A stretch of 64,000 bases of DNA, taken from a virus. Shown piece by piece: positions 1 through 64,000 of this stretch. Positions within the stretch are counted from its first letter, which is position 1, and every line of letters begins with the position of its first letter. Location: positions 8,693-72,692 of IMG/VR virus record IMGVR_UViG_3300036826_000261. The stretch is one strand, 5' to 3'. The notes below the pieces were generated by a model that was not told where the DNA came from, ran no database searches, and saw only the letters and a list, made by a program, of their open reading frames with translations. The position numbers and the translations under genes were made by a program.

Positions 1-106
1 CGAGGTAGATTGTCCTTCGGAATCTGTGCTGGTAACTTGTTTGTTCACGGCCAGTCAATGGCCCTGATGGGGTAGGCACCGCCCTCGCACCAGAGAGGGT
101 ACAGCA

Positions 107-322
107 ATGGCAATTCAACGAGCCTTTGCGCGCGGTGAGCGCGTCAAACTGCAGGAAGCTTTTGCACGTGCGTTGATGGCGAAACGAGATTTGGATTGGC
201 TGAAGCGGCGCGGCACGGTCACCTATTGCAGTCCGCAGACTGTGTACGTGCGATGGGATGGCCGAAACACGCTTGACAATCTGCCGATCAAGGGCGTCGA
301 GCATGCCGAGCAGCGCGAGTAA
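107..322 (+). CDS. small hypothetical phage protein
   Basis: 71 aa ORF, GAGAGGG upstream; no recognised domain. Confidence 0.5.
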   Translation: MAIQRAFARGERVKLQEAFARALMAKRDLDWLKRRGTVTYCSPQTVYVRWDGRNTLDNLPIKGVEHAEQRE

Positions 323-533
323 TATCGAGCTGCGTGTTGCGGCGGACGTCTTCGACCAGTGCATCCATGCACTGTTTCCATGTCGCATCGAAATTGGAAT
401 ACCACCCCGGATCACCGCGGAAGGTTGCAACGTGCGTGCGCTGCCATATCGGCAGCTTCATCAGCGCGGCCAGCAGGATCAGCGCTGCAAACATAAATAC
501 AATTCGACGAGTCAAGGACATGACGCCTCGCAA
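288..533 (-). CDS. small putative membrane protein
   Basis: N-terminal hydrophobic stretch IVFMFAALILLAALM; start uncertain. Confidence 0.35.
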   Translation of the reverse strand: MRGVMSLTRRIVFMFAALILLAALMKLPIWQRTHVATFRGDPGWYSNFDATWKQCMDALVEDVRRNTQLDITRAARHARRP

Positions 534-2226
534 GCCGAGTACAGAATTTCGTGGTTATAAAAACAACCGTGAGCCGGACCCGTGGTGGAAAGGCGGCGTT
601 GCCAAATCGCCAAAGGCCGATGCGAAGTCTAGACTGAAGCAGACGCGAGCACGAGCAGCCAAAGCGCGCGAGCGCGCGATGCCCGGCAAGAAGAAGCCGT
701 CCGGCGATCAGATCATCGGCTGGATACAGCGAAACTGCTACGTGCCTGAAGGCAAGCTGCTGGGGCAGAACTTTCAGCTCGACGAGTGGCAGAAAGACGA
801 GATCAGGCGAATTTACGACAACCCGCACGGCACGCGGCGCGCCATCCTGTCGTTTGCGCGCAAGAACGGCAAGACTTCGCTGGCTGCGGTGCTGATGCTG
901 GTCAATCTGTGCGGCATCTCCGCGATCCCGAACTCTTCGCTGTACTCGGCGGCGCAAAGCCGTGAGCAGGCGGCGCTGATCTTCAATCTGGCTGCCAAGA
1001 TCGTCCGCATGTCGCCGGGTCTGCGCGACGGCGTCACGATCAAGGATTCAACCAAGGAGATGTACTGCCACGAGATCGGCACGCGCTATCGCGCGCTGTC
1101 GGCGGAAGCGTCTACGGCGTTCGGTCTATCCCCGGTTTTCATCGTGCATGACGAGCTGGGGCAGGTTCGCGGGCCGCGCTCGCAACTGTACGAGGCGCTG
1201 GAGACCGCGACCGGCGCGCAGGAGAACCCGCTGTCGATCATCATTTCGACGCAGGCGCCGGCCGACACCGATTTGTTGTCGGTGCTGATCGACGACGCGA
1301 TCGCCGGCCACGATCCGCGCGTGATCTGCAAATTGTACACCGCGCCACTGACGGACGATCCGTTTGCCGAGGAGACGATCAAGATCGCCAACCCGGCCTA
1401 TGGGTCGTTTCTCAATCCGACCGAAGTCATGGCGATGGCCGACGACGCCAAGCGCATGCCGTCGCGCGAGGCCGAATATCGTAATCTGATTCTGAATCAG
1501 CGTGTCGAAGCAGTCGCGCAGTTCATCGCACCGACGGTGTGGGCGAAGTGCGGCGCGCCGGTCGGCGACATCACCAAGTGTCGCGAAGTCTACGGCGGGC
1601 TCGATCTGTCGGAAGCCAACGATCTCACCGCACTGGTGCTGATCGGCAAGATCGATCAGGTCTGGCACGTCAAGCCATACTTCTGGATGCCGGAAGCCAA
1701 CATCTTCGAGCGCGCGAAGACCGATCACGTGCCGTACGATCTATGGCTCAAGCAGGGTTATCTCGAAACGGTGGCCGGCGAAGCGATCACCTACGACGTG
1801 ATCGCGACGCGGGTCTGCGAAATTCTGGCCGAACACCCGGGCTTGCAGAAGATCGCTTTCGATCGCTGGAACTACCCGCAGTTTCGGCCTTGGTTGACGC
1901 ATCACGGTTGGACTAATTCAAAGATTGATCAAAAATGGGTCGAGTTTGGCCAAGGTATCCAGAGTATGTCACCGGCTCTGCGCGAGTTGGAAAGCCGGAT
2001 TCTGCGGCAGGAGATCGCGCACGGAAATCATCCTGTGCTTAATATGAACGTAGCCAACGCGGTTGTTGAAGGAAACAAAGACGCTGCTTTCACCAAAGAT
2101 TCTTCGACGCGCAAGTTGTCTAAGAAGCGTTCGAATGGCCGCATCGACGGCTTGGTAGCTTTGACAATGGCCATTGGTATCGCGCCGATGGCTGCAAAAG
2201 TAGACATCTCCGCTTTGATAGGGTAA
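520..2226 (+). CDS. terL: terminase large subunit (Terminase_1, cos-type family)
   Basis: Walker A ARKNGKT, Walker B VHDE, ISTQ coupling motif, nuclease motifs GGLDLS..D and RIDGLVA; start placed at ATG 520 after AAGGA. Confidence 0.95.
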   Translation: MTPRKPSTEFRGYKNNREPDPWWKGGVAKSPKADAKSRLKQTRARAAKARERAMPGKKKPSGDQIIGWIQRNCYVPEGKLLGQNFQLDEWQKDEIRRIYDNPHGTRRAILSFARKNGKTSLAAVLMLVNLCGISAIPNSSLYSAAQSREQAALIFNLAAKIVRMSPGLRDGVTIKDSTKEMYCHEIGTRYRALSAEASTAFGLSPVFIVHDELGQVRGPRSQLYEALETATGAQENPLSIIISTQAPADTDLLSVLIDDAIAGHDPRVICKLYTAPLTDDPFAEETIKIANPAYGSFLNPTEVMAMADDAKRMPSREAEYRNLILNQRVEAVAQFIAPTVWAKCGAPVGDITKCREVYGGLDLSEANDLTALVLIGKIDQVWHVKPYFWMPEANIFERAKTDHVPYDLWLKQGYLETVAGEAITYDVIATRVCEILAEHPGLQKIAFDRWNYPQFRPWLTHHGWTNSKIDQKWVEFGQGIQSMSPALRELESRILRQEIAHGNHPVLNMNVANAVVEGNKDAAFTKDSSTRKLSKKRSNGRIDGLVALTMAIGIAPMAAKVDISALIG

Positions 2227-2232
2227 ACAAAT

Positions 2233-2301
2233 AACGCAACGGCTGGAGCACTTGCAATGCTCCAGCCGTCACTTGACCTAGCAACCTGTCTGGAGGCTGC
2301 C
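2233..2301 (+). promoter_or_regulatory. structured leader of homing endonuclease gene (copy 1)
   Basis: 12-bp stem ACGGCTGGAGCA/TGCTCCAGCCGT, then GCAACCT..AGGCTGC stem overlapping the GGAGG RBS; near-identical copy at 36315-36385. Confidence 0.7.
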
Positions 2302-2838
2302 ATGCCCAAAGCTTTGGATATCACAAATCGACGTTTCGGACGACTCATCGCCCGCAAGATAGCGGGTCATGTGCGCGGGAACGGAGGCCAAAGTTATATC
2401 GTTTGGTTATGCGATTGCGATTGCGGCAATCGAACCAAAGTAACTACAGCCAATCTTAGACAGCCGGGCGGCACAAAGTCCTGTGGTTGTTATTGGCTGG
2501 ACCTTCAAGGGTCTCGTAATCTTCGTCACGGTCAAACCCGCAATGGAAAAATTAGCGGTGTGTACAACAGTTGGGCCGGCATGATCTAACGTTGTACTAA
2601 TCCCAATTCTCAAGTTTGGAAATACTACGGTGGGCGCGGCATCAAGGTTCACAAGCCTTGGTTTCGTTTCGAAGCTTTCTACGCGTACGTTGGCGATAAG
2701 CCAAAAGGCAAGACGCTAGACCGCTACCCGAATCAAAACGGCGATTACAAACCGGGCAATGTTCGCTGGGCTACGCCAGCAGAGCAGGCCAATAATCGAC
2801 GTCTTCGAAAAAGAGGTTACAGGAGAAAATTCAAATGA
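2302..2838 (+). pseudogene. HNH-type homing endonuclease with in-frame premature stop
   Basis: WLCDCDCGN..TKSCGC N-terminus; TAA at 2587-2589; the same frame continues RCTNPN..YYGGRGI..TLDRYPNQNGDYKPGNVRWAT to TGA 2838. Confidence 0.85.
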
Positions 2839-3908
2839 ATCGCCACGTGATCGAGCACACGGCGCCACCGGAGCGTGGTTTTCGACGCAATCCGCTGCCT
2901 GTCTCACAAGGCAACTGTTTTGTGCGCATGCTGACCGCCAAGGTGATTGGCCAGTTGCGCAACATGGCACCGATCTCGGTCGCCACCGGAATGTGGCCGA
3001 GCGACAGAATCACAGCCGAGATTTTGGAACGCGCATCGAGCGCGCCGGCCATGACGGGCGTAGCCGGTTGGGCTGCCGAGCTGACACAGCGGTTGGTCAG
3101 TGACGCGATCTCGATCATGAGTGGCGTATCGGCCGGCGCCGAAGTGCTGCGGCGCTGCTTGATGCTGGCGTTGGATCGCAACGGCTTTTTGGTGCCGGGT
3201 CTGGTGGTTGACGCTACCGGCGCTTCGTTTGTCGCTGAAGGTGATCCGATCCCGGTGCACAATCTTGCGACGACGCCAGGATCGATTCCGTTTACCAAGC
3301 TCGCCAGCATCGCGGTTTTGACAAGAGAAATGGTTGAATCGAGCAACGCCGAAGCGCTGATCGGCAACGCGCTGGGACGTGCAGCCGGTTTGGCGCTCGA
3401 TGCCGTGCTGTTTTCCAGCGCCGCCGCGACATCAGCAGCGCCGGCTGGCTTGCGCAACGGCATTGGTGCTTTGACGGCAAGCGTCAACACCGATCCGTTC
3501 GCAGCGGTGTTCGAGGACATGGCAACGCTGTTCAACGCGGTCGGTCAAGTCGGCGGTGCCGGCCCGTTTGTTCTGGTTGCGGGTCCCGGCCGCGCGATAA
3601 CCTTTTCCATGCGGGTCGGCGGTGGCGCACAGTTATCGGTTTATCCGGTGGCGTCCAGCTTCGTCGGCAATGACCTGATCGCGATTGCACCACAGGCGAT
3701 CGCGGCTGCGCTCGGCACGGAGCCGGTCATCGAGGCAGCAAAGGCCGGTGTTTTGCATATGGACACGGCGCCATCGGCGTCGCCTTCGGCCGGCGCGCGA
3801 AAAGAGATGTATCAAACCGATTCGATTGCAGTGAAAATGCACTGGCCAGTATCTTGGCTTTTGCGCGATGCGCGCGGCGTGGCGTGGCTGACGCCGGCCT
3901 GGAAGTGA
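2835..3908 (+). CDS. HK97-fold major-capsid-like paralog
   Basis: Aligns by eye with the capsid part of 10168-12456 (APAMTGVAGWAAEL vs APAMTTVAGWAQEL; FVAEGDPIPV vs FVGEGMAIPV; YQTDSIAVKM vs FQTDSLALRM). Confidence 0.85.
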   Translation: MNRHVIEHTAPPERGFRRNPLPVSQGNCFVRMLTAKVIGQLRNMAPISVATGMWPSDRITAEILERASSAPAMTGVAGWAAELTQRLVSDAISIMSGVSAGAEVLRRCLMLALDRNGFLVPGLVVDATGASFVAEGDPIPVHNLATTPGSIPFTKLASIAVLTREMVESSNAEALIGNALGRAAGLALDAVLFSSAAATSAAPAGLRNGIGALTASVNTDPFAAVFEDMATLFNAVGQVGGAGPFVLVAGPGRAITFSMRVGGGAQLSVYPVASSFVGNDLIAIAPQAIAAALGTEPVIEAAKAGVLHMDTAPSASPSAGARKEMYQTDSIAVKMHWPVSWLLRDARGVAWLTPAWK

Positions 3909-3913
3909 TCACC

Positions 3914-5107
3914 ATGAAGCATTTCGCGCAGTTCGAGCCGCCATCGCTGCCGCCGGTGGTCGTGGTCGAGCACACGCCGAAAGGCTGGCGCGGTCTGACG
4001 GCGGACGGTCAGGTGCTCAACGTGGAATCCGCCAACGGGCATCCGGTCGAGATTCCATTCGGCGGCAATCTCGCGGTGACACGCGCGGGTCAGATCATCG
4101 GCTATCGCGATATTCCGGAGCAACCGACGCCTGGGCTGATCGACAGCTACACGCGCTGCTATGATTTGGCGCTGCGCGCCGTGAGAGCCGGCAGGCTCGA
4201 CATGGCACTGACCCACGTCGAGACCGCGATATCGTTCGTGCCGACGCTAACCGCGCGCTACAACCGCGGCATGATCCTGCTCGAACTCGGACGCTGGCGC
4301 GAAGGCTTCGACGACTACGCGTACGCGATGGAGTACGACACGTCGCCGTACATGCGTCCGGAGTATCGCACGTGCCTCGAATGGGGATTGAAGCGCTGGC
4401 GCGGCGAGGACCTTCGCGGCAAGCGCATTCTGCTGGTGCACGATCACGGGTTCGGCGATTCGATCATGATGCTGCGCTATGTGCGCGTGCTTCAGGCGAT
4501 GGGCTCCAACGTCACGTTGTGGTTGCCGCCGGAGCTGCAACGGCTGGCGGCGCCGCTGGCGAAGGTCACCGGCGAGATCGTGCACGCGGATTATTTCTGT
4601 TCGCTGCTGTTCCTGCTGCACACGCTGCAGCAGACACCGGCGACGATTCCACTGCAGCCGTATCTGTCGGTCGATACGAAATTGCGCGGCAAGTGGCAGG
4701 ATCGGGTTGGGCACAAAAAGCCGATCGGCGTGGCGTGGACGCCGGGCCGGACGCACGATGGCGACTACCCGCGCGCCGTTCCGCTCGAATTGTTGCGCAA
4801 GGCGTTGCCTGACGCCGCGCTGGTCAGCGTGCAGCAGCAGGGCGCTGAAGAAGCGCAGGCGTTCGGTGTCGAGCACTACACGTTCGAGGATTTCGCCGAC
4901 TGTGCGGGACTGATGGCATGTTGCGATCGGATCATCACCGTAGACACCGCCGCCGTCCACCTCGCGGGCGCTGTCGGTCATTCGCGGATTTCGCTGTTGC
5001 TTGGTCATTGGGCAAGCTGGCGCTGGTTGTCGCCGTTGTACGAGAACGTTTGCATTTATAGGCAGGCGCCGCCGGGTGATTGGAGCGGCGTGCTGAAATT
5101 GCTTTGA
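3914..5107 (+). CDS. TPR-containing glycosyltransferase (GT-B, GT9-like C-terminus)
   Basis: TPR-like YNRGMILLELGRWREGF, then W.GEDL.GKRILL..DHGFGD.IM..RY and IITVDTAAVHLAGA motifs. Confidence 0.8.
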   Translation: MKHFAQFEPPSLPPVVVVEHTPKGWRGLTADGQVLNVESANGHPVEIPFGGNLAVTRAGQIIGYRDIPEQPTPGLIDSYTRCYDLALRAVRAGRLDMALTHVETAISFVPTLTARYNRGMILLELGRWREGFDDYAYAMEYDTSPYMRPEYRTCLEWGLKRWRGEDLRGKRILLVHDHGFGDSIMMLRYVRVLQAMGSNVTLWLPPELQRLAAPLAKVTGEIVHADYFCSLLFLLHTLQQTPATIPLQPYLSVDTKLRGKWQDRVGHKKPIGVAWTPGRTHDGDYPRAVPLELLRKALPDAALVSVQQQGAEEAQAFGVEHYTFEDFADCAGLMACCDRIITVDTAAVHLAGAVGHSRISLLLGHWASWRWLSPLYENVCIYRQAPPGDWSGVLKLL

Positions 5108-5224
5108 GTGACGGGGTTGGGGAATCCCGGGGAGCCATCATGAACAGCAACCGTCTGATTCGACGACAGCGGCAACGCGAAGATTTTCTCGATCGTTTTC
5201 TCGACGAGATCGACGATAAAACAG

Positions 5225-5773
5225 TTGATGAGGACGTGCGGTTTGATCTGGTATCAAAACAGGTTCGAGGTGCTGCGCCACGCGGCGGCGATAACACCCA
5301 CTGAAGGTCTGGTGCTTGAGTTCGGCGTGGCTTCAGGAAGCACTGTTCGTTGCTTAGCCGAAACACCAGCATTGTGCGAGCGATCCATCTACGGGTTCGA
5401 TTCGTTCAAGGGTTTGCCAGAACCATGGGCGTCGTATCCGGTCGGACATTTCGCTTGCGACATTCCAGAGGTGCCAAAAAATGTCGGGCTCGTGGTGGGG
5501 ATGTTCGAACATACGATCAAGCCGTTTTTGCTGGTTCATCCGAACAACGTTGCGCTGCTTCATATTGATTGCGATCTCTACTCCAGCGCTCGGTGTGTAC
5601 TTGAGCAGCTCTCACCCCGAATCGTCTCCGGTACTGTTATCGTGCTAGACGAGTATTTCATTCTTGTTGAGCACGAGCAGCGGGCTTTCAACGAGTGGCT
5701 GTCGAAGACGGGCCGCAGGTTTCGCAAGGAAGCGCGATCTGTCGAACAGTTGTGCGGCGTGATCGAAAGCTAG
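5225..5773 (+). CDS. class I SAM-dependent methyltransferase (TylF/MycF-like)
   Basis: LEFGVASG, GFDSFKGLPE, LHIDCDLYSS and VLDEY motifs. Confidence 0.85.
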   Translation: MMRTCGLIWYQNRFEVLRHAAAITPTEGLVLEFGVASGSTVRCLAETPALCERSIYGFDSFKGLPEPWASYPVGHFACDIPEVPKNVGLVVGMFEHTIKPFLLVHPNNVALLHIDCDLYSSARCVLEQLSPRIVSGTVIVLDEYFILVEHEQRAFNEWLSKTGRRFRKEARSVEQLCGVIES

Positions 5774-5810
5774 AAAAGCCTTCTCCCGGAGTTGCAATAG
5801 CGGGCGGTCA

Positions 5811-8222
5811 ATGCTAGATAACAGGCATGGACGAGAACAAACAAACAACCGAGACGGCGGAAGAGCGCGAGAAGTTGTTGAATCAGCTCGACGCGACTGG
5901 CCGCAGTCTGGTCGAGCGGATTCTGGCGCAGCATCCGGAGCTGACGGCGGCGGAAGCGATCGCGCACGTCCAGGAGATGGGCGGGCTGTAGTCTCGCGCG
6001 GCGGCGGTGCTGGCCACGATGTGTCCGGCGAGCCGCGCGACGAGCAGGGCCGTTGGACCGATGGCGGCGGCGATGGTAGCGACAGCTATTCCAGCAGCCC
6101 GCCGAGTTCACGTGAAAAAGACAAGCATGTCGCAGCGGTCTACAAGCCGACTGGCGCTGCGGTTACCGCAGCCAAGAAAGCCGGTCGCACGCCGCTGGAA
6201 TTTCATCAACTGACGGCGGACGGTAATCAGCGTTTCCACGATGCGATCATTAAGGCGAAAGAAAACCTGAAGTTCGGCGCGTCGGTGCATGCCTACGATG
6301 CCGCTGACTATCGCGGCATGAAGACCTACGTGACGCCCGACGACAAGGCCGGCTTCGCGCTCAAGCCGGACGGTGATATCGTATCCGCATTCAGTCAGTC
6401 GAAGGCCAAGCGCGCCGGTGATTCGATTTTGGCGTTGGCGGTGCAGCACGGTGGCCGCAAGCTCGACGCGTTCGACACGGTGCTGCCGGCGATCTACAGC
6501 GACAACGGCTTTCGCGCAGTGGCGCGGATTCCCTGGAACGAAGAGTACAAGCCGGCCGATTGGGACAAGAACACGTTCAAGAAATTCAACGGCGGCAAGC
6601 CGGATGTCGTGTTCATGGTGCACGATCCGGCAAACGCCGCGCCCTACAAGCCGGGCGACGGCAAGCGCGTGTCGAGTTACGAGGAAGGTGTTGCCGAGCA
6701 GGACAAGGCGCTGAAGGAGATCGAGAAGGGGCGCGAGCATCCGGGCAAGGGCTATTCCCAGAACGCCTATGTCGATCATCAGGGCGTGATTCACACCTCG
6801 AACGTTTATGACGCGCAGCGCGCGCTGTTCGAGGATCGCAAGGTCGAGCTGACGCAGGTCAAGCAGATATCGACCTTGATCAAGCGGCTCGGTGAGACCG
6901 CCGCGGAGATGGCCGAGCACGGTGAAACTGCGCCGACCTTCAATCTCTGCAACGTCAGCGTCAAGGGCACCAACTTGTTTTGCGCCGACCAGATTGGCAT
7001 TCCGCGCGTCGAGATGCCGGTGATCCGCGCCGGCAAGACCAAGGACTTCATCAAGCATCTCAAGAAGCTTGGCTACAAGATCGAAGAGACCAAGGAGGAA
7101 GCGCGCAATCTTCGTGCCACACAGAACGAGATCAGTGGTACTAAGGTCGCTGCCGCGATGGCGCGGATCAAGCAGGAAGGTTTCTACAAACGTCTCGTGG
7201 TGTCGCGTGATGATTACATTCTCGATGGTCATCATACCTGGGCTGGTCAGCTCGGGCTCGACGCCAAGGATGGCGATCTCGAAGATGACGGCCGCGAAGT
7301 CAAGATCGCGCGGGTCGATATCTCGATCACCAAGTTGCTCGAAGAAGCCGAGAAGTGGACCGGCGGCGCCGGCAAGAAGCCGGCCAGCGAAGCGCCAAAG
7401 GGTTATCAGTTCGTCACGCTGCGCGAGGCGCAGCGGTTACTGGACGTGACGACCTACCAGAAGTTCGTCCTGATTGCGGGGCAGTTTCTTACAGCCAATG
7501 GCCATCTCGCGCGTGGCATCGAGAACATTCGGATCACGGTGCCGATTGCGCGCGAGTTTGACGACGCGCTGCATCCGCATCAGCCGGCCGGGCAGGGTGG
7601 TGGTCAGTTCGCGCCGACCGGCGGCAGTGACAAGCCGGCGGCGCCGAAGAAGCCGGCGGCGTCGCCGGCAGCGGCAGCAGAACCGGCTCAACTACAACCT
7701 GAACCTCCGGGATACGGATTGTCGCCAGCCGAGCACGACAAGCTCGATGATTGGACAATGGGCGAGCCGAAATCGGCGGCCTACAGCAAGATGCGCAAAG
7801 ACCCGAAGATGATCGCGATCATGGCCAAGCTGCCCAAGTACGAGGGCACGGTTTATCGCGGCACATCGTTCTACAAAGGCAAGATCGGTTCGATCAAGGT
7901 CGGGAGCATCGAAGACATCATCGGCAAGACGTTCGATATCTCCAAGCTGTCATCGTCATCGACTGATGGTGCAAAGGCTGCGGAATTTGCTGTAAATGAC
8001 GTGCTGAGCCCGACGACCGGTGAGCTGAAAAAAGGCTATACGGCCGTGGTTTTCAAGATGGATCAGATGAGTGGACATCAGGTGCCGTCGGATATCGATC
8101 GCGGCGTCGAGAAAGAAGTCGTGCTGATGCCGCACACTACTTTTCAGGCGATCAATGTCGCCGATATGACGGAAGCGACCAATGGTGTGAAGTACAAAGA
8201 AGTCACGATGAGGGAAGTATGA
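5811..8222 (+). CDS. polyvalent protein: EPRDEQGRWT motif + GNAT-like + ParB-like + C-terminal ADP-ribosyltransferase
   Basis: KLDAFDTVLPAIYSDNGF; LRATQNEI..VVSRDDYILDGHHTW (ParB/Srx-like); VYRG..SSSS..EKEVVL (R-S-E ART); true start may be later (GTG 6021). Confidence 0.75.
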   Translation: MLDNRHGREQTNNRDGGRAREVVESARRDWPQSGRADSGAASGADGGGSDRARPGDGRAVVSRGGGAGHDVSGEPRDEQGRWTDGGGDGSDSYSSSPPSSREKDKHVAAVYKPTGAAVTAAKKAGRTPLEFHQLTADGNQRFHDAIIKAKENLKFGASVHAYDAADYRGMKTYVTPDDKAGFALKPDGDIVSAFSQSKAKRAGDSILALAVQHGGRKLDAFDTVLPAIYSDNGFRAVARIPWNEEYKPADWDKNTFKKFNGGKPDVVFMVHDPANAAPYKPGDGKRVSSYEEGVAEQDKALKEIEKGREHPGKGYSQNAYVDHQGVIHTSNVYDAQRALFEDRKVELTQVKQISTLIKRLGETAAEMAEHGETAPTFNLCNVSVKGTNLFCADQIGIPRVEMPVIRAGKTKDFIKHLKKLGYKIEETKEEARNLRATQNEISGTKVAAAMARIKQEGFYKRLVVSRDDYILDGHHTWAGQLGLDAKDGDLEDDGREVKIARVDISITKLLEEAEKWTGGAGKKPASEAPKGYQFVTLREAQRLLDVTTYQKFVLIAGQFLTANGHLARGIENIRITVPIAREFDDALHPHQPAGQGGGQFAPTGGSDKPAAPKKPAASPAAAAEPAQLQPEPPGYGLSPAEHDKLDDWTMGEPKSAAYSKMRKDPKMIAIMAKLPKYEGTVYRGTSFYKGKIGSIKVGSIEDIIGKTFDISKLSSSSTDGAKAAEFAVNDVLSPTTGELKKGYTAVVFKMDQMSGHQVPSDIDRGVEKEVVLMPHTTFQAINVADMTEATNGVKYKEVTMREV
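5827..5991 (+). CDS. small helical hypothetical protein (54 aa, not in ORF track)
   Basis: MDENKQTTETAEEREKLLNQLDATGRSLVERILAQHPELTAAEAIAHVQEMGGL; overlaps the 5' extension of the next ORF in another frame. Confidence 0.5.
   Translation: MDENKQTTETAEEREKLLNQLDATGRSLVERILAQHPELTAAEAIAHVQEMGGL
6030..6071 (+). repeat. coding repeat EPRDEQGRWTDGGG, second copy at 8309-8350
   Basis: Identical peptide and near-identical DNA in two adjacent genes. Confidence 0.85.
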
Positions 8223-9808
8223 GCGAAGACAGGCTCGGCGCTCGCATCACGGAAGAGACCGACGACACGGAATGGCTCACGCCGGTCGGGCAGAAGTTTG
8301 ATCCGAACGAACCGCGTGATGAGCAGGGTCGCTGGACCGATGGCGGCGGCAGTGATGACGCCGGGTCGAGCAAGCCGGTCGGCGGTGGCGGCAAGGAAGG
8401 CGGTCAAGGCAAGAAAAAGGTCGAGAAGCTCGCCGATTTCCAGAAGGACGGCGTGCGTATCGATGCCAGTACGGCGGCCGACGACGCCAAGGCGCAAAAA
8501 TTTCTAGAGCGCTGGAATGATAAGATCGGCGAGGCGCCGGCCGAGTTCAAGCAGGAATTTCTCGGTGGCCTCAACGGCACGATGAAAGTTGGTTACGACG
8601 AACGCGAAGACCGAATCGATATCGACGGCCAGATCAAGGACGACAACGGCAGCACGATCGCGGATTATACGCGTTATGTTTTTCCTGGCCAGAACCGGGC
8701 CTATTCCGCTTACTTTGAAGTCAAACGCGCAGCGCAGCACGGAAAAGGTGGCCAGAACATCGGCAAGACGCTGCTTAAAGCCAACGTCGAGATGTATCAG
8801 AAGCTCGGTCTCGACAAGGTTACGGTGTCGGCCAATCTCGATGTCGGCGGCTACGCCTGGGCGAAATACGGCTACGTGCCGACGCGCAGTTCATGGGATT
8901 CATTGCGCGGCGCGATCGCCGACAAGCTGAACGACAACGGTGATCGCGCCAGCCATCGCGCGTCAGGTTCGGGTTATACGCCAGAAGAGTGGGATGCGAT
9001 CGGTAACGACGATCAAAGCCGGATCGAGCGGGCATGGATGGAGTCGGTGCGCGACGAGTTCGTTCAATCCGAAGAGCAGAACTACCGCGAGAGCGGGCAG
9101 GCGATGGAAGATGCCAAGCGCCAGCTCGCCGACAATTTCGATCCAACCGACAAATGGGCCGTGGCCGCGCTCAAGACGTGGCGCGAAGGGCTCGACGACG
9201 AAGGCAAGAGCATTCCCTACACCAACGAGGAATTGCTTAACGCGGTGACGATAGACGATTACTCGTCGCGCTATGGCGAGGGTCGTGACGATCCTGACAT
9301 CGAGATCGACGACAAGCAGCTTCCTGATTTGCAGCCTGGACAGGGGACGCTGCCCGGCATCGAGGTAGCGCCTGCGCTTAGCGATGACACACGCGACAAA
9401 ATCGTTAGTGTGCTTACTGAGGCGTTCAACGAACAGGCTGAAACCGACGCCGACAACGCTGATTATACGCCGGATGATCACTACATTCGCGAGTCCATGG
9501 GCGAGTACTGGGATTCGATGAGCGATCGCGACAAGTACGCCTGGGCCGAACGCAACAGCGAGTTGCCGGAATATCCGCTCGATGACGACGAGGATGTCGA
9601 GCCGGTCGAAGTAGCGGATGACACACAGCGCAGTGCGCTGTTGAAATTGACCGATAGCAATAATCCGAAGGCGCTGTGGGCGATCGCCGATTCACCGGCG
9701 GGCAAGGATTTGCTGCTCAATACCACTTGGTCCGGTGTGCTTGATCTCAAGGACAAGGACACCATGGATCGTTTCAACGCCTACGTCGGCAAAAAGAAGG
9801 CCGCTTGA
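8219..9808 (+). CDS. polyvalent protein with FDPNEPRDEQGRWT motif and GNAT-like acetyltransferase domain
   Basis: Q..G..IGKTLLKANVEMYQKLGLDKVTVSANLDVGGYAWAKYGY; long acidic insertion. Confidence 0.7.
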   Translation: MSEDRLGARITEETDDTEWLTPVGQKFDPNEPRDEQGRWTDGGGSDDAGSSKPVGGGGKEGGQGKKKVEKLADFQKDGVRIDASTAADDAKAQKFLERWNDKIGEAPAEFKQEFLGGLNGTMKVGYDEREDRIDIDGQIKDDNGSTIADYTRYVFPGQNRAYSAYFEVKRAAQHGKGGQNIGKTLLKANVEMYQKLGLDKVTVSANLDVGGYAWAKYGYVPTRSSWDSLRGAIADKLNDNGDRASHRASGSGYTPEEWDAIGNDDQSRIERAWMESVRDEFVQSEEQNYRESGQAMEDAKRQLADNFDPTDKWAVAALKTWREGLDDEGKSIPYTNEELLNAVTIDDYSSRYGEGRDDPDIEIDDKQLPDLQPGQGTLPGIEVAPALSDDTRDKIVSVLTEAFNEQAETDADNADYTPDDHYIRESMGEYWDSMSDRDKYAWAERNSELPEYPLDDDEDVEPVEVADDTQRSALLKLTDSNNPKALWAIADSPAGKDLLLNTTWSGVLDLKDKDTMDRFNAYVGKKKAA

Positions 9809-9811
9809 GCG

Positions 9812-10012
9812 ATGCCGAAGCCTGAAAAAGAATTGTACTACCGCGACAAGGGCAAGCGGCATGATGAGACATTGCACACGCCGATTCTCGCTGAGGGCGA
9901 CCACGCAGCCGCGCAGAAGATCAGCGACAAGGTCGCGCGTGAGATCGGTTTAACCGACGCCGAGATCGAGGCATTGCACGCGCCAGTCCCACCGAAGAAG
10001 ACAGGCAAGTAA
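9812..10012 (+). CDS. small hypothetical protein
   Basis: 66 aa, directly after 8219-9808. Confidence 0.6.
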   Translation: MPKPEKELYYRDKGKRHDETLHTPILAEGDHAAAQKISDKVAREIGLTDAEIEALHAPVPPKKTGK

Positions 10013-10056
10013 GACACCAGCATTGTGAGCCCGGGGGGTCGCGATGTGAGTGAACG

Positions 10057-10158
10057 ATGGTGTTCGGCCCGCTAGACAACGTTTCCAAACAAACCTGGAT
10101 TCTGATCGTTGTGATCGCCGTTGTGGTGGTCACGGCGATTTTGTTGGTTCAGCTATAG
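10057..10158 (+). CDS. 33 aa single-TM peptide
   Basis: MVFGPLDNVSKQTWILIVVIAVVVVTAILLVQL. Confidence 0.4.
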   Translation: MVFGPLDNVSKQTWILIVVIAVVVVTAILLVQL

Positions 10159-10167
10159 GAGAAGCTC

Positions 10168-12456
10168 ATGCCGATCAAGCCGCACAAGGGCGAGAGCCAA
10201 AGCGATTTCATGGGTCGCTGCATGCATGAGCTTGGCCAGAGCGACACCGAGCGTCCGCAGGATCAGAAGGTCGCGATCTGCATGAGCGCGTGGCGTGATG
10301 CGCATGGCGGTGAGCCGCCGAAGAAGTCGTGCGATCCGAACGACTATGACGACGATGAGCACGAAGAGTTTATGGCCGATTGTATCGATGAAGGCGGCGA
10401 CGAAGACGAATGCGCAATGCGCTGGAACGAGGAACGCGGCGCAAAGCCGCCGGTGCAGCGCGTCGAGCATAAGCCACTGTATCACAAGACCCACAGCGGC
10501 ACCGTGCAGGAAATGGAGTTCGTCATGTCTGACGAAACCGTTGATCGCATGGGTGATGTGATCTCGGCGAGCGGCTGGGAGCTGGAGAACTTCCACAAGA
10601 ATCCGGTTTGTCTGTTCAATCACAGGGCTGATTTCCCGATCGGCCGATGGAAAAATCTGCGCGCTGAGAAAGGCGCGCTGCGCGGCTATTTGCAACTGGC
10701 ACCGGAGGGCACTTCACCGCGGATCGACGAAATTCGACGGTTGGTCGAGGCCGGGATTCTGTGTTCGGTCTCGGTCGGTTTTCATCCGCTTGAAAGTGAG
10801 CCGCTCGACAAGAAAGCCGGTTCGTTCGGCGGCATGCGTTTTCTTAAGCAGGAATTGATCGAAACTTCGCTGGTCAGCGTGCCGGCGAACCCGAATGCCT
10901 TGGCGATTGCCAAATCGCTGGGGGTCAGCTCCGCAACAATCGACGTCGTCTTCGCCAAGCACGGCAACAGAGAGGACGTCAGGACGCGGGACTTCACTGC
11001 CAAGCACGGCAACACGTCTCATGATCGAAGGGGCAGGATTATGCCCGAAGTTCAACTGTCACAACGCATTATCGATCTGCAGCAGCAGATCGCGAACCTG
11101 CAAGAAGGATTGCAGGCGCATCTCGATAAGATGGACGACACCAATGTCAGCGATGCTGATATGCAGAAGACCAACGATTACAACGCAAGAATCACGCAGA
11201 TGCGTAACAACCTTGCGGGGTTGATCGAGTCCGAAAAGAATCTCGCCGCGTCGGTGGATTCTGTTGTCGATCAGCGGCGGCAACGCGCGCTGGCGACGAC
11301 ATCGATGAGCAGAGACCCGGAGATCGTCAGTCCGGCAATTCTCAGGCAGTCGAAAAAGGACTGGGAACCGATCGACTACCTCGTGCACGCAGGTGTTTGC
11401 CACGCGCTGGCGAAAATCTGCGGAACGTCGCCGCACTTCGAGATGACGCGCATCTACGGCAACGACGACGCGCACAAGACGGTGCTCGACTGGACCATGC
11501 GCGCAGCCGCAGCACCGGCCATGACGACGGTGGCCGGCTGGGCGCAGGAGCTGGTGCATCAAATCTACGCTGACATGATGGCGCTGCTGTTGCCGCAGTC
11601 GGTGTTTCCGCGGTTCTCTGCCAAGGGCATGACGCTGAGCTTCGGCAACGCCGGCAAGATTCTGCTGCCGACGCGCTCGGCAACGCCGTCGATCGCCGGC
11701 TCGTTCGTCGGTGAAGGCATGGCGATCCCGGTGCGGCAAGGTGCGTTCACCAGCCAGACCTTCACGCCGAAAAAGATGGGCGTGATCACGACTTGGACTC
11801 GCGAGATGGGCGACCACAGCATTCCCGCGATCGAGGGCGTGCTGCGTGAAGCCATCCAGCAGGACACTGCGATCTCGCTGGATTCGGTTCTACTCGACGC
11901 CAATGCGGCGACCACGATCCGTCCGGCTGGTCTCCTGAACGGTGTCGGTGCGACGACGGCGACGGCCGGCGGCGGTGTTGCGGCGGTGGTCGGCGATATC
12001 AAGGCTCTGCTTGGTTCGCTGGTCACGGCGACTAAGGGCAATGTTCGTTCCCCGGTATGGCTGATGAACCCGGTGGACATGCTGTCGGCCTCGTTGGTGT
12101 TTGCCGCCAACACTGGCACGTTCCCGTTCCGCGACGAGATCGGTCGCGGCACGCTGAACAATATCCCGATCATCGACTCGGCCACGGTGACGGCCAAGAC
12201 GGTGATCCTGACCGACGCGGCGGATTTTGTCGTCATGCAAGGCGACAACGTGCGCTTCGACATCTCGGATCAGGCGACGTTGCACATGGAAGACACCAAT
12301 CCGCTCGATCTGGTGTCCGGATCGCCCGGTGTCGTGGCGTCGCCGCAGCGCTCGCTGTTCCAGACCGACAGCCTCGCGCTGCGCATGGTCTTCCCGGTGA
12401 ACTGGGCGTTCCGCCGCAGCGGCATGGTCAGTTGGACCCAGAATGTGACATGGTAG
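10168..12456 (+). CDS. HK97-type prohead protease-major capsid protein fusion
   Basis: Protease motifs DRMGDVI, LFNH..PIG, SVSVGF, ETSLVSVPANPNA; coiled-coil delta domain; capsid motifs FVGEG.AIP and LFQTDSLALR; AGGAG RBS. Confidence 0.93.
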   Translation: MPIKPHKGESQSDFMGRCMHELGQSDTERPQDQKVAICMSAWRDAHGGEPPKKSCDPNDYDDDEHEEFMADCIDEGGDEDECAMRWNEERGAKPPVQRVEHKPLYHKTHSGTVQEMEFVMSDETVDRMGDVISASGWELENFHKNPVCLFNHRADFPIGRWKNLRAEKGALRGYLQLAPEGTSPRIDEIRRLVEAGILCSVSVGFHPLESEPLDKKAGSFGGMRFLKQELIETSLVSVPANPNALAIAKSLGVSSATIDVVFAKHGNREDVRTRDFTAKHGNTSHDRRGRIMPEVQLSQRIIDLQQQIANLQEGLQAHLDKMDDTNVSDADMQKTNDYNARITQMRNNLAGLIESEKNLAASVDSVVDQRRQRALATTSMSRDPEIVSPAILRQSKKDWEPIDYLVHAGVCHALAKICGTSPHFEMTRIYGNDDAHKTVLDWTMRAAAAPAMTTVAGWAQELVHQIYADMMALLLPQSVFPRFSAKGMTLSFGNAGKILLPTRSATPSIAGSFVGEGMAIPVRQGAFTSQTFTPKKMGVITTWTREMGDHSIPAIEGVLREAIQQDTAISLDSVLLDANAATTIRPAGLLNGVGATTATAGGGVAAVVGDIKALLGSLVTATKGNVRSPVWLMNPVDMLSASLVFAANTGTFPFRDEIGRGTLNNIPIIDSATVTAKTVILTDAADFVVMQGDNVRFDISDQATLHMEDTNPLDLVSGSPGVVASPQRSLFQTDSLALRMVFPVNWAFRRSGMVSWTQNVTW

Positions 12457-12484
12457 ACTTTACTTTACTGGTATCATACTGATA

Positions 12485-12520
12485 GGGTGCCCTCTGTCAA
12501 CTTAAAAACAGAGGGTATCC
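12485..12520 (+). promoter_or_regulatory. RBS-sequestering hairpin before HNH-AP2 gene
   Basis: GGGTGCCCTCTGT / ACAGAGGGTATCC stem covers GAGGG just upstream of ATG 12522. Confidence 0.6.
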
Positions 12521-12521
12521 A

Positions 12522-13202
12522 ATGCGCCAATTGACAATCGAGAAAGGCGACAAATTCGGAAAACTTACGGTGATCCGAGAGGTTGCTAAGATTGGTCATT
12601 ACCGGGCTTTCAAGCTCAAATGTGAATGCGGAAACACCACGACGGTTAAGCTCAACGCGTTGCGCAAGAAAAAACGTCCAACACTTTCGTGTGGATGTTT
12701 GCATATCGCATCCTTGGGTAATCGTCGCACACATGGGATGTCAAAGACACTGACTTATACGACATGGCTAGCGATGAAGAATCGTTGCGAAAATCTGAGC
12801 CACAAAGCCTATGTGAACTATGGTGGACGCGGCATTCGTGTTTGCAAGCGGTGGCAAAAGTTCGAGAATTTCCTCGAAGATATGGGGGAGCGACCGAACG
12901 ATCAGTCTGAGATCAGTCGCATAAACAACGATGGCAATTATCAACTTGATAATTGCGAATGGACCGATGACGGGACGGCGCAGATTCGCAACCGTCGAAA
13001 ACAAAAAGATACGAGCAGTCGATTTCGTGGTGTTGATTATTGGGTGTCCAATAACAGTGTCACCGAAGGCTGGCGTGCTCGTATCACGATTGACGGCAAG
13101 CTACATCACATCGGTCTGTTCGACCGGGAAAAGAAAGCAGCGCGTGCCTACGATGAAGTCGCGCGTTTGCATAAGGGATACATTCTCAACTTCCCGAAAT
13201 GA
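12522..13202 (+). CDS. HNH homing endonuclease with C-terminal AP2 domain
   Basis: KCECGN..SCGC, YGGRGIRVC, RINNDGNY...NCEW, SSRFRGV..WRARI..HIGLF..AARAYD; lower GC than flanks. Confidence 0.9.
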   Translation: MRQLTIEKGDKFGKLTVIREVAKIGHYRAFKLKCECGNTTTVKLNALRKKKRPTLSCGCLHIASLGNRRTHGMSKTLTYTTWLAMKNRCENLSHKAYVNYGGRGIRVCKRWQKFENFLEDMGERPNDQSEISRINNDGNYQLDNCEWTDDGTAQIRNRRKQKDTSSRFRGVDYWVSNNSVTEGWRARITIDGKLHHIGLFDREKKAARAYDEVARLHKGYILNFPK

Positions 13203-13294
13203 AAATTATGAACGTCGGCACTTATGCATAGGTGCCGGCGTTGAGATGTCGCGTTCCTCGTGGTGACGGAGTCCTTGACCGACACGGGGCGTCT

Positions 13295-13332
13295 GGGCGG
13301 AAGTGACAGCAAATGGGCTTCCGCCCCTTTTT
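13295..13332 (+). terminator. intrinsic terminator
   Basis: GGGCGGAAG/CTTCCGCCC stem followed by a T-tract. Confidence 0.6.
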
Positions 13333-13352
13333 CCCGAACAACGGAGATCATC

Positions 13353-13661
13353 ATGGCTGAACAGCATTTGAGTGAAAACGCACGGCGCGAGCTGGAGGCG
13401 AACCGCGAGGCGCGTGCCGAATCCTATCGGCAGTTCGCCGAACGCACCAAGGGCAAACCGACGCCGACGCAGGACGAGAACGATCGCGCCATGCTCGGCG
13501 AATCTTTTATCGGTGTCGAGCACGAGCATGACGGCTCCGATCCTGATCCGAACGAGGAACAGCGTCGGCAGTTCGAAGCGCAACGCGGCGGCAGCTATCA
13601 GACGCGGCAAACGCAGGCGCGTCCGGCGCATCAGCCGTCAAAGCCGGCATCATCGAGCTAA
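13353..13661 (+). CDS. hypothetical head-region protein
   Basis: GGAG RBS; KPTPTQDEND motif; lies between capsid and portal. Confidence 0.65.
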   Translation: MAEQHLSENARRELEANREARAESYRQFAERTKGKPTPTQDENDRAMLGESFIGVEHEHDGSDPDPNEEQRRQFEAQRGGSYQTRQTQARPAHQPSKPASSS

Positions 13662-13725
13662 CAACAACCAAACGGCCCCGGTCTTTGCCGGGACCGTTGT
13701 CTCCAGCGCAAAGGTCCGGCATGTC

Positions 13726-15189
13726 ATGGGCGCTCGCGAGTTGCTCGCGCGTGGATTGCGCACGCTTACCAAGGCGGTCGAAGGCGCGCCGCGACCAGGG
13801 CCGTACAGTCTACCCGTTACGGGCGGCTGGCTGCCGGACGGCAGTCCGACCAACTGGTGGCAGCTCGGGCAGGACCCGAATCCGTATGGCACGCGATCGG
13901 CGATGGTGGAAGCGTGCATATCGGCCTACTCGCAGACCATCGCGATGTGCCCCGGCGATCACTGGCGCAAGAAACCCAAGGGCGGACGCGAGCGTGTCGC
14001 CAATTCGGCGCTGTCGCGCATCCTGAAGAAGCCTAACGCTTACCAGACGCCGTCCGATTTCATGCTCAATGCGGTGCGGCAGGTCTATCTCGACGGCAAT
14101 GCGTACGCGCTGGCGCTGCGCAATGACCGTTTCGAAGTTTCAGAATTGCATTTGATGGACACACGGCTGTGCAAGCCGGTCGTCGCGACTACCGGTGATG
14201 TGTTCTACCGGTTAGCCGGTAACGCCGTGATCGAGAAAATGATGCTCGACGAATACCCGCTCTTGGTGCCGCAGCGGGACGTTCTGCACATCCGCTTGCA
14301 CGCCGACCGGCGATACCCGTTTCCGCTGTGGGGCCAGACGCCGTTGCTGTCGGCCGCAGCGGACATGGCGACAACGGATGCGGTGATGTCGCAACAGATT
14401 CAGTTTTATCTGAATCAGGCGCGGCCATCGGCGGTGCTGACCACTGATCTCGATCTCGACGCCGATCAGGTAGTGGCGTTGCAGGATCGCTGGGATGAGC
14501 GGTCGCGTGCGATGGCGCAGGGCAAGACGCCGGTGTTGACTCACGGCCTGAAGGTGATGCCATGGGCGTCGGTCGGTCGCGATGCGCAGCTCGCCGAACT
14601 GTTGAAATTCTCGAAAGAGAATATCGCGCTGGTGTTTCGCGTACCTTTGGCGGTGCTCGGGCTCGGCGGCGCGACCTTCGGATCGACCGAAGCGCTGATG
14701 CAGTTCTGGATTTCGACCGGTCTGGGATTTGCGCTCAACCATGTCGAGCAGGCGTTCGATCGGCTGTTTCAGCTCAAGGGCCAGCCGGATGAGTACACCG
14801 AGCTATCAACCAAGGCGTTGCTGCGCTCGGCGGCCAAGGATCGCATCGAGGCGTTGAAGGAAGGCGTCATGGGCGGCATCTACTCGCCCAACGAAGCGCG
14901 CAACGAAGAGGATTTGGATAGTGTGCCGTTCGGCGACGAGCCGCGCGTGCAGCAACAAGTGGTGCCGTTGAGCGCGGCTTCAGCCATTCAACCGGGCGCA
15001 GGCGGCGCGACGGGGCCGCATCCGCCGCCCGCGCCGCCGGCCGGCGGCCAGCCGCCTGCGGGAGGCGTGCCGATCGTTTCGTCTCAACCATCTTCGAAAG
15101 CCGACAGTTATGACGATGCAGCCTCAATCGAACGGGAAAGCCGACGAATTTTTGCTGCCGCCGCCAGAGTCTACCGACATCCTACTTGA
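13726..15189 (+). CDS. portal protein (HK97 family)
   Basis: VEACISAYSQTIA, PNAYQT..F, LDGNAYA, VLHIR, IALVFRVP, GIYSPNEAR..EDL. Confidence 0.92.
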   Translation: MGARELLARGLRTLTKAVEGAPRPGPYSLPVTGGWLPDGSPTNWWQLGQDPNPYGTRSAMVEACISAYSQTIAMCPGDHWRKKPKGGRERVANSALSRILKKPNAYQTPSDFMLNAVRQVYLDGNAYALALRNDRFEVSELHLMDTRLCKPVVATTGDVFYRLAGNAVIEKMMLDEYPLLVPQRDVLHIRLHADRRYPFPLWGQTPLLSAAADMATTDAVMSQQIQFYLNQARPSAVLTTDLDLDADQVVALQDRWDERSRAMAQGKTPVLTHGLKVMPWASVGRDAQLAELLKFSKENIALVFRVPLAVLGLGGATFGSTEALMQFWISTGLGFALNHVEQAFDRLFQLKGQPDEYTELSTKALLRSAAKDRIEALKEGVMGGIYSPNEARNEEDLDSVPFGDEPRVQQQVVPLSAASAIQPGAGGATGPHPPPAPPAGGQPPAGGVPIVSSQPSSKADSYDDAASIERESRRIFAAAARVYRHPT

Positions 15190-16936
15190 TGCGTGGCGCA
15201 AGATTCTCGGCGAAACGCTGGCGGAAGAGCGCGCCAATTGGCAGCGCAGTCGCGAATTGTCGGAAGCGCGATCCGCGCAGATCATCGCCGAGCTGAAGAC
15301 GCAATCGATGCAGCTCGTCACCGAGCTGGCGACGCGCACGTTCGAGTTGGAGCGCAAGCTTGAAGCATTGGTGCATCAGAAGTTGTCCGATGCCGAAGTC
15401 ATGATAAAAGATCGCTTGTCCAACTTGCGCGATGGTGCGCCCGGCGAGAAGGGTGAGCGCGGCGAGCGCGGCGAGAAAGGTGATCCGGGTGGCATCGGGT
15501 TAACAGGGCCGCAAGGCTATGCCGGTGAACGCGGCGAAAAGGGTGAACGCGGTGCTGTAGGTGCGCCCGGGCCGCAAGGATCGCAGGGCGAGCGCGGCGA
15601 GAAGGGCGAGCGCGGTGACGTTGGTACTGTCGGGGAGACGGGCGAAAAAGGTGATCGGGGCGAGCGGGGCGAACCAGGAGAAAGAGGCGAACATGGCGAA
15701 AAAGGCGAGCAAGGCGAAAAAGGCGAGCAAGGCGAAAAGGGCGAGCGCGGCGAACAAGGACCGCGCGGTGAAGCGGGTACGCCCGGGCGGCAAGGCGAAA
15801 AAGGCGAAAAAGGCGAAGCGGGCGAGGACGGCAGCGACGGACTGACCATCATCGGACCCGAAGGCCCGTGCGGGCCTTCCGGTCCGCGTGGTGAGCGCGG
15901 CGAGACCGGGCGGGAAGGTCTGCGCGGTCAGCCGGGCGCAATGGGTCCGGTCGGCGGGCAAGGCCCGCGCGGCGAACCGGGCGAGCCCGGTGCACCGGGT
16001 GCGGATGGCCCGGCAGGTCCGGCAGGCTCGGTCGGTCCAAGCGGACCACCGGGCGAGTCCGGCGCACCGGGCGATATCGGCCCGATGGGTCTGCGCGGAC
16101 CTATGGGCGAGCGCGGTGAGCGCGGTGAGCGCGGCGCCAAGGGCGATCCCGGCGATATCGTGATCGGTCCGCAAGGGCCTGCAGGCGAACGTGGTGAGCG
16201 CGGCGCACCGGGCGCGCATGGTCCGACAGGTCCGGTCGGTCCACGCGGTGAACAGGGCAAGCCGGGGCGTGACGGAGTTGACGGAGTACGCGGCGCACCG
16301 GGCGCGCATGGTCCGACAGGTCCGGCTGGTCCGCGCGGCGAGCCGGGTCTACCTGGGCGTGACGGAGCTGACGGAGCGCGCGGCGCCGATGGCGCACGTG
16401 GCGCCGACGGCGCGCCGGGGCGTTTGCCGCCGGTCAAGCAGTGGCAAGCCGACGTCGTGTATTATGCCGGCGACGTGGTGAGCCACGAGCGCGGATCGTA
16501 TCAGGCGCTGAAAGACACCAGCCGGCAGCCGGGCCGTAATCACGATTGGATTTGCATCGCCAGCGGCGGCGTCGATGCACGGTCGCCGCATGTGCGCGGC
16601 ACCTATGATCCAACGGCCAGCTATCAGGCGCTCGACATCGTTGTCAGCAACGGCGGCAGTTTCATCGCCAGGAAAGACGATCCGGGCGAGCTGCCGGGCG
16701 ACGGCTGGCAATTGATGGCGCGGCAAGGCCAGCGCGGCGTTGCCGGCGAGAAGGGCGAACGCGGCGAGCCCGGCGCACCGGGAGCGAAAGGCGAGCCCGG
16801 CGAGGTGGTGTTCAAGGGCTGGACCCATGACTGGAAAAACTTCGTTGCCGTGCCGCTGATGGCCGATGGCAAGCGTGGTCCGACCTTGGAGCTGCGCGGT
16901 TACTTCGAGCAATTCCAGAAAGACACCGATGGCTGA
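15110..16936 (+). CDS. collagen-like (Gly-X-Y) fibre protein with N-terminal coiled coil and C-terminal CBM-like repeats
   Basis: About 100 Gly-X-Y triplets (about 15434-16420); W...VVYYAGDVVSH and Y.ALDIVV.NGGSFIA. Confidence 0.85.
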   Translation: MTMQPQSNGKADEFLLPPPESTDILLDAWRKILGETLAEERANWQRSRELSEARSAQIIAELKTQSMQLVTELATRTFELERKLEALVHQKLSDAEVMIKDRLSNLRDGAPGEKGERGERGEKGDPGGIGLTGPQGYAGERGEKGERGAVGAPGPQGSQGERGEKGERGDVGTVGETGEKGDRGERGEPGERGEHGEKGEQGEKGEQGEKGERGEQGPRGEAGTPGRQGEKGEKGEAGEDGSDGLTIIGPEGPCGPSGPRGERGETGREGLRGQPGAMGPVGGQGPRGEPGEPGAPGADGPAGPAGSVGPSGPPGESGAPGDIGPMGLRGPMGERGERGERGAKGDPGDIVIGPQGPAGERGERGAPGAHGPTGPVGPRGEQGKPGRDGVDGVRGAPGAHGPTGPAGPRGEPGLPGRDGADGARGADGARGADGAPGRLPPVKQWQADVVYYAGDVVSHERGSYQALKDTSRQPGRNHDWICIASGGVDARSPHVRGTYDPTASYQALDIVVSNGGSFIARKDDPGELPGDGWQLMARQGQRGVAGEKGERGEPGAPGAKGEPGEVVFKGWTHDWKNFVAVPLMADGKRGPTLELRGYFEQFQKDTDG

Positions 16937-17588
16937 ATACACGGTCAAGGTTCTGGTGCCGGCCACCGGCACTGATCTGTTGACGCTTGACGAAGCCAAG
17001 ATGTGGCTGGGCATCACTGCGGGCGACACCTCGCAAGATGCGCTGATCGCAAGCTTGATCGACGTGTTTTCCGAAGAGATCGCCGAGCGACTCAACCGGC
17101 ATCCGACGGTGACGATCGGCTATGAGGAAGTGCAAGAGACATGGCGCGATACGCAGAACGGCCGGATTCATCTGTCGCATTATCCGGTCAAGCAAGCCGA
17201 TCTCATCAGCGTGTCGGACGCCGGTGTGATGCTGACGCCAGATCAGTACGAGCTTGCCGAGAACTCCGGCAAGCTGTCCAATATCAGTGTCGGCGGCGCC
17301 GAGCCGGTGAGTTGGACGCATCCGGTCGTGGTGCACTACAAGGGCGGCTACGCGTTGCCGGACGACTGCCCATTTCCACTGAAACGCGCGGTGGTGCTGT
17401 TGATCCGTGAGGAACGGATTCGCATGGTGCAGATGCAGACCGCCGGCATTCGTCAGATTTCGCACAAGGAAAGCCGGGTGGCGTTCTTCGATCCGAACGC
17501 GCTGTTGATTCACTCGGCCAGCGCCAAGTCGCCGACGCTGCAGGCGCTCGACAGCATTCTGTATCACTACATGCGGTTCCCGGTCTGA
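16929..17588 (+). CDS. head-tail connector (gp6-like)
   Basis: LLTLDEAKMWLGI..D.LI..LI, V.YKGGY..P..P.PLKRAV; position. Confidence 0.75.
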   Translation: MAEYTVKVLVPATGTDLLTLDEAKMWLGITAGDTSQDALIASLIDVFSEEIAERLNRHPTVTIGYEEVQETWRDTQNGRIHLSHYPVKQADLISVSDAGVMLTPDQYELAENSGKLSNISVGGAEPVSWTHPVVVHYKGGYALPDDCPFPLKRAVVLLIREERIRMVQMQTAGIRQISHKESRVAFFDPNALLIHSASAKSPTLQALDSILYHYMRFPV

Positions 17589-17956
17589 TGTTCAACATCG
17601 AAGCGCGCACCGAGAAGATCATCGAACGGTTCGATGCGATGACCGAGAAGCTCGACACGTTCGGGGCTACCGACATGCCGAACGAGCTGACCGCTTGGCA
17701 GGTCGAGGACATGCACCGGAGATATCCGGAAACCAAGGTAGAAGAGGATCAGGCGAGCACGGAGATTTTCCCGCGTTCGCGCACTTATGCGCAGACGCAT
17801 CCGCATCGGGTGGCGAAGCCACGGCGACAGATCGCCGCGATGCCGGTGCTGCGTCGTCAAACGAAATTGCAGCATCCGGTGCTGCGTCAGGCGCTGCTCG
17901 ACATGCTGCATACGCGCATGGCCACGCTGCTCAACGGAAAGATCACATGGCGATAA
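17588..17956 (+). CDS. hypothetical neck-region protein
   Basis: Translationally coupled ORF in head-tail cluster. Confidence 0.55.
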   Translation: MFNIEARTEKIIERFDAMTEKLDTFGATDMPNELTAWQVEDMHRRYPETKVEEDQASTEIFPRSRTYAQTHPHRVAKPRRQIAAMPVLRRQTKLQHPVLRQALLDMLHTRMATLLNGKITWR

Positions 17957-18333
17957 ATTTCTCGGTGACGAACTATCTGCCGGCGCAGAACATCTTCGGG
18001 CGCAGCATCACGGTCTACCCGATCAAGTCACAGCCGGGCGAGCCGGCTTATGTCGCTCGCGGCATTCTGGAAACGCGCGGCACCGCGATCCAGACCGATG
18101 CCGGCATGGTGGTGATGTCGGATCAGGAAACCATTCTGGATATCCGTGAAGCCGAGTTCGGCGTGATGCCGGTGCAAGGCGACTTGATCGAGATTCCGGC
18201 CGAGAACAGCATTCCGGCGGCGGGCACCTTCGAGATCACCGATGCGGCGTGGAATGGTGGCGGTGAAGTGACGTTGACGATCCGGCGCTACGAGCCGCCA
18301 TCGAACACCTTCGTGATTCCCACAGCGAGCTGA
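17947..18333 (+). CDS. head-tail joining protein (FII-like)
   Basis: FG..ITVYP..ARGI..LDIR..EF...PVQGDLIEI pattern; position. Confidence 0.65.
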   Translation: MAINFSVTNYLPAQNIFGRSITVYPIKSQPGEPAYVARGILETRGTAIQTDAGMVVMSDQETILDIREAEFGVMPVQGDLIEIPAENSIPAAGTFEITDAAWNGGGEVTLTIRRYEPPSNTFVIPTAS

Positions 18334-19046
18334 TGCGGCTTCCTCCGGAAAACATCGACACCGGCAACACCGGCACGATCCTGGACACCCAAAGCTATGC
18401 CTGGGTGCTGCTCGATTGGGTGTTCAATCGGCTGTCGAATGATCCGTTTTTTGTCAACTTCACGGTGGCGCGGATTTCGTCGGCGCTGCCGGTCGAGGTG
18501 TGGAATCAGGTGCCGTTTCTCGGGGTGTTTCTCACCGACGAACCACTGACGCCGGACAGCGCGATCAACCAGACAACGGTTCGGTTCGCGCACAGTGTGC
18601 AGATTGGTTTTCAGATCATCCTGCGCAACAACGACAGCGACAAGCTTCTGAAAGACCTTGATGCGGTGTCGTGGTTCATTCTGCGCACGCTGTTGCGCGA
18701 CAGCGACTTGACCAACATGTTCGACAACGCGTCCGGGGCGGCGTTCGAGGGCTTTACGAGTGGCCGGGTGTCGAAGCCGCGTTATGGTCTTTCCGGCAGC
18801 AAGAACGAAACGCCGGTCGCGGAACGCGTGGTCAGTCTGACCTTCCGGTTCGTGACGATCTGGGCGCCGTACGGTTTCGACGATCTCGATCAGATTGTAG
18901 TGACGACGGCGTTTCCGATCGGCGGCACTGCGCAGGAGCAGGCGGCGGTCGAGCAGGTCACGCTGGTTTACGATTTCACCGAACAGACAGTCACACGCAA
19001 GGCTTTTGGGCGCGCGACCAGCATCGGCCGGGCGCAAGGCGTCTAA
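18333..19046 (+). CDS. putative tail terminator/completion protein
   Basis: Position before sheath; coupled start. Confidence 0.55.
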   Translation: MRLPPENIDTGNTGTILDTQSYAWVLLDWVFNRLSNDPFFVNFTVARISSALPVEVWNQVPFLGVFLTDEPLTPDSAINQTTVRFAHSVQIGFQIILRNNDSDKLLKDLDAVSWFILRTLLRDSDLTNMFDNASGAAFEGFTSGRVSKPRYGLSGSKNETPVAERVVSLTFRFVTIWAPYGFDDLDQIVVTTAFPIGGTAQEQAAVEQVTLVYDFTEQTVTRKAFGRATSIGRAQGV

Positions 19047-19058
19047 CAACATCAGGAG

Positions 19059-19427
19059 GTGGTCATGGTGGACGAACAGATGAATGCTGGATTGGCAGAG
19101 CGCGAGCAGCGCAAGGCTGAGCGTGTGAAGCGGGTGCGTGAAACGGCCGGCTTGCCGCCGGTGCGCGTGCTGCCGGCCAATGATCTGATGCGCAAGCATC
19201 TGCGGCATCCGTCCAACAAAATCGGTTTTCGCGCCGAGGGCAGTGCCGAGTGGCCCAATGACAGCTTCACGCAGATGCGTTTGCGCGACGGCGATATCAC
19301 GTTGGAGGAAAAGCCGGCCGGACAGGAAGCTGGCACGCAGCCGCAACCGCAGCCTGAAGCATCGCAAGGGCACGCCGAGACGCACAGCAGTCAAGGATCA
19401 GCACAGGGCGGTGAGCCCACCACCTGA
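19059..19427 (+). CDS. small Mu gp38/DUF2635-like protein
   Basis: HP..IGF.AEG...WPNDSFT..RLRDGDIT immediately before a Mu-type sheath. Confidence 0.55.
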   Translation: MVMVDEQMNAGLAEREQRKAERVKRVRETAGLPPVRVLPANDLMRKHLRHPSNKIGFRAEGSAEWPNDSFTQMRLRDGDITLEEKPAGQEAGTQPQPQPEASQGHAETHSSQGSAQGGEPTT

Positions 19428-19454
19428 CAACTCTAACTTCTTTGGAGGGCTAAC

Positions 19455-21023
19455 ATGCCTGTCTCATTTGCCAACATTCCTGCCAACATAAAGGTCCCAT
19501 TGTATTGGGTCGAAGTGGACCCTTCGATGGCGGGTCTGCCAAGTATCAATCTACGCGCACTGTTGGTTGGTATCAAGACCACCGCAGGCGCGGCGCCGGC
19601 AGATATTCCGCTGCCGATCGGCAGTCAGGCGCAAGCCGACGCTGCGTTCGGTCAGGGCAGCGAACTGTCCCGGATGTTCACTGCGTTCTACGCCAACAAT
19701 TTCGCCAACGAGGTATGGGGCTTGCCGGTGGCCGAACCGATCGGCGGTGTCGCGGCGAGCGGCACGATCACGTTCACGACGCCACCGACCGCAGCCGGCA
19801 CTGTCGATTTCTATATCGGCGGCGTGCATGTGCCGGTTAACGTGGCGACGACGGACACCGTGACCACGATGGCGGCGGCAACCGCAGCGGCGATCAACGC
19901 GATGGATGAGTTGCCGGTGACTGCGTCGGCGGCGGTTGGCGTGGTGACGTTGACTTGTCTGTGGAAGGGCATTCTCGGCAACGACATCACGGTGCAAATG
20001 AACTACTACGGCACGCGCGGCGGTGAAATCACACCGCCCGGGCTCGCCGTGACGCTGCCGGCGACCGGTCAGTTGGCCGGCGGCACCGGCACGCCGATCT
20101 TTACCAATGCAATCCTCAACATGGGTGAAGAACCGTTCGAGTATGTCGCGATGCCGTACACCGATTCGACGTCGTTGGCGGCGTGGAACCAGGAATACGG
20201 TTTCACAGATACTGGACGCTGGGGTTGGCAGCGGCAATTGTTCGGCCATGTGTTCTCGGCCAAGCGCGACACCTATTCCAATCTGATCACGTTCGGCGGC
20301 ACGGTGAACTCCGGTGTCGAGTCGATCATGGCGGTCGAAGTCAAGGCGCCGTCGCCGGTGTTCGAATGGACGGCGGCTTATGTGGCCAAGGCGCAGCGCG
20401 CTTTGATCAATGATCCGGCGCGACCGTTGCAGGCGCTGACTTTGAACGAGATCAAGGCCGCGACGATCAACAACCGGTTCAAGTTCTCCGAATTGAACTC
20501 GCTGGCGTCAACCGGGTTCGCGATCCAGAAGATCGGCGGTGATGGTCAGCCGATGATTGCGCGAGAGAACACGACTTATCAGCTCAATCTCTACGGCCAG
20601 CCGGACGATGCTTATGAGCTGGTCACCACGCTGGCGACGCTGGCCAAGCTGCTGCGCAATCAGCGGCAGGCGATCACCAGCAAGTATCCGCGGCACAAGC
20701 TGGCCAATGACGGCACCAAGTTCGGACCGGGTCAGGCGATCGTGACGCCGGGTATCATCAAGGGCGAGCTGGTCGCGCAGTACAGTCAGGACATGTTCTC
20801 CGGGCTGGTCGAAGACCTGACCAATTTCAAGGCGCATCTGATTGTCGAGCGCGATCCCGACAATCCGAACCGCGTCAACGTGCTGTACCCGCCCGATTTG
20901 GTCAATCAACTGCGCATCTTCGCCGTGCTGGCGCAATTCCGTCTGCAGTACGATCGTGGCGTAGACACCGCTATCATCGGACCGGCATCGCCGCCGTTCA
21001 ACGCCGCGTCGGGCAACCCATAA
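19455..21023 (+). CDS. contractile tail sheath protein (Mu gpL-like)
   Basis: MPVSF.NIP...KVPL, FGQGSELSRM, DPARPLQ, KYPRHKLA.DGT, VERD..NPNRVNVL.PPDLVNQLRIFA. Confidence 0.95.
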   Translation: MPVSFANIPANIKVPLYWVEVDPSMAGLPSINLRALLVGIKTTAGAAPADIPLPIGSQAQADAAFGQGSELSRMFTAFYANNFANEVWGLPVAEPIGGVAASGTITFTTPPTAAGTVDFYIGGVHVPVNVATTDTVTTMAAATAAAINAMDELPVTASAAVGVVTLTCLWKGILGNDITVQMNYYGTRGGEITPPGLAVTLPATGQLAGGTGTPIFTNAILNMGEEPFEYVAMPYTDSTSLAAWNQEYGFTDTGRWGWQRQLFGHVFSAKRDTYSNLITFGGTVNSGVESIMAVEVKAPSPVFEWTAAYVAKAQRALINDPARPLQALTLNEIKAATINNRFKFSELNSLASTGFAIQKIGGDGQPMIARENTTYQLNLYGQPDDAYELVTTLATLAKLLRNQRQAITSKYPRHKLANDGTKFGPGQAIVTPGIIKGELVAQYSQDMFSGLVEDLTNFKAHLIVERDPDNPNRVNVLYPPDLVNQLRIFAVLAQFRLQYDRGVDTAIIGPASPPFNAASGNP

Positions 21024-21050
21024 GCATTTCTCAAATAGCAGGAGGATAAA

Positions 21051-21416
21051 GTGGCGACACGCTTCGCAGGGACCGCCTTTGTGTCGGTCGATGGTCAGCA
21101 ATACGCATTGCGCGGCAATTTGACCGTGTCTCCGTCACCGGTCGAGCGCACCATGATCGCCGGCCAGGACGGCGTTCACGGTTACCAGGAATTGCCGCGC
21201 GTGCCTTACGTGGAAGGTGATTTCTCCACGATCCCCGGCTTCAGTCTTGAGACGCTGTTGACGCAGACCGATTCCACGGTGATCGCGCAATGCGCCAACA
21301 CTTACGAGTACGTGCTGCACAACGCGGTGATCAAGGGCGGCTTCGAGGCCAACACCCGCGATGGGCAGGTGCGGATTCGCTGGGAAGGTCTAAATTGCGA
21401 AGAAATCCAACTGTAG
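21051..21416 (+). CDS. tail tube protein (Mu gpM-like)
   Basis: AGTA...VDG.QY.L.G, ER....GQDGVHGY.E.P..PYVEG; follows sheath. Confidence 0.9.
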   Translation: MATRFAGTAFVSVDGQQYALRGNLTVSPSPVERTMIAGQDGVHGYQELPRVPYVEGDFSTIPGFSLETLLTQTDSTVIAQCANTYEYVLHNAVIKGGFEANTRDGQVRIRWEGLNCEEIQL

Positions 21417-21418
21417 CG

Positions 21419-21506
21419 CGTCTAATCGCGACTTAGTCCGCACGTGAAGTCGGACAAGAGCTTAACAGCCGTCTTGCGACAGCCAGAGCGTCGTCGCGAT
21501 TAGGCG
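21419..21506. ncRNA. putative structured RNA
   Basis: 14-bp closing stem CGTCTAATCGCGAC/GTCGCGATTAGGCG enclosing an internal GTCCG..CGGAC hairpin. Confidence 0.35.
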
Positions 21507-21556
21507 ACAAGCAGACATTAGCACAAACCCCTGAAACAAGAAACGGAGCTGGGCCG

Positions 21557-21760
21557 ATGACTCAGCGCACTGACGATCGACGGCTGAAGCATTTCGCCTA
21601 CACGCATCTGCCGCCGGCCTATCAAGAAATCAGCAAGCCGTGCTGCGAGCTGGCCGAGCACATGGCGAAGCTGTTGCCGGACAATCCCGAACTGACGGCC
21701 GGCTTGCGCAAGCTGCTCGAAGCCAAGGACTGCTTCGTGCGCGCCCGCATCGAAGGCTGA
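21557..21760 (+). CDS. Acb2/Tad1-like helical hairpin protein (candidate nucleotide sponge)
   Basis: F.Y.HLP...Q..SKP..ELA......P..PELTAGLRKLLEAKDC.VRA. Confidence 0.55.
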   Translation: MTQRTDDRRLKHFAYTHLPPAYQEISKPCCELAEHMAKLLPDNPELTAGLRKLLEAKDCFVRARIEG

Positions 21761-21796
21761 ACAAACTCACCGGAAGCCAACACAGGAGTTGTTACC

Positions 21797-22225
21797 ATGT
21801 CGATAGCTGACGCTACCGAAAACGCTATTCTCTTGCTGATTTTCAACGCTACCACCTGGGCGAACTACGCCAACAATGCTTCGACGTCGCCGGAGACCAA
21901 CATCATTTGCGCGTTGCACACCGCAGACCCCGGTGACGCCGGCGCGCAGAATACGTCCGAGATCGGCTATTCGTCCTATGCGCGGGTCAACGTCGCGCGC
22001 ACCTCGGGCGGCTGGACGGTGACCGCCAACAGCGTCAGTCCGGTCGCCGCGATCAACTTCCCGGCCGGCACCGGCGGCTCCGGCACTGCATCGTTCTTCT
22101 CGACCGGCAAGTCCGGCGGCGGCGCTTCGCCGATTTTGTGGAGCGGTACAGTAACACCTAATATCGTGTGCGGCAGCGGTGTCACGCCGAGCCTCTCGAC
22201 GGCGACGACGATCACGCTTGACTAG
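21797..22225 (+). CDS. small tail/fibre-associated structural protein
   Basis: ENAILLLIFN..ALHTADPGDAG....E..Y.SYARV pattern common in phage tail regions. Confidence 0.7.
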   Translation: MSIADATENAILLLIFNATTWANYANNASTSPETNIICALHTADPGDAGAQNTSEIGYSSYARVNVARTSGGWTVTANSVSPVAAINFPAGTGGSGTASFFSTGKSGGGASPILWSGTVTPNIVCGSGVTPSLSTATTITLD

Positions 22226-22250
22226 GATGCAGCGTGAAAACCGGGAGATC

Positions 22251-22319
22251 ATGAAGGCGATCGTCTTCATGATTGTCGTCGGGCTGATCGTTTATGTTCT
22301 GGCGATGTGGCTGGGTTGA
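22251..22319 (+). CDS. 22 aa hydrophobic peptide
   Basis: MKAIVFMIVVGLIVYVLAMWLG, GGGAG RBS. Confidence 0.35.
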   Translation: MKAIVFMIVVGLIVYVLAMWLG

Positions 22320-22320
22320 C

Positions 22321-22425
22321 GTGATGCCGTCATTTGCGACGGCGATCACCTTGAGCCAAGCCTGCCAATACCCTGCTTGGCCTCGCCGGGGGCACGCCGT
22401 GACACGTCCCGCCAAACCATGCCTA
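22321..22425 (-). ncRNA. stand-alone GGY-NN guide-like RNA (mini-array 1) with terminal hairpin
   Basis: Minus strand TAGGCAT GGTTT GGCGG GACGT GTCAC GGCGT.. GGCA GGCTT; same start motif as the main array; hairpin 22321-22349. Confidence 0.75.
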
Positions 22426-22434
22426 AGAGCTTTG

Positions 22435-22463
22435 CAGCTAGGTGTGCTCAGCAGCCCTGTCAA
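22435..22463 (-). promoter_or_regulatory. sigma70-like promoter for mini-array 1
   Basis: TTGACA-N17-TAGCTG on the minus strand, about 9 nt before TAGGCATGG. Confidence 0.65.
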
Positions 22464-22483
22464 CCTGTGAAAGTAAATGAATC

Positions 22484-22942
22484 ATGGATAGTTGCAAGGC
22501 TATGCGAGAATGCCTCGAAGAGATGGATGTCGATGGCGCCCGTTCACTCTGGCATCTTATTGCGCCCAACATGCCGCAGCCGAGAAGTAATTACGAGGCC
22601 GCTTGCACATTGCACATGGCAAGGACAACCGCAACGTGGATGACACCACGTCAGCGTTATTACAGCCATCGTTGGTGCCTCGATCACGGCGTGATGTCAT
22701 TGCTGCCGGATCACGAGAAGCCGGCAGCCGAGCGGATGTATCCGCAAGTCGCAAGTTCGGTCGGCATCTCGGTGAAGGGGATATCCGATCTGACGGCGCC
22801 GGTGGTGCCGCATGTGCGCAGCGCGATGGAGCACGCGGTGCTCGAAGCCTACGCCGACGGCCGCAAGGACGACATTCCGCATATCAAGCTGCGGATGAAA
22901 GAGGCGCGCGCCACGACGATGCGCAAGCTGTTGGGGAAATGA
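22484..22942 (+). CDS. hypothetical protein
   Basis: 152 aa ORF with phage-like codon usage. Confidence 0.6.
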   Translation: MDSCKAMRECLEEMDVDGARSLWHLIAPNMPQPRSNYEAACTLHMARTTATWMTPRQRYYSHRWCLDHGVMSLLPDHEKPAAERMYPQVASSVGISVKGISDLTAPVVPHVRSAMEHAVLEAYADGRKDDIPHIKLRMKEARATTMRKLLGK

Positions 22943-22955
22943 ATGGAGTGTCCCA

Positions 22956-23228
22956 ATGGCTCAAACGCTGGTGCTGATCGATTACGATCTAGAGACCCAC
23001 GAAATCAGGAGGATTATTCATCCGGAGGACGATACGCAGATCGTCCAGCATCCGTGTGAGTCCGGCAATCATGAGCGATGGGGCCGCGTCGAAGCGGATC
23101 ACAAGCGCTTTCCGATCGTGATCGATGAAGCAGGAAACGCCCGGCCGCTGTACGGTTTGCAGGAATGCATCGACGAAGTTGAGCGCGTCACCGGACGTCG
23201 GCCGCGAATGATGCCACATAACGAGTAG
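22956..23228 (+). CDS. hypothetical protein
   Basis: GGAG RBS; precedes the large Gly-rich gene. Confidence 0.55.
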   Translation: MAQTLVLIDYDLETHEIRRIIHPEDDTQIVQHPCESGNHERWGRVEADHKRFPIVIDEAGNARPLYGLQECIDEVERVTGRRPRMMPHNE

Positions 23229-23233
23229 CCACG

Positions 23234-26200
23234 ATGGCTACTTATGTTTTTGTTGTCAGTGGCACGACGACCGGCGCACCGCCCGGTGATTATCAGGCCA
23301 CGGGCTCGACCTGGGACGTTATCGGCGGTGGTGGTTCGGGCGCAGTTGCCAGTGGTGGCGTGCAGCCGAATGCTGGTGGCGGTGGTGGTTGGTCGCAGAT
23401 CGTCAACGTCGCGTGGTCGTCGGCGCAGACCGTGCAAATCGGTCAAGGCGGCGCGGCGAAATCGACCACCAACACGGCCGGCGCGGCGGGCACCGCGACA
23501 TGGGCACGCATCGACGGTGGCGGCACCGCGCCTGCGACGACCGCGCAAGGCGTCTTAGCCAATCCCGGCAGTGGCGGCCTCGTCGGCAGCGGGACTGGCA
23601 CGGCCGGCGGTTCGGTCACCGGCGCAGTTGGCACCACGACGCGCGCGGGCGGCAATGCCGGCGCTGAAAATGATACATCGTACGCCGGTCCCGGCGCTGG
23701 CGGCGCAGCCGGTCCGGGCGGCGCGGGCGGCACGGGTGGCGCTGATTCGCAGAACGGTCCGTACGGCGGCTCAGCTGGCGGCGGCGCCAATGGCGGCGGC
23801 GGTGCAGGCGGCGCCACCACGGGCGGGCAAGTTGGCACCCAAGGCGGTGCGTCGATCTCGACCGGCAATCAGACCGGCGCATCGGGCGGCACCACCAATA
23901 CGGCGCCGACAGCCGCGAACGCGGGCAGCAATGGATCAGGCGGCGGCGGTGGCTCTGGTAGTACTTCGTCGGGCACGGCAGCCGGGCGCGGTGGCGACGG
24001 CGGCGCCGGCAAGGAATACGATTCGTCGCACGGCTCCGGCGGTGGCGGCGGATCGGGTGGCGGCAACACCGCAGGCGGCACCAACGGTCAAGGCGGCACC
24101 GGTGGTCTGTACGGCGGTGGTGGCGGCGCATCGGGCTCCGGCAGTTCGGGTCTCGGCACTTCCGGCGCAGGCGCGCAGGGTCTGCTCGCGATCACCTACA
24201 CGCCGAGCGGCGGGGCGCCGACGTGGGCCTTTGTCGGCGTCACAAGTGTCGTATCAGTTACAGCAGCAACGCACACGCTGAGCGAACCCGCAGGTGTGCA
24301 GCAGGGCGACTTGCTCGTTGCTGTGATTTCATCGCGTATTGCTTCCACGACATCGATCACCTTGCCATCTGGCTGGTCGCTGGTCGCTGAGGCAAAGAAC
24401 AATAACACGCTCACGACGTCGAGTGCCGCAGCATCCGGCATGATGGCGTACTGCGTGCGGGGCGCCTCGGCGCCAAGCTTTACTTTTACGCACCCGACTG
24501 CACCCAGTGTTGCGCTAGGCTATGTCGTTGCTTATCGCAACAACGATCCGAGCCCTTTGGACGTCCATACGGCTTGGACCACAGCGACGAACACGACAGC
24601 TGTTTCCGGCGCAGGCGTCACTACGGGTTTTGCTTCAGACCTGATCGTGGTTGGCACCTGTGGCGGTCAGGAGGCGACGTGGACAGCGTTGTCTGCGGCA
24701 ACCGATCCGTCCGGGGCTAGCGGCACTGGTGGCCAGACCGGAAACCCGGTGACGGGGTCTTGGCTGGAGCGCGCTGAAAACACTACTACGACCGGCGCCG
24801 ACACGTCGTTGGGAATCTTCGATGCGGTACGCGGCACGGCCGGCGCGACTGGCAATATATCGGTCACAGCCGGGACGGCTGCGGCGCATGTGCTCGTCAT
24901 TGGCGCCTTCAAGCTTGCGCCGCCCGCTGGCAATAACGGCGCGGCGGCGGGCACTGGTACTGCGAGCGCGGTCGGCACCGGGCTCAAGATCGCGCAGGGT
25001 GCCGCAGCGGGCACATCTACCGCGAGCGCGACCGGCAGTGGTGCGGGCAGCGGCCAAGGCGTCGCGAGCGGCACCGGTGCAGCGAGCGCGGTCGGCATCG
25101 GGCTCAAGATTGCGCAGGGTGCTGCAGCGGGCACATCTACCGCGAGCGCGACCGGCAGCGGCGGCGCTGTTGCTCCGGCTTTCGTGCAGCACGTTACGCC
25201 GAACGCGTTTCAAGGCGGCAGTTCTGCAAGTGCGACCGGCGCGGCGGTGGGCGTCGGCAATTGCGTCGTCGGCGCGGTGTCGTGGCAGCGCGCCGACACG
25301 CTCGATCTCACGTCGGTCACCGACGACAAGGGCAACACTTACACGATCGTGGATCGTGGAGGCGATCCAGGTAACGCACAGACTCACGTCACTTTCATTC
25401 TCTGGAATATCACCAACGGCCCTTCGACGATCACGGCGAACTTCAGCCAGTCTGAAGGCATCAACGACATCGTCTGGGATGAATATTCGGGAGTTCTGAC
25501 TACCGATCCGCGCGATGGTCACGCGATCAATCTGCAAAGTCCCGCCAGCAACACCACCGATGCGGCGACGTCGGGCAGCATTACGACCACCGTCGCCAAC
25601 GATCTGATCTGGTCGTCGATCGTTGATTGCCAAGGCTCCAGTCAGAACGGCTACGCGGCGGGCACCGGCTACACCAAGCGCGGCACGTTCTGGCTTTCTG
25701 GTTACGGCGCGACCGAAGACAAGACCCTGGCCACGCCGGGCAGTGTCGCCGGCACGTGGACGCTGACCACTTCGTCGGTTGTTGCGGTTGCGGTGATCGC
25801 GCTGAAGCCGGCTTTGCCGGCTGGTGCCGGCAGCGGTGCGGCTGCGGGCACCGGCGCCGCCAACGGCGTCGGACAATCGACGGCGGTGGCTGCCGGGTCG
25901 GCCGCCGGCACTTCGACCGCGAGCGCGACCGGCAGCGGAGCGAGCAACAGCACGGGGTCGAGCGCAGGCACCGGCGCAGCGAGCGGCGTCGGGCGCAGCA
26001 CATTCCTCGCCACGGCAGTCGCGACCGGCACGGGCGCGGCCTCGGCGACCGGGACTGCGGCAGCGGCCGGCACAGGCAATGCGTCGGGCGCGGGTGCAGC
26101 GTCCGCCACCGGGGCCGCCACGGTGGTGGCGACCGGCAGCACCGCCGGCACCAGCAGCGCGCAGGCGCAAGCCGCCGGGCAGGGCGCGACGTCCGGAACC

Positions 26201-27958
26201 GGCACGGCAACGGGCATTGGGCGGGCCACAGCCGCCGCTACAGCGGCGTCCGCCGCGACCGGCACCGCGACAGCCGCCGGCACCGGGATCGTCTCAGCGC
26301 CCGGCGCCGCTGCGGGAACAGGCGCTGCAGCGGCCACCGGGGCGGCGCTGTTCAGCGCCACCGGCAGCGCGGCGGGAACCGGTATTGCGCTGGGGGTGGC
26401 GCCGAGCCTTGGCAGCGCCACCGGCATCGGTGCGGCCAGCGCGGTCGGACAATCGACAGCGGCGGCGGTCGGCAGCGCGACGGCGACCGGCACCGCCACG
26501 GCGACCGGTACCGGCATCATCTTTTCGCCTGGGGCGGCGGCCGGCACCGGCGCGGCCAACGCCACCGGATCGGGCGTCGGCGTCACACAAGGCGCTGCCG
26601 CCGGCACCGGCGCGGCGTCCGGGGTCGGACAGTCTACAGCGGTTGCGACCGGATCGGCGGCGGGCGTCGGGGTCGCGTCAGGGGTCGGGCTCGCCAGTGC
26701 GCAGGGCGCTGCCGCCGGCCTCGGCGCGGCGTCCGGGATCGGGCGATCGACGGCGCTGGCGACCGGCAACGCGGCCGGCACAGGCACCGCGTCTGGAATT
26801 CAGCAAGGCACCTCGATCGCGGTTGCCGCCGGCACCGGGTCGGCACAGGCGCAAGCCGCTGGGCAAGGTGCCGCTGCCGGTCTCGGCGCGGCCAGCGCGA
26901 CCGGCCAAGCGACGGCGCGCAGCCCGGGCAATGCCGCCGGTACCGGCGCGGCACAGGCGCGAGCCGCCGGGCAAGGGGCGACGTCCGGCGTTGGAACGGC
27001 TTCTGGCATCGGCGCCAGCCTCGCCAGTGCGGTCGGCGCAGCGGCCGGCACTGGCACAGCGGCGGCGCAATCGTTGCAGGGTGGGCTCGGCAGCGCCGCC
27101 GGCACCGGTGTGGCGAGCGGCATCGGGCGATCGACGGCGGCAGCCGTCGGCAGTGCGGCTGGTCTCGGGTCGGCGGCGGCGGTCGCCAGCAGCCTGTCGA
27201 TTGGCGCGGCCACCGGCACCGGCGTGGCTTCGGCGGTTGGCGTCGGGGCGAGCAATTCGGTCGGCGCATCTGCCGGAGTCGGCAGCGCGGCGGCGCAATC
27301 GCTGCAGGGCACGGTCGGCGTTGCCGCCGGCACCGGGACGGCCACTGGCGCCGGGGCGGCGTTGGTTCGGCAGCCGGGCAGCGCGGCCGGGATCGGCGCA
27401 GCCAACGCGGTCGGCACCGGCATCTTTGTCGCGGTCGGGTTTAGCTCCGGTCTCGGCGGCGACACCGGCGAGGCGACGGCGCTGGCGTCGGCGCAAGGCC
27501 ATGCCGTCGGCACCAGCACGGCGACGGCGCCGGGCAGCGGGTTCGAGATCGGCGACGGCAGCGCCGCCGGTCACGGCGTCGCGACCGGTGTCGCCAAATC
27601 GGTCAATGCCGGCGTCGGCGCGGCGGCCGGGCTCGGCACGCTGCAGGCGGTGGCGCGGGTTATCGGTGCAGGCGTCGCGCAGGAAGCGTCCGATGTCGCC
27701 AATGGCGTCGCTTATTGGGTGCCGGAAGGCACCGCGCAGGAAGCGCCCGACACCGCGCACGGCACCAGCGGCAAGCGCTTCAGCGAGGATTTCATTGCCG
27801 AGATCGCGCCGCCGCCGGAGCTGGCGGGCGAGATCGAACCGACACCGGCGTTCACCGGGCGCAAGCGCTCGGCCGATCTGGTGGCGCAACTGTCCGCCGC
27901 GTCCGCGTTCACTGGGCGCACGCGCAACAGCCAAGATTTTATCGGACGCATGCCATGA
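23234..27958 (+). CDS. large Gly/Ala-rich virion fibre/decoration protein
   Basis: Polyglycine-rich N-terminus, two beta-rich modules, then more than 600 aa of GAAAGxGxA repeats. Confidence 0.8.
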   Translation: MATYVFVVSGTTTGAPPGDYQATGSTWDVIGGGGSGAVASGGVQPNAGGGGGWSQIVNVAWSSAQTVQIGQGGAAKSTTNTAGAAGTATWARIDGGGTAPATTAQGVLANPGSGGLVGSGTGTAGGSVTGAVGTTTRAGGNAGAENDTSYAGPGAGGAAGPGGAGGTGGADSQNGPYGGSAGGGANGGGGAGGATTGGQVGTQGGASISTGNQTGASGGTTNTAPTAANAGSNGSGGGGGSGSTSSGTAAGRGGDGGAGKEYDSSHGSGGGGGSGGGNTAGGTNGQGGTGGLYGGGGGASGSGSSGLGTSGAGAQGLLAITYTPSGGAPTWAFVGVTSVVSVTAATHTLSEPAGVQQGDLLVAVISSRIASTTSITLPSGWSLVAEAKNNNTLTTSSAAASGMMAYCVRGASAPSFTFTHPTAPSVALGYVVAYRNNDPSPLDVHTAWTTATNTTAVSGAGVTTGFASDLIVVGTCGGQEATWTALSAATDPSGASGTGGQTGNPVTGSWLERAENTTTTGADTSLGIFDAVRGTAGATGNISVTAGTAAAHVLVIGAFKLAPPAGNNGAAAGTGTASAVGTGLKIAQGAAAGTSTASATGSGAGSGQGVASGTGAASAVGIGLKIAQGAAAGTSTASATGSGGAVAPAFVQHVTPNAFQGGSSASATGAAVGVGNCVVGAVSWQRADTLDLTSVTDDKGNTYTIVDRGGDPGNAQTHVTFILWNITNGPSTITANFSQSEGINDIVWDEYSGVLTTDPRDGHAINLQSPASNTTDAATSGSITTTVANDLIWSSIVDCQGSSQNGYAAGTGYTKRGTFWLSGYGATEDKTLATPGSVAGTWTLTTSSVVAVAVIALKPALPAGAGSGAAAGTGAANGVGQSTAVAAGSAAGTSTASATGSGASNSTGSSAGTGAASGVGRSTFLATAVATGTGAASATGTAAAAGTGNASGAGAASATGAATVVATGSTAGTSSAQAQAAGQGATSGTGTATGIGRATAAATAASAATGTATAAGTGIVSAPGAAAGTGAAAATGAALFSATGSAAGTGIALGVAPSLGSATGIGAASAVGQSTAAAVGSATATGTATATGTGIIFSPGAAAGTGAANATGSGVGVTQGAAAGTGAASGVGQSTAVATGSAAGVGVASGVGLASAQGAAAGLGAASGIGRSTALATGNAAGTGTASGIQQGTSIAVAAGTGSAQAQAAGQGAAAGLGAASATGQATARSPGNAAGTGAAQARAAGQGATSGVGTASGIGASLASAVGAAAGTGTAAAQSLQGGLGSAAGTGVASGIGRSTAAAVGSAAGLGSAAAVASSLSIGAATGTGVASAVGVGASNSVGASAGVGSAAAQSLQGTVGVAAGTGTATGAGAALVRQPGSAAGIGAANAVGTGIFVAVGFSSGLGGDTGEATALASAQGHAVGTSTATAPGSGFEIGDGSAAGHGVATGVAKSVNAGVGAAAGLGTLQAVARVIGAGVAQEASDVANGVAYWVPEGTAQEAPDTAHGTSGKRFSEDFIAEIAPPPELAGEIEPTPAFTGRKRSADLVAQLSAASAFTGRTRNSQDFIGRMP

Positions 27959-28377
27959 ACCTTGTCGATCTGTTTGCAGGAGATGACTGGCAACTGAACT
28001 TCACGCTGCTCAACGCGGACGGCACGCCGTTCGATCTGACCGGCGGTCCGCAACTGCTGTGGACTTTGCTTAATCGGCTGAACCATCGGCTGATCGAATC
28101 CAACGAAGTCACTTACTCGATCACCAACGCGACTGCAGGTCAGTTCTCGGTATTGGTGCCGGCGATGATCACGACACGGCTGGCGGCGGCGATCTGCGAG
28201 CACGTGTTGCGGGTGATCTCCGGCGGTGTCGCCGCGACGCCATTCGCTGGACAGATCAACGTGCATGTCGATCCGTGGGCGGCGGCGCCGGCACCGTCGC
28301 AGAGCAACGTCGTCAACATGACGGCGAAGCTGCGTCGTGATCAGGATCGCGCGGCCGGCGAAGGGCGGGTCGGATGA
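27955..28377 (+). CDS. BppU-N-like Ig-fold adaptor
   Basis: GDDWQLNFTLLNADGTPFDLTG..TNATAGQFSV. Confidence 0.6.
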   Translation: MNLVDLFAGDDWQLNFTLLNADGTPFDLTGGPQLLWTLLNRLNHRLIESNEVTYSITNATAGQFSVLVPAMITTRLAAAICEHVLRVISGGVAATPFAGQINVHVDPWAAAPAPSQSNVVNMTAKLRRDQDRAAGEGRVG

Positions 28378-28748
28378 CCGTCAGCTATATCGCGGCGCTG
28401 AAGACCACGCGGATGCAGGCGGTGATCAACGCGATCGATGCCGGCACGGCGGGCACGCTGGAGATGGGCACCGCCGGTATGGGCACGGTGCTGGTGACGT
28501 TCAGCCTGAACAAGCCGTCGTTCTCGCTGTCGGGCGACACCATCACGATGATCGGCGCGCCGAAATTCGCTGCCGCCAGCGCCACCGGCACGGCCGCCAA
28601 TGCGCGGATCAGGAGCAGCACCGGCAGCGTCATCGTGTCGGGTTTGACGATCGACACCGCTGGCGCCGACATCAACTTGAACGACACCAACATCGTGGCC
28701 GGCCAGAACGTCACGCTGTCGAGTTTCTCGATTACGCATGCACCATAG
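28374..28748 (+). CDS. small structural protein
   Basis: A.ATGTAANARI...G......GADINL..TNIVAGQNVT pattern. Confidence 0.6.
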   Translation: MTVSYIAALKTTRMQAVINAIDAGTAGTLEMGTAGMGTVLVTFSLNKPSFSLSGDTITMIGAPKFAAASATGTAANARIRSSTGSVIVSGLTIDTAGADINLNDTNIVAGQNVTLSSFSITHAP

Positions 28749-28757
28749 GGAGAGCAC

Positions 28758-29183
28758 ATGAATAAGCCCGAACGCGAAGGCTTTGTGAAAGACGAACCGG
28801 TCGAGATGAAGGACGTCACGCCGCAACATGACACTGAACTGGATTTGCCGCAGGACGCGCCGGAATGGCCGCTGACGATCAAGCTGCTGCACAAGCCGAT
28901 CCAGAAATCGCGCACCGAGATGCTGCACGAGATCACGTTTCGCGAGCCGAATACGCTCGACATCGTCCGCTGCGGCGGCAACCCGTGTCGGATCGAAATC
29001 GCCGATGTCGGCGGCAGTCGCGCGGTGTTCAACGCCGTGATCGACGACCGCAAGATGATGACGCTGATGGCCAATCTGTCCGGGCTGCTGGAGCCGCAGA
29101 TTCAGAAGATGGACCCGCGAGACTATAACAGTTGCGCTTATCGGTTGCGCAGCTTTTTTCTCCCGGAGCAAGGTCTCTTCTAG
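28758..29183 (+). CDS. tail assembly chaperone
   Basis: IKL..PI......EITFREP...DI; L..M...D; ends RSFFL; upstream of the tape measure gene. Confidence 0.8.
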   Translation: MNKPEREGFVKDEPVEMKDVTPQHDTELDLPQDAPEWPLTIKLLHKPIQKSRTEMLHEITFREPNTLDIVRCGGNPCRIEIADVGGSRAVFNAVIDDRKMMTLMANLSGLLEPQIQKMDPRDYNSCAYRLRSFFLPEQGLF

Positions 29184-29371
29184 AAGGCGGCCTTGCTCCG
29201 AATCCGGAGGAAATGATTATCAACGCTTATCGGTTGGCGGATCGTTACAAACAAGACCCGATGACGTTTTTGCAGCAACCGTTGTCGCAAATAAACATGC
29301 ACGTTTACTACACGCTCAAACTGATCGAGTTGCAGAACGCGGCACGGGCGCGTGAGAATGAAGACGAGTGA
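29153..29371 (+). CDS. -1 frameshift extension of tail chaperone (gpGT/gpE'-like)
   Basis: C TTT TTT at 29153-29159; -1 frame open to 29371; alternative own ATG at 29213 with GGAGG. Confidence 0.6.
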   Translation, partial: LFSPGARSLLEGGLAPNPEEMIINAYRLADRYKQDPMTFLQQPLSQINMHVYYTLKLIELQNAARARENEDE

Positions 29372-29562
29372 AAAGCATGAAGGGTGACCCGTTCCCAGAT
29401 CACCCTTCACTTGTGCCGACCATGACGAGACCGGCCCGGCCAGACGGCGCCAAGGCCAAACCCCGACAAACCACGCCTGCCAAGTCTGGCTTTGCTTGGC
29501 CAAATCTTACCGCGCCAGACCTTGTCGCGCCGAACCGCGCCTGTCCTCGCCTGCCATGCCTA
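29372..29562 (-). ncRNA. stand-alone GGY-NN guide-like RNA (mini-array 2) with terminator
   Basis: Minus strand TAGGCAT GGCA, 14 pentamers, GGCA, then a second unit; stem TGAAGGGTGA/TCACCCTTCA followed by TGCTTTT. Confidence 0.8.
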
Positions 29563-29572
29563 AGAATTGGTG

Positions 29573-29601
29573 TAGGTAGTTTATTTGTTTGCGACTGTCA
29601 A
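29573..29601 (-). promoter_or_regulatory. sigma70-like promoter for mini-array 2
   Basis: TTGACA-N17-TACCTA on the minus strand, about 10 nt before TAGGCATGG. Confidence 0.65.
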
Positions 29602-29618
29602 GTTCGGGAATCGTTGTA

Positions 29619-32114
29619 ATGGCGACTGAACAAGAGCAACTGGAACTTGTCGTCACGCTTGATGATCAAGAAGCGCTGGCGAAGCTTGCCAATCTGAAAA
29701 ATCAACTGGCCAACATGGGGTCAGGGTCTTCGGGGTTTGGCAAGGTCGGTGAGAGTGTCGAGCGTGCAACCAAAGGCGTCAAGGATTTAAGCTTCGAGAT
29801 CGCCAAGGGCACGTTCTGGGGCAACATGTTTGCCGAGGCAGGCAAGGAAGTTCTCAAGTTCGGCGAAAAAGTTGTCGAGAGCGCGACGGACATCCAAGGG
29901 TTATCGAAATCGATCGTCGATCTTTCGACGACCGCTTCGCGCATGGGAACAAGTTTAGGTCAACTGCGCTCCAATCTGCGCGTGTTCGATGAAATGGGAG
30001 TCGATGCCGGCAAGGCCACTGCGACATTGCAGGGTTTGGCCGATTCGATGGGCGATCTGCAAACGATTAACGGTCGGCTGCGCGGTCAATTGCGCAGTGG
30101 CGGATTTCTCGAACTACAGGAGATGCTGAAGGTTCTGCAAGACGCTGACGAGGCGAAGACGGTCGAAGAGTTCGGCGAGACCATGCGCAAGGCCGCCGAG
30201 AAGGTGCGGGAGCGTTGGACCGATCTCGCCGGTCCTGAAAAAGGCGCAGAGATGCAGCGGCGGTTTCTGGCGTTGCTCAAGGCGCCGGAGCTGGATCAGC
30301 TCGAAGGCAAACTCGGCAAAATAAACAAACAACAAGATGAGTTTTCCAAAAGACAGGAAACCATTCTGAAGCAATTCTACGCGGCTAGTCGCGGTATGGC
30401 GGAAGGTCTTGAGCGCATCGGGCAAGCGATCGGCACGGTGGTTGCAGCGATGAATTTGCCGTGGATGCAGACATTGGCCGACACGTTCAAAGCTGGTGCG
30501 GAATACGCCGAACGCATTGCGCTGGCGCTGACCAAGTTGAATGTCACACCAACAGAGGCAAAAAGCGCGATCCAAGACACGTTCGGCAAGTTTGGTCTAG
30601 GTGTGCCGGCGCCGAGTTTCAACGAGCGTTTCGGGACATGGCCCGGTGCGACCGCGGCGCCGATGAAATTCATCGGCGGCAGTGTGCAGGGCGGTGAGTG
30701 GGACAGCCGCAATTTCACGGCCAGCGGCAACGATTTTTGGCGCAATCTGCAGGGTCGCGGCGACGTCGATATCGAAGACCGGCGCAATCTCGAAGATAAC
30801 ACCGATCAGACCAAACAGCTCACTGAGCAGATGCGCCAGCTCAATGATGCATTGACCAATCCGATGGCGACGGGACGTGGCGGCGGCTTGGCTGCGATGG
30901 GCGCAGCGCTCGGTCTCGGCGATCTCGGCGGTGGCGGTGGCGGCGGCGGTGGCGGCGGCGGCGGCGGTCGTGCGCGACCGTGGGCGCTACGCAGTCCGAG
31001 TGATGCGCCTTACGGCAATGATGCTGGACCCGGCACCGGCAAGGGTGCCGGTGAATCCCCTGCGGCCATGGGTGCCCCACCGGGTCCCGGCGGTCCTGGT
31101 GGCATTACGGCGCCGGCCGGGACGCCGATCATGCGCGGCGGCACTACAACGGTGACGACGGCGAGCGGGCACAAGTTTCAGGTTGCTGCCGCCTACGCGA
31201 AAAATTTCCAGGGCTTCATCAACGATTACGAAGCGGCTGGCGGTGTCATCGGTCCCAATTCCGGCACGCTTGGCAGTCGGCCGAGCAATGCATCTGGACA
31301 TCCGATCGGTACGGCGTTCGATCTCAATCAAGTCGCGCGCAACGTTCGCAAGGGTGGCGTATCGCTGCCGCAGGAGCAAGAGGAAGCGCTGGCGAAAAAA
31401 TGGGGTCTTGTCTCGGGCAGCCAGTGGCGCAATCCCGATGCCGGACATTTCGGCATTCGCAGCGCCAAGGCAGCGCGCGACGCGTTGATCGCCAATGGCG
31501 TGCCGGAGGGTGAAGCCAACAAGATCGTCGGCGGTGCCGCCAGCGGCGGGGCGGTCGGCGGCAGTGCCGGTGATGCCGCCAAGGTTAGGGGCTCATGGTT
31601 CGGCAACGCACCGGGTTGGCATGACCCATCCGAGCCGGTGGATAGTCCGAAGAGCAATCGGCCCGGCATTGCGTTGCCGTCCAAAGCGACGCTTGGTCAG
31701 ATGTTCGAGGTGACGACGCCGGACGGTCGCAAATTTATGTTGCCGCAAACCGATGTCGGACCGGCAGCGCGCACCGGGCGCGGCGTTGATATCACGGCGG
31801 CAGCGGCGGCGAGGATGGGTTATACCGCGAAGAATTTTCCGACCGATGAACGCTTCATGGTGCAGCCGGCGTCCAAAAGCATGGACGCAGCGATTGCCCG
31901 TGGCGCGGAGCTGGATAAGGAGCGCGAAACGACGGTGACCGGCAAAGGCCATTTGAAAGTCGATATCAATGGCCCACCCGGCACGCGAGCGAGCGCGACG
32001 GGCGAAGGGCTGCTGAAAGACACCTCGATTTCGCGTGCGACGCAGATGGCGCCGGCCAGCTCCGGGCCGACCAATCCGGCCGGCGACACGCCGTACGTGT
32101 TCGGCGGGACTTAA
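29619..32114 (+). CDS. tape measure protein with M15-like peptidase and DPBB/RlpA-like domains
   Basis: Helical N-terminal half; SGHPIGTAFD..KWGL..G..W..PDAGHF; GSWFG..IALP..DVGP..GRGVDIT. Confidence 0.8.
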   Translation: MATEQEQLELVVTLDDQEALAKLANLKNQLANMGSGSSGFGKVGESVERATKGVKDLSFEIAKGTFWGNMFAEAGKEVLKFGEKVVESATDIQGLSKSIVDLSTTASRMGTSLGQLRSNLRVFDEMGVDAGKATATLQGLADSMGDLQTINGRLRGQLRSGGFLELQEMLKVLQDADEAKTVEEFGETMRKAAEKVRERWTDLAGPEKGAEMQRRFLALLKAPELDQLEGKLGKINKQQDEFSKRQETILKQFYAASRGMAEGLERIGQAIGTVVAAMNLPWMQTLADTFKAGAEYAERIALALTKLNVTPTEAKSAIQDTFGKFGLGVPAPSFNERFGTWPGATAAPMKFIGGSVQGGEWDSRNFTASGNDFWRNLQGRGDVDIEDRRNLEDNTDQTKQLTEQMRQLNDALTNPMATGRGGGLAAMGAALGLGDLGGGGGGGGGGGGGGRARPWALRSPSDAPYGNDAGPGTGKGAGESPAAMGAPPGPGGPGGITAPAGTPIMRGGTTTVTTASGHKFQVAAAYAKNFQGFINDYEAAGGVIGPNSGTLGSRPSNASGHPIGTAFDLNQVARNVRKGGVSLPQEQEEALAKKWGLVSGSQWRNPDAGHFGIRSAKAARDALIANGVPEGEANKIVGGAASGGAVGGSAGDAAKVRGSWFGNAPGWHDPSEPVDSPKSNRPGIALPSKATLGQMFEVTTPDGRKFMLPQTDVGPAARTGRGVDITAAAAARMGYTAKNFPTDERFMVQPASKSMDAAIARGAELDKERETTVTGKGHLKVDINGPPGTRASATGEGLLKDTSISRATQMAPASSGPTNPAGDTPYVFGGT

Positions 32115-32117
32115 ACC

Positions 32118-32720
32118 ATGCCGACGATCCGCGAATTGCCAAGCGCGTGGCGCGAACGGTTGTTGCCGGCGCATTTCGACGGCCGGATGTTTCATGTCGA
32201 GAGCGGTTCACGTGAATCCGGTCGTCGGGTCGTCGTGCATGAATTTCCGAAAAAAGAGGACCCTTATTCCGAGGACATGGGCAAGCGCGCGATTGCGTTC
32301 ACGGTGCGTGGTTATTGCATTGTCTATCCGCACGATGACCCGTCCGCGACATCGCTCTATCGCCAGGATTATCAGATCGCGCGCGATGCGTTGATTGAGC
32401 GGTTGGAAACCGGCGGCACGGGCGTGCTGCAACTGCCGACGCTGGCGCCGCTCAAGGTAAAGTGTCAGCGCTACCGGATCACGGAGGAAGAAAAAACCGG
32501 TGGCTATTGCGTGTTCGACATGCAGTTCATCGAGGCCGGCGTGCAGCCGTTCATGCCGAACGTCGATACGGCAACGAACCTTCGCATGCAGGCGGATCAG
32601 CTCAAGCAGCAGGTCGCCAGTGTCTGGGCCGCGCAACGCGCCAAGACCGGTCTTGAGGATACCAGACTCAAATTCTTGACCGGACCGCCGCCGCCGAGCA
32701 CAGGCACGCAACGACGATGA
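32118..32720 (+). CDS. Mu gpN-like DNA circularisation protein, N-terminal part
   Basis: WRERLLPA.F.G..F.V......GRRVVVHEFP..EDPYSEDMG. Confidence 0.88.
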   Translation: MPTIRELPSAWRERLLPAHFDGRMFHVESGSRESGRRVVVHEFPKKEDPYSEDMGKRAIAFTVRGYCIVYPHDDPSATSLYRQDYQIARDALIERLETGGTGVLQLPTLAPLKVKCQRYRITEEEKTGGYCVFDMQFIEAGVQPFMPNVDTATNLRMQADQLKQQVASVWAAQRAKTGLEDTRLKFLTGPPPPSTGTQRR

Positions 32721-33385
32721 TCAAAACCGACGCCGTTGAAGCGCAGAAAATTCTAGACCCTGTTCTGGTGTCGCTGTTGAGCTGGGCGGCGACCACGGGG
32801 CGCGCCGGGTCGGCGTTGCGCACCATGGTCGGCGACGTGCGGGCCTACGCAATGCCGCTGTTGCAGAATGACATGATCGAGTTGCCGCTGATGACCTGCT
32901 TCAATCTGGCGGTCGCCACCGGCATCAACATCTATCAGGTCGAGACGGTGCGACGTACCGCAGCCGCACAGCCGGCGGTGTCGGTCGGCGCGATCATGAC
33001 CAAGGATACGCTGATCCAGATCGCGCTGGCGACGGCGGGCGTGGTGATCGCCAATATGACGTTCACCAGCCGGCAGGATGTCGATCAGATCAGAAACGCC
33101 GTCAACGTCGCGTTTGCGGAGATCGAGGAAATCCTCGCCGATCAGATGGACGCGATGTCGTGGCGCGCGGTGATCAAGCTGCACGCGGCGATCATCCATC
33201 ATCTGGTCGAGACCGCGCGGCCGTTGCCGCGCATGCTGAACTACCGCTTCGCGGATTCATTGCCGAGCGTGGTGCTGGCGCATCGATTGTACGCCGACGC
33301 GTCGCGCGCCGACGAGCTGGTCAAGGAAAACAAGATCGTGCATCCGGGTTTCTGTCTGCGCCAAGGGCAGGCGTTGTCGTCGTGA
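32717..33385 (+). CDS. Mu gpN-like C-terminal part as a separate gene
   Basis: LPSVVLAHRLY.DASRADELV.EN.IVHPGF. Confidence 0.8.
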   Translation: MIKTDAVEAQKILDPVLVSLLSWAATTGRAGSALRTMVGDVRAYAMPLLQNDMIELPLMTCFNLAVATGINIYQVETVRRTAAAQPAVSVGAIMTKDTLIQIALATAGVVIANMTFTSRQDVDQIRNAVNVAFAEIEEILADQMDAMSWRAVIKLHAAIIHHLVETARPLPRMLNYRFADSLPSVVLAHRLYADASRADELVKENKIVHPGFCLRQGQALSS

Positions 33386-33570
33386 TGTTCTGGGTGGAAA
33401 TCGCCATCGCGACGATCATCGGCTTTCTGGTCGGCGTGGTGACGATGGGCACGTTTCTCAAGAGCGTCAGAAACATCGAGATGGAGGATCGGATCGTCAG
33501 CATGATTCGCGATGCGCAAGAGCGAGCGCTGCGGGATCGCGAGGTGCCGCCGGGTCCGCCCAAGAGTTGA
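33385..33570 (+). CDS. small membrane protein
   Basis: MFWVEIAIATIIGFLVGVVTMG..; coupled start. Confidence 0.5.
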   Translation: MFWVEIAIATIIGFLVGVVTMGTFLKSVRNIEMEDRIVSMIRDAQERALRDREVPPGPPKS

Positions 33571-33577
33571 GTTGACC

Positions 33578-35047
33578 ATGGACCGGCTTTACATCAGTCC
33601 GCTGCCGCAACCGAAAAGCGGTTACGAGGCGCCGGATACTCCGCAGTTTGGTCCGCAGGCCAATCAGAACGGCGTGCTCGACGCCGCGATCGCGCTGGAC
33701 CACATCGTGACGCGGCCGGACTTGGTGCGGGTCGATGCGGACGGCAGCATCAGCGAGATCGCGACGCTGATCGTCGGCGGTCTGAAGTTCGAAGACTGGG
33801 AATCGGTGTGGATTCAGTGGAGCTGGGCCGACGCGTTCTCGCAATTCAGGTTCTCCTGCGCCGAGCGCGAGCCGTATCCGCTGCCGGGACAGGTGCTGCA
33901 ATTCGCGCCGGGCACCACGGTCGAAATCTATCTCGGCGGCGTGCAGGTGATCACCGGCGTGATCATCACCCGGCAGGTGGCCTACGACGCGGAAAGCCAT
34001 GTCGTGCAGTTGCAAGGCGTCAGTTCGTCATGGTTCGCGGCGCGTTCCGGCATCGATCACAAGACATCGGATTTCGATGGCAAGAGCTTCACGCAGATCG
34101 CGTCCGAGATACTGGGGCCGACCGGCGTCGGGTTCACGACGGTCGGTGAGATCGACGAAACGCCGTTCAAGTCGGGCGCGACGCCGTCGGCCGGCGAGAC
34201 CATCATCGCGTTTCTGGAGCGGCTGGCGCGCGATCGCAAGATCATCGTCAGCAACACGCCGGATGGAAAATTCTTGTTCATCGGTGACCACGAGTGGCCG
34301 CCGACTGGCGATCTGATCGAGGGTATCAATATCAAAAAGATGCAATGCGTGATCTCCAGCGACACGGCGTATTCGGATTTTGTCGTCAAGGCGCAGAAGG
34401 CGGCAAGCGATTCCGAGTGGGGCGCCAAGGCCAGCGAGCAGGAAGCGCGGGTCAAGGGCTCGCTCGGTCCGTACAGCATCCTGCTCACCGCGATCGAGCA
34501 TCCGGTGTGGACGGCGGCGGAAGTCGCCAAGCGGGCGCAGACCGAAAAGATGTGGAATGACGATCTCGGCCGGATCGACGCCAATGTGCTGGTCTATGGC
34601 TGGTTTCGCCCGTTGCCGCAGGTGATGCAGACCAACACGCCGCCGGACATGACGCTCGGCGGACCGACCACCGGGCATACGCTGTGGATGCCGGGCGACG
34701 ACGTGATCGTGCATTCGCCGATGGCGATGCTGTATCAGCAGCCGCTGAAGATTCGCACGGTGACATGGACGCAGGACAACAACGGCGGCACGCAGACATT
34801 GCTGCAATGTACCTTGCCGGAAGGTCTCAATGGGCATCCGGTGCCCAAGGCGCGGTCTGATCCCAACAAGCCGGCGGAAACACCGGCCGATCAACCGGAA
34901 AATCCGCCGGTCGATCCGCCGACACAAGCGCCGGCCACCGTGTCGCCGCCCGGCGATTGGATGCCGGACTGGCTGAGGCGCCTGCAGATCGGTCCGACGT
35001 TCGATGAGCGGTTCGGCAACTGGCCGAACAATGCACCGGGGGGTTGA
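33578..35047 (+). CDS. baseplate hub protein (Mu gpP/gp44-like)
   Basis: FEDWESV.I......F.F, VITG.I, GETI.AFLERLAR. Confidence 0.85.
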   Translation: MDRLYISPLPQPKSGYEAPDTPQFGPQANQNGVLDAAIALDHIVTRPDLVRVDADGSISEIATLIVGGLKFEDWESVWIQWSWADAFSQFRFSCAEREPYPLPGQVLQFAPGTTVEIYLGGVQVITGVIITRQVAYDAESHVVQLQGVSSSWFAARSGIDHKTSDFDGKSFTQIASEILGPTGVGFTTVGEIDETPFKSGATPSAGETIIAFLERLARDRKIIVSNTPDGKFLFIGDHEWPPTGDLIEGINIKKMQCVISSDTAYSDFVVKAQKAASDSEWGAKASEQEARVKGSLGPYSILLTAIEHPVWTAAEVAKRAQTEKMWNDDLGRIDANVLVYGWFRPLPQVMQTNTPPDMTLGGPTTGHTLWMPGDDVIVHSPMAMLYQQPLKIRTVTWTQDNNGGTQTLLQCTLPEGLNGHPVPKARSDPNKPAETPADQPENPPVDPPTQAPATVSPPGDWMPDWLRRLQIGPTFDERFGNWPNNAPGG

Positions 35048-35071
35048 TCACGCAAGAGGAACGATCAACCG

Positions 35072-35320
35072 ATGAAGACGGCTTTGATTCTGTTAGCACT
35101 GGCGCACGCATCGCCGGTGCACGAGTTCTACAGCGACGCCTGCTGCGCCGGTCAGCACTGCCATCCGGTGCCGTGCGAGGAAGTGATTTCGACCGACAAC
35201 GGTTGGATATGGCACGGTCGTAATTTCGAGAAGCACATGCTGCGCATCGCGCCGGACGGCGCCTGTCATGTCTGCGTCGCCGCCGCGCCGGTTTGTATCT
35301 ATCTGCCACCAAAGGTCTGA
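35072..35320 (+). CDS. small Cys-rich exported protein
   Basis: Signal-like N-terminus; Y...CC...CHPVPC..PDG.CHVC..CIYLP. Confidence 0.6.
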   Translation: MKTALILLALAHASPVHEFYSDACCAGQHCHPVPCEEVISTDNGWIWHGRNFEKHMLRIAPDGACHVCVAAAPVCIYLPPKV

Positions 35321-35322
35321 TC

Positions 35323-36303
35323 ATGCATCGCTCGACACCCGCGGACACCTTGCGTCGCGCCTATGACAGCGGCGGCTGTCGTACCTGCATCGACAAGGTC
35401 GATGACAGCCGCATGATGCAGGAGATGGCGGGAAATTTCATGAAAGGGGAGTCCCGCAAGGCGCTGGAGGCGGCGCAGAACTACGGCTTTTCGTCGGTGG
35501 TGATGCCAGCGACCAAGGGCAGCGATGGTCAGATTCAGGAATGCGCCGAGGGGTTTATTTCCTTTCTGGGCGGCAACCGGTCGTTTCCGGTCTGCACGGT
35601 GATGGATGATCGACGGCATCGGCCGATGCAGTTGCCGCCGGGCGCCAGCGCGCAGTACGGACCGAACACCGACTACGGCCGCGCGCTGACCTTGATCAAG
35701 CCGACGCCGCAGGACCAAGGCAGTTCGGGCGGCTCGTCCGGCGGCGGCGGCAGCACACGCGATTCCAGCGGTGGCGGCAGCAGTAGCAGCGGCGAGTACG
35801 GCGCGTTCATGGTGGTGCCGCATCCGCAGGAATATGCCTCAATGCGGCACATTAACAACAAGAAGCAGCCGCGACCGCAAGGCGCGATGGGCACGCAGCA
35901 AGGCGGCGGCGGCGGCGGCCAGTCGCAACAGGGCGATCAGCAGCAACAGTACAATCACGAGAAGGGCGACAGCATCAACACCGAGATGCGTTGCACCAAC
36001 AGCCGCATCGAGTTTCGCAGCGGCGACACCGTGGTCGGCTACTACGACAAGAGCGCGTCGAAATGGGCGTTCATCGGCGAGGTGCATCTCGGCGTCGAGA
36101 GTGCTTCACATCGGGTGTACGGCGTCAACGGCGATGTCGGCATGACCACGGCATCATCCGGTAGCGGCGCGGTGCTGGTCAATGCGACGCAGCCGGGACC
36201 GCCAACCTCATTGGACAATCAACCCTACGTGCTGGCGATGGAGCAGCGGTTCGAGGCGCGCATCGCCGAGCTGGAAGCAAGACTTGCCGCACTGGGAGGC
36301 TGA
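35323..36303 (+). CDS. baseplate spike/assembly protein (Mu gp45-like)
   Basis: VDDS..MQE, E.R...E..QNYGFSSV, FLGGNRS.PV...DDRRHRP. Confidence 0.85.
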   Translation: MHRSTPADTLRRAYDSGGCRTCIDKVDDSRMMQEMAGNFMKGESRKALEAAQNYGFSSVVMPATKGSDGQIQECAEGFISFLGGNRSFPVCTVMDDRRHRPMQLPPGASAQYGPNTDYGRALTLIKPTPQDQGSSGGSSGGGGSTRDSSGGGSSSSGEYGAFMVVPHPQEYASMRHINNKKQPRPQGAMGTQQGGGGGGQSQQGDQQQQYNHEKGDSINTEMRCTNSRIEFRSGDTVVGYYDKSASKWAFIGEVHLGVESASHRVYGVNGDVGMTTASSGSGAVLVNATQPGPPTSLDNQPYVLAMEQRFEARIAELEARLAALGG

Positions 36304-36314
36304 TATACAATAGA

Positions 36315-36385
36315 AACGCAACGGCTGAAGCATTGGAAGTGCTCCAGCCGTCACTTGACCTAGCAACCTTGTAGGGAAGGCTGCC
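36315..36385 (+). promoter_or_regulatory. structured leader of homing endonuclease gene (copy 2)
   Basis: Near-identical to 2233-2301. Confidence 0.7.
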
Positions 36386-37006
36386 ATGCCCAAAGTTCTG
36401 TCTAGCACAAACCAACGCAAGAAGCAGTGTGCGGCTGCATCTCGTCGATATAGAGCCAAGCATAAGCAGAAACACGCTGCGCTGAACCTTGTCAGTTACT
36501 ACCGATTAAAATCTGATCCTGAGTGGTTAGCGAAACGTCGCGCTAAGGCGACGATAAACGCACGAAAATGGCGTGCCGCAAACCCTGAAAAATGTCGAGC
36601 AGCACAGCGTCGATATCGCAATAAAGATAACAACCGAGAAAAAATAAACCAACGAACTAAACGATGGTTAGCAGCCAATCCAGACCAACTTTTGAAACGT
36701 CGTGCGCAGTCCTTAGCTTGGGCGAAAGCCAATCTAGGTTTGCATCGTAAATACAAACTAGGCATCACGCCAGAACAGTTTGGTGCAATGCTAGAATCTC
36801 AACAGCATAGATGTTTGGTTTGTCGGATCGATTTGCGAACACTGCGCGGGAAAAACGTTCATCTTGATCATTGCCATAGCACAAACCGTGTTCGAGGAAT
36901 TTTGTGCCACGGATGCAATACAGCTCTTGGTTTCATGAAAGAGAATGCCGCTAATTTGAGGGCGCTAGCGGACTACATAGAAGGGTTCTCGACATGTCGT
37001 GTCTGA
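36386..37006 (+). CDS. endonuclease VII-domain homing endonuclease
   Basis: Q..RCLVC...HLDHCH.TNRVRGILCHGCN.ALG; basic N-terminus; AT-rich. Confidence 0.9.
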   Translation: MPKVLSSTNQRKKQCAAASRRYRAKHKQKHAALNLVSYYRLKSDPEWLAKRRAKATINARKWRAANPEKCRAAQRRYRNKDNNREKINQRTKRWLAANPDQLLKRRAQSLAWAKANLGLHRKYKLGITPEQFGAMLESQQHRCLVCRIDLRTLRGKNVHLDHCHSTNRVRGILCHGCNTALGFMKENAANLRALADYIEGFSTCRV

Positions 37007-37242
37007 ATCTGGCTTTCCTCGAAAATTTGATCGTCTGGGTGATCATCGTCGCGGCGATCGTCGCGGTCATCAAGCTGCTGTTGCCGCCGCTCAACTCTTT
37101 CACGCCGTTCGGCATTCCACTCGGGCAGATCGTGATGATCATTCTCTACGCGATCATCGCGATCTTGATCGTGTATCTGATCTTCAGCCTGCTGGCGTGT
37201 CTGCTCGGGAGCGGCCCGCCCTTTCATACCCTTCGACCATAG
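36994..37242 (+). CDS. two-TM membrane protein (holin candidate)
   Basis: Two long hydrophobic helices. Confidence 0.55.
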   Translation: MSCLNLAFLENLIVWVIIVAAIVAVIKLLLPPLNSFTPFGIPLGQIVMIILYAIIAILIVYLIFSLLACLLGSGPPFHTLRP

Positions 37243-37354
37243 CGGCCAAGTCGAAGTCACGCCACCGAACCCGGCGACGCCTGACCATCCCAGTCAGGTG
37301 GCGCCGCTGCCGCCTGAACCGCCGCCGCCACCGAGCATTTGCAAAGGCTGCTGA

Positions 37355-39718
37355 ATGCCCGACATCCGTCTGGTGCAGAACAGGCTGTTTCCCGGTCAGG
37401 GCGTGGTGCAGACCGATTGGCTGTTGCGCAGCAACGGCACGCTTGACGACACGCAGGCGTTGGCCACCGCGATCATTGTCGCGCTCGGCACTGATCGGTT
37501 GGCCGACTCAAGCGACACGCTGCCGGACCCCGATGACACCAACCGGCGCGGCTGGTGGGGCGATTATCAGGCGCAGGACATCTGGGACGGCTGGCCGATC
37601 GGCTCGCGGCTGTGGCTGCTGCAGCGGTCCAAGATCACCGGACCGGAAGCCCGCGAGGGCGCCACCACGGTGCTGGTCACGCAGTACATCCGCGAATGTA
37701 TCCAGCCGTTCATCGACCGGCGCATCGGGTCGAGCTTCACGGTCGAGGCCACCCGGGTCGGCAAGGAGCAGATCGACGCGCTGATCCGCATCTATCGCGG
37801 GCCGATTGTCGAAATCGAACTGCGCTACGCCATTCTGTGGGATGAAACCACGCCGCAGGCGACGCCGCCCGCGCCCTGGGCGCCGCTGGCGCCGATGACG
37901 AATCGCGGTCGTGGATCGGCGCGCGGCACCGGCAGCGCGGTCGCCGATGGCGACATGATCATCGATGCAGGTGTTGCCAAGGGTGCTGCGGCGTCGGCGG
38001 GCAGCACGGCGAGCGGTGTCGGCACCAAGAAGCTGACGTCGATCGGGATGGCGCCGGCCGGAATTATTGGCGTGGCGGCGGTCGGCAACTGGAAGATCGC
38101 CGTGCCCGGCGCGGCGGCTGGACATGGCAGCGCGGCGGCGGTGCCGACCGTGTTCGGTGGGGTGGGTGCGGCGAGCGGCATCGGCGTTCTTAACGGCTAC
38201 AGCGCGGTCGCGACCAGCTACACCGATATCTACAACGTGCAGAATGTCGCCGGTTGGCAGGACTTTGCAGGCTATCGTGGGTCGTATCGGCAGGTCGTGC
38301 AACTGATCGGCGACAGTCAGGGCAAGATTCGGATTCTGGTCGAGCAGTTCTGCGATGCGGCAGCGGGTCATTTCTCCGATACGACGCATGTGTCGTTCGG
38401 CAAATGGGCGGGCACTAATGCGGACACCACGACGACACCGGTCGAATTGAAATTTGGCGGTGTGTCCGGCTTCACCGGGCCGCGCTCCGGTGCGCAGTTT
38501 CAAACACTGTTGTCCGACACGGTGGCGCATCCCGGTTTCACCTTGGCGACGGGCGATTCGATCGTCGTCATCTTCGATACGCCGACCAGCGATGCGACGG
38601 CGCATCTCGGCGGCGAAGCCTGGGGCGAAGGCGCGTCATCGTTCTGGTGGTGGAATAACTCGCCGCTGGAGACTTGGAATATCGCCGCACCGGGTGTCAC
38701 GGCTGGCGGCACCAGTTCGCAGGTGGTCGCGCTGTCCAAGGTGCAGACCGCGCCGGCTGGTCCGACCGCGTCGATCGCGGTCGGCGCGGCAAGCGGCAGC
38801 GGCACGGCGCACGGTGTTGGTCCGCCCGCGACCATCACGGGCACTGGCGCGGCTTCGGCCACCGGCGCGGCGAGTGGGGTTTACGCTACGGCGACGTTGA
38901 TCTGGGCTGACGAGTTCACGGCACCGCTTAATCTAGCGTCGGATTCCAATCCGAACGGCACGTGGCGGCCGAACGCGATCTGGCAAGATATCAACCAGGG
39001 CTACCAGGACTTCGCCGGCACCAACTGGGATATCTCGCCGAACGATCCGGCGTGGGCGGCTTATCCGCCTTATAGTCAATCCGGCAGCGTGCTGACGCTG
39101 TATTCGTTCCGGATGCCGTCCGACATGGTCGCGCATACCCGCGCGCAGATGGACGCGCAGGGCAATTCCAATCCGGTGCCGGCGTGGTGCGGTTGTCAGT
39201 TGTCTACCAACTCGGTGGTGCGCAAGTTCAAGCAGCCCTACTATGTCGAATGGAAAGCGCGCTGGCCGATCGATGGCCAAGGCATGTTCCCGGCGCTGTG
39301 GATGTTCTCCAGCGATTTCAGTCTCGATCCGCAGAACAAGGGTTCGGCCGAGATCGACATGCTGGAGATCAACGGGCATGGCGGCTGGTTCAATACCAAT
39401 CTGCATCAGCGTAACACCGATCACAGCGGCTATGACTCGGCAGGCTACGGGCCGTTCACCGGCGACACGCAGGGTTGGCACACTTACGGTGTCGATCGGA
39501 CGTCCACCTACATTCGGTTCTATCGCGACAACGTGCTGCTCTATGAAGCAACCGGCACCGATGCGTCATGGTTCAACGACGTCAACATGGACATCCTGAT
39601 CAACTTCGCGATGGATGCGTACTGGTTTTACAGTTACGGCCTCAATTCCGATACCACCACGCCGTCGCCGATGACGATGGAGGTTGACTATGTCCGCGTC
39701 TACTCCAGCAAGCCCTAA
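37355..39718 (+). CDS. Mu gp46-like baseplate wedge protein fused to a C-terminal GH16 glycoside hydrolase
   Basis: L.TAI.VAL.TDRLA..D.....RRGWWGD..IGSRLWLL.RSK; then LIWADEF, G.GMFPALWM, AEIDMLE, WHTYG, MEVDYVRVY. Confidence 0.85.
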   Translation: MPDIRLVQNRLFPGQGVVQTDWLLRSNGTLDDTQALATAIIVALGTDRLADSSDTLPDPDDTNRRGWWGDYQAQDIWDGWPIGSRLWLLQRSKITGPEAREGATTVLVTQYIRECIQPFIDRRIGSSFTVEATRVGKEQIDALIRIYRGPIVEIELRYAILWDETTPQATPPAPWAPLAPMTNRGRGSARGTGSAVADGDMIIDAGVAKGAAASAGSTASGVGTKKLTSIGMAPAGIIGVAAVGNWKIAVPGAAAGHGSAAAVPTVFGGVGAASGIGVLNGYSAVATSYTDIYNVQNVAGWQDFAGYRGSYRQVVQLIGDSQGKIRILVEQFCDAAAGHFSDTTHVSFGKWAGTNADTTTTPVELKFGGVSGFTGPRSGAQFQTLLSDTVAHPGFTLATGDSIVVIFDTPTSDATAHLGGEAWGEGASSFWWWNNSPLETWNIAAPGVTAGGTSSQVVALSKVQTAPAGPTASIAVGAASGSGTAHGVGPPATITGTGAASATGAASGVYATATLIWADEFTAPLNLASDSNPNGTWRPNAIWQDINQGYQDFAGTNWDISPNDPAWAAYPPYSQSGSVLTLYSFRMPSDMVAHTRAQMDAQGNSNPVPAWCGCQLSTNSVVRKFKQPYYVEWKARWPIDGQGMFPALWMFSSDFSLDPQNKGSAEIDMLEINGHGGWFNTNLHQRNTDHSGYDSAGYGPFTGDTQGWHTYGVDRTSTYIRFYRDNVLLYEATGTDASWFNDVNMDILINFAMDAYWFYSYGLNSDTTTPSPMTMEVDYVRVYSSKP

Positions 39719-39825
39719 ACCCAAAGAAGACCCGGCGCCGATTCCGAGCGTTCCGAACGCGCCGCGCGGACGCACCGAGTGGCCGCCGCACTACGACAAC
39801 CCGCCAGAAAAGAAAATCGCGTAGC

Positions 39826-40929
39826 ATGCCCTGGTCAACTCCGACGCTTTACGACGTGCGCGTGCTGGTGCGCGATTCGATTCAGGCCATGCTGCCGGGT
39901 GCCGACGCGATGGTCCCGAACAGCGTGCTGCGCGTGCTGTCGGACAGCCAGGGCGCGCAATGTCACGCCGTCTTGCAATATGTAGATTGGCTGGCCAGAC
40001 AGCTTTTGCCGGACACCGCCGAAACGGAGTGGTTGGATCGACACGGCAAAATCTGGTTGAAGAACGCCGACGGATCGACCGGGCGCAAAGCCGCCACGCT
40101 GGCGTCCGGTACCGCGACGTTCACCGGTGTGTTCAGCACCATCATTCCGATCGGTCAGCAGCTCGTGGCCGGCGAGATCGGTTACGAGACTACGGCGCAG
40201 ATCGAAATCGATGTCGATCCGACGCCGTGCCCGGTGCGGGCGCTCGATCCGGGCACGATCGGCAATCTCGATCCGGGCACCGTGCTCAATCTGACCGATG
40301 CGCCGATTGGCGCCGATGCCGGCGCTACCGTGGTGACGATGTCCGGCGGCACCGATGAAGAGACCGACGAAGAATTGCGGGTGCGTGTTCTGATGCGCAT
40401 TCAGCAGCCGCCGATGGGCGGCGACGCCAACGATTATGTCGCCTGGGCGCTGGCGGTGCCGGGAGTGACGCGGGCCTGGGCGATCTCCGAGATGGGCGCC
40501 GGCACGGTGACTGTGCGCTTCATGATGGATGATCTGCGCGCCAGCAACGGCGGCTTTCCGACTGACGATGATATCACGATGGTGACCGGCTACATCGACA
40601 CCGTGCGTCCGGTGACGGTGAAGGATCGCTGGGTGCTGGCGCCGATCCCCGAATACATCAACTTCACGATCAAGGGTCTGTTGCCGGACACCGATCCGTA
40701 CCGTGTCTCGATCGAGGATGCGGTGCGCACCATGCTGCGCAACAAGGCCGCACCGGCGCAGACCATCAACGGCGTTCCGATCCCGGCGCAGACGATCTAC
40801 GCGGCATGGGTGTCGGAAGCCATCATGAGCGTGAGCGGCGTGATCGGCTTCACGCTTTTGATGGACGATCATCCGATGCCTTACAACGGTTCACTCGCGG
40901 TGCTCGGAACAATTCTCTATGAGCGATAA
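39826..40929 (+). CDS. baseplate J-like protein (Mu gp47)
   Basis: QLLPDTAE.EWLDRHG, GGTDEETDEELR.R, GG.ANDY..WAL.VPGVTRAW. Confidence 0.92.
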   Translation: MPWSTPTLYDVRVLVRDSIQAMLPGADAMVPNSVLRVLSDSQGAQCHAVLQYVDWLARQLLPDTAETEWLDRHGKIWLKNADGSTGRKAATLASGTATFTGVFSTIIPIGQQLVAGEIGYETTAQIEIDVDPTPCPVRALDPGTIGNLDPGTVLNLTDAPIGADAGATVVTMSGGTDEETDEELRVRVLMRIQQPPMGGDANDYVAWALAVPGVTRAWAISEMGAGTVTVRFMMDDLRASNGGFPTDDDITMVTGYIDTVRPVTVKDRWVLAPIPEYINFTIKGLLPDTDPYRVSIEDAVRTMLRNKAAPAQTINGVPIPAQTIYAAWVSEAIMSVSGVIGFTLLMDDHPMPYNGSLAVLGTILYER

Positions 40930-41809
40930 GCATATCCGCCGCGACGGCGACGACTACGGCACTGAGCTGATGCTGTTGCTGCCGAGCGGGCAGGCATGGC
41001 CGAAAGACCCTGGCTCGACGCTCGATCTCGTGATCCGCGGTTTGGCATTCTACTACGGCGTAGTCGATGGCCGTGCCGCCGATCTGTTGGAGATCGAAAG
41101 CGATCCGACGCAAACCACCGGTGCGTCGTTGCTGCCGGATTGGGAGCGCAACTGGGCGCTGCCCGACGCCTGCGAGGTGCATCCGCCGACCGACGATCAG
41201 GGACGCCGCGACGAACTGATGTTCAAGATGACGCTGCTGGGACGACCGGACCGGCAGTTCTTCATCGACTGGGCGGCACGGCGCGGCGAGACCATCACGA
41301 TTAGGGAGTACGCGCCGTACATGTGCGGCATTTCTCGGGTCGGCGAAACGCGAGTTATTACTACGGCGCAGAACAGGACGCCGATATCGCAACATAAGTC
41401 AGCGGCGTTGTCGGCGCCGCCAGTGTCACCACCGCCGCCGGTGCTGTCGTTGTCGGCATCGCCGCCGATGGTCGAGGGGTTCGTGATTTCGCCCGGCGCC
41501 GCGAGCGGTCACGGCGTTGCGATGGGGATTCCGTCGGGCGTGCGGATTTCGGCTGGCGCGGCGGTTGGCACGAGCTACGCGACATCGAAGCCGTCCAATG
41601 TCGCGGGCGACGTGATGTACGATCAATATTATCGCTGGCAACTCGGTCCGACCGGGCTGCGCTACTACTGGCTGGTCGATCTCGAACACACGCTGACCGG
41701 CATCGAGTGCCTGTTCCGCCGCTACAAGCCGGGCCACACCCACGTCGTGTTCACCTATCGCTCGCAGCTCGATCGCGCCATCAGCCTCTATCCGTGGCTC
41801 GGAGTGTAG
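40919..41809 (+). CDS. Mu gp48/YmfQ-like baseplate protein with Ala/Gly insertion
   Basis: LLP.G.AWP, E.DP..T..LLPDWER...LPD.C, IECL..RYKP.HT.V.F.Y. Confidence 0.85.
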   Translation: MSDKHIRRDGDDYGTELMLLLPSGQAWPKDPGSTLDLVIRGLAFYYGVVDGRAADLLEIESDPTQTTGASLLPDWERNWALPDACEVHPPTDDQGRRDELMFKMTLLGRPDRQFFIDWAARRGETITIREYAPYMCGISRVGETRVITTAQNRTPISQHKSAALSAPPVSPPPPVLSLSASPPMVEGFVISPGAASGHGVAMGIPSGVRISAGAAVGTSYATSKPSNVAGDVMYDQYYRWQLGPTGLRYYWLVDLEHTLTGIECLFRRYKPGHTHVVFTYRSQLDRAISLYPWLGV

Positions 41810-41812
41810 AGA

Positions 41813-42619
41813 ATGAAGTACAACTCGCCATGGAACGATCCGGACACCAACGATCCTTATGTCAACGGCCAGCCGGCGCAGGGCGTCGAAGGCAGCGTGA
41901 TTCCGGCCGAATCGATCGAGTACCCGCAGCGCGAGATCGTCAACACCATCGCGCAGAACGGTTTCTTTCCGACCAACAGCGACACCAATCAGCTCGGTCG
42001 CGCGGTGCAGCTCGATCTGTGCAACTTCGGGGTCGATTACGGCATCGCCAACGAAATGGCCGTGACGCTCGATCCGACGCCGCTCAACTATCATGTCGGT
42101 CTGAAGATTTTCATTCTGGTCGCGCAGGCGAACTCCGGCGCGACCGTGCTCAATGTTAACGGGCTCGGCGCGGTGCCGGTGCGGCATCCTGATTTGACCG
42201 AGCTGTCGCCGGGTGACGTGATCCCCGGCGGCATCGCGCTGGTCTATCACGACGGCACGCAATTCCAGCTCTTGTTCGGCGCCAAGTCGGCGGCGGGGCC
42301 GGCAGGACCGCAAGGCGCCACCGGACCGGCAGGAGCGACCGGCGCGACCGGCGCCACCGGCGCGACCGGCGCCAAGGGCGACAAGGGCGCGACCGGGCCG
42401 CAAGGCCCGTCAGGCGCACCGGCTTCGCTGATCGTCGGGCTCGGCGGCATCGGCTCGTATTTGTTCAACATCACCTATCTGGGCGTCTACGACGATTCGA
42501 GCCTGACCTACGCGATCAATCAACTGGGCTACGGCGGCACCTGGGCGCAGCACGGCATCGTGCAGCAAGGCTGGTTCTCCGGCGCGCTGGCCGAGTTCTT
42601 AGGCCAGAGGATCGCGTGA
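41813..42619 (+). CDS. tail fibre protein 1 (short collagen segment)
   Basis: YVNG.P..G..GS.IPA..IE.PQREIVN.I; N.GAT.LNVNGLG; GPQGATG repeats. Confidence 0.8.
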
Positions 42620-43449
42620 TGCAGTACAATCCGCCGTGGGACGCCTTCGAGGCGGGACTGTTCGACGCGCCTTATGTCAACGGCGACGAGCACAAGGGCA
42701 TCGCCGGCAGCATCATTCCGCCGCAGGCGATCGAGCTGCCACAGCGCGAGATCGTCAACTTCATCACGCAGAACGACATCAGCCCGTCCAATGCCGATCT
42801 CACGCAGCTCGGTCGCGCGCTGCAGCTCGATCTGTGCAACTACGCGGTTGACACCGGCGTGCCGAACGCGCTTGCCGTGACGATCGATCCGACGCCGAAA
42901 ACTTATCAGGCCGGTCTGAAGCTGTTCATTCTGGTCAACTACGCCAACACCGGCGCCACGACATTGGTGATCAACGGCATCTCGCCGGTGCATCCGGTGC
43001 CGGTGCGGCATCCCGGCGGCGTGGTCGAGCTGGCGCCGAACGATCTGTTACCGAACGCCATTGCGCTGGTCTATTACGACGGCACGGTGTTTCAACTGCT
43101 GTTCTCGGCGCGGCCGACCGCAGGACCAGCCGGCGCGATCGGTGCGCAAGGTCCGCAAGGCGCCACTGGCGCCACCGGCGCCACCGGGGCGAAAGGCGTC
43201 AGAGGCGACACCGGTGCCGCCGGGCCGCCCGGTCCGGCGGGCAGTTCAGCCGGACTGATCGTCGGCTATGGCGGCGTCGGCAGTCTGGGCTTCTTCAACA
43301 CTTACTATTCGATCTATGACGCCACGTCCTTGAACTACGCGCTCAACGCGCTGCTGGGCGTCGGCGGCACGTGGTCGGATCGCGGCACCGTGACGCAAGG
43401 CTGGTACTCCGGCGCGTTGACCGAGTTCATGGCGCAGAGGATCGCATGA
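42619..43449 (+). CDS. tail fibre protein 2, tandem paralog of 41813-42619
   Basis: Colinear similarity along the whole length (PQREIVN, QLGRA.QLDLCN, QGW.SGAL.EF..QRIA). Confidence 0.8.
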   Translation: MQYNPPWDAFEAGLFDAPYVNGDEHKGIAGSIIPPQAIELPQREIVNFITQNDISPSNADLTQLGRALQLDLCNYAVDTGVPNALAVTIDPTPKTYQAGLKLFILVNYANTGATTLVINGISPVHPVPVRHPGGVVELAPNDLLPNAIALVYYDGTVFQLLFSARPTAGPAGAIGAQGPQGATGATGATGAKGVRGDTGAAGPPGPAGSSAGLIVGYGGVGSLGFFNTYYSIYDATSLNYALNALLGVGGTWSDRGTVTQGWYSGALTEFMAQRIA

Positions 43450-43787
43450 TCAACACCACGCGCACCATCGTCTCGGCTGTCAATCCGGTCCGCTATCAGG
43501 ATGATTTCGCGGTGTGGCTGAAGGTCTGGTTCGAAGAGTTGAGCGAACCAGTGCTGTTCTGCGCGATCCCGTTCGATGTCGAAGTGCACGGCCGCGAGCT
43601 GTGGATCAGGGCGATGGCCGGCGAATACGGCCCGGTCGATGTGCGGCCGAAGCCTGACATGCCGGTCGGCCGGTTCAAGATCACGCGGCTGCCGGGACCG
43701 CGACTGATCCAGATGATCGAGAGCAAGCAGTTCTGTTGCGAGCCGCTGGCCGATGACGATACCAACGGGCCGATCAAATGGCGATGA
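43446..43787 (+). CDS. tail fibre assembly-like protein
   Basis: V.F.A.P.D.E.HGRELW.RA.AGEYGPV. Confidence 0.65.
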   Translation: MINTTRTIVSAVNPVRYQDDFAVWLKVWFEELSEPVLFCAIPFDVEVHGRELWIRAMAGEYGPVDVRPKPDMPVGRFKITRLPGPRLIQMIESKQFCCEPLADDDTNGPIKWR

Positions 43788-44149
43788 CGCTTGATCTAAC
43801 CACCTATACCGATTCCGATCTGGTCGAGAGCTTCATCTATCAGCTCGTGGACGGCACGCCGATCGATCTGACCGGCTACTCGTTGCGCATGCACGTGCGC
43901 AAGCACGCGGAAGACGCTACCGCGCTGTTCGAGTGCTCGACCTTCAACGGACTGATCTGGTGGAATGATATCGTGGGCGGCGCGTTCACCCTGCAGATAC
44001 CCGTCGCGATCCTGGTATCGCTGTCGCCCGGCACCTACACGCAATCGCTGATCGCCACGCAGCCGGTGTCGCTGCTGCGGCGTGATTTGTGGCGCGGCTC
44101 GTTGATCCACGCCGCCGGTCCGACACGTTGGGATTTGGGCACGCTATGA
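43778..44149 (+). CDS. BppU-N-like adaptor
   Basis: [16 protein letters not shown]. Confidence 0.6.
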
Positions 44150-45432
44150 CCAGAAAAATTATCGGCGAACAACACCCCAACGTGCGGGCGGGCACCAGTC
44201 CGCCGCATCCTGCGCAAACCGATTCGACCGTGCCGGTCACCGACGTGGTGCAGATCGGTCCGCCGGGGCCGCCCGGCCCGAACGGTCCGCCGGGACCGCC
44301 CGGCCCGACTGGCGCGGTCGGGCAGACCGGTCCGCAGGGGCCGCAAGGCCCGCAGGGACCGCAAGGCCCGCAGGGCTCGCAAGGCCCGCAGGGACCATCC
44401 GGGCCGCCCGGCGGCCTCGGCGAAGCGCCGAGCGACAGCACGTCCTACGGCCGCAGAAACGCGGCGTGGTCGTCGGTCACCGAAGAGGCGCCGAACGACG
44501 GCCAGACCTACGGTCGCAAGAACAAGGCATGGGTGGTCGGCGGCGGCGGTGGCGCCACGGTCACCGCGTCGGATACGCCGCCGGGCTCGCCGAGCGCCGG
44601 CAGCCTGTGGTTCAACACAACCAACGGCCAGCTCTACATCTATTTCAACGACGGCACATCGTCGCAATGGGTGTTCGCGTCGGGTGGCGTGCAGAATCAA
44701 CCGCAGGTGCCGCGCGGCGCGCTCGGCGGGTTGACGCTGTCCACGGCGGGCAGTTCGGCGACGTTCACGGTGCAGCCCGGACGCGCTGCGGATTCCACCG
44801 CTGCATTGCTGATGAACCTCGCATCGGCGATGAACAAGACCACCAGCGCATGGGCGGCGGGCAGCGGCAACGGCGCGCTCGACACCGGCGCGATCAGCGC
44901 GGCGGCTTGGTACCATGTCTTTTTGATCATGAACCCGACGTCGGGCGCGGTCGATATCCTGATCTCGCTGTCGGCGACGGCACCGACCATGCCGTCCGGC
45001 TACACGCTGTTCCGGCGCATCGGCTCGATGCTGACCGCGTCGTCGCTGTGGGTGAAATTTTCGCAGCGCGGCGACGAATTTTTGTGGGATGCGCCGGTCG
45101 TCAACGCCAGCGCAGTCGCGTTCACCGTGACTGCGACATTGCTGGCGCTGGGTGTGCCGCCGGGGATTCAGGTCAACGCGTTCGGGCAGGTGCGCGCCGA
45201 CTACGCCACCAACGCGGCGACTTTCACGCTGTCATCGCCGGACATCACGGCGCCGGTGGTCGGCAGCGCCACGTCATCGTTGGTGGTCTCGGGTACTTCC
45301 ACCAACTCGGTCAGTTACTTCAACATCCGCACCAACACCGCGCAGCAAATCCGTTATCAGGCCAACGGCACCGGTCCGACCTTCAGCCTGGGCACGTTCG
45401 GCTGGATCGATCGTCGCGGCAAGGACGATTAG
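44146..45432 (+). CDS. collagen-containing fibre protein
   Basis: GPQ repeats, EAP.DG..YGRKN.AW, P...GSLWFNT..GQLYIY. Confidence 0.75.
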
Positions 45433-45433
45433 C

Positions 45434-46948
45434 ATGCTGGATTTTCCCAATTCGCCATCGCTCAATCAGTTGTTTCCGACCACCAACCCGCAATGGCAGT
45501 GGAACGGCACGGCGTGGACGCCCTATGTGCTGTCGCAGGTGTCCGGGCTGCAGGTCAAGGTTCGGGTGTTCACTTCGACGCAGACCTACGCGCCGACGCC
45601 CGGCTTGCAATTCGCAATGGTTGAATGTCTCGGCGGCGGTGGCGGTGGCGGCGGCTGCGGCGGCGCTGCATCGCAATCGGTCGGGTCGGGCGGCGGCGCG
45701 TCCGGCTCGTACTCGCGGTCGCTGTTGAGCGCCGCGCAGATCGGCGCGTCACAGGCCATTACCATCGGCGCGGCGGGCTCTGGCGGCGCGTCCGGGCAGA
45801 ACAACGGCGGCACCGGCGGCCAGACATCGTTCGGTGCACTGGTGACGGCGCCGGGCGGCGGCGGTGGTGTCGCCGGCAGCGGCGCGGCCAGCCCGTCGAA
45901 CGGCATTGCCGGCGCGGCGGGTGTCGGTGATTTCGCGATCCGAGGCAATGATGGCGGTTCCGGCATGTACGTGCCTTCGGCCACCGCGACCGCCTATGGC
46001 GGCTTCGGCGCGCCGAGCCAGTTCGGCGGCATGGCGTGCGCGCTGCAAGCGGCGTCATCGGCCTCGAACGGCAGTACGGGCAAAGGTTACGGTGCGGGTG
46101 GCTCGGGCGGCGCCTCGATGGGCGTTGCGACCACGGCGTCCGGCGGCGCCGGTGTCGCGGGCGTCTGTATCGTCACCGAGTTCGGCAATTTCGGCTATGT
46201 GCCGCCGATCTTCGTCATGCGTTCGTATCTCGCCGGCTATACGTTGTCATCGCCAGGGTCTTCGAGCTTGTTCACGGCGCAGCCGGGACAAGCCGCCGAT
46301 TCGACCAATGCCGACTACATCAGCCTGACGGCGGCGATCAACAAATCCACTAGTGCGTGGGCGGCCGGCACCGGCAATGGCGGGCTCGACACCGGCGCGA
46401 TCGCGATCAACACGTGGTACCACGTTTTCGCGATCAAGAACCCAACGACAAATGTCGTCGATATTCTGATTTCGCTATCGGCGACGGCGCCGACCATGCC
46501 AAGCGGCTACACGCTGTTCCGGCGCATCGGTTCGATCAAGACCAATTCGTCATCGCAATGGAAGGGGTTCAGCCAGCGTGGTGATGAATTTATCCTGACT
46601 GAAACGCTGACCCAAGATGTTAACACAACAACTCTCGGCACAACGGCGACGCCGTACACCTTGGCGTCGGTTCCGAGCGGCATTCAGGTCATCGCGATGT
46701 TTCGCGGCTCGATGCAAAACGCAGCAGGAAACGCCATCACGATTTCGTCACCGGATGAATTGTCGGTGGCGGTCAACACCCCCGCCGGCAACTTGACGAT
46801 CTCGAATGGCGCTGGGTTGACAGTTGATTTCCAACTGCAGCTTCGAACTAACACAAGTCAGCAGATTCGCGCGGTGTCGCTGAATGCGAACACAACTTTC
46901 TATGTCGTGCCGTACGGTTGGCTCGATCGGCGCGGCCAAGACAACTAA
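45434..46948 (+). CDS. Gly-rich fibre protein sharing a C-terminal domain with 44146-45432
   Basis: MLDFPNSP..WQWNGTAW; shared [32 protein letters not shown]. Confidence 0.75.
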   Translation: MLDFPNSPSLNQLFPTTNPQWQWNGTAWTPYVLSQVSGLQVKVRVFTSTQTYAPTPGLQFAMVECLGGGGGGGGCGGAASQSVGSGGGASGSYSRSLLSAAQIGASQAITIGAAGSGGASGQNNGGTGGQTSFGALVTAPGGGGGVAGSGAASPSNGIAGAAGVGDFAIRGNDGGSGMYVPSATATAYGGFGAPSQFGGMACALQAASSASNGSTGKGYGAGGSGGASMGVATTASGGAGVAGVCIVTEFGNFGYVPPIFVMRSYLAGYTLSSPGSSSLFTAQPGQAADSTNADYISLTAAINKSTSAWAAGTGNGGLDTGAIAINTWYHVFAIKNPTTNVVDILISLSATAPTMPSGYTLFRRIGSIKTNSSSQWKGFSQRGDEFILTETLTQDVNTTTLGTTATPYTLASVPSGIQVIAMFRGSMQNAAGNAITISSPDELSVAVNTPAGNLTISNGAGLTVDFQLQLRTNTSQQIRAVSLNANTTFYVVPYGWLDRRGQDN

Positions 46949-46963
46949 CAGAGGTTTCACGAC

Positions 46964-47728
46964 ATGGACCTGTTCGTCATCACACTGGCCGATGGCATTC
47001 CGATTGCCGGCGACGGCGATGTCAAGACCATCAACGCGCTGATGGAAGACGGCGCGCTTGCCACCATCGGGCGGCTGTCGGACGCGGCAGTGACGTCAAC
47101 CGACGCCACGCCGGTCTCGGTGGTCTCGCTGCTGAAGCAGCTCTCGTCCACTATGCAGGACATCCGCGGCGATCTGCCGTCGTCGCTCGGCACCGGCGGC
47201 GGGCTCAAGATCGAGGGCTCGGGCACGCCGCTGCCGGTCACCGGCACATTGACGACCGTCGAGAACCAGGGCGCGGTCGCGGTGACGACGTTCACCTGCG
47301 GCACCTCGCCTTACGGTGCCGGCGAGGTGGTCGGCGTCGGCGGCGGCAACGCCGCGCTGTTCTTCGCCGCGATCGCTACCGGCGCGGCGGCGATCGAAAT
47401 CCGCTCGGCGGAACTGATGATCGCCCGGAGCGCGGTGATCTCCGGCGAAACCACCTACCGGCTGCACCTCTACAATGTCACACCGCCGTCGGCACTGGCT
47501 GATAGCGTGGCGTTCGATCTGGCGGCCGGTGACCGTTCGGCCTATCTCGGCTATATCGATTTCGGCACCTTGCAGGTGCTGGGCTCGACGCTGTTTTCCG
47601 AAGTGCTCAATGTCGGCAAGATGATGAAGACCGCCAGTGCCGGCATCTACGGCTATCTGCAGACCATCGGCGCGTTCACGCCGACCGCTGCGCAGTACCG
47701 CATCACGCTGGGGGCGCGACAACAGTGA
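46964..47728 (+). CDS. hypothetical structural protein
   Basis: GAGG RBS; beta-rich C-terminus. Confidence 0.6.
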   Translation: MDLFVITLADGIPIAGDGDVKTINALMEDGALATIGRLSDAAVTSTDATPVSVVSLLKQLSSTMQDIRGDLPSSLGTGGGLKIEGSGTPLPVTGTLTTVENQGAVAVTTFTCGTSPYGAGEVVGVGGGNAALFFAAIATGAAAIEIRSAELMIARSAVISGETTYRLHLYNVTPPSALADSVAFDLAAGDRSAYLGYIDFGTLQVLGSTLFSEVLNVGKMMKTASAGIYGYLQTIGAFTPTAAQYRITLGARQQ

Positions 47729-47735
47729 GGACCGC

Positions 47736-47996
47736 ATGGCACTTGTGCAAGTCGATATGAGCAACTGTGTGGTCGTATCGCCCCGCGACAGCATGACACT
47801 GGGGGAGTTGATCGCGATCGCCCGGGAATGCAAGAACTTCAGCCTACGCGATCTCGAACGCGCCACCGGAATTTCGTCCGCGCTGCTCAGCCAGATCGAG
47901 ACCGGCAAGATCAAGAATCCGAGCTTCGCCAAGGTGGTGCGGATCACCCGCGCGCTGGGCATCAGCCTGGATCGCGCCGCGAGCACCGTGCGATGA
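47736..47996 (+). CDS. XRE-family HTH regulator
   Basis: SLRDLERATGISSALLSQIETGKIKNPSF. Confidence 0.85.
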   Translation: MALVQVDMSNCVVVSPRDSMTLGELIAIARECKNFSLRDLERATGISSALLSQIETGKIKNPSFAKVVRITRALGISLDRAASTVR

Positions 47997-48080
47997 GCTG
48001 CGCCCGCTGCCGCGCGATTCGCCAGATGGTGCGGGCGGCATTGAACTGGCCGTCGCGGTCGCCCGCGACGGCCAAGCCGG

Positions 48081-48401
48081 TCACTTTGAGAAGTGCGCCT
48101 CCAGCGCGTCGCAGCACAGCCGCAACTGGGCGCCGCGTCCGGTCACCGCCATATACCTGACGTCGAGCAGTTTGCAGATCGCGCCGGCCAGCAACGCGGC
48201 GTCCATGCCGCGTGCCGAGCGGGCGCCGTTTTTCAGTGTGAGCCCTTTCATGTCTTCCGGGTTGGCTCGCACTTTATGCGGCTTGATCGAACCGGTTAAC
48301 CCGAACACCTGGGCGAAGCTCTCGACGCCGGCTTCGCTGATGAAGGCGTGATCGTAGGCGCGCAGGTTCTTGATGGCATTCAACTTGACTGGATCAGGCA
48401 T
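48081..48401 (-). CDS. hypothetical protein
   Basis: MPDPVKLNAIK.. with GGAG RBS; isolated antisense moron-like gene. Confidence 0.55.
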   Translation of the reverse strand: MPDPVKLNAIKNLRAYDHAFISEAGVESFAQVFGLTGSIKPHKVRANPEDMKGLTLKNGARSARGMDAALLAGAICKLLDVRYMAVTGRGAQLRLCCDALEAHFSK

Positions 48402-48639
48402 TTTCAAAACTCCGTTGTGTGGTTCATCAACACGCCAAGCATAGCAAATCGATTTTCGCCAGATCGTGTAATTTGTTTGTTTGCAAGTGTGATGTACTAC
48501 ACTGTCGGCAGAAATCAACCGCGAAACAAACTTGTTGACTCGGAAAACGCTGGAGCAAGCGGGCCTGAATCGACCAGTGTGACGCGCGCAAGCATCGGGA
48601 GTTGAGCTGCAACAATTCGTGAAGCGAGGGGGAAATGCC

Positions 48640-48900
48640 ATGAACACACTTGTGGTTTGGTACGTGCTTCTCACCACCGTTCCGGGATCGCTGCTGACCT
48701 ACGCGCGGCCGATCGGCCCGTTCACCTACGAGCAGTGCCATCGCATGGGCGAGGTGGTGCGCGACATGAAGTGGTCGGAGATCGCCTCGATCGAGTGCCG
48801 CAAGGCCGTCCGGTTCGAGGTGTGCGAGCTGCCGGACATGCCGCACACCAACTGCTGCTGCCCGATCTTCGAGCGCGGCAAGGGAGACCGATTGCTATGA
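48640..48900 (+). CDS. small Cys-rich protein
   Basis: GAGGGG RBS; hydrophobic N-terminus. Confidence 0.5.
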   Translation: MNTLVVWYVLLTTVPGSLLTYARPIGPFTYEQCHRMGEVVRDMKWSEIASIECRKAVRFEVCELPDMPHTNCCCPIFERGKGDRLL

Positions 48901-49859
48901 AAATTGTCATATCGTCTGGCCATGGCCTCTATGTCCGTGGCGCCAGCGGGATACTCGACGAAGTCGATGAGGCGCGTCAGGTGGTCGAGGCGGTCGCCAC
49001 GCATCTCGACGCGCTCAACGTGGCCGTGACGGTGTTTCACGACGACGTGTCCCGGTCGCAGGATGAAAATCTGGAGCGCATCACCGATTTCCACAACGCG
49101 CAGGGCGCGCACGATCTCGATATCTCGGTGCACTTCAACTGCTACGAACAGACCAGCGAGCCGCGCGGCGTCGAGGTGCTGTTCGTGTCGGATTCCGATC
49201 TCGCCGACGACTTGTCGAGCGCGATCGCGGCGTGCAGCGGCCTGATCGATCGCGGGCCGAAGCACCGCGACGATCTGTACTTTCTCAACAACACCGAGTC
49301 GCCGGCGATCCTGATCGAGGTGTGCTTCGTCGATAGCAAGGCCGACGCCGAGATTTATCAGGCCAAGTTCGACGCGATCTGTCGCACCATCGCCGACATC
49401 GTGTCCGGCAACCCGGCGAAGCAGCCGCTGCCGCCGCCGCAGGTGCTGCTGCACGACACCGGGCCGTGCTCGTGGTTCGGCGGCCCCGACGACACCGGGG
49501 TCGATGCCGACGAAGGTCTGGCGTTTCTCTACGACTACGACGACGCGCCGCATCTGTTTCTCGACGAACAGCCGGCCGGCACCAGCGGGCTGGCGCGGCG
49601 GCTCGATCCGAACCGGCCGTACATCGCCTGTCGTTGGGACTACGATGTGACGCCGAAATCCATGCTGGCCGATCCGCGTCAGATCGCGATGGTGCGCGCG
49701 GTCAAGAACGGCAAGTGCGCGTTCGCGTGGCCGGCGGACTGGGGTCCGCACCAGGACACGGGACGCGTTGCCGATCTATCACCGCGGCTGCTCGATCTGC
49801 TCGACATCGAGACCGACGACGATGTCGAAGTGATCTATCCAGCGAAGCGCAAAGCGTGA
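48897..49859 (+). CDS. endolysin: N-acetylmuramoyl-L-alanine amidase (Amidase_3) + DPBB-like C-terminus
   Basis: ISSGHG, E, DISVHFN, LYFL.NT..PAILIEVCFVDS; SWFGG..ADWGPH..TGRVADLSP. Confidence 0.9.
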   Translation: MKIVISSGHGLYVRGASGILDEVDEARQVVEAVATHLDALNVAVTVFHDDVSRSQDENLERITDFHNAQGAHDLDISVHFNCYEQTSEPRGVEVLFVSDSDLADDLSSAIAACSGLIDRGPKHRDDLYFLNNTESPAILIEVCFVDSKADAEIYQAKFDAICRTIADIVSGNPAKQPLPPPQVLLHDTGPCSWFGGPDDTGVDADEGLAFLYDYDDAPHLFLDEQPAGTSGLARRLDPNRPYIACRWDYDVTPKSMLADPRQIAMVRAVKNGKCAFAWPADWGPHQDTGRVADLSPRLLDLLDIETDDDVEVIYPAKRKA

Positions 49860-49863
49860 TGCC

Positions 49864-50106
49864 ATGTTGAGTCTCGCTGTCGTGCTGATCAGTCTGCACG
49901 CGCCGAACGGTGACAAGATCGATGTCAATCCGGACAGCATCACCAGCATGCGCGACCGCGCGGCGCAGCACGATGCCGACGAGAGCTTGGTGGCCAAGGG
50001 CATCGAATGCATGATCAATCTGAGCGACGGTAAATATGTTTCGGTGACCGAGCACTGCGACAAGGTGCGTGAACTGATCAAGGCTGCAACGGGAGCGGAC
50101 AAATGA
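49864..50106 (+). CDS. small FlbD-like protein
   Basis: L..PNG..I.VNPD.I..M...C.I.LSDGK...V.E....V..LI. Confidence 0.5.
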   Translation: MLSLAVVLISLHAPNGDKIDVNPDSITSMRDRAAQHDADESLVAKGIECMINLSDGKYVSVTEHCDKVRELIKAATGADK

Positions 50107-50903
50107 GCGAACCGATCAATCCGCTGGTCGTCGATCTGTCGCACTGGGATTTGGCGGACGACTATGACGCGGTGAAAGCTGCCGGCATTGTCGGCGTGAT
50201 TTTCAAGGCGACCGAAGGCCAGAGTTACACCGACGCTACCTATGTGCAGCAGCAGCAGGCGGCGAAGAAAGCCGGCCTGAAATGGGGCGCCTATCACTTC
50301 GCCGACGGCAGCGACGTCGATGGTCAGGTGGACAACTTCATGAACTTCGCCTGCCCCGATCCCGATGAGCTGTTCTGTCTCGACTGGGAGGACAATCCCG
50401 GCGGCAGCAAGATGTCGCTCGATCAGGTCAAGGATTGGATCACCCAAGTCGAAAACCGGCTGGAACGGCCGGGCGAGTGCGTGCTGTACGGCGGCAACAC
50501 CATCAAGGAAGCGCTCGACGAAGCCGATGAGTTTTTATCGCAGCGCCGGCTGTGGCTGTGCCAGTACGGCAGCGATCCGTCGTGGCCGGACACCTGGGAC
50601 ATCTACTGGCTGTGGCAGTACACCGATGGCGAGTACGGCCCGGCGCCGCACGCGATCGACGGCATCGGTCCGTGCGACATCAATTCCTACAGCGGTCCAA
50701 CCGAGCAGTTGATCGCGGAATGGGCGGCAGGCCACGCGCAGCCGGCACCGCCGCCGCGACCGCCGCAGCCGTCGATCGATCAGGTCAACGTCCTGATCGC
50801 GGCGCCGGCCGGCGTGGTGGTCAAGGTGCGGCAATTGCAGCTCGGTCACGGCCTGTCACGCAAGACCTTCAAGGAGCTGCGCCAGCAGGAAGCCAATCCT
50901 TAA
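50103..50903 (+). CDS. GH25 lysozyme (second endolysin)
   Basis: VDLSHW, FKATEG..Y.D, GAYHF, LDWED, LWQYT. Confidence 0.9.
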   Translation: MSEPINPLVVDLSHWDLADDYDAVKAAGIVGVIFKATEGQSYTDATYVQQQQAAKKAGLKWGAYHFADGSDVDGQVDNFMNFACPDPDELFCLDWEDNPGGSKMSLDQVKDWITQVENRLERPGECVLYGGNTIKEALDEADEFLSQRRLWLCQYGSDPSWPDTWDIYWLWQYTDGEYGPAPHAIDGIGPCDINSYSGPTEQLIAEWAAGHAQPAPPPRPPQPSIDQVNVLIAAPAGVVVKVRQLQLGHGLSRKTFKELRQQEANP

Positions 50904-50943
50904 AACTACATGAGCGCCTCGGGGGTACCGGGAGCTGACTGCC

Positions 50944-51258
50944 ATGTACACGCCAGAGCTGGCGCGACGCACCATCGTGGTGCTCGCGATGCTCGTCGTA
51001 TTGGCCTCCGGCAGCGTGCGCGGTGATTCGCCTCTGCATCTGATTCACGTGCACGGCCCGGACGGCGAGCAGGAAATCGACGTCAATGTGCAGGAGATTT
51101 CCTCGATCCGACAGCCGCGCGAGAACACCGAACAGCATTTCGCCAAGGGTATGAACTGCATGATCTACATGACCAACGGCAAGTTCATTCCGACATCGGA
51201 AACTTGCAAAGAGATCGTGAAGTTGATCGCCGCACTCGATGCGACGACCGACAAGTAA
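50944..51258 (+). CDS. exported FlbD-like paralog of 49864-50106
   Basis: Signal-like N-terminus then LIHVHGPDG..IDVN..I.SIR..C.IYMTNGK....E.C.EI.KLI. Confidence 0.5.
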   Translation: MYTPELARRTIVVLAMLVVLASGSVRGDSPLHLIHVHGPDGEQEIDVNVQEISSIRQPRENTEQHFAKGMNCMIYMTNGKFIPTSETCKEIVKLIAALDATTDK

Positions 51259-51261
51259 TTC

Positions 51262-51726
51262 ATGGGGGTGCCAGTGGAGCAACTGGAGATCACGTTCGGT
51301 GGTCCGCTGCGCATTGTCGTGGAGCAACCGCAGCCGACCGACATCACAGCCCGGCTGACAATCATCATCAACGGTTTCAAGATCACAGGAGAACGCCTGA
51401 TGTACACGCTGCCCGTCGATCATTTCGCGCAAATGGAAGTCTCTTACGTCGATGCCAAGGGCAACCCGGCCGAGATCGACGGCCCGGTGACGTGGCAGTC
51501 GTCGGACGACACGGTCGTAACGCTCGATGTCGATCAGTCGGATTCCTCGATCGTCAAGGTGACGCCGGTCGGCAAGATCGGACAGGTGCAGATCACCGCG
51601 ACCGCAGACGCCGATCTCGGCGCCGGTGTCAAAACCCTGGTCACGCCATGCGATATCGAAGTTGTCGCCGGAGAGGCAGTTGCCGGCACCATCCAGCCGC
51701 TCGGTGAGCCTCAGCCGATCGGATAA
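51262..51726 (+). CDS. Ig-like domain protein
   Basis: DAKGN......VTWQSSD..VVT..G..QITATADAD; alternative start 51400 with AGGAG. Confidence 0.6.
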   Translation: MGVPVEQLEITFGGPLRIVVEQPQPTDITARLTIIINGFKITGERLMYTLPVDHFAQMEVSYVDAKGNPAEIDGPVTWQSSDDTVVTLDVDQSDSSIVKVTPVGKIGQVQITATADADLGAGVKTLVTPCDIEVVAGEAVAGTIQPLGEPQPIG

Positions 51727-51751
51727 CTCTGAACCAGCAAAGGAGACTTGA

Positions 51752-52486
51752 ATGGCGACCATGTCGAAAAAGGCAATCATCACCTGGGAGACCGACGACG
51801 GCAGCGGGCCGCCGGTCGGCATCTGGCCGGAGCCGGGCTATCCGGCGCACCCGATTGCGCCGGGCGGACCGCCGCCGGGCGTGTGGCCGGGACCGGGCTA
51901 TCCGGCGCACCCGATCGTGATTCCGCCGGACAAGCCCGGTGAGCCGCCGACCGTGATCTGGCCGGGGCCGGGCTATCCGGCGCATCCGATCGCGCCGGGC
52001 GGACCACCGCCGGGTTATTGGGGTGGCGTGGCGCCGCCGTTGCCGACACATCCGATCGCACCGGGTGGACCGCCGCCGGGCATCTGGCCGGGGCCGGGCG
52101 TGCCGACGCCGCCGATCCATTATCCGCCGATCATCTGGCCGCAGCCGCCGGAGGGCGGACCGCCGATCGCGATCGATCCGGGACATCCCGAACATCCGAT
52201 CGTAATTCCGACACCGCCCGGCACGGTGTGGCCGCCGGATGCATCTATCGAGCATCCGATCGTGCTGCCGCTGCCGCCGGAAATCTGGCCGAAGCCGGGG
52301 GTGCCGACGCATCCGATCGTGATTCCGCCGGAGCAGCCACCGGAGAAGCCGCAACTGATCACGTGGTATGCCGGCTGGTCGGACAAGACCGGTTGGGTCG
52401 TGGTCGGCGTGCCGAACGTGCCGCATCCGACGCCGTCGAAGGCCGGCGGACCGGGCGGACCGGGCGGGCCGAAGAAAGGGCCATGA
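51752..52486 (+). CDS. proline-rich repeat protein
   Basis: Repeats of WPGPGYPAHPI(A/V); AAGGAG RBS. Confidence 0.75.
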   Translation: MATMSKKAIITWETDDGSGPPVGIWPEPGYPAHPIAPGGPPPGVWPGPGYPAHPIVIPPDKPGEPPTVIWPGPGYPAHPIAPGGPPPGYWGGVAPPLPTHPIAPGGPPPGIWPGPGVPTPPIHYPPIIWPQPPEGGPPIAIDPGHPEHPIVIPTPPGTVWPPDASIEHPIVLPLPPEIWPKPGVPTHPIVIPPEQPPEKPQLITWYAGWSDKTGWVVVGVPNVPHPTPSKAGGPGGPGGPKKGP

Positions 52487-52528
52487 CGTCGCCGTAAACA
52501 ACCGTTTCAACCTTCCTCCCTAGACTTG

Positions 52529-52565
52529 AGCCGGGTGGCCCTCCAAGCGCCCGGCTTTCTTTTTT
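52529..52565 (+). terminator. intrinsic terminator ending the late operon
   Basis: AGCCGGG/CCCGGCT stem + TTCTTTTTT. Confidence 0.75.
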
Positions 52566-52670
52566 GCCTGCACGATGTTTTTGCCGGCGAAAAATTTTCT
52601 TGACTTTTCGCCAAACCCGTCGCTCGCTTCCCGGATTCGTAAAATCAAAATGCTAAAGGGAGAGAAGCAA

Positions 52671-53549
52671 ATGGCGAAAAAGGCACCCGTCAGTGAAATC
52701 ATCGAAATCCAAGCTATCGAAATGGCGTCGCTGGATTTCCATGTGGTCGGCACCAGCCCGTTCATCATGCATCGCTTCAGTCAGAAGGCGTGGCAGGAAT
52801 TGCTGCTGCCGTCGATCCGCGAAAACCGCGCTAGTCTCGAACAGAAGCTCAAGCATGATCCGTATGCAGAATTTCGTGGCGCGTTCTATCGCAACAGCAA
52901 TCCGCGCGCCAAGACGGCGTACCATATTCCAAACGGCGCGTTTCACGGCGCGATCGCCAGCGCCGCGCTCGACATGCCGGGTGCCAAGAAGGCGCAGATC
53001 GAGCGGTTGACCAAGATCACCAGCGTCAACATCGAACTGTATGGCATCCCGAAAATCTTTTGCAGCATGGTGCGTAACAGCGACATCTCGCGCACGCCAG
53101 ATGTGCGCACCCGGCCGATCTTCCCGCGCTGGGCGTGCACGGTTTCGGTGCGCTACGCGAAGAACGCGTTGACGGCCAAAGCCGTCGCCAATCTGTTCGG
53201 CGCGGCGGGCGAGATCATCGGCATCGGTGATTGGCGCGGTCAGAAGGGCGGACCGTTCGGCGCGTTCCGCACCAACGTGTCGGTGAACGATAAAGAGTTC
53301 AAGAGCATCTTGAAGGAAGGCCGCGTCGCGCAATTGAAAGCTTACGACAAACCGTTGTTCTACGATGAAGACACGGAAGAAATTTTAACGTGGTTCGCCA
53401 CCGAGGTGCGCCGCCGTGAGTTGGAAGGCAAGATGCGCAGCGATAACGTCAAGGAGTTTCGCGTTATCACCGAGCGCGGCAAGGAGCGCGGCAACGGCGA
53501 GTTGGTGAGCCTTGACGACAAGCGGCGGACCCGTCGAAAGGCCGCGTGA
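52671..53549 (+). CDS. stand-alone Cas7/RAMP-like RNA-binding protein (Vipr-like effector)
   Basis: VVGTSPFIMH first strand, IP..AF..AI..A, R.RP.FP.W, and C-terminal Gly-rich loop GIGDWR..KGGPFGAF typical of RAMP-fold proteins; no other cas genes in the window. Confidence 0.75.
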   Translation: MAKKAPVSEIIEIQAIEMASLDFHVVGTSPFIMHRFSQKAWQELLLPSIRENRASLEQKLKHDPYAEFRGAFYRNSNPRAKTAYHIPNGAFHGAIASAALDMPGAKKAQIERLTKITSVNIELYGIPKIFCSMVRNSDISRTPDVRTRPIFPRWACTVSVRYAKNALTAKAVANLFGAAGEIIGIGDWRGQKGGPFGAFRTNVSVNDKEFKSILKEGRVAQLKAYDKPLFYDEDTEEILTWFATEVRRRELEGKMRSDNVKEFRVITERGKERGNGELVSLDDKRRTRRKAA

Positions 53550-54043
53550 TGGCGAAAGCCACCAAACACGACCGCATCAAAGCGGCGTTGGAAGCGATCA
53601 GGCGCTCGCATCGCGGGCGCTTGACGGCGCGGGCCGTGGTCGAGGCGGCCAAAAATCCTAGGCACCCGTTGCACAGTGAATTTGAATGGAACAACCAGAA
53701 AGCAGCGGATCAGCAACGCTTGGAGCGTGCGCGCGAACTAATCAGATACGTCACGGTCGTGGTCGTTGATGCAACGCGTAAAGTCGAAACACGATTTTAT
53801 GCGCACGATCCGCGAACGCCGCATCGTGAAGGCTATGTCAGCATCTTGGAGATGAACCGCCGCGATGCTGAACAAGATGTGGTCAACGCTATCGCGATCT
53901 GTCAATCGACGATCGATCGCGCGCTCAGCAAAGCGGAATTTCTCAGCGCGAAGCATCGTGGTGTTTCACGATTGTTGAAAAATGCAGTTGCTACCCTTGC
54001 CGCCGCGCATGATCTGCTCGAAGGCTCGGCGGCAGCGGCGTGA
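53549..54043 (+). CDS. accessory protein coupled to the RAMP-like gene
   Basis: LT..AVVEAA..P.HPLH..FEW....AA...RL..AR.LIR motif; start overlaps the RAMP stop. Confidence 0.7.
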   Translation: MAKATKHDRIKAALEAIRRSHRGRLTARAVVEAAKNPRHPLHSEFEWNNQKAADQQRLERARELIRYVTVVVVDATRKVETRFYAHDPRTPHREGYVSILEMNRRDAEQDVVNAIAICQSTIDRALSKAEFLSAKHRGVSRLLKNAVATLAAAHDLLEGSAAAA

Positions 54044-54048
54044 AGTCA

Positions 54049-54269
54049 TAGGCATGGCAGGCTAGGCAAGGTGCGGCCCGGCCGGAGTAGGTTCGGTGCG
54101 GCAAGGCAGGCATGGCCCGGGAGACGCGGTGAAGCGTGTCCGTGATCTGGTAGCGTCGGGTAAGGCGGCGTTGGATGGGGTGAGGCGAGGCAGGCTTGGT
54201 CAGGTCTGACGAGACTGGGCGCGGTAGGTTTTGGCGCGGTACGGCAAGGCGTGATGCGGTAAGGCAGGC
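54049..54269 (+). ncRNA. GGY-NN pentamer array, block 1 (3 units)
   Basis: Starts TAGGCATGGCA; GGCA separators at 54056, 54105, 54189, 54263 (spacings 49/84/74 = 5n+4). Confidence 0.85.
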
Positions 54270-54527
54270 ATGGCCAGAAACACAGCGGATAAGGTTCTCG
54301 AAAACAAGTTGCGGCTGATCGCCAAACGGCGGGGTTTGTTTCTTTCGAAATCCCGTCGTCGCGATCCGTTTGCGCTCGACTTTGGTTATGAGTTGAGAGA
54401 CGCGCAACAGCACGTCATCGAAACAGCGTGCAGTCTTACTCGAATCGAAAACTTGTTAGCTCTCGGTCGGACGGGGCGGAAACGTTTAACAGTCGAAGGA
54501 TGGCGTCACATCATCCTTGGTAAGTAG
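54270..54527 (+). CDS. small basic protein embedded in the array
   Basis: ENKLRLIAKRRGL.L.KSRRRDP.ALDFGY; non-repetitive, lower-GC insert. Confidence 0.65.
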   Translation: MARNTADKVLENKLRLIAKRRGLFLSKSRRRDPFALDFGYELRDAQQHVIETACSLTRIENLLALGRTGRKRLTVEGWRHIILGK

Positions 54528-56488
54528 GCATGGCAGGCGTGGCCGGGCCGGGTTGTCCCCGGTGTGGCAGAGCATGGCAGCGCAGGGTTGACATGGCAGG
54601 GCAGGCAGGGTCCGTCGTGGTCGCGCGGGATTGGGCGGGGCAAGGCACGGCACGATGCTGGTCTGGCGAGGCGTGGCAGGCATGGCTGGATCAGGCGTGA
54701 CGAAGCTTGGTGTAGCTAGGCCGGGTGCAGTGTAGGCATGGCGAGGCAGGCGCGGCGGGACAAGGTCCGATATGGCGTGGCGCGGTCTGGTTCGGTCTGG
54801 CCGGGTTTGGCAGGCAAGGTGCGTCGAGGCCAAACATGGTGTGACAAGGTACGGCGCGGCCTGATCTGGGCTCGACTGGGCAGGCGCGGTGGGTTCTGGC
54901 TCGACATGGTTAGGCGAGGCCCGGTGATGCCCGGCATGTTGAAGTGCGTCCTGGCAGGCGTGGCGGGGGTGCGTGCGAGGCGGGACCGGGCAAGGTCGGG
55001 CACGTTATATGGTCTGGCTGGGCACGGCTTGGCGGGTCACGGCAAGGCACGGCCGGCAAGGTTTGTCCGGAACCGGTTTGGCTTGGCGAGATGCGATTAG
55101 GCGAGGCGAAGCGAGGCCGGCTAAGCGTGACTTGGTCGGGTAGACGTGGCCGGGCACGGTAGCGGCGTGGATCGGCCGGCGACGCTAGGCTTGTCGTCGA
55201 TCGGCATGACATGGCGCGGCACGGCGAGGCGTGGTTCGGCCGGCGCGATTAGGTGTGGTCGGAATCGGCATGGCTCGGTGTCGCGTGGTCTGGCGTGGCT
55301 CGGCTGGGCCGGCTGGCGGGATTTGGCTTGATGCGGTCAGGCAAGGTCCGGCCCGGATCGGCGCGGCATGGCCGGCGTGGTCTGGCTTGAAGTGGTTGGG
55401 ATTAGGCGTGGCGCGGTATGACGCGGTGAGGCAGGCGGGGAGTGGCTAGACGTGGCTGCGCGCAACAAGGTCGGTCAAGTCCTGGTTTAGGCGTGGTGTG
55501 ACGCTGTGAGGCAGGCAAGGCCCGGACGGGCAAGACCGGATTAGGCATGGCGATGCTGGGCCGGCGGGGCACGGTGGAGGCCCGGACGGGCACGGCCGGG
55601 CAAGGCGTGGCAATGCAAGGCAGGCAAGACTTGGCAGGGCGCGGCCCGGCGAGAAATGGTTTGGCGCGGCGCGGCAGGCATGGCAGGGCGATACATGGTC
55701 AGGCGAAGCACGGCACAGCAGGGCAGGCGGGACTGGGTGTTCTGGGCACGGCTGGGCACGGCCGAAGCATGGCCGGCGAGGCTTGTCCTGGCACGGCGGG
55801 GCTGAGGCGTGGCAGCGTTTAGGCGCGGCCGGCGAGGCTTGTCCTGATTCGGCGGGGCTCGGCTTAGGCGCGGCCGGGTCGGTCACGGCAAGGCAGGCAC
55901 GGCTAGGCGTGGCAGGGAGCGGCAACGCCGGGTCGGGCGTGGCTGGGCTAGGCGACGGCGAGGCGAGGCGTGGTGCGGCAGGCGCGGCATGACAAGGCGC
56001 TGTGAGACCCGGCTTGGCAGGGTGCGGTACGGCATGGCTCGGCAGCGCTAGGCTTGGCAGGCACAGGTGATGCGGCGCGCGACAAGGCGGGACAGGGCGA
56101 GGCCGGCGCGGCATGAAAAGGCGCGGCGCGTTCGGGTGCAGCGCGGCGGGGTTGCGGCAAGGCACGGCTCGGCAGGACCGGCGGGGCTGGGCGTGTCTGG
56201 GCACGGCTCGGCGCGGCACGGCACGGTCCGGCAACGCCGGCAGCGCTGGGCGAGACATGGCATGGCTTGGCGGGGCTGGACACGGTGAGGCGAGGCAGGC
56301 GCGATCTGGCGTGGTTTGGCGTGGCGGGGCGAGGTACGAGCTGGGCGAGGCGAGGCAGGCGTGGTCGGGCGCAACGCGATGTGGTGTGACTGGTCGCGGC
56401 TCGCTGCGGTACGGCCCGGCAGGCGGGACTGGGCGTTGCTGGATCAGGTTCGGCCCGGCATGGCTAGGCGTGGCAGGCGGCGCAGGCG
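54525..56488 (+). ncRNA. GGY-NN pentamer array, block 2 (about 30 units)
   Basis: Continuous 5-nt periodicity of GG(C/T)NN with GGCA/GGCC tetramer separators about every 45-85 nt; only low-complexity spurious ORFs. Confidence 0.9.
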
Positions 56489-56522
56489 CTGATTATCCGT
56501 TAGAAAAAAGGAATCCCAACTG

Positions 56523-56846
56523 ATGGACGACAAGGATTTCGTACGTTTTGTCGAGCTGGCCGAGCAGGAGCTTGTTGCGCGCGGCCAGATCATCGAAGCT
56601 GGTTTTTCCGGCTTCAAGCTCATCTTCGAGCAGAACTGGTCGCCCGAAACCGAACGGCTGAGCCGCATCGCGTTCTATGCCGGCGCACAGCATCTGTACG
56701 TGACCCTGATGCGGATCATGGATCAGGGCATCGAACCGACCGAGGCTGACATGGCGCGGATGGCGCGGGTGCACGATGAGCTTGCGCGCTTCGAAGAAAC
56801 CATTTTGCAACCGGCAGCGAAGAAGTACAGAGAACGCAGAAACTGA
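56523..56846 (+). CDS. hypothetical protein
   Basis: AAGGA RBS; R.AFYAGA.HL motif. Confidence 0.65.
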   Translation: MDDKDFVRFVELAEQELVARGQIIEAGFSGFKLIFEQNWSPETERLSRIAFYAGAQHLYVTLMRIMDQGIEPTEADMARMARVHDELARFEETILQPAAKKYRERRN

Positions 56847-56883
56847 TCACACTCATGCCATCCAGACTTCGACGATCTTGGGG

Positions 56884-57081
56884 TCATGAAACGCGGTCGT
56901 CAACATCGGCGCCTCTCACGGATGTCGCGCAAGCGATCAGCGCGCAGCCGAGATGTTCGGCCTGCTGCGGTGTCAGCCACACGGTGTCGCTCGGCAGATC
57001 GATATACACATAGCCCTCGCCGTTGTCACAGCACGTGACAGAAGCTTCGGGATCGCAGTAGCTGGCGCGTTCGCGCGTCAT
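56884..57081 (-). CDS. hypothetical protein
   Basis: V.LTP.QA..LG.ALI pattern. Confidence 0.5.
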   Translation of the reverse strand: MTRERASYCDPEASVTCCDNGEGYVYIDLPSDTVWLTPQQAEHLGCALIACATSVRGADVDDRVS

Positions 57082-57313
57082 GTTTCGAGACCTTCATCAT
57101 TGCAAGGAGATCGCTGCACAGATCGATCAGCTTCGACAGCAGCCATATCTCGATCATCAGCAGGATCAACAGTACGCCGAGCAGCGGCGCGATGTAGACC
57201 ACCGCAATGCACAGCACCTCGCAGGCATCGCGAAAAAAGGACGAGAGGCATTTGCGCCCTCTCGTCCGAGTATTCCGGTGAACGCGGATCGAGCCCCCGG
57301 AAATCGGCGTCAC
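57026..57313 (-). CDS. putative membrane protein
   Basis: Hydrophobic central segment; coupled to upstream ORF. Confidence 0.4.
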   Translation of the reverse strand: MTPISGGSIRVHRNTRTRGRKCLSSFFRDACEVLCIAVVYIAPLLGVLLILLMIEIWLLSKLIDLCSDLLAMMKVSKHDARTRQLLRSRSFCHVL

Positions 57314-57579
57314 GTCGCTTCGTCTTGCTGCCTCGATCTCAGCGCGTCGTCCTGTCGGCGAACGTTTTCACAGTAATCACTCAGCGTGGTGTTGCGGTCG
57401 TACATCGCGGTGCCCTTCTCACAGATGCGGCCGTTGCTGGCGGCAGCGGCAATGTTCTCGATGGCCTTTTGCAACAGACTGATGCGATTCATCAAGCGGG
57501 AATTGTGCGCGATCGAACGTGACAATTGCGCGGCGATCGCCTGATCGGCGCGCGCGATCCGTGACTGTTCGGTCGTCAT
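57310..57579 (-). CDS. hypothetical coiled-coil protein
   Basis: GAGG RBS before MTTEQSR. Confidence 0.5.
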   Translation of the reverse strand: MTTEQSRIARADQAIAAQLSRSIAHNSRLMNRISLLQKAIENIAAAASNGRICEKGTAMYDRNTTLSDYCENVRRQDDALRSRQQDEAT

Positions 57580-57595
57580 GATCGGCGCCTCTCGG

Positions 57596-58048
57596 TCAGA
57601 GCTGTCCGCGCGCCACAGCGCGAAAATAGCCTGCTTCAGCTTCGGCAGCGTTCGCATAGGTGCCGTCTTCTCGTATTCCGACAAGGATCGGTGGCGGCAA
57701 AGGTATGACGTGATTCGGGTGGCGCCAGAGGTGCAGCACGCGAGGGTTATTGTCAATCCATTGCGATCTCGGCACGTGCAGTTGAAGCACGGTTTCCTCC
57801 GGCTCGAAAAACATGTCCTTGGCCATGCTCATTTCGGTCCAGTTCGGAATCCGATGGCGCACCGACACCGAGACGTGCTCCCAGCCTTCGGCGCGCGGAT
57901 CAAGACCATCGGACGCGATGATGCGCAAATCGGCGCCGGTCGGGCCTCGGATCAGGAAAGCGCCGTTCGGGCCGTGGCCGATCTCGAACCCTGGCACCTT
58001 GATCCGCTTGGCTTCAACCTCCGGGGGTAAGATTTTGCGCATGGACAT
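57596..58048 (-). CDS. conserved phage protein
   Basis: GWEHVSVS...R.P.W.EM...KD.FF..EE....HVP......N....LHLWR. Confidence 0.7.
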   Translation of the reverse strand: MSMRKILPPEVEAKRIKVPGFEIGHGPNGAFLIRGPTGADLRIIASDGLDPRAEGWEHVSVSVRHRIPNWTEMSMAKDMFFEPEETVLQLHVPRSQWIDNNPRVLHLWRHPNHVIPLPPPILVGIREDGTYANAAEAEAGYFRAVARGQL

Positions 58049-58258
58049 TTCTCCAAAGGCAAGCAGCATGATGGGCGAGGGGGGTAGGGTCGCCATCATG
58101 CTGCCGTGCATCGACGCTAGGTTGCCCTAGCGCTGGGACCGCGGACCCACCAGCAATCCGCGGCCCCATCCACCGGAACGATCCGACGCTTGCGACGTCG
58201 AACCGTCCGGCGACGCACCTGCCACGGGATGAGCAAAGACCCGTGACAGAGTCTCGAC

Positions 58259-58627
58259 TTAAGGCAGTACGTTCGTAAAGCCGCCGCCGACATTGGCGCC
58301 GGCATTCGCACCGGCGGCGATGGCCGCAGCCGAACCGCCGAGTGCACCGGCCGTGAAAGTGCTGGAAGCACCGAGGTTCGAGTTCTGACCGATACCGGCC
58401 GTCAACGAGCCCGCAGGCGTGTTGACCGCGACACCGGCCGCCGTGCCGCCATTGACCTGCGTACCGGCTGCGACGCCGATAGCGAGACCTTGGGACGCGA
58501 CTTGCGACGCCTGCTGCGTGGTGGCAAAGCTGCCAGCGCCGCCGATGGCGAGCTGTGACGCTGCGTGCGCCGGGACGGCGAACGCGAACAGCGCCAGAAC
58601 GGATGCACTTGCAATCAATTTACGCAT
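58259..58627 (-). CDS. exported Gly/Ala-rich protein
   Basis: Signal peptide MRKLIASASVLALFAFAVPAHA. Confidence 0.65.
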   Translation of the reverse strand: MRKLIASASVLALFAFAVPAHAASQLAIGGAGSFATTQQASQVASQGLAIGVAAGTQVNGGTAAGVAVNTPAGSLTAGIGQNSNLGASSTFTAGALGGSAAAIAAGANAGANVGGGFTNVLP

Positions 58628-58728
58628 AGTCTCTTCCTTCATTGCTGCCGACAAAAGATCAGCGGTCCCGATCACGGCAGTGACGATCGGGGCGCAACGT
58701 GCCGGCTGGTGCGGCGCCGTTCAGGGAA

Positions 58729-59472
58729 TCAGTTCTTTGCCCACATACGGCAGAGATGTCTCTTCACGTTATACTCGTAGCAAACCCTCTCCTTGCCGGT
58801 CTTGCCGTCGATCAGATTGATCGGCGTGCCCGGCACGTACAATTTGTCGATTTCGGCTTGTTCGGTCTCGGATGCCTGCATGACGACAGGCGGTGGCCCG
58901 GCCGGATTGTAGGCTGGTCCGCCGAAGATCGGACCGGGTCCTGCAGCGGCCGATTGAACTTGCGGTAGATATTGTTGGCATACCGCCGGATTGGCGTAGC
59001 GAACCGATTCCTGCTCGCACATTACGCCTACGGCCATTTGACGGAGATTCATGTTCCAGAGCAGTTGCGCGTTTTGCCGTGCCGTGCAGCCGCGATCCTC
59101 GATGGTGCCGCCGAACGTGAGGCCGAATCCGGTGACGGCGCCGCCGCCCGACACCGATCCGAGACAACTGCCGAACGAGCTTGTCAGGCCGGGCGCCGAA
59201 ATCTGCGGCGTGGTGTCGATCCTTTGATGGCCGTTGAGGGTCGTGGTGGTGGTGCTCGCAGTCTGCGCCGGAGCGCCTGCGATATTGACGTTGCCGCCGG
59301 TGGCGACCGCTTGGCCGCCGGTGGCGTTGCCACCGCCGATCGCGGTGGAGCTTGAGCGCGACAGCGCCGCGGAATTCGATCGCGAATTGGCGATGCCGAT
59401 CGCGGTTTGCGCGTGCACGGAGGTGACGCCGACAGCCGCCCACACGGCGGCAGTCCAGATAATGCGTTTCAT
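58729..59472 (-). CDS. exported protein with low-complexity N-terminus and Cys-containing domain
   Basis: Signal peptide MKRIIWTAAVWAAVGVTSVHA; APGL....CLGSVSGG....G.TFGGT..D..C. Confidence 0.65.
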   Translation of the reverse strand: MKRIIWTAAVWAAVGVTSVHAQTAIGIANSRSNSAALSRSSSTAIGGGNATGGQAVATGGNVNIAGAPAQTASTTTTTLNGHQRIDTTPQISAPGLTSSFGSCLGSVSGGGAVTGFGLTFGGTIEDRGCTARQNAQLLWNMNLRQMAVGVMCEQESVRYANPAVCQQYLPQVQSAAAGPGPIFGGPAYNPAGPPPVVMQASETEQAEIDKLYVPGTPINLIDGKTGKERVCYEYNVKRHLCRMWAKN

Positions 59473-59623
59473 GGCTGAGAACCTCGCCCCGTTATTGCCC
59501 TGACAATACCCTAATCGTGGCAGGCTCGACAATCGAGGACAAGACTCCGAGCGGGCATATCGGACCGGAACAGCCCGCAGTGTGATTTTGCGGTCACATG
59601 TTCATCAGCCGTTCATTCGCGCG

Positions 59624-60199
59624 TCACACGTCCGGTTCGCCATCGTCCGACGTGTTTGTTTCGGACGCTGCGGGCTCGCCCTCGTCGATTGACGGTGTGC
59701 GCGCCCTGATCCGGGCGATCGCCTGCTGCGCGGCGCGGCGGGCGTCGTCGGCGAGCTTGGAGGATTTCTGAATCTCGGCGGACACCGCCTGTGCTTCCTG
59801 GCGATAGGCCATCGCCGCTCGGTGGCATTCCTTGACCACGGCGCTGATCTTGATCTGTACCTGTTCGTTGTCCTTGATCACCACCATGGTGTCTTGATCA
59901 CAGCGATGCGCCAAGCTTATCAGCTCTTGGGCCATCGCTTCCATGGCTTTCGCGGTCTGCTCGTACTGGATGGCCATCGCTTGCGCCGACATCTGGCCAG
60001 CGTCGCTGACGCCCGCGAGCGGCTGGACGAGCGCGGGAATGTCGCGCAGCCGCCGCACCGGCGATTGGGTCTGCTGCACCAAGGAGCTGATCGCGCTTTC
60101 CACGTCGTCGTCATCGTCGAATGGCGGCTCTTGTTGCGGCTGCGGTTGTTGACGTGCGAAGATCATCGACTTGCCCTCCGGTTTCTGGTCGTCGGTCAT
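59624..60199 (-). CDS. coiled-coil hypothetical protein
   Basis: Long Ala-rich heptads. Confidence 0.6.
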   Translation of the reverse strand: MTDDQKPEGKSMIFARQQPQPQQEPPFDDDDDVESAISSLVQQTQSPVRRLRDIPALVQPLAGVSDAGQMSAQAMAIQYEQTAKAMEAMAQELISLAHRCDQDTMVVIKDNEQVQIKISAVVKECHRAAMAYRQEAQAVSAEIQKSSKLADDARRAAQQAIARIRARTPSIDEGEPAASETNTSDDGEPDV

Positions 60200-60204
60200 G
60201 GTGA

Positions 60205-60474
60205 TTAGTTCGCTTTACACAGCAGCGTGACGCTGTAGGGATCGTCGCGCCGGCCGGCGACGGTGATCAACCCGCGCAATCCGCATCGCGTGCAGACCAC
60301 CAGCCAGTCGCCGCAGCGTGGCGCCGGGTACGGCAGCGAAACATGACAGTGGCGCGCGATCACCGGCGCGCCGCGCGTCAGGTCCAGCGCCACGCCGTTC
60401 GGAAAAGCGGGATCAGCGGGCTTGGTGGCTTCGCGTCCCTTGTCGATGAACGTCACTTTGAACTGTTCGGTCAT
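60205..60474 (-). CDS. small Zn-finger-like protein
   Basis: LPYPAPRCG.W.V.C.RCG. Confidence 0.6.
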   Translation of the reverse strand: MTEQFKVTFIDKGREATKPADPAFPNGVALDLTRGAPVIARHCHVSLPYPAPRCGDWLVVCTRCGLRGLITVAGRRDDPYSVTLLCKAN

Positions 60475-60788
60475 GGACTGTTCAGCCGATCGACCACCAC
60501 GCCGATGATCGACATCGCATCGTTGTTGCTGTCGCGGGTCAGCGCGTGCCTGATGGTGTCCAGCTCCACGCCGTGCTGCAGGCACAGCGACAGCAGGATG
60601 GCGCTGTCGCGGGCGATCGCTTCGATCTGCTCACCGCTCTTGCCGCCGGTGATGAACACCTCGCCGGGCTGGTCGTCGGCATAGTAGCCGATCGAGACGG
60701 TGTGCGGCGCGCGCAAGCCGCCGAACGGCACATCAAAGGTCTCGATGCGCCGTCGCTTCGGCAGCAATCGGCGCTGGGTCTCGGTCAT
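60471..60788 (-). CDS. stand-alone TSCPD-like domain (class II RNR C-terminal)
   Basis: R..LP.RR..ETF..G.Y.D..PGEVFI..GK.G......D.AI..SL.LQHGV. Confidence 0.75.
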   Translation of the reverse strand: MTETQRRLLPKRRRIETFDVPFGGLRAPHTVSIGYYADDQPGEVFITGGKSGEQIEAIARDSAILLSLCLQHGVELDTIRHALTRDSNNDAMSIIGVVVDRLNSP

Positions 60789-60943
60789 CCGTTGCAGCTC
60801 TTCTGTTTTTGCGCGTGCAGTTCGGAATCTTCATCATTGGTGAAAGCATGGCACCGGACGCAATAGGCGTGGATGATGTCATTCGCGTTATAGCTCACAA
60901 AGCCGCAACGCGGGCAGGTGAACGATGGCGGTGCGTTTTTCAT
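60785..60943 (-). CDS. small Zn-ribbon protein
   Basis: FTCPRCG.VSYN.ND....YC.RCH. Confidence 0.6.
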   Translation of the reverse strand: MKNAPPSFTCPRCGFVSYNANDIIHAYCVRCHAFTNDEDSELHAQKQKSCNG

Positions 60944-61149
60944 TCGCTGCGGGCTTTCAGAAAGGCGATCGTGGCGCGGGCTTCCTCGATCCACGCCTCG
61001 ATGCCGGCGATGGTCTCGCGAGCCTTGAGCCGGTCGCGCACGGTCTTGTCGCGAATGCCCTGCAAGGTCGGCAGCTCGACCAGCGGCGGCGGCGACACGA
61101 TGGCGGTCGCCACGCGCACGGCCGGCGGTTTCGGTTTACGCTTCGGCAT
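60940..61149 (-). CDS. hypothetical protein
   Basis: Coupled small ORF. Confidence 0.5.
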   Translation of the reverse strand: MPKRKPKPPAVRVATAIVSPPPLVELPTLQGIRDKTVRDRLKARETIAGIEAWIEEARATIAFLKARSE

Positions 61150-61468
61150 AGACTCGGGCCTTGCTCTTCGGGTTGTTCTTTGCGCGCTTGGCCGGCACCA
61201 GACGGTTATTCCAACCGCGCAGCTTGTTGGGCCGGGTGGTGCGCTCGATCCGCCATGCTTCTTTGTTGCGCTCCAGCTTCATGCCGAGCGTGATGATGGC
61301 GCGGCTGAGCACGATGCCGGCATGAATTGGCGCTTCGATATTGCCTGTGTAAACCTTCGGCATCAGATCGGTGGACGTCATGTTGCCTTGCTTCTTCAGC
61401 AGAGCCTTGAAGATGGCCAACTCCATCGGTGAGTAGTTGTTTCCTTTCAGACTCTCGTGGGTGCTCAT
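61136..61468 (-). CDS. putative winged-helix DNA-binding protein
   Basis: YSP.ELAIF..L.......S.DL...VY pattern. Confidence 0.5.
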   Translation of the reverse strand: MSTHESLKGNNYSPMELAIFKALLKKQGNMTSTDLMPKVYTGNIEAPIHAGIVLSRAIITLGMKLERNKEAWRIERTTRPNKLRGWNNRLVPAKRAKNNPKSKARVYAEA

Positions 61469-61634
61469 GATGTTTGTTTCAACCTTGGTTGGTGGGTTTT
61501 GTTTGTCGGCAAAGTAGCAGAACTAAGGAAATAAACAAGTTGCTGTGGAACTCGAACGATCTCGACATCATTCTGATTGCAGCAGTGCTGGCGACGATCA
61601 TCGCGCTGGTGATCATCGATCGCGAACTCTAGGG

Positions 61635-61853
61635 CTATTTATTTGCTTTCTTTTTACCGTCAAGAGCGGTGGTTAGGGCGGCGGCTATTTGCTGGACAGC
61701 CTCAAATTCCATTCTGCGCATTTCTATGGGATCGAGTGGCGTTCTTTGGTTGCCAGCTTGCTCGATCCTGGCACACGCTGAACTGAAAACTCGACGAGCT
61801 TTGTTTAAAGCGCTGTCACCTCTAAGCAATTCCATCACTTCTGCATCAGTCAT
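61635..61853 (-). CDS. hypothetical protein
   Basis: Coupled small ORF. Confidence 0.5.
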   Translation of the reverse strand: MTDAEVMELLRGDSALNKARRVFSSACARIEQAGNQRTPLDPIEMRRMEFEAVQQIAAALTTALDGKKKANK

Positions 61854-62065
61854 CGGCGCTTCTCCGGGGTTGACGTGCCGAGCGTGTTGCCGCGCGCGTC
61901 ACGATAGGTCTTGTTGCCGACGCTATCGATGGTCACGGTGCCGAGCGTGTTGCCGCGATTGTCGCGGAAGGTCTGCTGGCGCGGCTCGGCGTGCGTGTGC
62001 GACCACGCCATCAGCAGATAGATCAGTACGACCACAGCCGCTAAAATTCTCACGTCCAACATCAT
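61850..62065 (-). CDS. small exported protein with RD.RGNTLGT repeats
   Basis: Signal-like N-terminus; two RD.RGNTLGT repeats. Confidence 0.55.
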   Translation of the reverse strand: MMLDVRILAAVVVLIYLLMAWSHTHAEPRQQTFRDNRGNTLGTVTIDSVGNKTYRDARGNTLGTSTPEKRR

Positions 62066-62068
62066 AGT

Positions 62069-62281
62069 TCAGCTTATCCTTAGCTTGTTTTTCCATTTGG
62101 CGACGCAATTTGGGCAAGCATGTTTCCACAGTCCGTTGTCGTTGAAGACACGCCAACCGAAAAAATTGACCGCCACGCGTTGCGCTCGCATGCGATTGGA
62201 ATTGCTGACTGGCGTGGATTGTGCCGGGCAGCTATCGCATTTAATAAACGCGCGCTTGCTGTCGGTTTCGCTGGCGGTCAT
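62069..62281 (-). CDS. small Zn-finger protein
   Basis: CDSC ... GW ... H.CPNC. Confidence 0.55.
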   Translation of the reverse strand: MTASETDSKRAFIKCDSCPAQSTPVSNSNRMRAQRVAVNFFGWRVFNDNGLWKHACPNCVAKWKNKLRIS

Positions 62282-62841
62282 AAGAAATCTCTTCGCATCT
62301 CACGGATCAATTCGGCGTAGCGCTCCATGAACGCATCCTTGGCGTCGCGCGGCGACCAGCACGGCAGCGCCGGCAGCTCGAACGGCGTGCAGCCGGGGAA
62401 GATGTCCCACGAGGTGTGCCCGGGCGGCATCAAGAGCTTGATCTCGGTGAGCAGCATGCGCCGGTCCGCGATATCGATCTCGTCCGGCAGCGGATAGCTG
62501 ACGCCGAGCCGTTCGAACACCACGCTCTCGATGCGTTTCTCGATCACCTTGTAGTCCGGCAGCAACGCCTTCAACGGCCGCGCGACGTCATGAACGAAGG
62601 CTTCCGCGGCGTCGTGCAGCAGCGCGTTGTACGCCTGCTCCGGCGCGACCATCTGACTGACAAGCACCGAATGCTCGGCGACCGAATAGAACGCGCGGCA
62701 ATGGCCGGTGAAGCGGCAGAGATTGCTGAGCGCATGCGCGATGTCCTCGATGGTGAAATTGCATTCTTCCGGGTTGGTGAAATCGAAGTTGTTGCCGCTG
62801 TACAGCGTGATGGTCGGATTAATGGATTGTCGAATGGTCAC
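62278..62841 (-). CDS. HD-domain phosphohydrolase (phage YfdR/YfbR-like)
   Basis: IEDIAHALS..CRF.GH...FYSVAEHS..ALLHDAAEA..D...PLK..AD..ML.TE; GTG start with GAGAGG RBS. Confidence 0.88.
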   Translation of the reverse strand: MTIRQSINPTITLYSGNNFDFTNPEECNFTIEDIAHALSNLCRFTGHCRAFYSVAEHSVLVSQMVAPEQAYNALLHDAAEAFVHDVARPLKALLPDYKVIEKRIESVVFERLGVSYPLPDEIDIADRRMLLTEIKLLMPPGHTSWDIFPGCTPFELPALPCWSPRDAKDAFMERYAELIREMRRDFL

Positions 62842-62861
62842 GTGAACCTCTCTTGCTTGGT

Positions 62862-63140
62862 TTATGATTTCAATTGCAATGATTCGACGATGCGTCGAAC
62901 GCGCTTTCGTCCGGTCGCCGTAAGCTTGTAGGTTCGCCGCAACGGCCGCCTTAGCGCGTGCGGGTTGCCGTTTTCCAGCAGGCTGGTGAGCCATCCTTCG
63001 CACTCCAGCCGATGCAGCAACGGATAGAGCGTTCCGGACTTGAGATCGGAATTGCGCAGGATATCAATGCCAGCCAACCCTTTCGGATGGCGAATCAACA
63101 GGCTCAACACCGTGAGACCTTGTGCGGAAAGCTGGGTCAT
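62862..63140 (-). CDS. PadR-family winged-helix regulator
   Basis: SGTLYPLL.RLE.EGWL.S....RR.Y.LT.TG. Confidence 0.85.
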   Translation of the reverse strand: MTQLSAQGLTVLSLLIRHPKGLAGIDILRNSDLKSGTLYPLLHRLECEGWLTSLLENGNPHALRRPLRRTYKLTATGRKRVRRIVESLQLKS

Positions 63141-63144
63141 GCCG

Positions 63145-63351
63145 TTAGCTGAAATGCGACGCGCGGCTGGCGGCCGGCAGCTCCGCGCACCAGTCGAGAT
63201 CGCTGCGCAGCGTGGCCTTGGCAGTGCGGTCGCCGCCATAACGCACGAACACATAGTCCGCATTGAACGACGTAATGACGCCGTCCTCTACCGTGTGATT
63301 GCGGCGGTAGACCACCGCGCGGCCGATATCCTTGTCAGTCGGTTCGATCAT
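63145..63351 (-). CDS. hypothetical protein
   Basis: DIGR.VVY......E.GVITSFN..YVFVRY. Confidence 0.6.
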   Translation of the reverse strand: MIEPTDKDIGRAVVYRRNHTVEDGVITSFNADYVFVRYGGDRTAKATLRSDLDWCAELPAASRASHFS

Positions 63352-63617
63352 TTCGAATCTCCGTTGTTACGCCAATCCTCAAAATCATCGTCCTGTTGCA
63401 CCAAATCGGACAGCGCCTGGACGCGCGGTTCAAGCTCGCGCCGGATCGCGGTCTCGATCAGCGCCACGAACTTGTGGTGCACCTTGGCGGCATGCGGACA
63501 GTCGCGCCGGGCGTCGCCGAGCTGGTCGAGACAGACCAGGGCGCAAGTGCCTTCACCGGTCTCGAACCGGCCGCTTTTGCAGATCGCTTTCGCGATGACG
63601 TCTCGCAGCAAGGTCAT
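63348..63617 (-). CDS. hypothetical protein
   Basis: Coupled ORF, Cys cluster. Confidence 0.5.
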   Translation of the reverse strand: MTLLRDVIAKAICKSGRFETGEGTCALVCLDQLGDARRDCPHAAKVHHKFVALIETAIRRELEPRVQALSDLVQQDDDFEDWRNNGDSK

Positions 63618-63961
63618 GATTCACTCCGTTTCGGCGGCTCGGTCACCGTCAACCGGCGTTCCTCGAACTGATAGCCGAGATTGTCAACGCGCCGCTTGGC
63701 GCGCTTCATGTTGTCGCTCCAATCGTGATCGGTGTAGAACACCACCTTGCGCGCCAGCGGATAGAACGCGAAACCGGCGTCGGCGAACCGTTCGCGATAG
63801 ACCTTTTCCAGCTCGTTGAAGATCGGCTGAAAATGCAGATGGCTGGAGAACGGCACCTCGCCGCGCCGCATGCAGTCGGCGCAGGCTTCGATCGCGTAGA
63901 CTCTGTTCCACTCGGCATTGTTGGCGAACGGTGTTTCGACGACGACGACGATATCGGTCAT
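63614..63961 (-). CDS. conserved phage protein (nucleoside-deoxyribosyltransferase-like fold, tentative)
   Basis: V.VETPFA..N..YA.....DC..RGE.PF.SHL..VVFYTD..WS..M; GGAGG RBS. Confidence 0.6.
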   Translation of the reverse strand: MTDIVVVVETPFANNAEWNRVYAIEACADCMRRGEVPFSSHLHFQPIFNELEKVYRERFADAGFAFYPLARKVVFYTDHDWSDNMKRAKRRVDNLGYQFEERRLTVTEPPKRSES

Positions 63962-64000
63962 GTCACCTCCAGAGGGGTTTTTATCCCCGTTGCAGCAGCG

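What the first reader, a model, noticed from the sequence alone, without database searches (positions are those of the whole stretch)
52863..54104. First guide of the main array near-matches the effector gene itself
Unit 54060-54104 has NN = TA AA GC CC CG TA TC GC AA; its gapped reverse complement is TT GC GA TA CG GG GC TT TA (F/L-A-E-Y-R-G-A-F-Y). The RAMP-like gene reads TAT GCA GAA TTT CGT GGC GCG TTC TAT (YAEFRGAFY, 52863-52889): 16 of 18 read bases match, in codon phase. Inference: the guide targets the homologous effector of competing phages (system-versus-system conflict), or provides weak autoregulation.
Basis: partly seen in the sequence, partly recalled or inferred. Interest (0 to 1): 0.85.

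Follow-up and report, generated by a model that had tools for sequence, protein, structure and literature searches.

The report
Phage guide RNA aimed at rivals' vipr
The first guide RNA of this soil phage's VIPR system (a CRISPR-related DNA silencer described in 2026) spells a conserved stretch of the silencer gene itself exactly as one related phage writes it, while the phage's own copy differs at two letters, a kind of phage-against-phage targeting that is already in print.

Summary
Observation confirmed. Unit 54060-54104 is one 9-unit GGY/NN guide, bounded on both sides by a 4-nt GGCA register break. Read by the published VIPR rule (NN pairs, one base skipped), it matches 52863-52889 at 16 of 18 positions with the skips on codon wobble bases. 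This is the best hit in the 72.7-kb genome (next best 13). It was reached by 5 of 2000 and 1 of 2000 shuffled guides. Of 11 cleanly delimited guides in the array, it is the only one with a self-hit above its null.

The locus is a VIPR system:
- The 292-aa gene is a Vipr RAMP protein. Its family profile hits PDB "SUSP1 Vipr protein" at E 2e-7 across the RPIF...GDWR residues.
- A conserved accessory gene follows it.
- A tail-less array of the staggered kind follows that.

An IMG/VR phage has a Vipr 61% identical to this one that reads DPFAEYRGAFY, an 18/18 match at the homologous codons. A second allele scores 17/18.

The rival-targeting reading is therefore supported. Weak autoregulation is untested and not excluded. 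Guides that target other VIPR systems are already reported in the April and October 2026 preprints. This scan has also found many "rival allele perfect, own copy diverged" guides on other DNA, including one orphan anti-vipr guide. The finding is a new member of a known kind.

The parts
52671..53549 (+). vipr gene (292 aa), the RAMP/Cas7-like effector of a VIPR system
   Evidence: No Pfam hit; phrog_4652, E 5e-19. A profile of 56 homologs hits PDB 36pp_D 'SUSP1 Vipr protein' at E 2.1e-7 over RPIF...GIGDWR. AF2 model pLDDT 79.8; Foldseek top hits are Csm3/Cas7 RAMPs, E 2e-5.
52863..52889 (+). Near-target of guide 1 in the phage's own vipr: codons 65-73 (YAEFRGAFY), 16/18, mismatches at 52864 and 52873
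   Evidence: It lies in the conserved motif KHDP-x-A-E-[FY]-R-G-A-x-Y and in a predicted helix, residues 64-70.
53549..54043 (+). vap-like accessory gene (164 aa)
   Evidence: phrog_15946, E 2.5e-14, no Pfam hit. A homolog is found in 71 of 81 loci, directly downstream of vipr in most.
54044..54059 (+). Leader (AGTCA-TAGGCATGG) ending in the first 4-nt GGCA register break (54056-54059)
   Evidence: The same TAGGCAYGG leader sits directly after a stop codon in L080 and occurs in 17 of 65 dereplicated loci.
54060..54104 (+). Guide 1: 9 GGY/NN units; unit 6 has the deviant scaffold GAG
   Evidence: GAG is 1 of 142 scaffold triplets in the clean segments.
54105..54108 (+). GGCA register break that closes guide 1
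   Evidence: 23 GGCAGGC sites between 54056 and 56472.
54040..56488 (+). Main vrRNA array: 5-nt GGYNN periodicity, GC skew about +0.3, no tails or ribozymes between guides
   Evidence: No Rfam family inside the array.

Best explanation
Guide 1 is a vrRNA of this phage's own VIPR system and is directed at the vipr gene of related, competing phages.

Shown:
- The locus has the three VIPR parts: Vipr, an accessory gene and a GGY/NN array.
- Read by the published 1-nt-skip rule, the guide is complementary to the sense strand of a codon-constrained motif of vipr. The match is perfect in one relative's allele ([F]AEYRGAFY), 17/18 in another, and 16/18 in the phage's own gene.

Inferred from the published mechanism (Vipr filament on the vrRNA, gapped R-loop triplex, transcriptional silencing):
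- In a co-infected or lysogenic cell the Vipr-guide 1 complex would bind the rival's vipr about 190 nt into the gene. That would block transcription of the rival's vipr, vap and array, and so disarm its VIPR.
- The phage's own gene escapes, or mostly escapes, through two second-codon-position changes (Tyr65 for Phe/Leu, Phe68 for Tyr). Wobble changes could not provide such an escape.
For: 1. VIPR membership.
- The profile hits the solved SUSP1 Vipr across R138 and D177-W178-R179, the residues that preprint 720927 names as GGY contacts. These positions are invariant in the family: R148, D187, W188, R189.
- The fold is Cas7/Csm3-like.
- A vap homolog is found in 71 of 81 loci, and same-strand GGYNN arrays in 72 of 81.

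2. Non-chance self-hit. The self-hit is 16/18, reached by 5 of 2000 and 1 of 2000 shuffled guides. It is the only one of 11 clean guides above its null.

3. A perfect rival allele exists.
- Exact pattern scan of IMG/VR: 3 loci. One lies in a Vipr homolog at the homologous, in-phase codons.
- Relaxed pattern (the 2 mismatch positions left free): 14 loci, 3 in vipr homologs (18/18 once; 17/18 twice, the same sequence).
- Scores at the homologous site in the 80 fetched loci: 18 in 1, 17 in 2, 16 in 2, 15 in 3, and 14 or less in 72.

4. The complementarity starts and stops at the GGCA delimiters.

5. Anti-vipr guides recur in this clade.
- 2685 array windows were scanned against 81 vipr genes. Hits of 16/18 or more: 66 observed against 12 with shuffled guides. 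62 of the 66 were in wobble-skip phase, against 5 of 12.
- Independent cases come from L009, L080, L016/L017 and L013.
- The L009 guide matches this phage's own vipr at 20/22 and L008's at 21/22. Vipr genes of this group, this one included, are thus near-matched by other phages' guides.

6. Phylogeny. P0001 and P0002 (Phe68) are nested in a 6-row clade (support 95) whose other 4 members have Tyr68, as expected if the own mismatch is derived (quick tree, first 60 of 120 proteins, midpoint root).

7. Precedent. [quoted passage not shown] Solo vrRNAs that target relatives' vipr (759431, section 8, read).
Against: - Only one perfect target was found. The exact pattern gave 9 loci in metagenome contigs and 6 in genome contigs, and none is in a vipr homolog.
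- The target phage shares little with this one beyond the VIPR module (tblastx covers 30% of it at 43% aa identity; GC 58% against 62%). A shared host or co-occurrence is not shown.
- Its array has no window at 16/18 or more against this genome.
- The own gene at 89% passes the 80% criterion the preprints use for natural targets. The authors reported no self-hit at that level in their sets, so self-silencing is not excluded.
- I found no mismatch-tolerance data in the main texts.
- Unit 6 has a GAG scaffold with a purine at the Y position, which the SUSP1 structure says is sterically excluded. The guide could be impaired.
- Expression of the array is not shown.
- Perfect targets for the analogous L080 and L009 guides were not found in IMG/VR.
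Confidence: 0.68

Rival explanations
1. Negative autoregulation, alone or in addition to rival targeting. The 16/18 match lets the Vipr-guide 1 complex bind its own vipr weakly. That would throttle transcription of vipr, vap and the array downstream.
For: - 89% NN identity is above the 80% bioinformatic cut-off of the preprints.
- The array starts directly after the vap stop codon, with no promoter-like site between 52300 and 54350, so guide and gene may share one transcript.
- L080, only 43% identical in Vipr, also has as its first guide after the same leader a guide that matches its own vipr at 20/24.
- Both self-hits of 16/18 or more in the family are leader-adjacent.
Against: - A perfect non-self allele exists, and the own allele is the worse match.
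- 63 of 65 dereplicated loci have no guide window at 16/18 or more on their own vipr, and 8 of 10 leader-adjacent first guides sit at background (11-14/18). Any such role is therefore not conserved.
- A near-self match is an expected by-product of targeting a homolog.
- 'autoregul' does not occur in preprint 759431.
Confidence: 0.15
2. Relic or impaired guide. It was once aimed at a vipr allele, but it is now decaying or has no current target in the phage's environment.
For: - The unit 6 scaffold GAG is the only one of 142.
- There is one perfect target in three collections.
- It is the shortest guide class, at 9 units.
Against: - The NN pairs still match a natural allele at 18/18.
- The guide is unchanged in contigs of 3 other soil runs, including a strain whose vipr differs at 21 positions.
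- Degenerate scaffold units are common in this array: 48 of 142 are not GGY. The preprint also calls them frequent.
Confidence: 0.12
3. Chance resemblance between an unrelated guide and the gene.
For: With some 20-40 guides in the array, a per-guide P of 0.0005-0.0025 gives roughly 1-10% family-wise.
Against: - The hit falls in the effector gene (1.2% of the genome), in wobble phase, and spans exactly the delimited unit.
- One of only 3 exact IMG/VR hits lies at the homologous site of a homolog.
- The family-wide excess is 66 hits against 12.
Confidence: 0.03

Closest known systems
VIPR systems, experimental type II exemplars (Escherichia phage SUSP1, Pseudomonas fulva prophage); bioRxiv 10.64898/2026.04.26.720920 and .720927
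   Same: - A lone small RAMP protein (Vipr) with conserved thumb Arg and G-loop D-W-R.
- An adjacent accessory gene.
- GGY/NN pentamer guides on the same strand.
- Targets read as NN with one skipped base that falls on codon wobble positions.
- The system is phage-borne.
   Different: - Vipr here is 292 aa, against a 202-residue solved chain.
- Guides follow each other directly, separated by a 4-nt GGCA register break, with no 3' pseudoknot tail. This resembles the 'staggered arrays' of fig. S18, of which I saw only the legend.
- The array is about 2.4 kb.
- Which of the seven types and which of vap1-6 apply could not be decided, because the supplements are closed.
vipr-targeting solo vrRNAs of VIPR-null SUSP1-family phages (bioRxiv 10.64898/2026.10.15.759431, section 8)
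   Same: - A phage-borne guide whose gapped code matches the vipr coding sequence of relatives.
- It is read as an attack on a competitor's VIPR.
- Self-match is lower than non-self match.
   Different: - There the carriers have lost vipr-vap1 and must borrow a rival's Vipr. Here the carrier has its own Vipr and the guide is the first unit of its main array.
- The carrier therefore has to spare its own gene, which differs at only 2 of 18 read positions.
P. fulva-clade vrRNAs that 'target other VIPR systems' (720920, Results; fig. S15 and data S3 not seen)
   Same: A VIPR-positive element carries guides against other VIPR loci.
   Different: Details are unavailable to me. The authors state that no self-hit reached 80% NN match on the source contigs of the P. 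fulva clade and types III and V. Here the self-hit is 89%.
Partial-match guide autoregulation in CRISPR-Cas9 (long-form tracrRNA repressing the cas promoter; recalled, not looked up)
   Same: It would be the analogue of the autoregulation rival: an imperfect guide-target match inside the system's own operon.
   Different: Nothing here shows repression of the phage's own operon.

Membership tests
VIPR system | Vipr protein: minimal RAMP (RRM core, G-loop, thumb) homologous to SUSP1 Vipr | tested here: met
   hmmsearch of the 56-sequence profile against PDB: 36pp_D 'SUSP1 Vipr protein', E 2.1e-7, aligning RPIF...GVGDWR. Foldseek: Csm3/Cas7 RAMPs, E 2e-5, prob 1.0. R148, D187, W188 and R189 are invariant.
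VIPR system | vrRNAs made of alternating GGY/NN pentamers next to vipr | tested here: met
   GG autocorrelation peaks at lags 5, 10, 15 and further multiples (2.64, 2.34, 2.16) in 54040-56520 and not in a control region. 94 of 142 scaffold triplets are GGC or GGT. Same-strand arrays are present in 72 of 81 related loci.
VIPR system | Targets obey the 1-nt skip rule, with skips on wobble positions | tested here: met
   18/18 to a natural allele and 16/18 to self, both in phase 0. Family-wide, 62 of 66 hits are in wobble-skip phase against 5 of 12 in the null. This evidence is in silico only.
VIPR system | Adjacent vap accessory gene (vap1-6) | tested here: inconclusive
   A conserved 164-aa gene follows vipr, with a homolog in 71 of 81 loci, but it has no Pfam hit.
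VIPR system | vrRNA expressed and bound by Vipr | not testable with these tools
   No RNA run is listed for this DNA.
Type II VIPR (SUSP1 clade) | Each vrRNA ends in a conserved 3' tail or pseudoknot | tested here: not met
   Guides abut at GGCA breaks. No conserved tail was seen. The fold of 54044-54125 has z = -0.10. No Rfam family lies in the array.
Anti-VIPR (vipr-targeting) vrRNA | The guide's best match lies in the vipr CDS of another element and scores above its self-match | tested here: met
   18/18 on L008 and 17/18 on L014/L015, against 16/18 on self.

The most novel reading that the evidence does not exclude
Guide 1 does two jobs. It fully silences rival vipr-vap-array operons, and through its 16/18 self-match it weakly feeds back on its own operon. 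A leader-adjacent anti-vipr first guide would then be a recurrent design: it is seen independently here and in L080. In any case, the pair 'perfect on the rival, two conservative F/Y swaps at home' gives a natural calibration of how few mismatches VIPR needs to tell self from non-self.
Probability: 0.12. Interest if true: 0.6.

Novelty: new member of a known kind. Interest (0 to 1): 0.4.

Why it matters
This is a clean, checkable natural example of one VIPR system aimed at another, in an uncultured soil-phage clade far from the E. coli and Pseudomonas exemplars. The carrier keeps its own Vipr, so its own gene must be spared. It differs from the perfect target at only 2 of 18 read positions, both conservative Phe/Tyr second-position swaps. 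That makes a ready-made test of VIPR mismatch tolerance. It is also an exception to the published statement that no guide matches its own contig at 80% or more. The targeted motif and the two other vipr sites hit by relatives' guides are among the most conserved stretches of the protein. This fits the published idea that skipping wobble bases closes the synonymous escape route.

Tried and rejected
- RNA evidence: the look-up of sequencing runs listed no RNA holder. The six holders are soil DNA runs, three of them possible sources of this DNA.
- Read laying on four DNA runs: guide 1 and the target site are unchanged wherever they are covered.
  - X4 record 8 has 21 differences across 52600-53749, none in 52863-52889.
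  - X4 record 11, X5 record 16 and X6 record 26 cover guide 1 unchanged.
  - With about 0.5 differences expected in 27 nt, this is weak support.
- Reciprocal attack: the perfect-target phage (G001) has no array window at 16/18 or more on this genome.
- Perfect IMG/VR targets for the analogous anti-vipr guides of L080 and L009: none.
- 'The first guide is always anti-vipr': rejected. Only 2 of 10 loci with leader-adjacent windows show it.
- Promoter scan of 52300-54350: 0 sites.
- Rfam: no hammerhead or other family in the array. The only hits are sub-threshold sRNA-like matches over the terminator-like hairpin at 52496-52571.
- RNA fold of leader plus guide 1: not more stable than shuffles.
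- Exact-pattern hits in metagenome contigs (9) and genome contigs (6) are all outside vipr homologs. I take them as chance.
- My first strict guide caller missed guide 1 because of its GAG unit. I replaced it with delimiter-based and sliding-window calls.
- The period-5 power scan printed nothing at my threshold, so I used the autocorrelation instead.
- The careful tree did not finish. The quick IQ-TREE tree of the first 60 of 120 proteins is what I cite.
- Supplements of the three preprints are closed. Data S3, fig. S15 and Supplementary Tables 13-18 may already list comparable array-borne anti-vipr guides or self-match scores.

Full report
WHAT IS THERE. The window is bases 8693-72692 of a 72,692-base IMG/VR virus record rated 98% complete. 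Lysis genes lie upstream: an amidase at 48657-49859 and a GH25 muramidase at 50103-50903. Three features follow on the + strand. The first is a 292-aa gene at 52671-53549, with no Pfam hit and a match to phrog_4652. The second is a 164-aa gene at 53549-54043 (phrog_15946). The third is a 2.4-kb G-skewed stretch at 54040-56490 whose GG dinucleotides recur every 5 nt, with autocorrelation 2.64, 2.34 and 2.16 at lags 5, 10 and 15. I then read the three 2026 preprints: Results, Discussion and methods sections 20, 26 and 27 of 10.64898/2026.04.26.720920; the first of two parts of Results of .720927 (its first three subsections); and sections 8, 17 and 25 plus term searches of 10.64898/2026.10.15.759431. 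According to them, Vipr is a minimal RAMP protein that polymerises on vrRNAs made of GGY/NN pentamers. Only the NN pairs read the DNA target, and one target base is skipped per unit, usually the codon wobble base. Binding silences transcription.

MEMBERSHIP. A profile of this protein and 55 homologs hits the solved 'SUSP1 Vipr protein' (PDB 36pp_D) at E 2.1e-7. The alignment runs over RPIF...GIGDWR. This includes the thumb Arg and the G-loop Asp-Trp-Arg that the cryo-EM preprint names as the GGY contacts, and these positions are invariant in the family. The AlphaFold model (pLDDT 79.8) finds Csm3/Cas7 RAMPs first (E 2e-5). I compared 81 loci: this one plus 80 IMG/VR relatives kept from 200 found. 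Of these, 71 have a homolog of the accessory gene and 72 carry same-strand GGYNN windows, mostly just downstream. The array has 23 GGCAGGC sites, that is, a 4-nt GGCA unit that shifts the register by one. It has no tail, no ribozyme and no Rfam family between guides. This is unlike type II and resembles the 'staggered arrays' whose legend I read.

THE OBSERVATION. Unit 54060-54104 is the segment between the first two GGCA breaks and holds nine units. Read by the published rule, it specifies TT.GC.GA.TA.CG.GG.GC.TT.TA. Its best hit on both strands of the whole genome is 52863-52889 at 16/18, with the next best at 13. The hit covers codons 65-73 (YAEFRGAFY) of vipr itself, and every skip falls on a wobble base. 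Shuffled guides reached 16 in 5 of 2000 and 1 of 2000 trials. Of 162 in-register windows of the array, only one other unrelated window reaches 16. Of 11 cleanly delimited guides, this is the only one above its null; the rest score 57-80% with P = 0.07-0.96. Extending the guide past either delimiter adds only 1 of 2 matches.

THE PREDICTED ALLELE EXISTS. An exact scan of IMG/VR for the gapped pattern gave 3 loci. Two are one unrelated sequence. The third lies in a 31-kb phage contig, inside a Vipr homolog of 61% identity, at the homologous in-phase codons: DPFAEYRGAFYRN, an 18/18 match. Freeing the two mismatch positions gave 14 loci, 3 of them in vipr homologs: the perfect one, and a 17/18 allele (LAEFRGALY) present on two contigs. 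In the 80 fetched loci the homologous site scores 18 in 1, 17 in 2, 16 in 2, 15 in 3, and 14 or less in 72. Among 120 listed protein homologs (of 436 at E <= 1e-5), the motif is KHDP-x-A-E-[FY]-R-G-A-x-Y. FAEYRGAFY occurs once, LAEYRGAFY once, and the own YAEFRGAFY twice. The same pattern gave 9 loci in the metagenome collection and 6 in the genome collection, none in a vipr homolog. Exactly one perfect target is therefore known.

CONTEXT IN THE FAMILY. I scanned 2685 array windows from the 81 loci against the 81 vipr genes. Hits of 16/18 or more numbered 66, against 12 for shuffled guides. Wobble-skip phase held for 62 of 66 observed hits and 5 of 12 null hits. Independent anti-vipr guides come from L009, L080, L016/L017 and L013. 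The L009 guide pairs with the antisense strand of the MVRNSD..RTPDV motif and scores 21/22 on L008's gene. It scores 20/22 on this phage's own gene and poorly on L009's own. L009's phage (G002) has three guide clusters at 16/18 on this genome, against about 1 window expected. No perfect IMG/VR target was found for the L009 or L080 guides. In the quick tree of the first 60 proteins, P0001 and P0002 (Phe68) sit inside a clade (support 95) whose other four members have Tyr68. This suggests, but does not prove (midpoint root), that the own mismatch is derived.

SELF OR RIVAL. The own-gene match (89%) is above the 80% cut-off the preprints use. Their authors report no self-hit at that level in the P. 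fulva clade or in types III and V, and I found no mismatch-tolerance data in the main texts. The array begins directly after the vap stop codon, and no promoter-like site was found in 52300-54350. A block at codon 65 could therefore lower the whole operon. L080 shows the same layout: the same TAGGCAYGG leader directly after a stop codon, then a first guide that scores 20/24 on its own vipr and 21/24 on L041. However, only 2 of 65 dereplicated loci have any window at 16/18 or more on their own vipr, and 8 of 10 leader-adjacent first guides are at background. I therefore rate autoregulation as possible but secondary. Unit 6 of the guide has the scaffold GAG, the only one among 142 units. Its purine sits where the SUSP1 structure excludes purines. 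By coincidence or not, this is the unit that mismatches the own gene. The guide may be weakened.

POPULATION DATA. No RNA run is listed. Contigs of four soil DNA runs show guide 1 and the target site unchanged wherever covered, including in a strain whose vipr differs at 21 positions. This is weak support, since only about 0.5 differences are expected in 27 nt.

COMPARISON AND NOVELTY. Guides against other VIPR systems are in print: one sentence for the P. fulva clade, and a section on solo vrRNAs of VIPR-null SUSP1-family phages that target relatives' vipr, with self-match below non-self match. Earlier follow-ups of this scan report the same 'rival allele perfect, own copy diverged' pattern on many other genomes, two solo guides of this same phage, and one orphan anti-vipr guide. 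What is particular here has three parts. The carrier is VIPR-positive. The guide is the first unit of a staggered array in a distant soil clade. The own gene is spared, if it is spared, by only two conservative second-position changes.

Noticed in passing
L001 (Mycobacterium phage Donkeykong NC_051648.1) 2990-3340 and 3330-4076: The CDS annotated 'gp48 hypothetical protein' is a GGCNN pentamer array. It was hit at 68% by this window's array, as were the corresponding stretches of 18 other Mycobacterium phage records. The next gene, gp49 (hypothetical), is a Vipr homolog (hhalign prob 98.4%, E 8.6e-15, with GVGDWRP). These mycobacteriophages therefore seem to carry an unannotated VIPR system with the array upstream of vipr. 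gp47 is not related.
   Followed up: partly
window 29477-29556 (- strand) and 29679: The minus-strand solo guide near the tape-measure gene gives the only other self-hit of 16/18 or more in this genome.
   Followed up: partly
window 54270-54527: An 85-aa ORF sits inside the array. Its ATG lies in the recurring GGCAGGCATGGCC motif. It has no Pfam or PHROG hit, and the 5-nt periodicity is lost across it.
   Followed up: no
window 52496-52571: A G+C-rich hairpin followed by a T run lies just upstream of vipr. It gives sub-threshold Rfam hits to suhB/mmgR and SorY sRNAs (32.8 bits against a gathering score of 41). It is probably the terminator of the preceding lysis operon, which would make the VIPR locus its own transcription unit.
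   Followed up: no
window 54110-56031: Contigs of two soil runs (X5, X6) join 54110 to 56031, skipping 1920 bases of the array, but with only 21 letters on the shorter side. This may be an array-length variant or a mis-join in repeats.
   Followed up: no
G002 (L104-L106) 35456-35510, 36454-36503, 36562-36611: Three guide clusters of a related phage's array match this genome at 16/18: own vipr (genome 61762), genome 55834 and genome 46683. About 1 window would be expected from shuffles.
   Followed up: partly
L080 7311-7390: A second, distantly related VIPR locus has the same leader directly after a stop codon, and a first guide that near-matches its own vipr (20/24) at a different site, codons about 97-110.
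   Followed up: partly

What the first reader, a model, noticed from the sequence alone, without database searches (positions are those of the whole stretch)
54060..56471. Variable NN dinucleotides form a gapped code (NN-x-NN-x) that skips the codon wobble position
I extracted the NN from each unit by hand and inserted one unread base between pairs. At least ten units then give codon positions 1-2 of recognisable conserved motifs, on either strand. Examples: 56422-56471 NN = GG TG GT TG CA TC CC AT TA GT, whose reverse complement reads T-Y-I-G-E-W-H-T-H-P; 55514-55558 gives Q-S-I-Y-R-F-R-G; 55242-55306 gives H-D-T-S-T-T-E-I-E-R-T-Y-A. Inference: guides recognise 2 of every 3 target bases, so third-position synonymous mutation cannot escape them. 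Residues with ambiguous two-base prefixes (e.g. D/E, H/Q) were chosen to fit, and some units contain 4- or 6-nt irregular pentamers.
Basis: partly seen in the sequence, partly recalled or inferred. Interest (0 to 1): 0.96.

Follow-up and report, generated by a model that had tools for sequence, protein, structure and literature searches.

The report
Phage VIPR guide-RNA array, gapped code

Summary
Window 54050-56488 (+) is a real array of about 400 five-base units nnGGY. GGY is conserved and NN is nearly random. Four-base units (mostly AGGC or CGGC) cut it into 31 guides of 8-18 units. Directly upstream lie a Cas7-like gene, whose family profile matches the solved SUSP1 Vipr protein (E 3.5e-19), and a conserved partner gene. 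This is a VIPR system (bioRxiv 10.64898/2026.04.26.720920).

I tested the rule here with gapped patterns from four guides:
- **U03:** three exact hits; one, 18/18, is in frame in a rival phage's vipr gene. The phage's own vipr matches only 16/18.
- **U08:** 20/20, in frame in the catalytic-arginine box of a tyrosine integrase, in two viral contigs.
- **U40:** 67 metagenome contigs, all 67 in frame in the active-site motif of JAB genes, mostly cap3 of type II CBASS operons.
- **U24** (the "helicase" guide): no support.

In all, 70 of 72 exact hits put the skipped base at the wobble position. "At least ten units" was not established.

Verdict: a new member of a known kind. This scan has already noted VIPR in at least 103 other genomes. 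The CBASS match is the only part not in the VIPR main texts I searched.

The parts
52671..53549 (+). vipr gene (Cas7-like RAMP), 292 aa as P0001; the open frame runs from 52575 (324 aa)
   Evidence: A profile of 32 homologues matches PDB 36pp_D 'SUSP1 Vipr protein' at E 3.5e-19 over profile positions 20-204; the single sequence gives only E 0.0034. The AF2 model (pLDDT 87) has Foldseek top hits to Csm3, Cmr4, type VII Cas7 and Cas7-11. A glycine-rich loop G.G[DE]WR...G..G is invariant in the alignment.
53546..54043 (+). conserved partner gene (165 aa, phrog_15946), probably the vipr-accessory (vap) gene
   Evidence: Homologues lie beside vipr homologues in 23 of the 119 pattern-found loci and in both Gordonia phages. 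No Pfam, NCBIfam or PDB sequence match. The AF2 model (pLDDT 89.8) is an N-terminal helix/strand domain plus one long helix. Foldseek gives only weak winged-helix-like rows, E 0.4 or worse.
54050..54269 (+). vrRNA array, first block (my units U02-U06)
   Evidence: Parse.
54270..54527 (+). 85-aa ORF that interrupts the array; an orphan, possibly not a gene
   Evidence: No pentamer rhythm inside it. No family hit. The only database match is itself.
54526..56488 (+). vrRNA array, main block (U07-U41), staggered: guides are separated only by 4-nt units (AGGC 25, CGGC 13, others 5 over both blocks)
   Evidence: No k-mer of 14 nt recurs more than 3 times, so there is no invariant tail.
54063..54107 (+). 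guide U03 (9 units), aimed at rival vipr genes
   Evidence: 18/18 read bases match L123 5803-5828, in frame as FAEYRGAFY in a vipr homologue 61% identical to P0001. The decoded peptide fits 2 of 120 homologous proteins.
52863..52888 (-). the phage's own vipr codons YAEFRGAFY: a near-target of U03 with 2 mismatches
   Evidence: It is the only match in the window at up to 2 mismatches, and 0 of 100 shuffles gave any match. It is also the best skip-1 match in the whole 72.7-kb genome.
54539..54588 (+). guide U08 (10 units), aimed at a tyrosine integrase
   Evidence: 20/20 read bases match L126 11191-11219 and L127 2498-2526, in frame as LLMLTGQRRT in a 405-aa protein with Pfam Phage_integrase, Arm-DNA-bind_3 and Phage_int_M.
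56425..56474 (+). guide U40 (10 units), spelling the JAB/JAMM active-site motif
   Evidence: 67 exact hits in metagenome contigs, 67 of 67 in frame as TY[IM]G[ED]WHTHP. All 9 proteins tested are Pfam Prok-JAB and match PADLOC JAB or E1-E2 models.
56183..56237 (+). guide U36 (11 units): shares its first four NN with U40 and reverse-decodes to ...V-[HQ]-T-[HQ]-P
   Evidence: No good match in the 67 JAB loci, best 16/22. Not scanned in the collections.

Best explanation
Window 52671-56488 is a VIPR (Viral Interference Programmable Repeat) locus of an uncultured myovirus. It holds a vipr gene (a minimal Cas7-like RAMP), a conserved accessory gene, and a 'staggered' array of about 31 guide RNAs (vrRNAs).

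Shown here:
- The protein family.
- The nnGGY architecture and its tight linkage to vipr genes in unrelated phages.
- That the NN strings of three guides, read with one skipped base between pairs, equal codon positions 1-2 of real genes elsewhere.

Inferred from the papers on other VIPR systems:
- The array is transcribed and cut into guides.
- Vipr protomers polymerise along each guide, one per pentamer, burying GGY and presenting NN.
- The filament pairs NN with double-stranded DNA while skipping every third base, and blocks transcription.

Because only codon-determining bases are read, one guide covers all synonymous variants of a peptide motif. The targets found point to conflict between mobile elements (a rival's vipr gene, an integrase of the kind satellites and prophages use) and possibly to a host defence operon (cap3 of CBASS).
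For: - **Protein:** profile match to the solved SUSP1 Vipr at E 3.5e-19, a Cas7-type fold and a G-rich loop.
- **Array:** 403 pentamers with conserved GGY and near-random NN, and 31 units of 8-18 pentamers, against 9-16 in the paper.
- **Linkage:** a scan of viral contigs for five GGC at 5-nt spacing, with no protein input, returned 119 loci. Of these, 70 carry a Vipr-profile hit, and in 66 a same-strand array lies within 1500 nt (median 49 nt). Gordonia phages Ecliptus and Pipp have the same gene-array pair.
- **Code:** U03, U08 and U40 have exact in-frame targets. Skip 1 alone works on those loci. The U03 pattern read backwards found 0 hits. Matches end exactly at the 4-nt punctuation. NN composition favours codon positions 1-2.
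Against: - No expression, processing or binding data exist for this locus.
- Only 4 of the 31 guides of 8 or more units could be scanned in the big collections, and one of them (U24) found nothing above its control. U40 had 0 hits in viral contigs.
- 24 other guides of 8 or more units had no match of 80% or better beyond chance in the DNA held locally. Counts for skips 0/1/2/3 were 12/14/5/6.
- The composition test beats a uniform model by only 9 log-likelihood units.
- There is no invariant 3' tail of the kind type II vrRNAs carry. I read the 4-nt units as the 'staggered' form from a figure legend alone.
- The host is unknown, so no target has been shown to meet this phage.
- The metagenome scan had no control pattern.
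Confidence: 0.93

Rival explanations
1. It is a VIPR array, but most of the reader's 'recognisable motifs' are over-fitting. Only a minority of guides have coding, wobble-phased targets, and the rest aim at non-coding DNA, at other vrRNAs, or at nothing now in existence.
For: A two-base prefix leaves many residues ambiguous, and either strand may be chosen. The helicase example failed. 24 guides found nothing locally. The October 2026 preprint reports guides that target other vrRNAs and decoy repeats, which are non-coding sites (and the abstract).
Against: NN composition over all 36 segments favours codon positions 1-2.
Confidence: 0.35
2. The stretch is not a guide array. It is a decayed pentanucleotide microsatellite, a protein-coding repeat (for example the 270-aa frame 55446-56258 on the minus strand), or a DNA site for a repeat-binding protein such as a partition or packaging factor.
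For: Tandem Repeats Finder sees only short, imperfect 5- and 10-nt arrays. Open frames of 60-270 aa cross the region. Strong G-over-C skew of about +0.3.
Against: Decay would hit all five positions alike, yet three are conserved and two are free. Four-base units break every reading frame every 45-75 nt. The array is linked to a Vipr gene in 66 unrelated loci. Three NN strings match real genes exactly and in frame.
Confidence: 0.02
3. The JAB match of guide U40 is a real silencing target in the host's CBASS operon, so the phage uses VIPR as an RNA-guided anti-defence weapon as well as against rival mobile elements.
For: All 67 exact hits are in JAB genes. In 3 of 3 loci checked by Pfam the gene order is patatin, DncV-like cyclase, E2/E1, JAB. 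A Cap2-like neighbour is present in 27 of the 34 loci with 2.3 kb or more upstream. There were 0 hits in viral contigs against 67 in metagenome contigs. A second guide (U36) decodes to the same H-T-H-P end.
Against: The JAB gene is last in these operons, so a roadblock there should spare the cyclase and the effector. From recall, not checked here: loss of Cap3 does not weaken CBASS. The hits come from many unrelated samples and show motif conservation, not contact with this phage. The host is unknown. JAB genes also ride on mobile elements. U36 found no match.
Confidence: 0.35

Closest known systems
VIPR systems with staggered vrRNA arrays (bioRxiv 10.64898/2026.04.26.720920; main text and the legend of fig. 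S18 read; the figure and supplements not seen)
   Same: A Vipr RAMP plus one accessory gene, carried by a phage. Guides are made of GGY/NN pentamers, 8-18 per guide here against 9-16 in the paper. Neighbouring guides overlap by one base, seen here as a 4-nt unit. Targets are read with one skipped base that falls on the wobble position. No flanking motif was needed for the matches I found.
   Different: This copy is a new sequence: 100% matches are only to itself, and the next Vipr is 82% identical. Its Vipr carries a C-terminal helical extension of about 90 aa shared only with its closest clade. An orphan 85-aa ORF splits the array. I could not assign one of the seven types, because the classification data are in supplements that are closed.
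Type II VIPR of Escherichia phage SUSP1 (PDB 36pp; bioRxiv 10.64898/2026.04.26.720927, abstract and outline only; 10.64898/2026.10.15.759431, sections 6 and 8 read)
   Same: Homologous Vipr (profile E 3.5e-19). Guides against a mobile element's recombinase and against relatives' vipr genes, with a lower match to the phage's own copy.
   Different: SUSP1 has four separate vrRNAs of about 100 nt, each ending in an invariant pseudoknot tail. Here about 31 guides abut with no tail. Direct sequence similarity is weak (E 0.0034). SUSP1's function is shown by experiment; nothing here is.
Class 1 CRISPR-Cas backbone (Cas7/Csm3/Cmr4 on crRNA)
   Same: The fold of the protein (Foldseek E about 1e-5). 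One protomer per fixed number of guide bases, with periodic unread bases.
   Different: No repeat-spacer array and no other cas genes appeared among the genes I annotated around the locus. The period is 5 with 3 buried bases, not 6 with 1. The target is read discontinuously.
TRAP-type proteins that bind triplets spaced by 2-3 nt (recalled, not checked here)
   Same: A protein oligomer reading a conserved triplet every 5 nt of RNA.
   Different: In TRAP the triplets are the whole signal. Here the spacer dinucleotides carry the information and pair with DNA.

Membership tests
VIPR system | A Vipr protein: a minimal RAMP with an RRM core, a glycine-rich loop and a thumb | tested here: met
   Profile match to PDB 36pp_D SUSP1 Vipr at E 3.5e-19. 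Cas7-family Foldseek hits. Invariant G-loop residues. I did not examine the thumb separately.
VIPR system | vrRNA genes made of tandem YNNGG/GGYNN pentamers, with GGY conserved and NN hypervariable, beside vipr | tested here: met
   403 pentamers; G 0.90, G 0.80, Y 0.96; NN 0.07 and 0.01 bits. The array starts 7 nt after the partner gene, on the same strand. The relative L123 has an array of the same build with entirely different NN.
VIPR system | Targets specified by NN with a one-nucleotide skip | tested here: met
   In silico only. 3 of 4 guides scanned have exact matches with skip 1, and skips 0, 2 and 3 give 12-15 of 18-20 on the same loci.
VIPR system | An accessory vap gene next to vipr | tested here: inconclusive
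   A conserved 165-aa neighbour co-occurs with vipr in 23 of 119 loci. No vap sequence was available for comparison. The fold is only weakly winged-helix-like.
VIPR system | vrRNAs expressed, bound by Vipr, and repressing matching DNA | not testable with these tools
   This needs RNA sequencing and biochemistry.
Type II VIPR (SUSP1 clade) | Each vrRNA ends in an invariant structured 3' tail | tested here: not met
   No recurring sequence longer than the AGGC/CGGC units; the commonest 14-mer occurs 3 times. No Rfam family in the window. So I do not file it as type II.
CRISPR-Cas | A repeat-spacer array and cas genes beyond a single RAMP | tested here: not met
   No identical direct repeats. The neighbouring genes I annotated are phage lysis and structural genes or have no known family.

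The most novel reading that the evidence does not exclude
Guide U40, and perhaps U36, is aimed at the JAB (cap3) gene of type II CBASS operons or of related ubiquitin-like conjugation defences. That would make this phage's VIPR an RNA-guided anti-defence weapon. Because only codon positions 1-2 are read, a single 10-unit guide matches 51 distinct DNA versions and 60 distinct proteins carrying one active-site motif. In effect it is a reader of a peptide motif, not of a DNA allele. No paper in the library holds both the VIPR terms and CBASS or Cap3 (supplements not seen). Other agents of this scan have raised similar anti-defence readings on other genomes; those notes are unchecked.
Probability: 0.35. 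Interest if true: 0.6.

Novelty: new member of a known kind. Interest (0 to 1): 0.33.

Why it matters
The gapped code itself is not new. It was published in April 2026, with biochemistry, structures and phage experiments. This locus adds three things:
- An independent check of the rule, by sequence alone, in an environmental phage far from the E. coli and Pseudomonas systems studied. It shows a guide perfect against a rival's vipr gene and two mismatches away from the phage's own copy.
- A large tail-less array of about 31 guides, useful for working out how staggered arrays are processed.
- A guide that spells the catalytic motif of a bacterial immune-operon gene. If that is a real target, phages would be using RNA guidance against host defence, not only against other mobile elements.

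Tried and rejected
**Before the protein match settled the identity**
- I considered a decayed microsatellite, a coding repeat, a TRAP-like RNA-binding site, a partition or packaging site, telomere-like repeats and R-loop-forming switch-like DNA.
- Rfam found nothing in the window.

**Searches for relatives and the host**
- Single-protein searches for relatives of the two flanking small genes in viral contigs found none.
- A scan of genome contigs with P0001 gave one distant locus, L122.
- Nucleotide search of the tail and lysis region against phages gave no match. The portal protein has only relatives of about 30% identity, from many hosts. The host is therefore unknown.

**Target searches that gave nothing**
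- Guides against the phage's own genome: only U03 stands out.
- Guides against about 1 Mb of pattern-found loci, and against 0.5 Mb of target loci: no further targets.
- Guides of the relative L123 against this phage: no reciprocal targeting.
- Decoded guides against 120 Vipr homologues: only U03 fits.
- U36 against the 67 JAB loci: best 16/22.
- U24: no support.

**Other blanks**
- The promoter and terminator scan was uninformative.
- RNA runs: no RNA holder was listed.
- The 85-aa ORF has no relatives.
- The partner protein has no PDB sequence match and only weak fold rows.
- I did not ask for supplements of the VIPR papers, because they are closed. They hold the type assignments, the target tables (data S3, S4) and fig. 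S18, which may bear on the type of this locus and on whether defence-gene targets are already listed.
Full report
**What is there.** The window is 64 kb of a 72.7-kb, 98%-complete uncultured virus record. The virus has terminase, portal, capsid-protease, tail sheath, Mu-type baseplate and lysis genes, so it is a myovirus.

From 54050 to 56488 the plus strand is built of five-base units. GGC follows GGC at exactly 5 nt in 108 of 253 successive pairs. Autocorrelation peaks at every multiple of 5, and nothing like it occurs elsewhere in the window. GC skew is about +0.3.

A Viterbi parse finds 403 pentamers outside an embedded ORF. Positions 3-5 are G (0.90), G (0.80) and C/T (0.96). Positions 1-2 are almost random, at 0.07 and 0.01 bits.

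The rhythm is reset by 43 four-base units (AGGC 25, CGGC 13, others 5). These divide the array into 42 segments, of which 31 hold 8-18 pentamers. There is no recurring tail: the commonest 14-mer occurs three times.

**What it is.** Two co-directional genes lie just upstream. One encodes 292 aa (52671-53549; the open frame starts at 52575; phrog_4652). The other encodes 165 aa (53546-54043; phrog_15946). Neither has a Pfam or NCBIfam match.

The larger protein has at least 671 database relatives, all unnamed. A profile of 32 of them matches one solved structure, PDB 36pp chain D, 'SUSP1 Vipr protein', at E 3.5e-19 over nearly its whole length. The single sequence matches it only at E 0.0034. 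The AlphaFold model (pLDDT 87) finds Csm3, Cmr4, type VII Cas7 and Cas7-11 as its best structural matches.

The name led to three 2026 preprints on VIPR, Viral Interference Programmable Repeat.
- The first I read in its Results, Discussion and two Methods sections. It describes a phage-borne minimal RAMP, an accessory gene, and guide RNAs of 9-16 YNNGG repeats whose NN pairs specify a double-stranded DNA target with one skipped base between pairs. The skipped base usually falls on the codon wobble position, and targets lie on either strand. A figure legend describes 'staggered' arrays in which neighbouring guides overlap by one base. That is what a 4-nt unit in a 5-nt rhythm amounts to.
- The second I saw only as abstract and outline. 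It gives the structural basis.
- The third I read in sections 6 and 8. It shows guides against a satellite's recombinase, and guides against relatives' vipr genes that match the bearer's own copy less well.

- By single-sequence tblastn, 48 of them encode a relative of the 292-aa protein and 23 a relative of the 165-aa protein.
- With a profile, 70 of 119 have a Vipr hit. In 66 of those a GGY-period-5 array lies on the same strand within 1500 nt, at a median distance of 49 nt. Two have an array only on the other strand and two have none by my criterion.
- Gordonia phages Ecliptus and Pipp carry the same pair of genes with a 190-220-nt array between them.

**Testing the code on this array.** I turned four guides into patterns with one N between NN pairs and scanned the public collections for exact matches.
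- **U03 (54063-54107, 18 read bases).** It found three viral loci. One lies in a vipr gene 61% identical to this phage's, in frame, reading FAEYRGAFY. The other two are one identical sequence, out of frame with a stop, and look like chance. On that locus skips 0, 2 and 3 reach only 12-13 of 18. The same pattern read backwards found nothing. The phage's own vipr (52863-52888) reads YAEFRGAFY and matches 16 of 18. It is the only site in the window within two mismatches, and 0 of 100 shuffles gave any.
- **U08 (54539-54588, 20 read bases).** It found two viral contigs. Both hits are in frame as LLMLTGQRRT, in the same 405-aa tyrosine integrase with an arm-binding domain.
- **U40 (56425-56474, 20 read bases).** It found nothing in viral contigs but 67 metagenome contigs. 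All 67 are in frame as TY[IM]G[ED]WHTHP inside open frames, mostly of 129-198 aa. They comprise 51 distinct 29-mers and 60 distinct proteins. The skipped positions take every synonymous base, and only G at the tryptophan codon.
It found nothing in viral contigs. In 401 genomes at up to one mismatch it scored 1 hit against 4 for the backwards control, and that hit is not in a helicase-like frame.

In sum, 70 of 72 exact hits put the skipped base at codon position 3. The matches stop exactly at the 4-nt units.

A composition test on all 36 segments of five or more pentamers gives the following log-likelihoods.

| Model for NN | Log-likelihood |
|---|---|
| Codon positions 1-2 | -941.8 |
| Codon positions 2-3 | -972.7 |
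| Codon positions 3-1 | -1015.9 |
| Uniform | -951.0 |

**What the targets are.** The vipr and integrase targets repeat themes already published for SUSP1.

The JAB target is different. All 9 hit proteins tested are Pfam Prok-JAB and match the PADLOC JAB or E1-E2 models. In 3 of 3 loci checked, the upstream genes are patatin, a DncV-like cyclase and an E2/E1 protein, which is the order of a type II CBASS operon. By phmmer with those verified proteins, a Cap2-like gene is present in 42 of 67 loci, and in 27 of the 34 that have 2.3 kb or more upstream. A cyclase is present in 19 of those 34 and a patatin in 15.

None of the VIPR-holding papers in the library contains the words CBASS, Cap3 or JAB in its main text.

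Whether this phage ever meets such an operon is unknown. The JAB gene is the last in the operon, so a simple transcription block there would not obviously disarm it.

**Limits.**
- Nothing here shows RNA, processing, binding or repression for this locus.
- The metagenome scan had no control pattern.
- 'At least ten motif-bearing units' is therefore unproven. All three validated guides are antisense to their target gene, so 'either strand' is not shown here.
- I could not assign one of the seven VIPR types. The lack of a tail argues against type II.

**Standing.** This scan has noted VIPR loci 123 times in at least 103 genomes, including longer arrays and other proposed anti-defence guides. Those notes are unchecked, and I use them as leads only.

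Noticed in passing
window 54270-54527 (+): An 85-aa ORF sits inside the guide array and splits it into two blocks. Each block opens with the same TAGGCATGGCAGGC signature. The ORF has no relatives in the 5.8-billion-protein collection other than itself, and its ATG lies inside a pentamer.
   Followed up: partly
window 53285-53549 (C-terminal part of vipr; residues about 205-292 of P0001): This Vipr and its closest clade (about 280-300 aa) carry a helical C-terminal extension of about 90 aa that the usual Viprs of about 200 aa lack (alignment, model). Its role is unknown.
   Followed up: no
L002 6641-6910 (Gordonia phage Pipp, gene 43) and L001 6644-6832 (Gordonia phage Ecliptus, gap between genes 19 and 20): Both named phages carry a vipr homologue followed by a GGC-period-5 array. 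In Pipp the array is annotated as a protein-coding gene, which is probably a mis-annotation.
   Followed up: partly
L144 669-4235 and L150 3572-7138: A single 1188-aa protein fuses E2, E1 (ThiF), JAB and patatin phospholipase domains, so a whole CBASS-type regulatory and effector set sits in one chain.
   Followed up: no
window 45152-46948 (+): A tail-fibre-like protein has a glycine-rich domain and a weak match (E 0.0017, below the cut-off) to the second domain of Mtd, the target protein of diversity-generating retroelements. I did not look for a reverse transcriptase or template repeat.
   Followed up: no
window 15110-16936 (+): A 608-aa protein with eight collagen triple-helix repeat stretches and a carbohydrate-binding module lies among the structural genes.
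   Followed up: no
L123, reverse-complement coordinates 8087-9061: The rival phage whose vipr gene U03 matches has its own staggered array of the same AGGC-punctuated build, with entirely different NN. None of its 13 guides of 8 or more units matches this phage.
   Followed up: yes

What the first reader, a model, noticed from the sequence alone, without database searches (positions are those of the whole stretch)
55726..56471. Three independent guides decode to the JAB/MPN HxHP motif: possible silencing of host defence genes
Units 55726-55770 (I-R-V-Q-V-H-T-H-P), 56175-56234 (L-G-V-V-A-D-V-H-T-H-P-G) and 56422-56471 (T-Y-I-G-E-W-H-T-H-P) all decode antisense to the HTHP metal-binding motif. 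Established: prokaryotic JAB domains occur in type II CBASS (Cap3) and other ubiquitin-like anti-phage operons, and also in some phage tail-tip genes. Inference: programmable anti-defence by repression of such operons. I see no JAB gene in this window.
Basis: inference. Interest (0 to 1): 0.88.

Follow-up and report, generated by a model that had tools for sequence, protein, structure and literature searches.

The report
Phage VIPR guides against CBASS and Bil
Two of the three flagged repeat units are guide RNAs of a phage VIPR system that spell, codon by codon, the catalytic motif of the Cap3 and BilC proteins of two bacterial anti-phage systems, so the phage probably aims RNA-guided gene silencing at bacterial immunity.

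Summary
The stretch lies in a 2.4 kb staggered vrRNA array (GGYNN pentamers) downstream of vipr and vap in a 72.7 kb phage. The system, VIPR, was described in three 2026 preprints.

- **Guide C (56422-56471):** under the published 1-nt-skip rule it reads TYIGEWHTHP. Its full pattern has 29 exact matches in genome contigs. All 29 are in codon phase inside CBASS-type JAB (Cap3) genes, and 18 of 24 upstream neighbours are Cap2.
- **Guide B (56175-56234):** it reads (F/L)GVVADVHTHPG. Of 122 ORFs hit by its truncated cores, 107 are BilC of the Bil defence system. Full-guide matches reach 23/24.
- **Guide A (55726-55770):** it needs two compensating 1-nt slips and has no JAB target in anything searched.

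New here:
- A fourth guide (55315-55369) spells the patatin DGG..NNP motif of the CBASS effector CapV.
- In four capV-cdn-cap2(-cap3) operons this guide and guide C both match at 85% or more.
- Five of 21 related VIPR loci carry an opposite-strand guide to the same Cap3 motif. Four of these match real cap3 genes 20/20 and one 19/20.

Target identity is well supported. Silencing, and any benefit to the phage, are inferred. The host is unknown. Defence genes are not among the VIPR targets named in the texts I could read. This scan noted a similar reading on another phage (e1-6119725).

The parts
52575..53549 (+). vipr: RAMP (Cas7-like) protein, 324 aa
   Evidence: No Pfam family; phrog_4652 of unknown function. 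A profile of 18 clade members hits PDB 36pp_D 'SUSP1 Vipr protein' at E 1.5e-5 over the GVGDWRP G-loop. The AF2 model (pLDDT 74.8) has Cmr4, Csm3 and Cas7-11 as top Foldseek hits at prob 1.0.
53546..54043 (+). vap-like accessory gene, 165 aa; its start overlaps the vipr stop
   Evidence: ORF list. No Pfam family; phrog_15946 of unknown function. I call it vap by position only.
54050..56490 (+). Staggered vrRNA array: about 390 GGYNN pentamers in about 40 phase-consistent runs, split by 4-nt slips (GGCA/GGCC)
   Evidence: Periodicity, Viterbi parse, GC skew 0.29, no Rfam family. It matches the 'staggered arrays with overlapping vrRNAs' of 10.64898/2026.04.26.720920 (legend of Fig. S18).
54270..54527 (+). 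85-aa ORF in a 260-nt non-repeat island inside the array
   Evidence: No Pfam or PHROG hit. Function unknown.
55315..55369 (+). Guide 'DGG' (11 pentamers): reads [IM]-A-[DE]-G-G-[FL]-[CW]-A-[KN]-[KN]-P, the patatin DGG..NNP motif of the CBASS effector CapV
   Evidence: With up to 3 mismatches it hits 16 of 301 genomes; the control pattern hits 0 of 301. 12 of the 16 are patatin motifs. 10 of the 12 fetched regions have a PADLOC cyclase next to the phospholipase.
55726..55770 (+). Unit A: 45 nt between a GGCA and a GGCC delimiter. The first three pentamers read P-H-T; the rest is out of register by two compensating 1-nt slips
   Evidence: No JAB target found.
56175..56234 (+). Guide B (12 pentamers), antisense to (F/L)GVVADVHTHPG, the JAMM motif of BilC
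56422..56471 (+). Guide C (10 pentamers), antisense to TYIGEWHTHP, the JAMM motif of CBASS Cap3

Best explanation
Units B and C are vrRNA guides of a phage-borne VIPR system with a staggered array.

In the published mechanism, Vipr protomers each bind one GGYNN pentamer. The NN dinucleotides pair with double-stranded DNA, skipping every third base. Here those dinucleotides are written against the first two letters of 10-12 consecutive codons around the JAMM metal-binding motif (H-T-H-P). Guide C matches cap3 of type II CBASS. Guide B matches bilC of the Bil ubiquitin-like system.

The wobble base is skipped and the motif is nearly invariant, so one guide covers homologues across many taxa. A further guide in the same array covers the catalytic DGG motif of capV, the first gene of many of the same CBASS operons.

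The most likely function is that the Vipr-vrRNA filament binds these sites and blocks transcription of the defence operon. At capV it would block the whole operon. At bilC it would block bilC and the E1 gene bilD behind it. At cap3 it would block the deconjugase only. This would weaken CBASS and Bil immunity in cells the phage infects or resides in.

Shown here: the guide structure, the target identity and its statistical weight, convergence of two guides on one operon, and recurrence in related phages. Inferred: vrRNA expression and processing, binding, silencing, and benefit to the phage. Unit A is most likely a decayed or frame-slipped relative of these guides.
For: System:
- GGYNN periodicity and staggered parse.
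- Vipr is a RAMP fold with sequence similarity to SUSP1 Vipr.
- The 1-nt-skip rule and silencing from either strand are published.

Guide C:
- 29 exact matches of a 20-base-specified pattern in genome contigs. My arithmetic for 596 Gb, both strands and uniform composition gives about 1 by chance.
- 29 of 29 are in codon phase in JAB ORFs reading TY[IM]G[ED]WHTHP.
- H, H, S and D of the JAMM motif are invariant.
- 29 of 29 match PADLOC CBASS JAB models. 18 of 24 upstream ORFs match CBASS E1-E2.

Guide B:
- 104 of the 129 have a JAMM motif in phase.
- The 104 score 20 to 23 of 24 against the full guide: 3 at 23, 46 at 22, 53 at 21 and 2 at 20.
- 107 of the 122 ORFs of 60 aa or more are BilC at E<=1e-10.
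- L060 is BilA-B-C-D. L030 has BilA, BilB and BilC, followed by an ORF I did not scan.
- With up to 3 mismatches, 1 of 401 genomes of the order of G001 has a hit, and it is a bilC. The control pattern had 0.

Convergence on one operon:
- The DGG guide hits capV at 19-20 of 22 and guide C hits cap3 at 17 of 20 in the same operons L198, L203, L206 and L208.
- For L203 and L206, PADLOC confirmed phospholipase, cyclase, E1-E2 and JAB. For L198 and L208 it confirmed only cyclase and E1-E2. The phospholipase and cap3 calls there rest on ORF size and motif, and L208 ends at the contig edge.

Recurrence in related phages:
- 5 of 21 related VIPR loci (Vipr 45-47% identical) carry a guide on the vipr strand that spells the motif in the opposite (sense) orientation. 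L169, L171, L173 and L174 read HYVG[DE]WHTHP; L172 reads HY[IM]G[DE]WHTHP.
- L169, L171, L173 and L174 match cap3 of L198, L206 and L208 at 20 of 20. L172 matches at 19 of 20.

Function of the targets:
Against: - No experiment or RNA data exists for this phage.
- The host is unknown. Near-perfect targets are rare in the one order I sampled. With up to 2 mismatches, guide C hit 4 of 301 genomes. Only 2 of these are JAB genes, and one of the two is the genome the sample was centred on. Guide B hit 1 of 401.
- cap3 lies downstream of cap2 at the 3' end of its operon. A block there spares cyclase, effector and Cap2. In print Cap3 is a deconjugase whose loss is not uniformly harmful to defence.
- Transcriptional silencing cannot remove defence proteins already present at infection. 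The genome has no tyrosine integrase, so long-term residence as a prophage is not evident.
- Guide A fails every target search.
- Exact patterns of B, C and the DGG guide have 0 hits in viral contigs. This fits cellular targets but gives no direct link to this phage's ecology.
- PADLOC model names come from automatic family building, not from tested functions of these particular genes.
Confidence: 0.62

Rival explanations
1. The targets are the same genes, but the purpose is competition between mobile elements. CBASS and Bil operons ride on islands, prophages or satellites that compete with this phage. The guides would be aimed at those elements, as published VIPR guides are aimed at satellites and prophages. 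Host immunity as such would not be the target.
For: - Published natural targets are satellites, prophage regulators and other VIPR systems.
- Other guides of this array were read by earlier notes as aimed at integrase motifs and at rival vipr (I did not test this).
- Of 63 ORFs flanking ten CBASS loci, 2 are tyrosine integrases, 1 a resolvase, 1 a DDE transposase and 1 a VapE-like protein. Type I restriction and GmrSD genes are also present.
- One of the 9 viral-contig hits of the guide B core is a JAMM gene in phase (L037).
Against: - The guides sit on the defence genes themselves, on three different defence gene families. They do not sit on replication, excision or regulatory genes of an element.
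- Exact patterns of C, B and DGG have 0 hits in viral contigs.
- No phage structural family is among the top 25 flank families.
- The outcome, loss of a defence system, would be the same, so this is a nuance more than a true alternative.
Confidence: 0.2
2. The guides boost immunity instead of blunting it. Silencing the deconjugases Cap3 and BilC, which reverse the activating conjugation, would leave CBASS or Bil hyper-primed. A resident VIPR phage would thereby exclude superinfecting rivals.
For: - Cap3 reverses Cap2-dependent cGAS conjugation (PMC10097602 passages).
- cap3 is the last gene of the operon, so a block there leaves the rest expressed.
Against: - The same array holds a guide against capV, the killing effector and first gene of the operon. 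That switches the system off.
- A block in bilC would also stop the E1 gene bilD behind it.
- In one studied system, deconjugation by Cap3 is proposed as the step that releases the cyclase for activation (PMC11153139, abstract).
- No tyrosine integrase is present in a genome CheckV rates 98% complete.
Confidence: 0.07
3. The guides aim at JAB/MPN domains of other phages' tail-tip proteins (lambda gpK-like). That would be ordinary inter-phage warfare.
For: From recall only: lambda-type tail protein K carries an MPN/JAB domain. No call supports this reading.
Against: - 29 of 29 exact hits of C and 107 of 122 ORFs hit by B fall in CBASS JAB and BilC models.
- Their neighbours are E1-E2, cyclase, BilA, BilB and BilD, not tail genes.
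- In viral contigs, C has 0 exact hits. The B core has 9 hits, of which one is a JAMM gene.
Confidence: 0.03
4. The HTHP readings are a chance by-product of a low-complexity G-rich repeat.
For: - The NN alphabet is biased.
- Each dinucleotide allows several residues.
- Unit A needs slips to fit.
Against: - 0 of 5000 shuffles reach the observed runs.
- There are 29 exact in-phase hits against about 1 expected.
- Control patterns had 0 hits in the pattern searches, each over 301 to 401 genomes.
- Related phages carry perfect guides to the same motif on the other strand.
Confidence: 0.02

Closest known systems
VIPR systems (Vipr + vap + vrRNA); type II of Escherichia phage SUSP1 and a Pseudomonas fulva prophage; 'staggered' arrays (bioRxiv 10.64898/2026.04.26.720920, 10.64898/2026.04.26.720927, 10.64898/2026.10.15.759431)
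   Same: - RAMP protein next to a small accessory gene, followed by GGY/NN pentamer RNA genes.
- 1-nt-skip matches fall in codon phase on conserved coding sequence.
- Several guides converge on one locus.
- Guides occur against either strand.
- Phage-borne.
   Different: - Vipr is only distantly related to SUSP1 Vipr (E 1.5e-5 over 47 residues).
- The array is about 40 back-to-back units without the 3' pseudoknot tail of type II.
- The targets found here are bacterial defence genes (cap3, bilC, capV). The texts I read name satellites, prophage regulators, other VIPR loci and REP decoys instead.
- I could not see data S3 of the first paper, which lists natural targets.
Phage-encoded CRISPR-Cas aimed at a host defence island (Vibrio phage ICP1 against PLE); recalled, no call
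   Same: A phage carries an RNA-guided system whose guides match an anti-phage element of the host.
   Different: - ICP1 uses contiguous spacers acquired from one specific element, and it destroys the DNA.
- Here the guides are gapped and written on protein motifs, so they cover divergent homologues. The published action of this system type is binding and silencing, not cutting.
Protein anti-CBASS factors of phages (Acb1, Acb2/Vs.4 type nucleotide degraders or sponges); recalled. Vs.4 is only named in a Methods passage of PMC10097602
   Same: They are counter-defence against CBASS carried by a phage.
   Different: They act on the signalling nucleotide after the system fires. The mechanism proposed here would act on the DNA of the operon before or during expression, and it can be reprogrammed by changing dinucleotides.
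CRISPRi (dCas9 or Cascade roadblock)
   Same: Guide-directed DNA binding without cleavage represses transcription. The VIPR authors make this comparison themselves.
   Different: CRISPRi is a laboratory tool with contiguous pairing and a PAM. VIPR has no PAM and works on either strand.

Membership tests
VIPR system | [quoted passage not shown] | tested here: met
   - Profile A4 hits PDB 36pp_D 'SUSP1 Vipr protein' at E 1.5e-5, aligned over the GVGDWRP loop. The single sequence gives E 0.0046.
- AF2 model pLDDT 74.8. The top 20 Foldseek PDB hits are Cas7-family RAMPs at prob about 1.0, with TM only 0.3-0.57.
VIPR system | vrRNA made of tandem GGY/NN (YNNGG) pentamers, at least 4 units | tested here: met
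   Period-5 autocorrelation. Parse into about 390 pentamers. Guides B and C have 12 and 10 units.
VIPR system | Targets obey the 1-nt-skip rule (NNx) at >=80% NN identity, mostly in codon phase | tested here: met
   - C: 20/20 in 29 genomes, all in phase.
- B: 20-23 of 24 in 104 JAMM genes.
- I did not test other skip lengths.
VIPR system | vipr-accessory gene (vap1-6) next to vipr | tested here: inconclusive
   A 165-aa gene overlaps the vipr stop. It has no Pfam family and only phrog_15946 of unknown function. I did not compare it with the published vap families.
VIPR system | Staggered array: neighbouring vrRNAs overlap by 1 nt | tested here: inconclusive
   The DNA shows 4-nt GGCA/GGCC steps between pentamer runs, giving units of 5n+4. 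This fits the legend of Fig. S18. Processing sites cannot be seen without RNA data.
VIPR system | vrRNA expressed, bound by Vipr, silences the target | not testable with these tools
   No RNA run was listed. No experiment exists.
Type II CBASS (target of guide C and the DGG guide) | Operon with CD-NTase cyclase, effector, Cap2 (E1-E2) and Cap3 (JAB) | tested here: met
   - L203 and L206: PADLOC finds phospholipase, cyclase, E1-E2 and JAB in this order.
- L198 and L208: PADLOC finds cyclase and E1-E2.
- Among the 29 exact-hit loci: 29 of 29 JAB and 18 of 24 E1-E2 upstream. Only 5 cyclases were seen among 73 further ORFs, because the loci were not centred on the hit.
Bil (bacterial ISG15-like) defence system (target of guide B) | bilA (Ubl), bilB (E2), bilC (JAB), bilD (E1) in one operon | tested here: met
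   - L060: BilA 1e-57, BilB 2e-60, BilC 2e-62, BilD 3e-170.
- L030: BilA, BilB and BilC.
- 107 of 122 hit ORFs are BilC.
- In 6 of 8 loci with long flanks, a 460-492 aa ORF follows the JAB gene.
JAB/MPN+ (JAMM) metalloprotease | H-x-H-x(7-10)-S-x-x-D metal site | tested here: met
   - Cap3 set: H94, H96, S104 and D107 are invariant in 29 sequences.
- BilC set: the consensus VVADVHTHPG...QSxSD has A, V, T, P and G invariant, and both H at 90% or more.
- Pfam Prok-JAB falls just below its cut-off for two BilC proteins.
Phage tail-tip protein K type JAB (considered) | JAB domain inside a tail module, fused to or next to NlpC/P60 | tested here: not met
   The hit genes are 150-200 aa stand-alone proteins or E1-E2-JAB fusions. 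Their neighbours are E1-E2, cyclase or Bil genes.

The most novel reading that the evidence does not exclude
Phage VIPR arrays double as a multiplexed, programmable counter-defence. Guides are written on the most conserved catalytic motifs of immune genes: cap3 and capV of CBASS, and bilC of Bil. They read only the first two letters of each codon. One 50-60 nt guide can therefore silence the same defence system across genera or even phyla, and synonymous change cannot escape it. This would be the first RNA-guided anti-defence that works at the level of protein motifs. It recurs in related soil phages with guides to either DNA strand.
Probability: 0.5. Interest if true: 0.85.

Novelty: new variant of a known kind. 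Interest (0 to 1): 0.78.

Why it matters
VIPR was described in 2026 as a weapon of phages against satellites, prophages and each other. If some guides are aimed at CBASS and Bil, phages have an RNA-programmed way to switch off bacterial immunity. That is a new class of counter-defence beside protein inhibitors and nucleotide sponges.

It would also show how the gapped code is used in nature. Writing guides on invariant catalytic motifs gives breadth across taxa. Guide C matches 29 species-level genomes exactly, from Rhizobiaceae to Bacteroidota.

The claim is directly testable with reporter and plaque assays in laboratory strains. Guide repertoires could also be read as a record of which defence systems a phage lineage meets.

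Tried and rejected
- **My first reading** was a protein-binding repeat with a chance decoding (stated). I dropped it once earlier notes named VIPR and the papers gave the decoding rule.
- **Rfam** at gathering threshold gave 0 families. ARAGORN found 0 tRNAs.
- **Megablast** of 24 kb of the phage against 'phages' found no match. tblastn of Vipr there found only distant hits in Gordonia, Mycobacterium, cyanophage and Pseudomonas phages.
- **Exact full patterns in viral contigs:** C, B, A in the slipped reading, and DGG each had 0 hits. Full B had 0 hits in metagenome contigs.
- **Guide A:**
  - 0 of 251 genomes of the class of G001 with up to 1 mismatch.
  - No site at 15/18 or better in the 180 loci then held.
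  - Its 16-base core hit 17 viral contigs; none is a JAMM gene.
  - The fixed-register readings gave nothing above background in the own genome.
- **B-like or DGG-like guides in the 21 related loci:** none found. L160 has a 13/14 core match but only 15/20 on real targets, so I did not count it.
- **All other array units** were scanned against the first 30 loci. Only B, C and unit 55315-55369 rose above the shuffled-guide maximum.
- **Host:** not determined. The tail sheath (phrog_165) has homologues of 57% and 45% identity in 2 of 121 genomes of the order of G001, and 10 of 121 at E<=1e-30. That is a weak pointer to Hyphomicrobiales. I did not sample other orders for comparison.
- **RNA evidence:** no RNA holder was listed.
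- **Literature:** no paper in the library holds both 'vrRNA' and 'CBASS'.
  - 'JAB', 'MPN', 'CBASS' and 'anti-defense' have 0 occurrences in 10.64898/2026.04.26.720920 and 10.64898/2026.10.15.759431.
  - 'defense' has 0 occurrences in 10.64898/2026.04.26.720927.
Data S3 of the first paper, the list of natural targets, may bear on the novelty claim.

**What I saw of each paper:**
- 10.64898/2026.04.26.720920: abstract, Results (both parts), Methods sections 20 and 27, and passages.
- 10.64898/2026.10.15.759431: abstract, section 17, and passages.
- 10.64898/2026.04.26.720927: start of the abstract and passages.
- PMC10097602: passages.
- PMC11153139: abstract.
- 10.1101/2023.09.04.556158: start of the abstract in a search listing only.
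Full report
**What is there**

The flagged units lie in window 54050-56490 (+). This stretch is non-coding, G-rich (GC skew 0.29) and has a strict 5-nt periodicity of GG. A phase-tracking parse splits it into about 40 runs of GGYNN pentamers, separated by 4-nt steps that are mostly GGCA or GGCC. It follows two overlapping genes, 52575-53549 and 53546-54043. The window is most of a 72.7 kb virus record that CheckV rates 98% complete.

Earlier notes of this scan named the system VIPR, and I checked that myself. The first VIPR preprint (10.64898/2026.04.26.720920; Results read) describes:
- phage-borne loci with a RAMP protein (Vipr), an accessory gene (vap) and vrRNAs of alternating GGY/NN;
- NN dinucleotides that pair with double-stranded DNA while skipping one base per unit;
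- natural sites that lie mostly in codon phase with the skipped base at the wobble position;
- silencing that works from either strand.

The same paper mentions 'staggered arrays' whose vrRNAs overlap by 1 nt.

The window's 324-aa protein has no Pfam family. A profile of it and 17 relatives hits the PDB chain 'SUSP1 Vipr protein' at E 1.5e-5 over the GVGDWRP loop. Its AlphaFold model has Cas7-family RAMPs as best structural matches. I therefore accept the locus as a VIPR system with a staggered array.

**The observation**

Units B (56175-56234) and C (56422-56471) are clean runs of 12 and 10 pentamers. Under the 1-nt-skip rule they read antisense as (F/L)GVVA(D/E)V(H/Q)T(H/Q)PG and TY(I/M)G(D/E)(W/C)(H/Q)T(H/Q)P.

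Unit A (55726-55770) shares only the first three pentamers (P-H-T). [quoted passage not shown]

The shared block is not chance. GG-TG-GT-TG occurs twice against 0.004 expected. GG-TG-GT occurs three times against 0.096 expected. No shuffle out of 5000 reached either count.

**Guide C targets cap3 of CBASS**

The full pattern has 20 specified bases and 29 exact matches in genome contigs. I expect about one by chance.
- All 29 lie in codon phase in ORFs reading TY[IM]G[ED]WHTHP followed by the S..D of the JAMM site.
- All 29 match PADLOC's CBASS JAB models.
- 18 of 24 ORFs directly upstream match the CBASS E1-E2 (Cap2) models.
- At least six of the 29 are fusion genes of about 610-770 aa with the JAB domain at the C-terminus.

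By record title the hits come from 5 Ensifer/Sinorhizobium, 2 Mesorhizobium, 2 Methylobacterium/Methylorubrum, 4 Rhodobacterales, 5 Gammaproteobacteria, 3 Bacteroidota, 2 Planctomycetota and six others.

In a sample of 301 genomes of the order of Sinorhizobium saheli, 4 have a site with up to 2 mismatches. Two of these are JAB genes, one of them in the centre genome itself. The control pattern has none.

**Guide B targets bilC of Bil**

The full pattern has no exact hit in viral or metagenome contigs.

With up to 3 mismatches, one of 401 genomes has a site (control 0). It reads LEVLADVHTHPG inside an operon whose first three genes are BilA, BilB and BilC.

- 104 of the 129 hits have the JAMM motif in phase.
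- Their consensus is L-x-VVADVHTHPG-xxx-QSxSD.
- They score 20-23 of 24 against the whole guide.
- Of the 122 hits with an ORF of 60 aa or more (7 dropped), 107 are BilC at E<=1e-10.

L060 is a complete BilA-BilB-BilC-BilD operon. In 6 of 8 loci with long flanks, a BilD-sized ORF follows the JAB gene.

**Guide A**

I found no JAB target for the slipped reading:
- 0 exact hits in viral contigs;
- 0 of 251 genomes with up to 1 mismatch;
- nothing at 15/18 or better in 180 loci;
- 17 viral hits for its core, none of them a JAMM gene.

I read it as a decayed or frame-slipped relative of the other two.

**Beyond the finding: a fourth guide and two guides on one operon**

I scanned every array unit against the first 30 target loci. 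One more unit rose above its shuffled null. It is 55315-55369, which reads [IM]A[DE]GG[FL][CW]A[KN][KN]P. This is the catalytic DGG..NNP motif of patatin-like phospholipases. It matched the capV-like genes of two CBASS loci already found through guide C.

With up to 3 mismatches it hits 16 of 301 genomes, against 0 for the control.
- 12 of the 16 read x-x-DGG-x-[WC]-ANNP.
- In 10 of the 12 regions I fetched, the phospholipase sits next to a PADLOC cyclase.
- Four of them (L198, L203, L206, L208) have the capV-cdn-cap2(-cap3) layout.
- In these four, guide C also matches cap3 at 17/20 (HYVG[ED]WHTHP or NYLGEWHSHP).

So two guides of one array meet the published 80% criterion on the first and last gene of the same operon.

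**Beyond the finding: recurrence in related phages**

Among 21 related VIPR loci from viral contigs (Vipr 37-65% identical), five carry a guide on the vipr strand that spells the motif in the sense direction. These are L169, L171, L172, L173 and L174. Three of them have the identical guide sequence.
- L169, L171, L173 and L174 read H-Y-V-G-[DE]-W-H-T-H-P. L172 reads H-Y-[IM]-G-[DE]-W-H-T-H-P.
- Their guides therefore pair with the other DNA strand than guide C does.
- Four match cap3 of L198, L206 and L208 at 20/20; L172 matches at 19/20.

The same motif attacked from both strands in diverged phages argues for selection on this target.

**How it most likely works, and what is weak**

By analogy with the published systems, Vipr filaments loaded with these guides would bind the operons and block transcription.
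- A block in capV would be polar on the whole operon.
- A block in bilC would also stop bilD.
- A block in cap3, the last gene, would remove only the deconjugase.

[quoted passage not shown] In one system it is proposed to release the cyclase for activation (PMC11153139, abstract). Silencing cap3 could therefore help a phage, but this is not assured.

Further weaknesses:
- There is no RNA or experimental evidence.
- The host is unknown. The only pointer is tail-sheath homologues of up to 57% identity in the same bacterial order.
- Near-perfect targets are rare in that order.
- Silencing cannot remove proteins made before infection.
- No tyrosine integrase is present.

Some CBASS flanks carry HTH and Peptidase_M78 gene pairs. 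From recall, CapH/CapP regulators of this kind induce CBASS on DNA damage. If so, blocking induced transcription would matter.

The flanks also hold restriction genes, 2 integrases, a resolvase and a transposase among 63 ORFs. The operons thus sit in defence or mobile islands. This keeps open the reading that rival elements, and not the host as such, are the target.

**Comparison and novelty**

The system is a member of the VIPR kind. What differs is the target class. The texts I could read name satellites, prophage regulators, other VIPR loci, REP decoys and, for the chromosomal types III and V, viruses. None mentions JAB, CBASS or anti-defence.

A follow-up note of this scan reached a similar reading on another soil phage (e1-6119725). 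I did not test that one.

I rate this a new variant of a known kind. Target identity is very likely. The anti-defence function is probable but unproven.

Noticed in passing
window 55315-55369: A further guide of the array spells the patatin DGG..NNP motif and matches capV effector genes of CBASS. This includes operons whose cap3 is matched by guide C.
   Followed up: yes
L169:4830-4896, L171:2740-2806, L172:4175-4241, L173:1910-1975, L174:3233-3299 (approximate, + strand): Related VIPR loci carry a sense-orientation guide to the same Cap3 motif (HYVG[DE]WHTHP; HY[IM]G[DE]WHTHP in L172), about 500-650 nt downstream of vipr. Four match real cap3 genes 20/20 and L172 matches 19/20. L160 has a weaker look-alike (13/14 on the core) just upstream of its vipr.
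   Followed up: yes
window 54270-54527: An 85-aa ORF in a 260-nt non-repeat island interrupts the array. It has no Pfam or PHROG hit.
   Followed up: partly
window 29300-29800 (- strand): There is a second, short stretch with period-5 CC signal next to the tape measure gene. Earlier notes call it a solo guide.
   Followed up: no
L060:3099-6533: The Bil operon is preceded by a 1145-aa gene that combines Peptidase_M78, UvrD helicase and PD-(D/E)XK nuclease domains. A gene of about 1136-1145 aa sits at the same place in L113 and L101.
   Followed up: partly
flanks of L198-L208: HTH (4 of 63 ORFs) and Peptidase_M78 (3 of 63) genes lie beside CBASS operons, together with type I restriction, GmrSD, VapE-like, integrase, resolvase and transposase genes. 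This is a defence-island or mobile context.
   Followed up: partly
window 26001-28000: GC rises to 0.78 and 0.73 inside a 1574-aa ORF (23234-27958), far above the phage mean of about 0.62.
   Followed up: no
G000 (whole 72.7 kb record): No tyrosine integrase (PF00589) is found in a genome rated 98% complete. The tail sheath (19455-21023) marks a myovirus.
   Followed up: partly
L218, L220, L223, L224, L229, L230, L231: Seven viral contigs share a short conserved frame reading ..CRVQVQTQPNRL.. at the chance hits of the guide A core. I do not know what it is.
   Followed up: no
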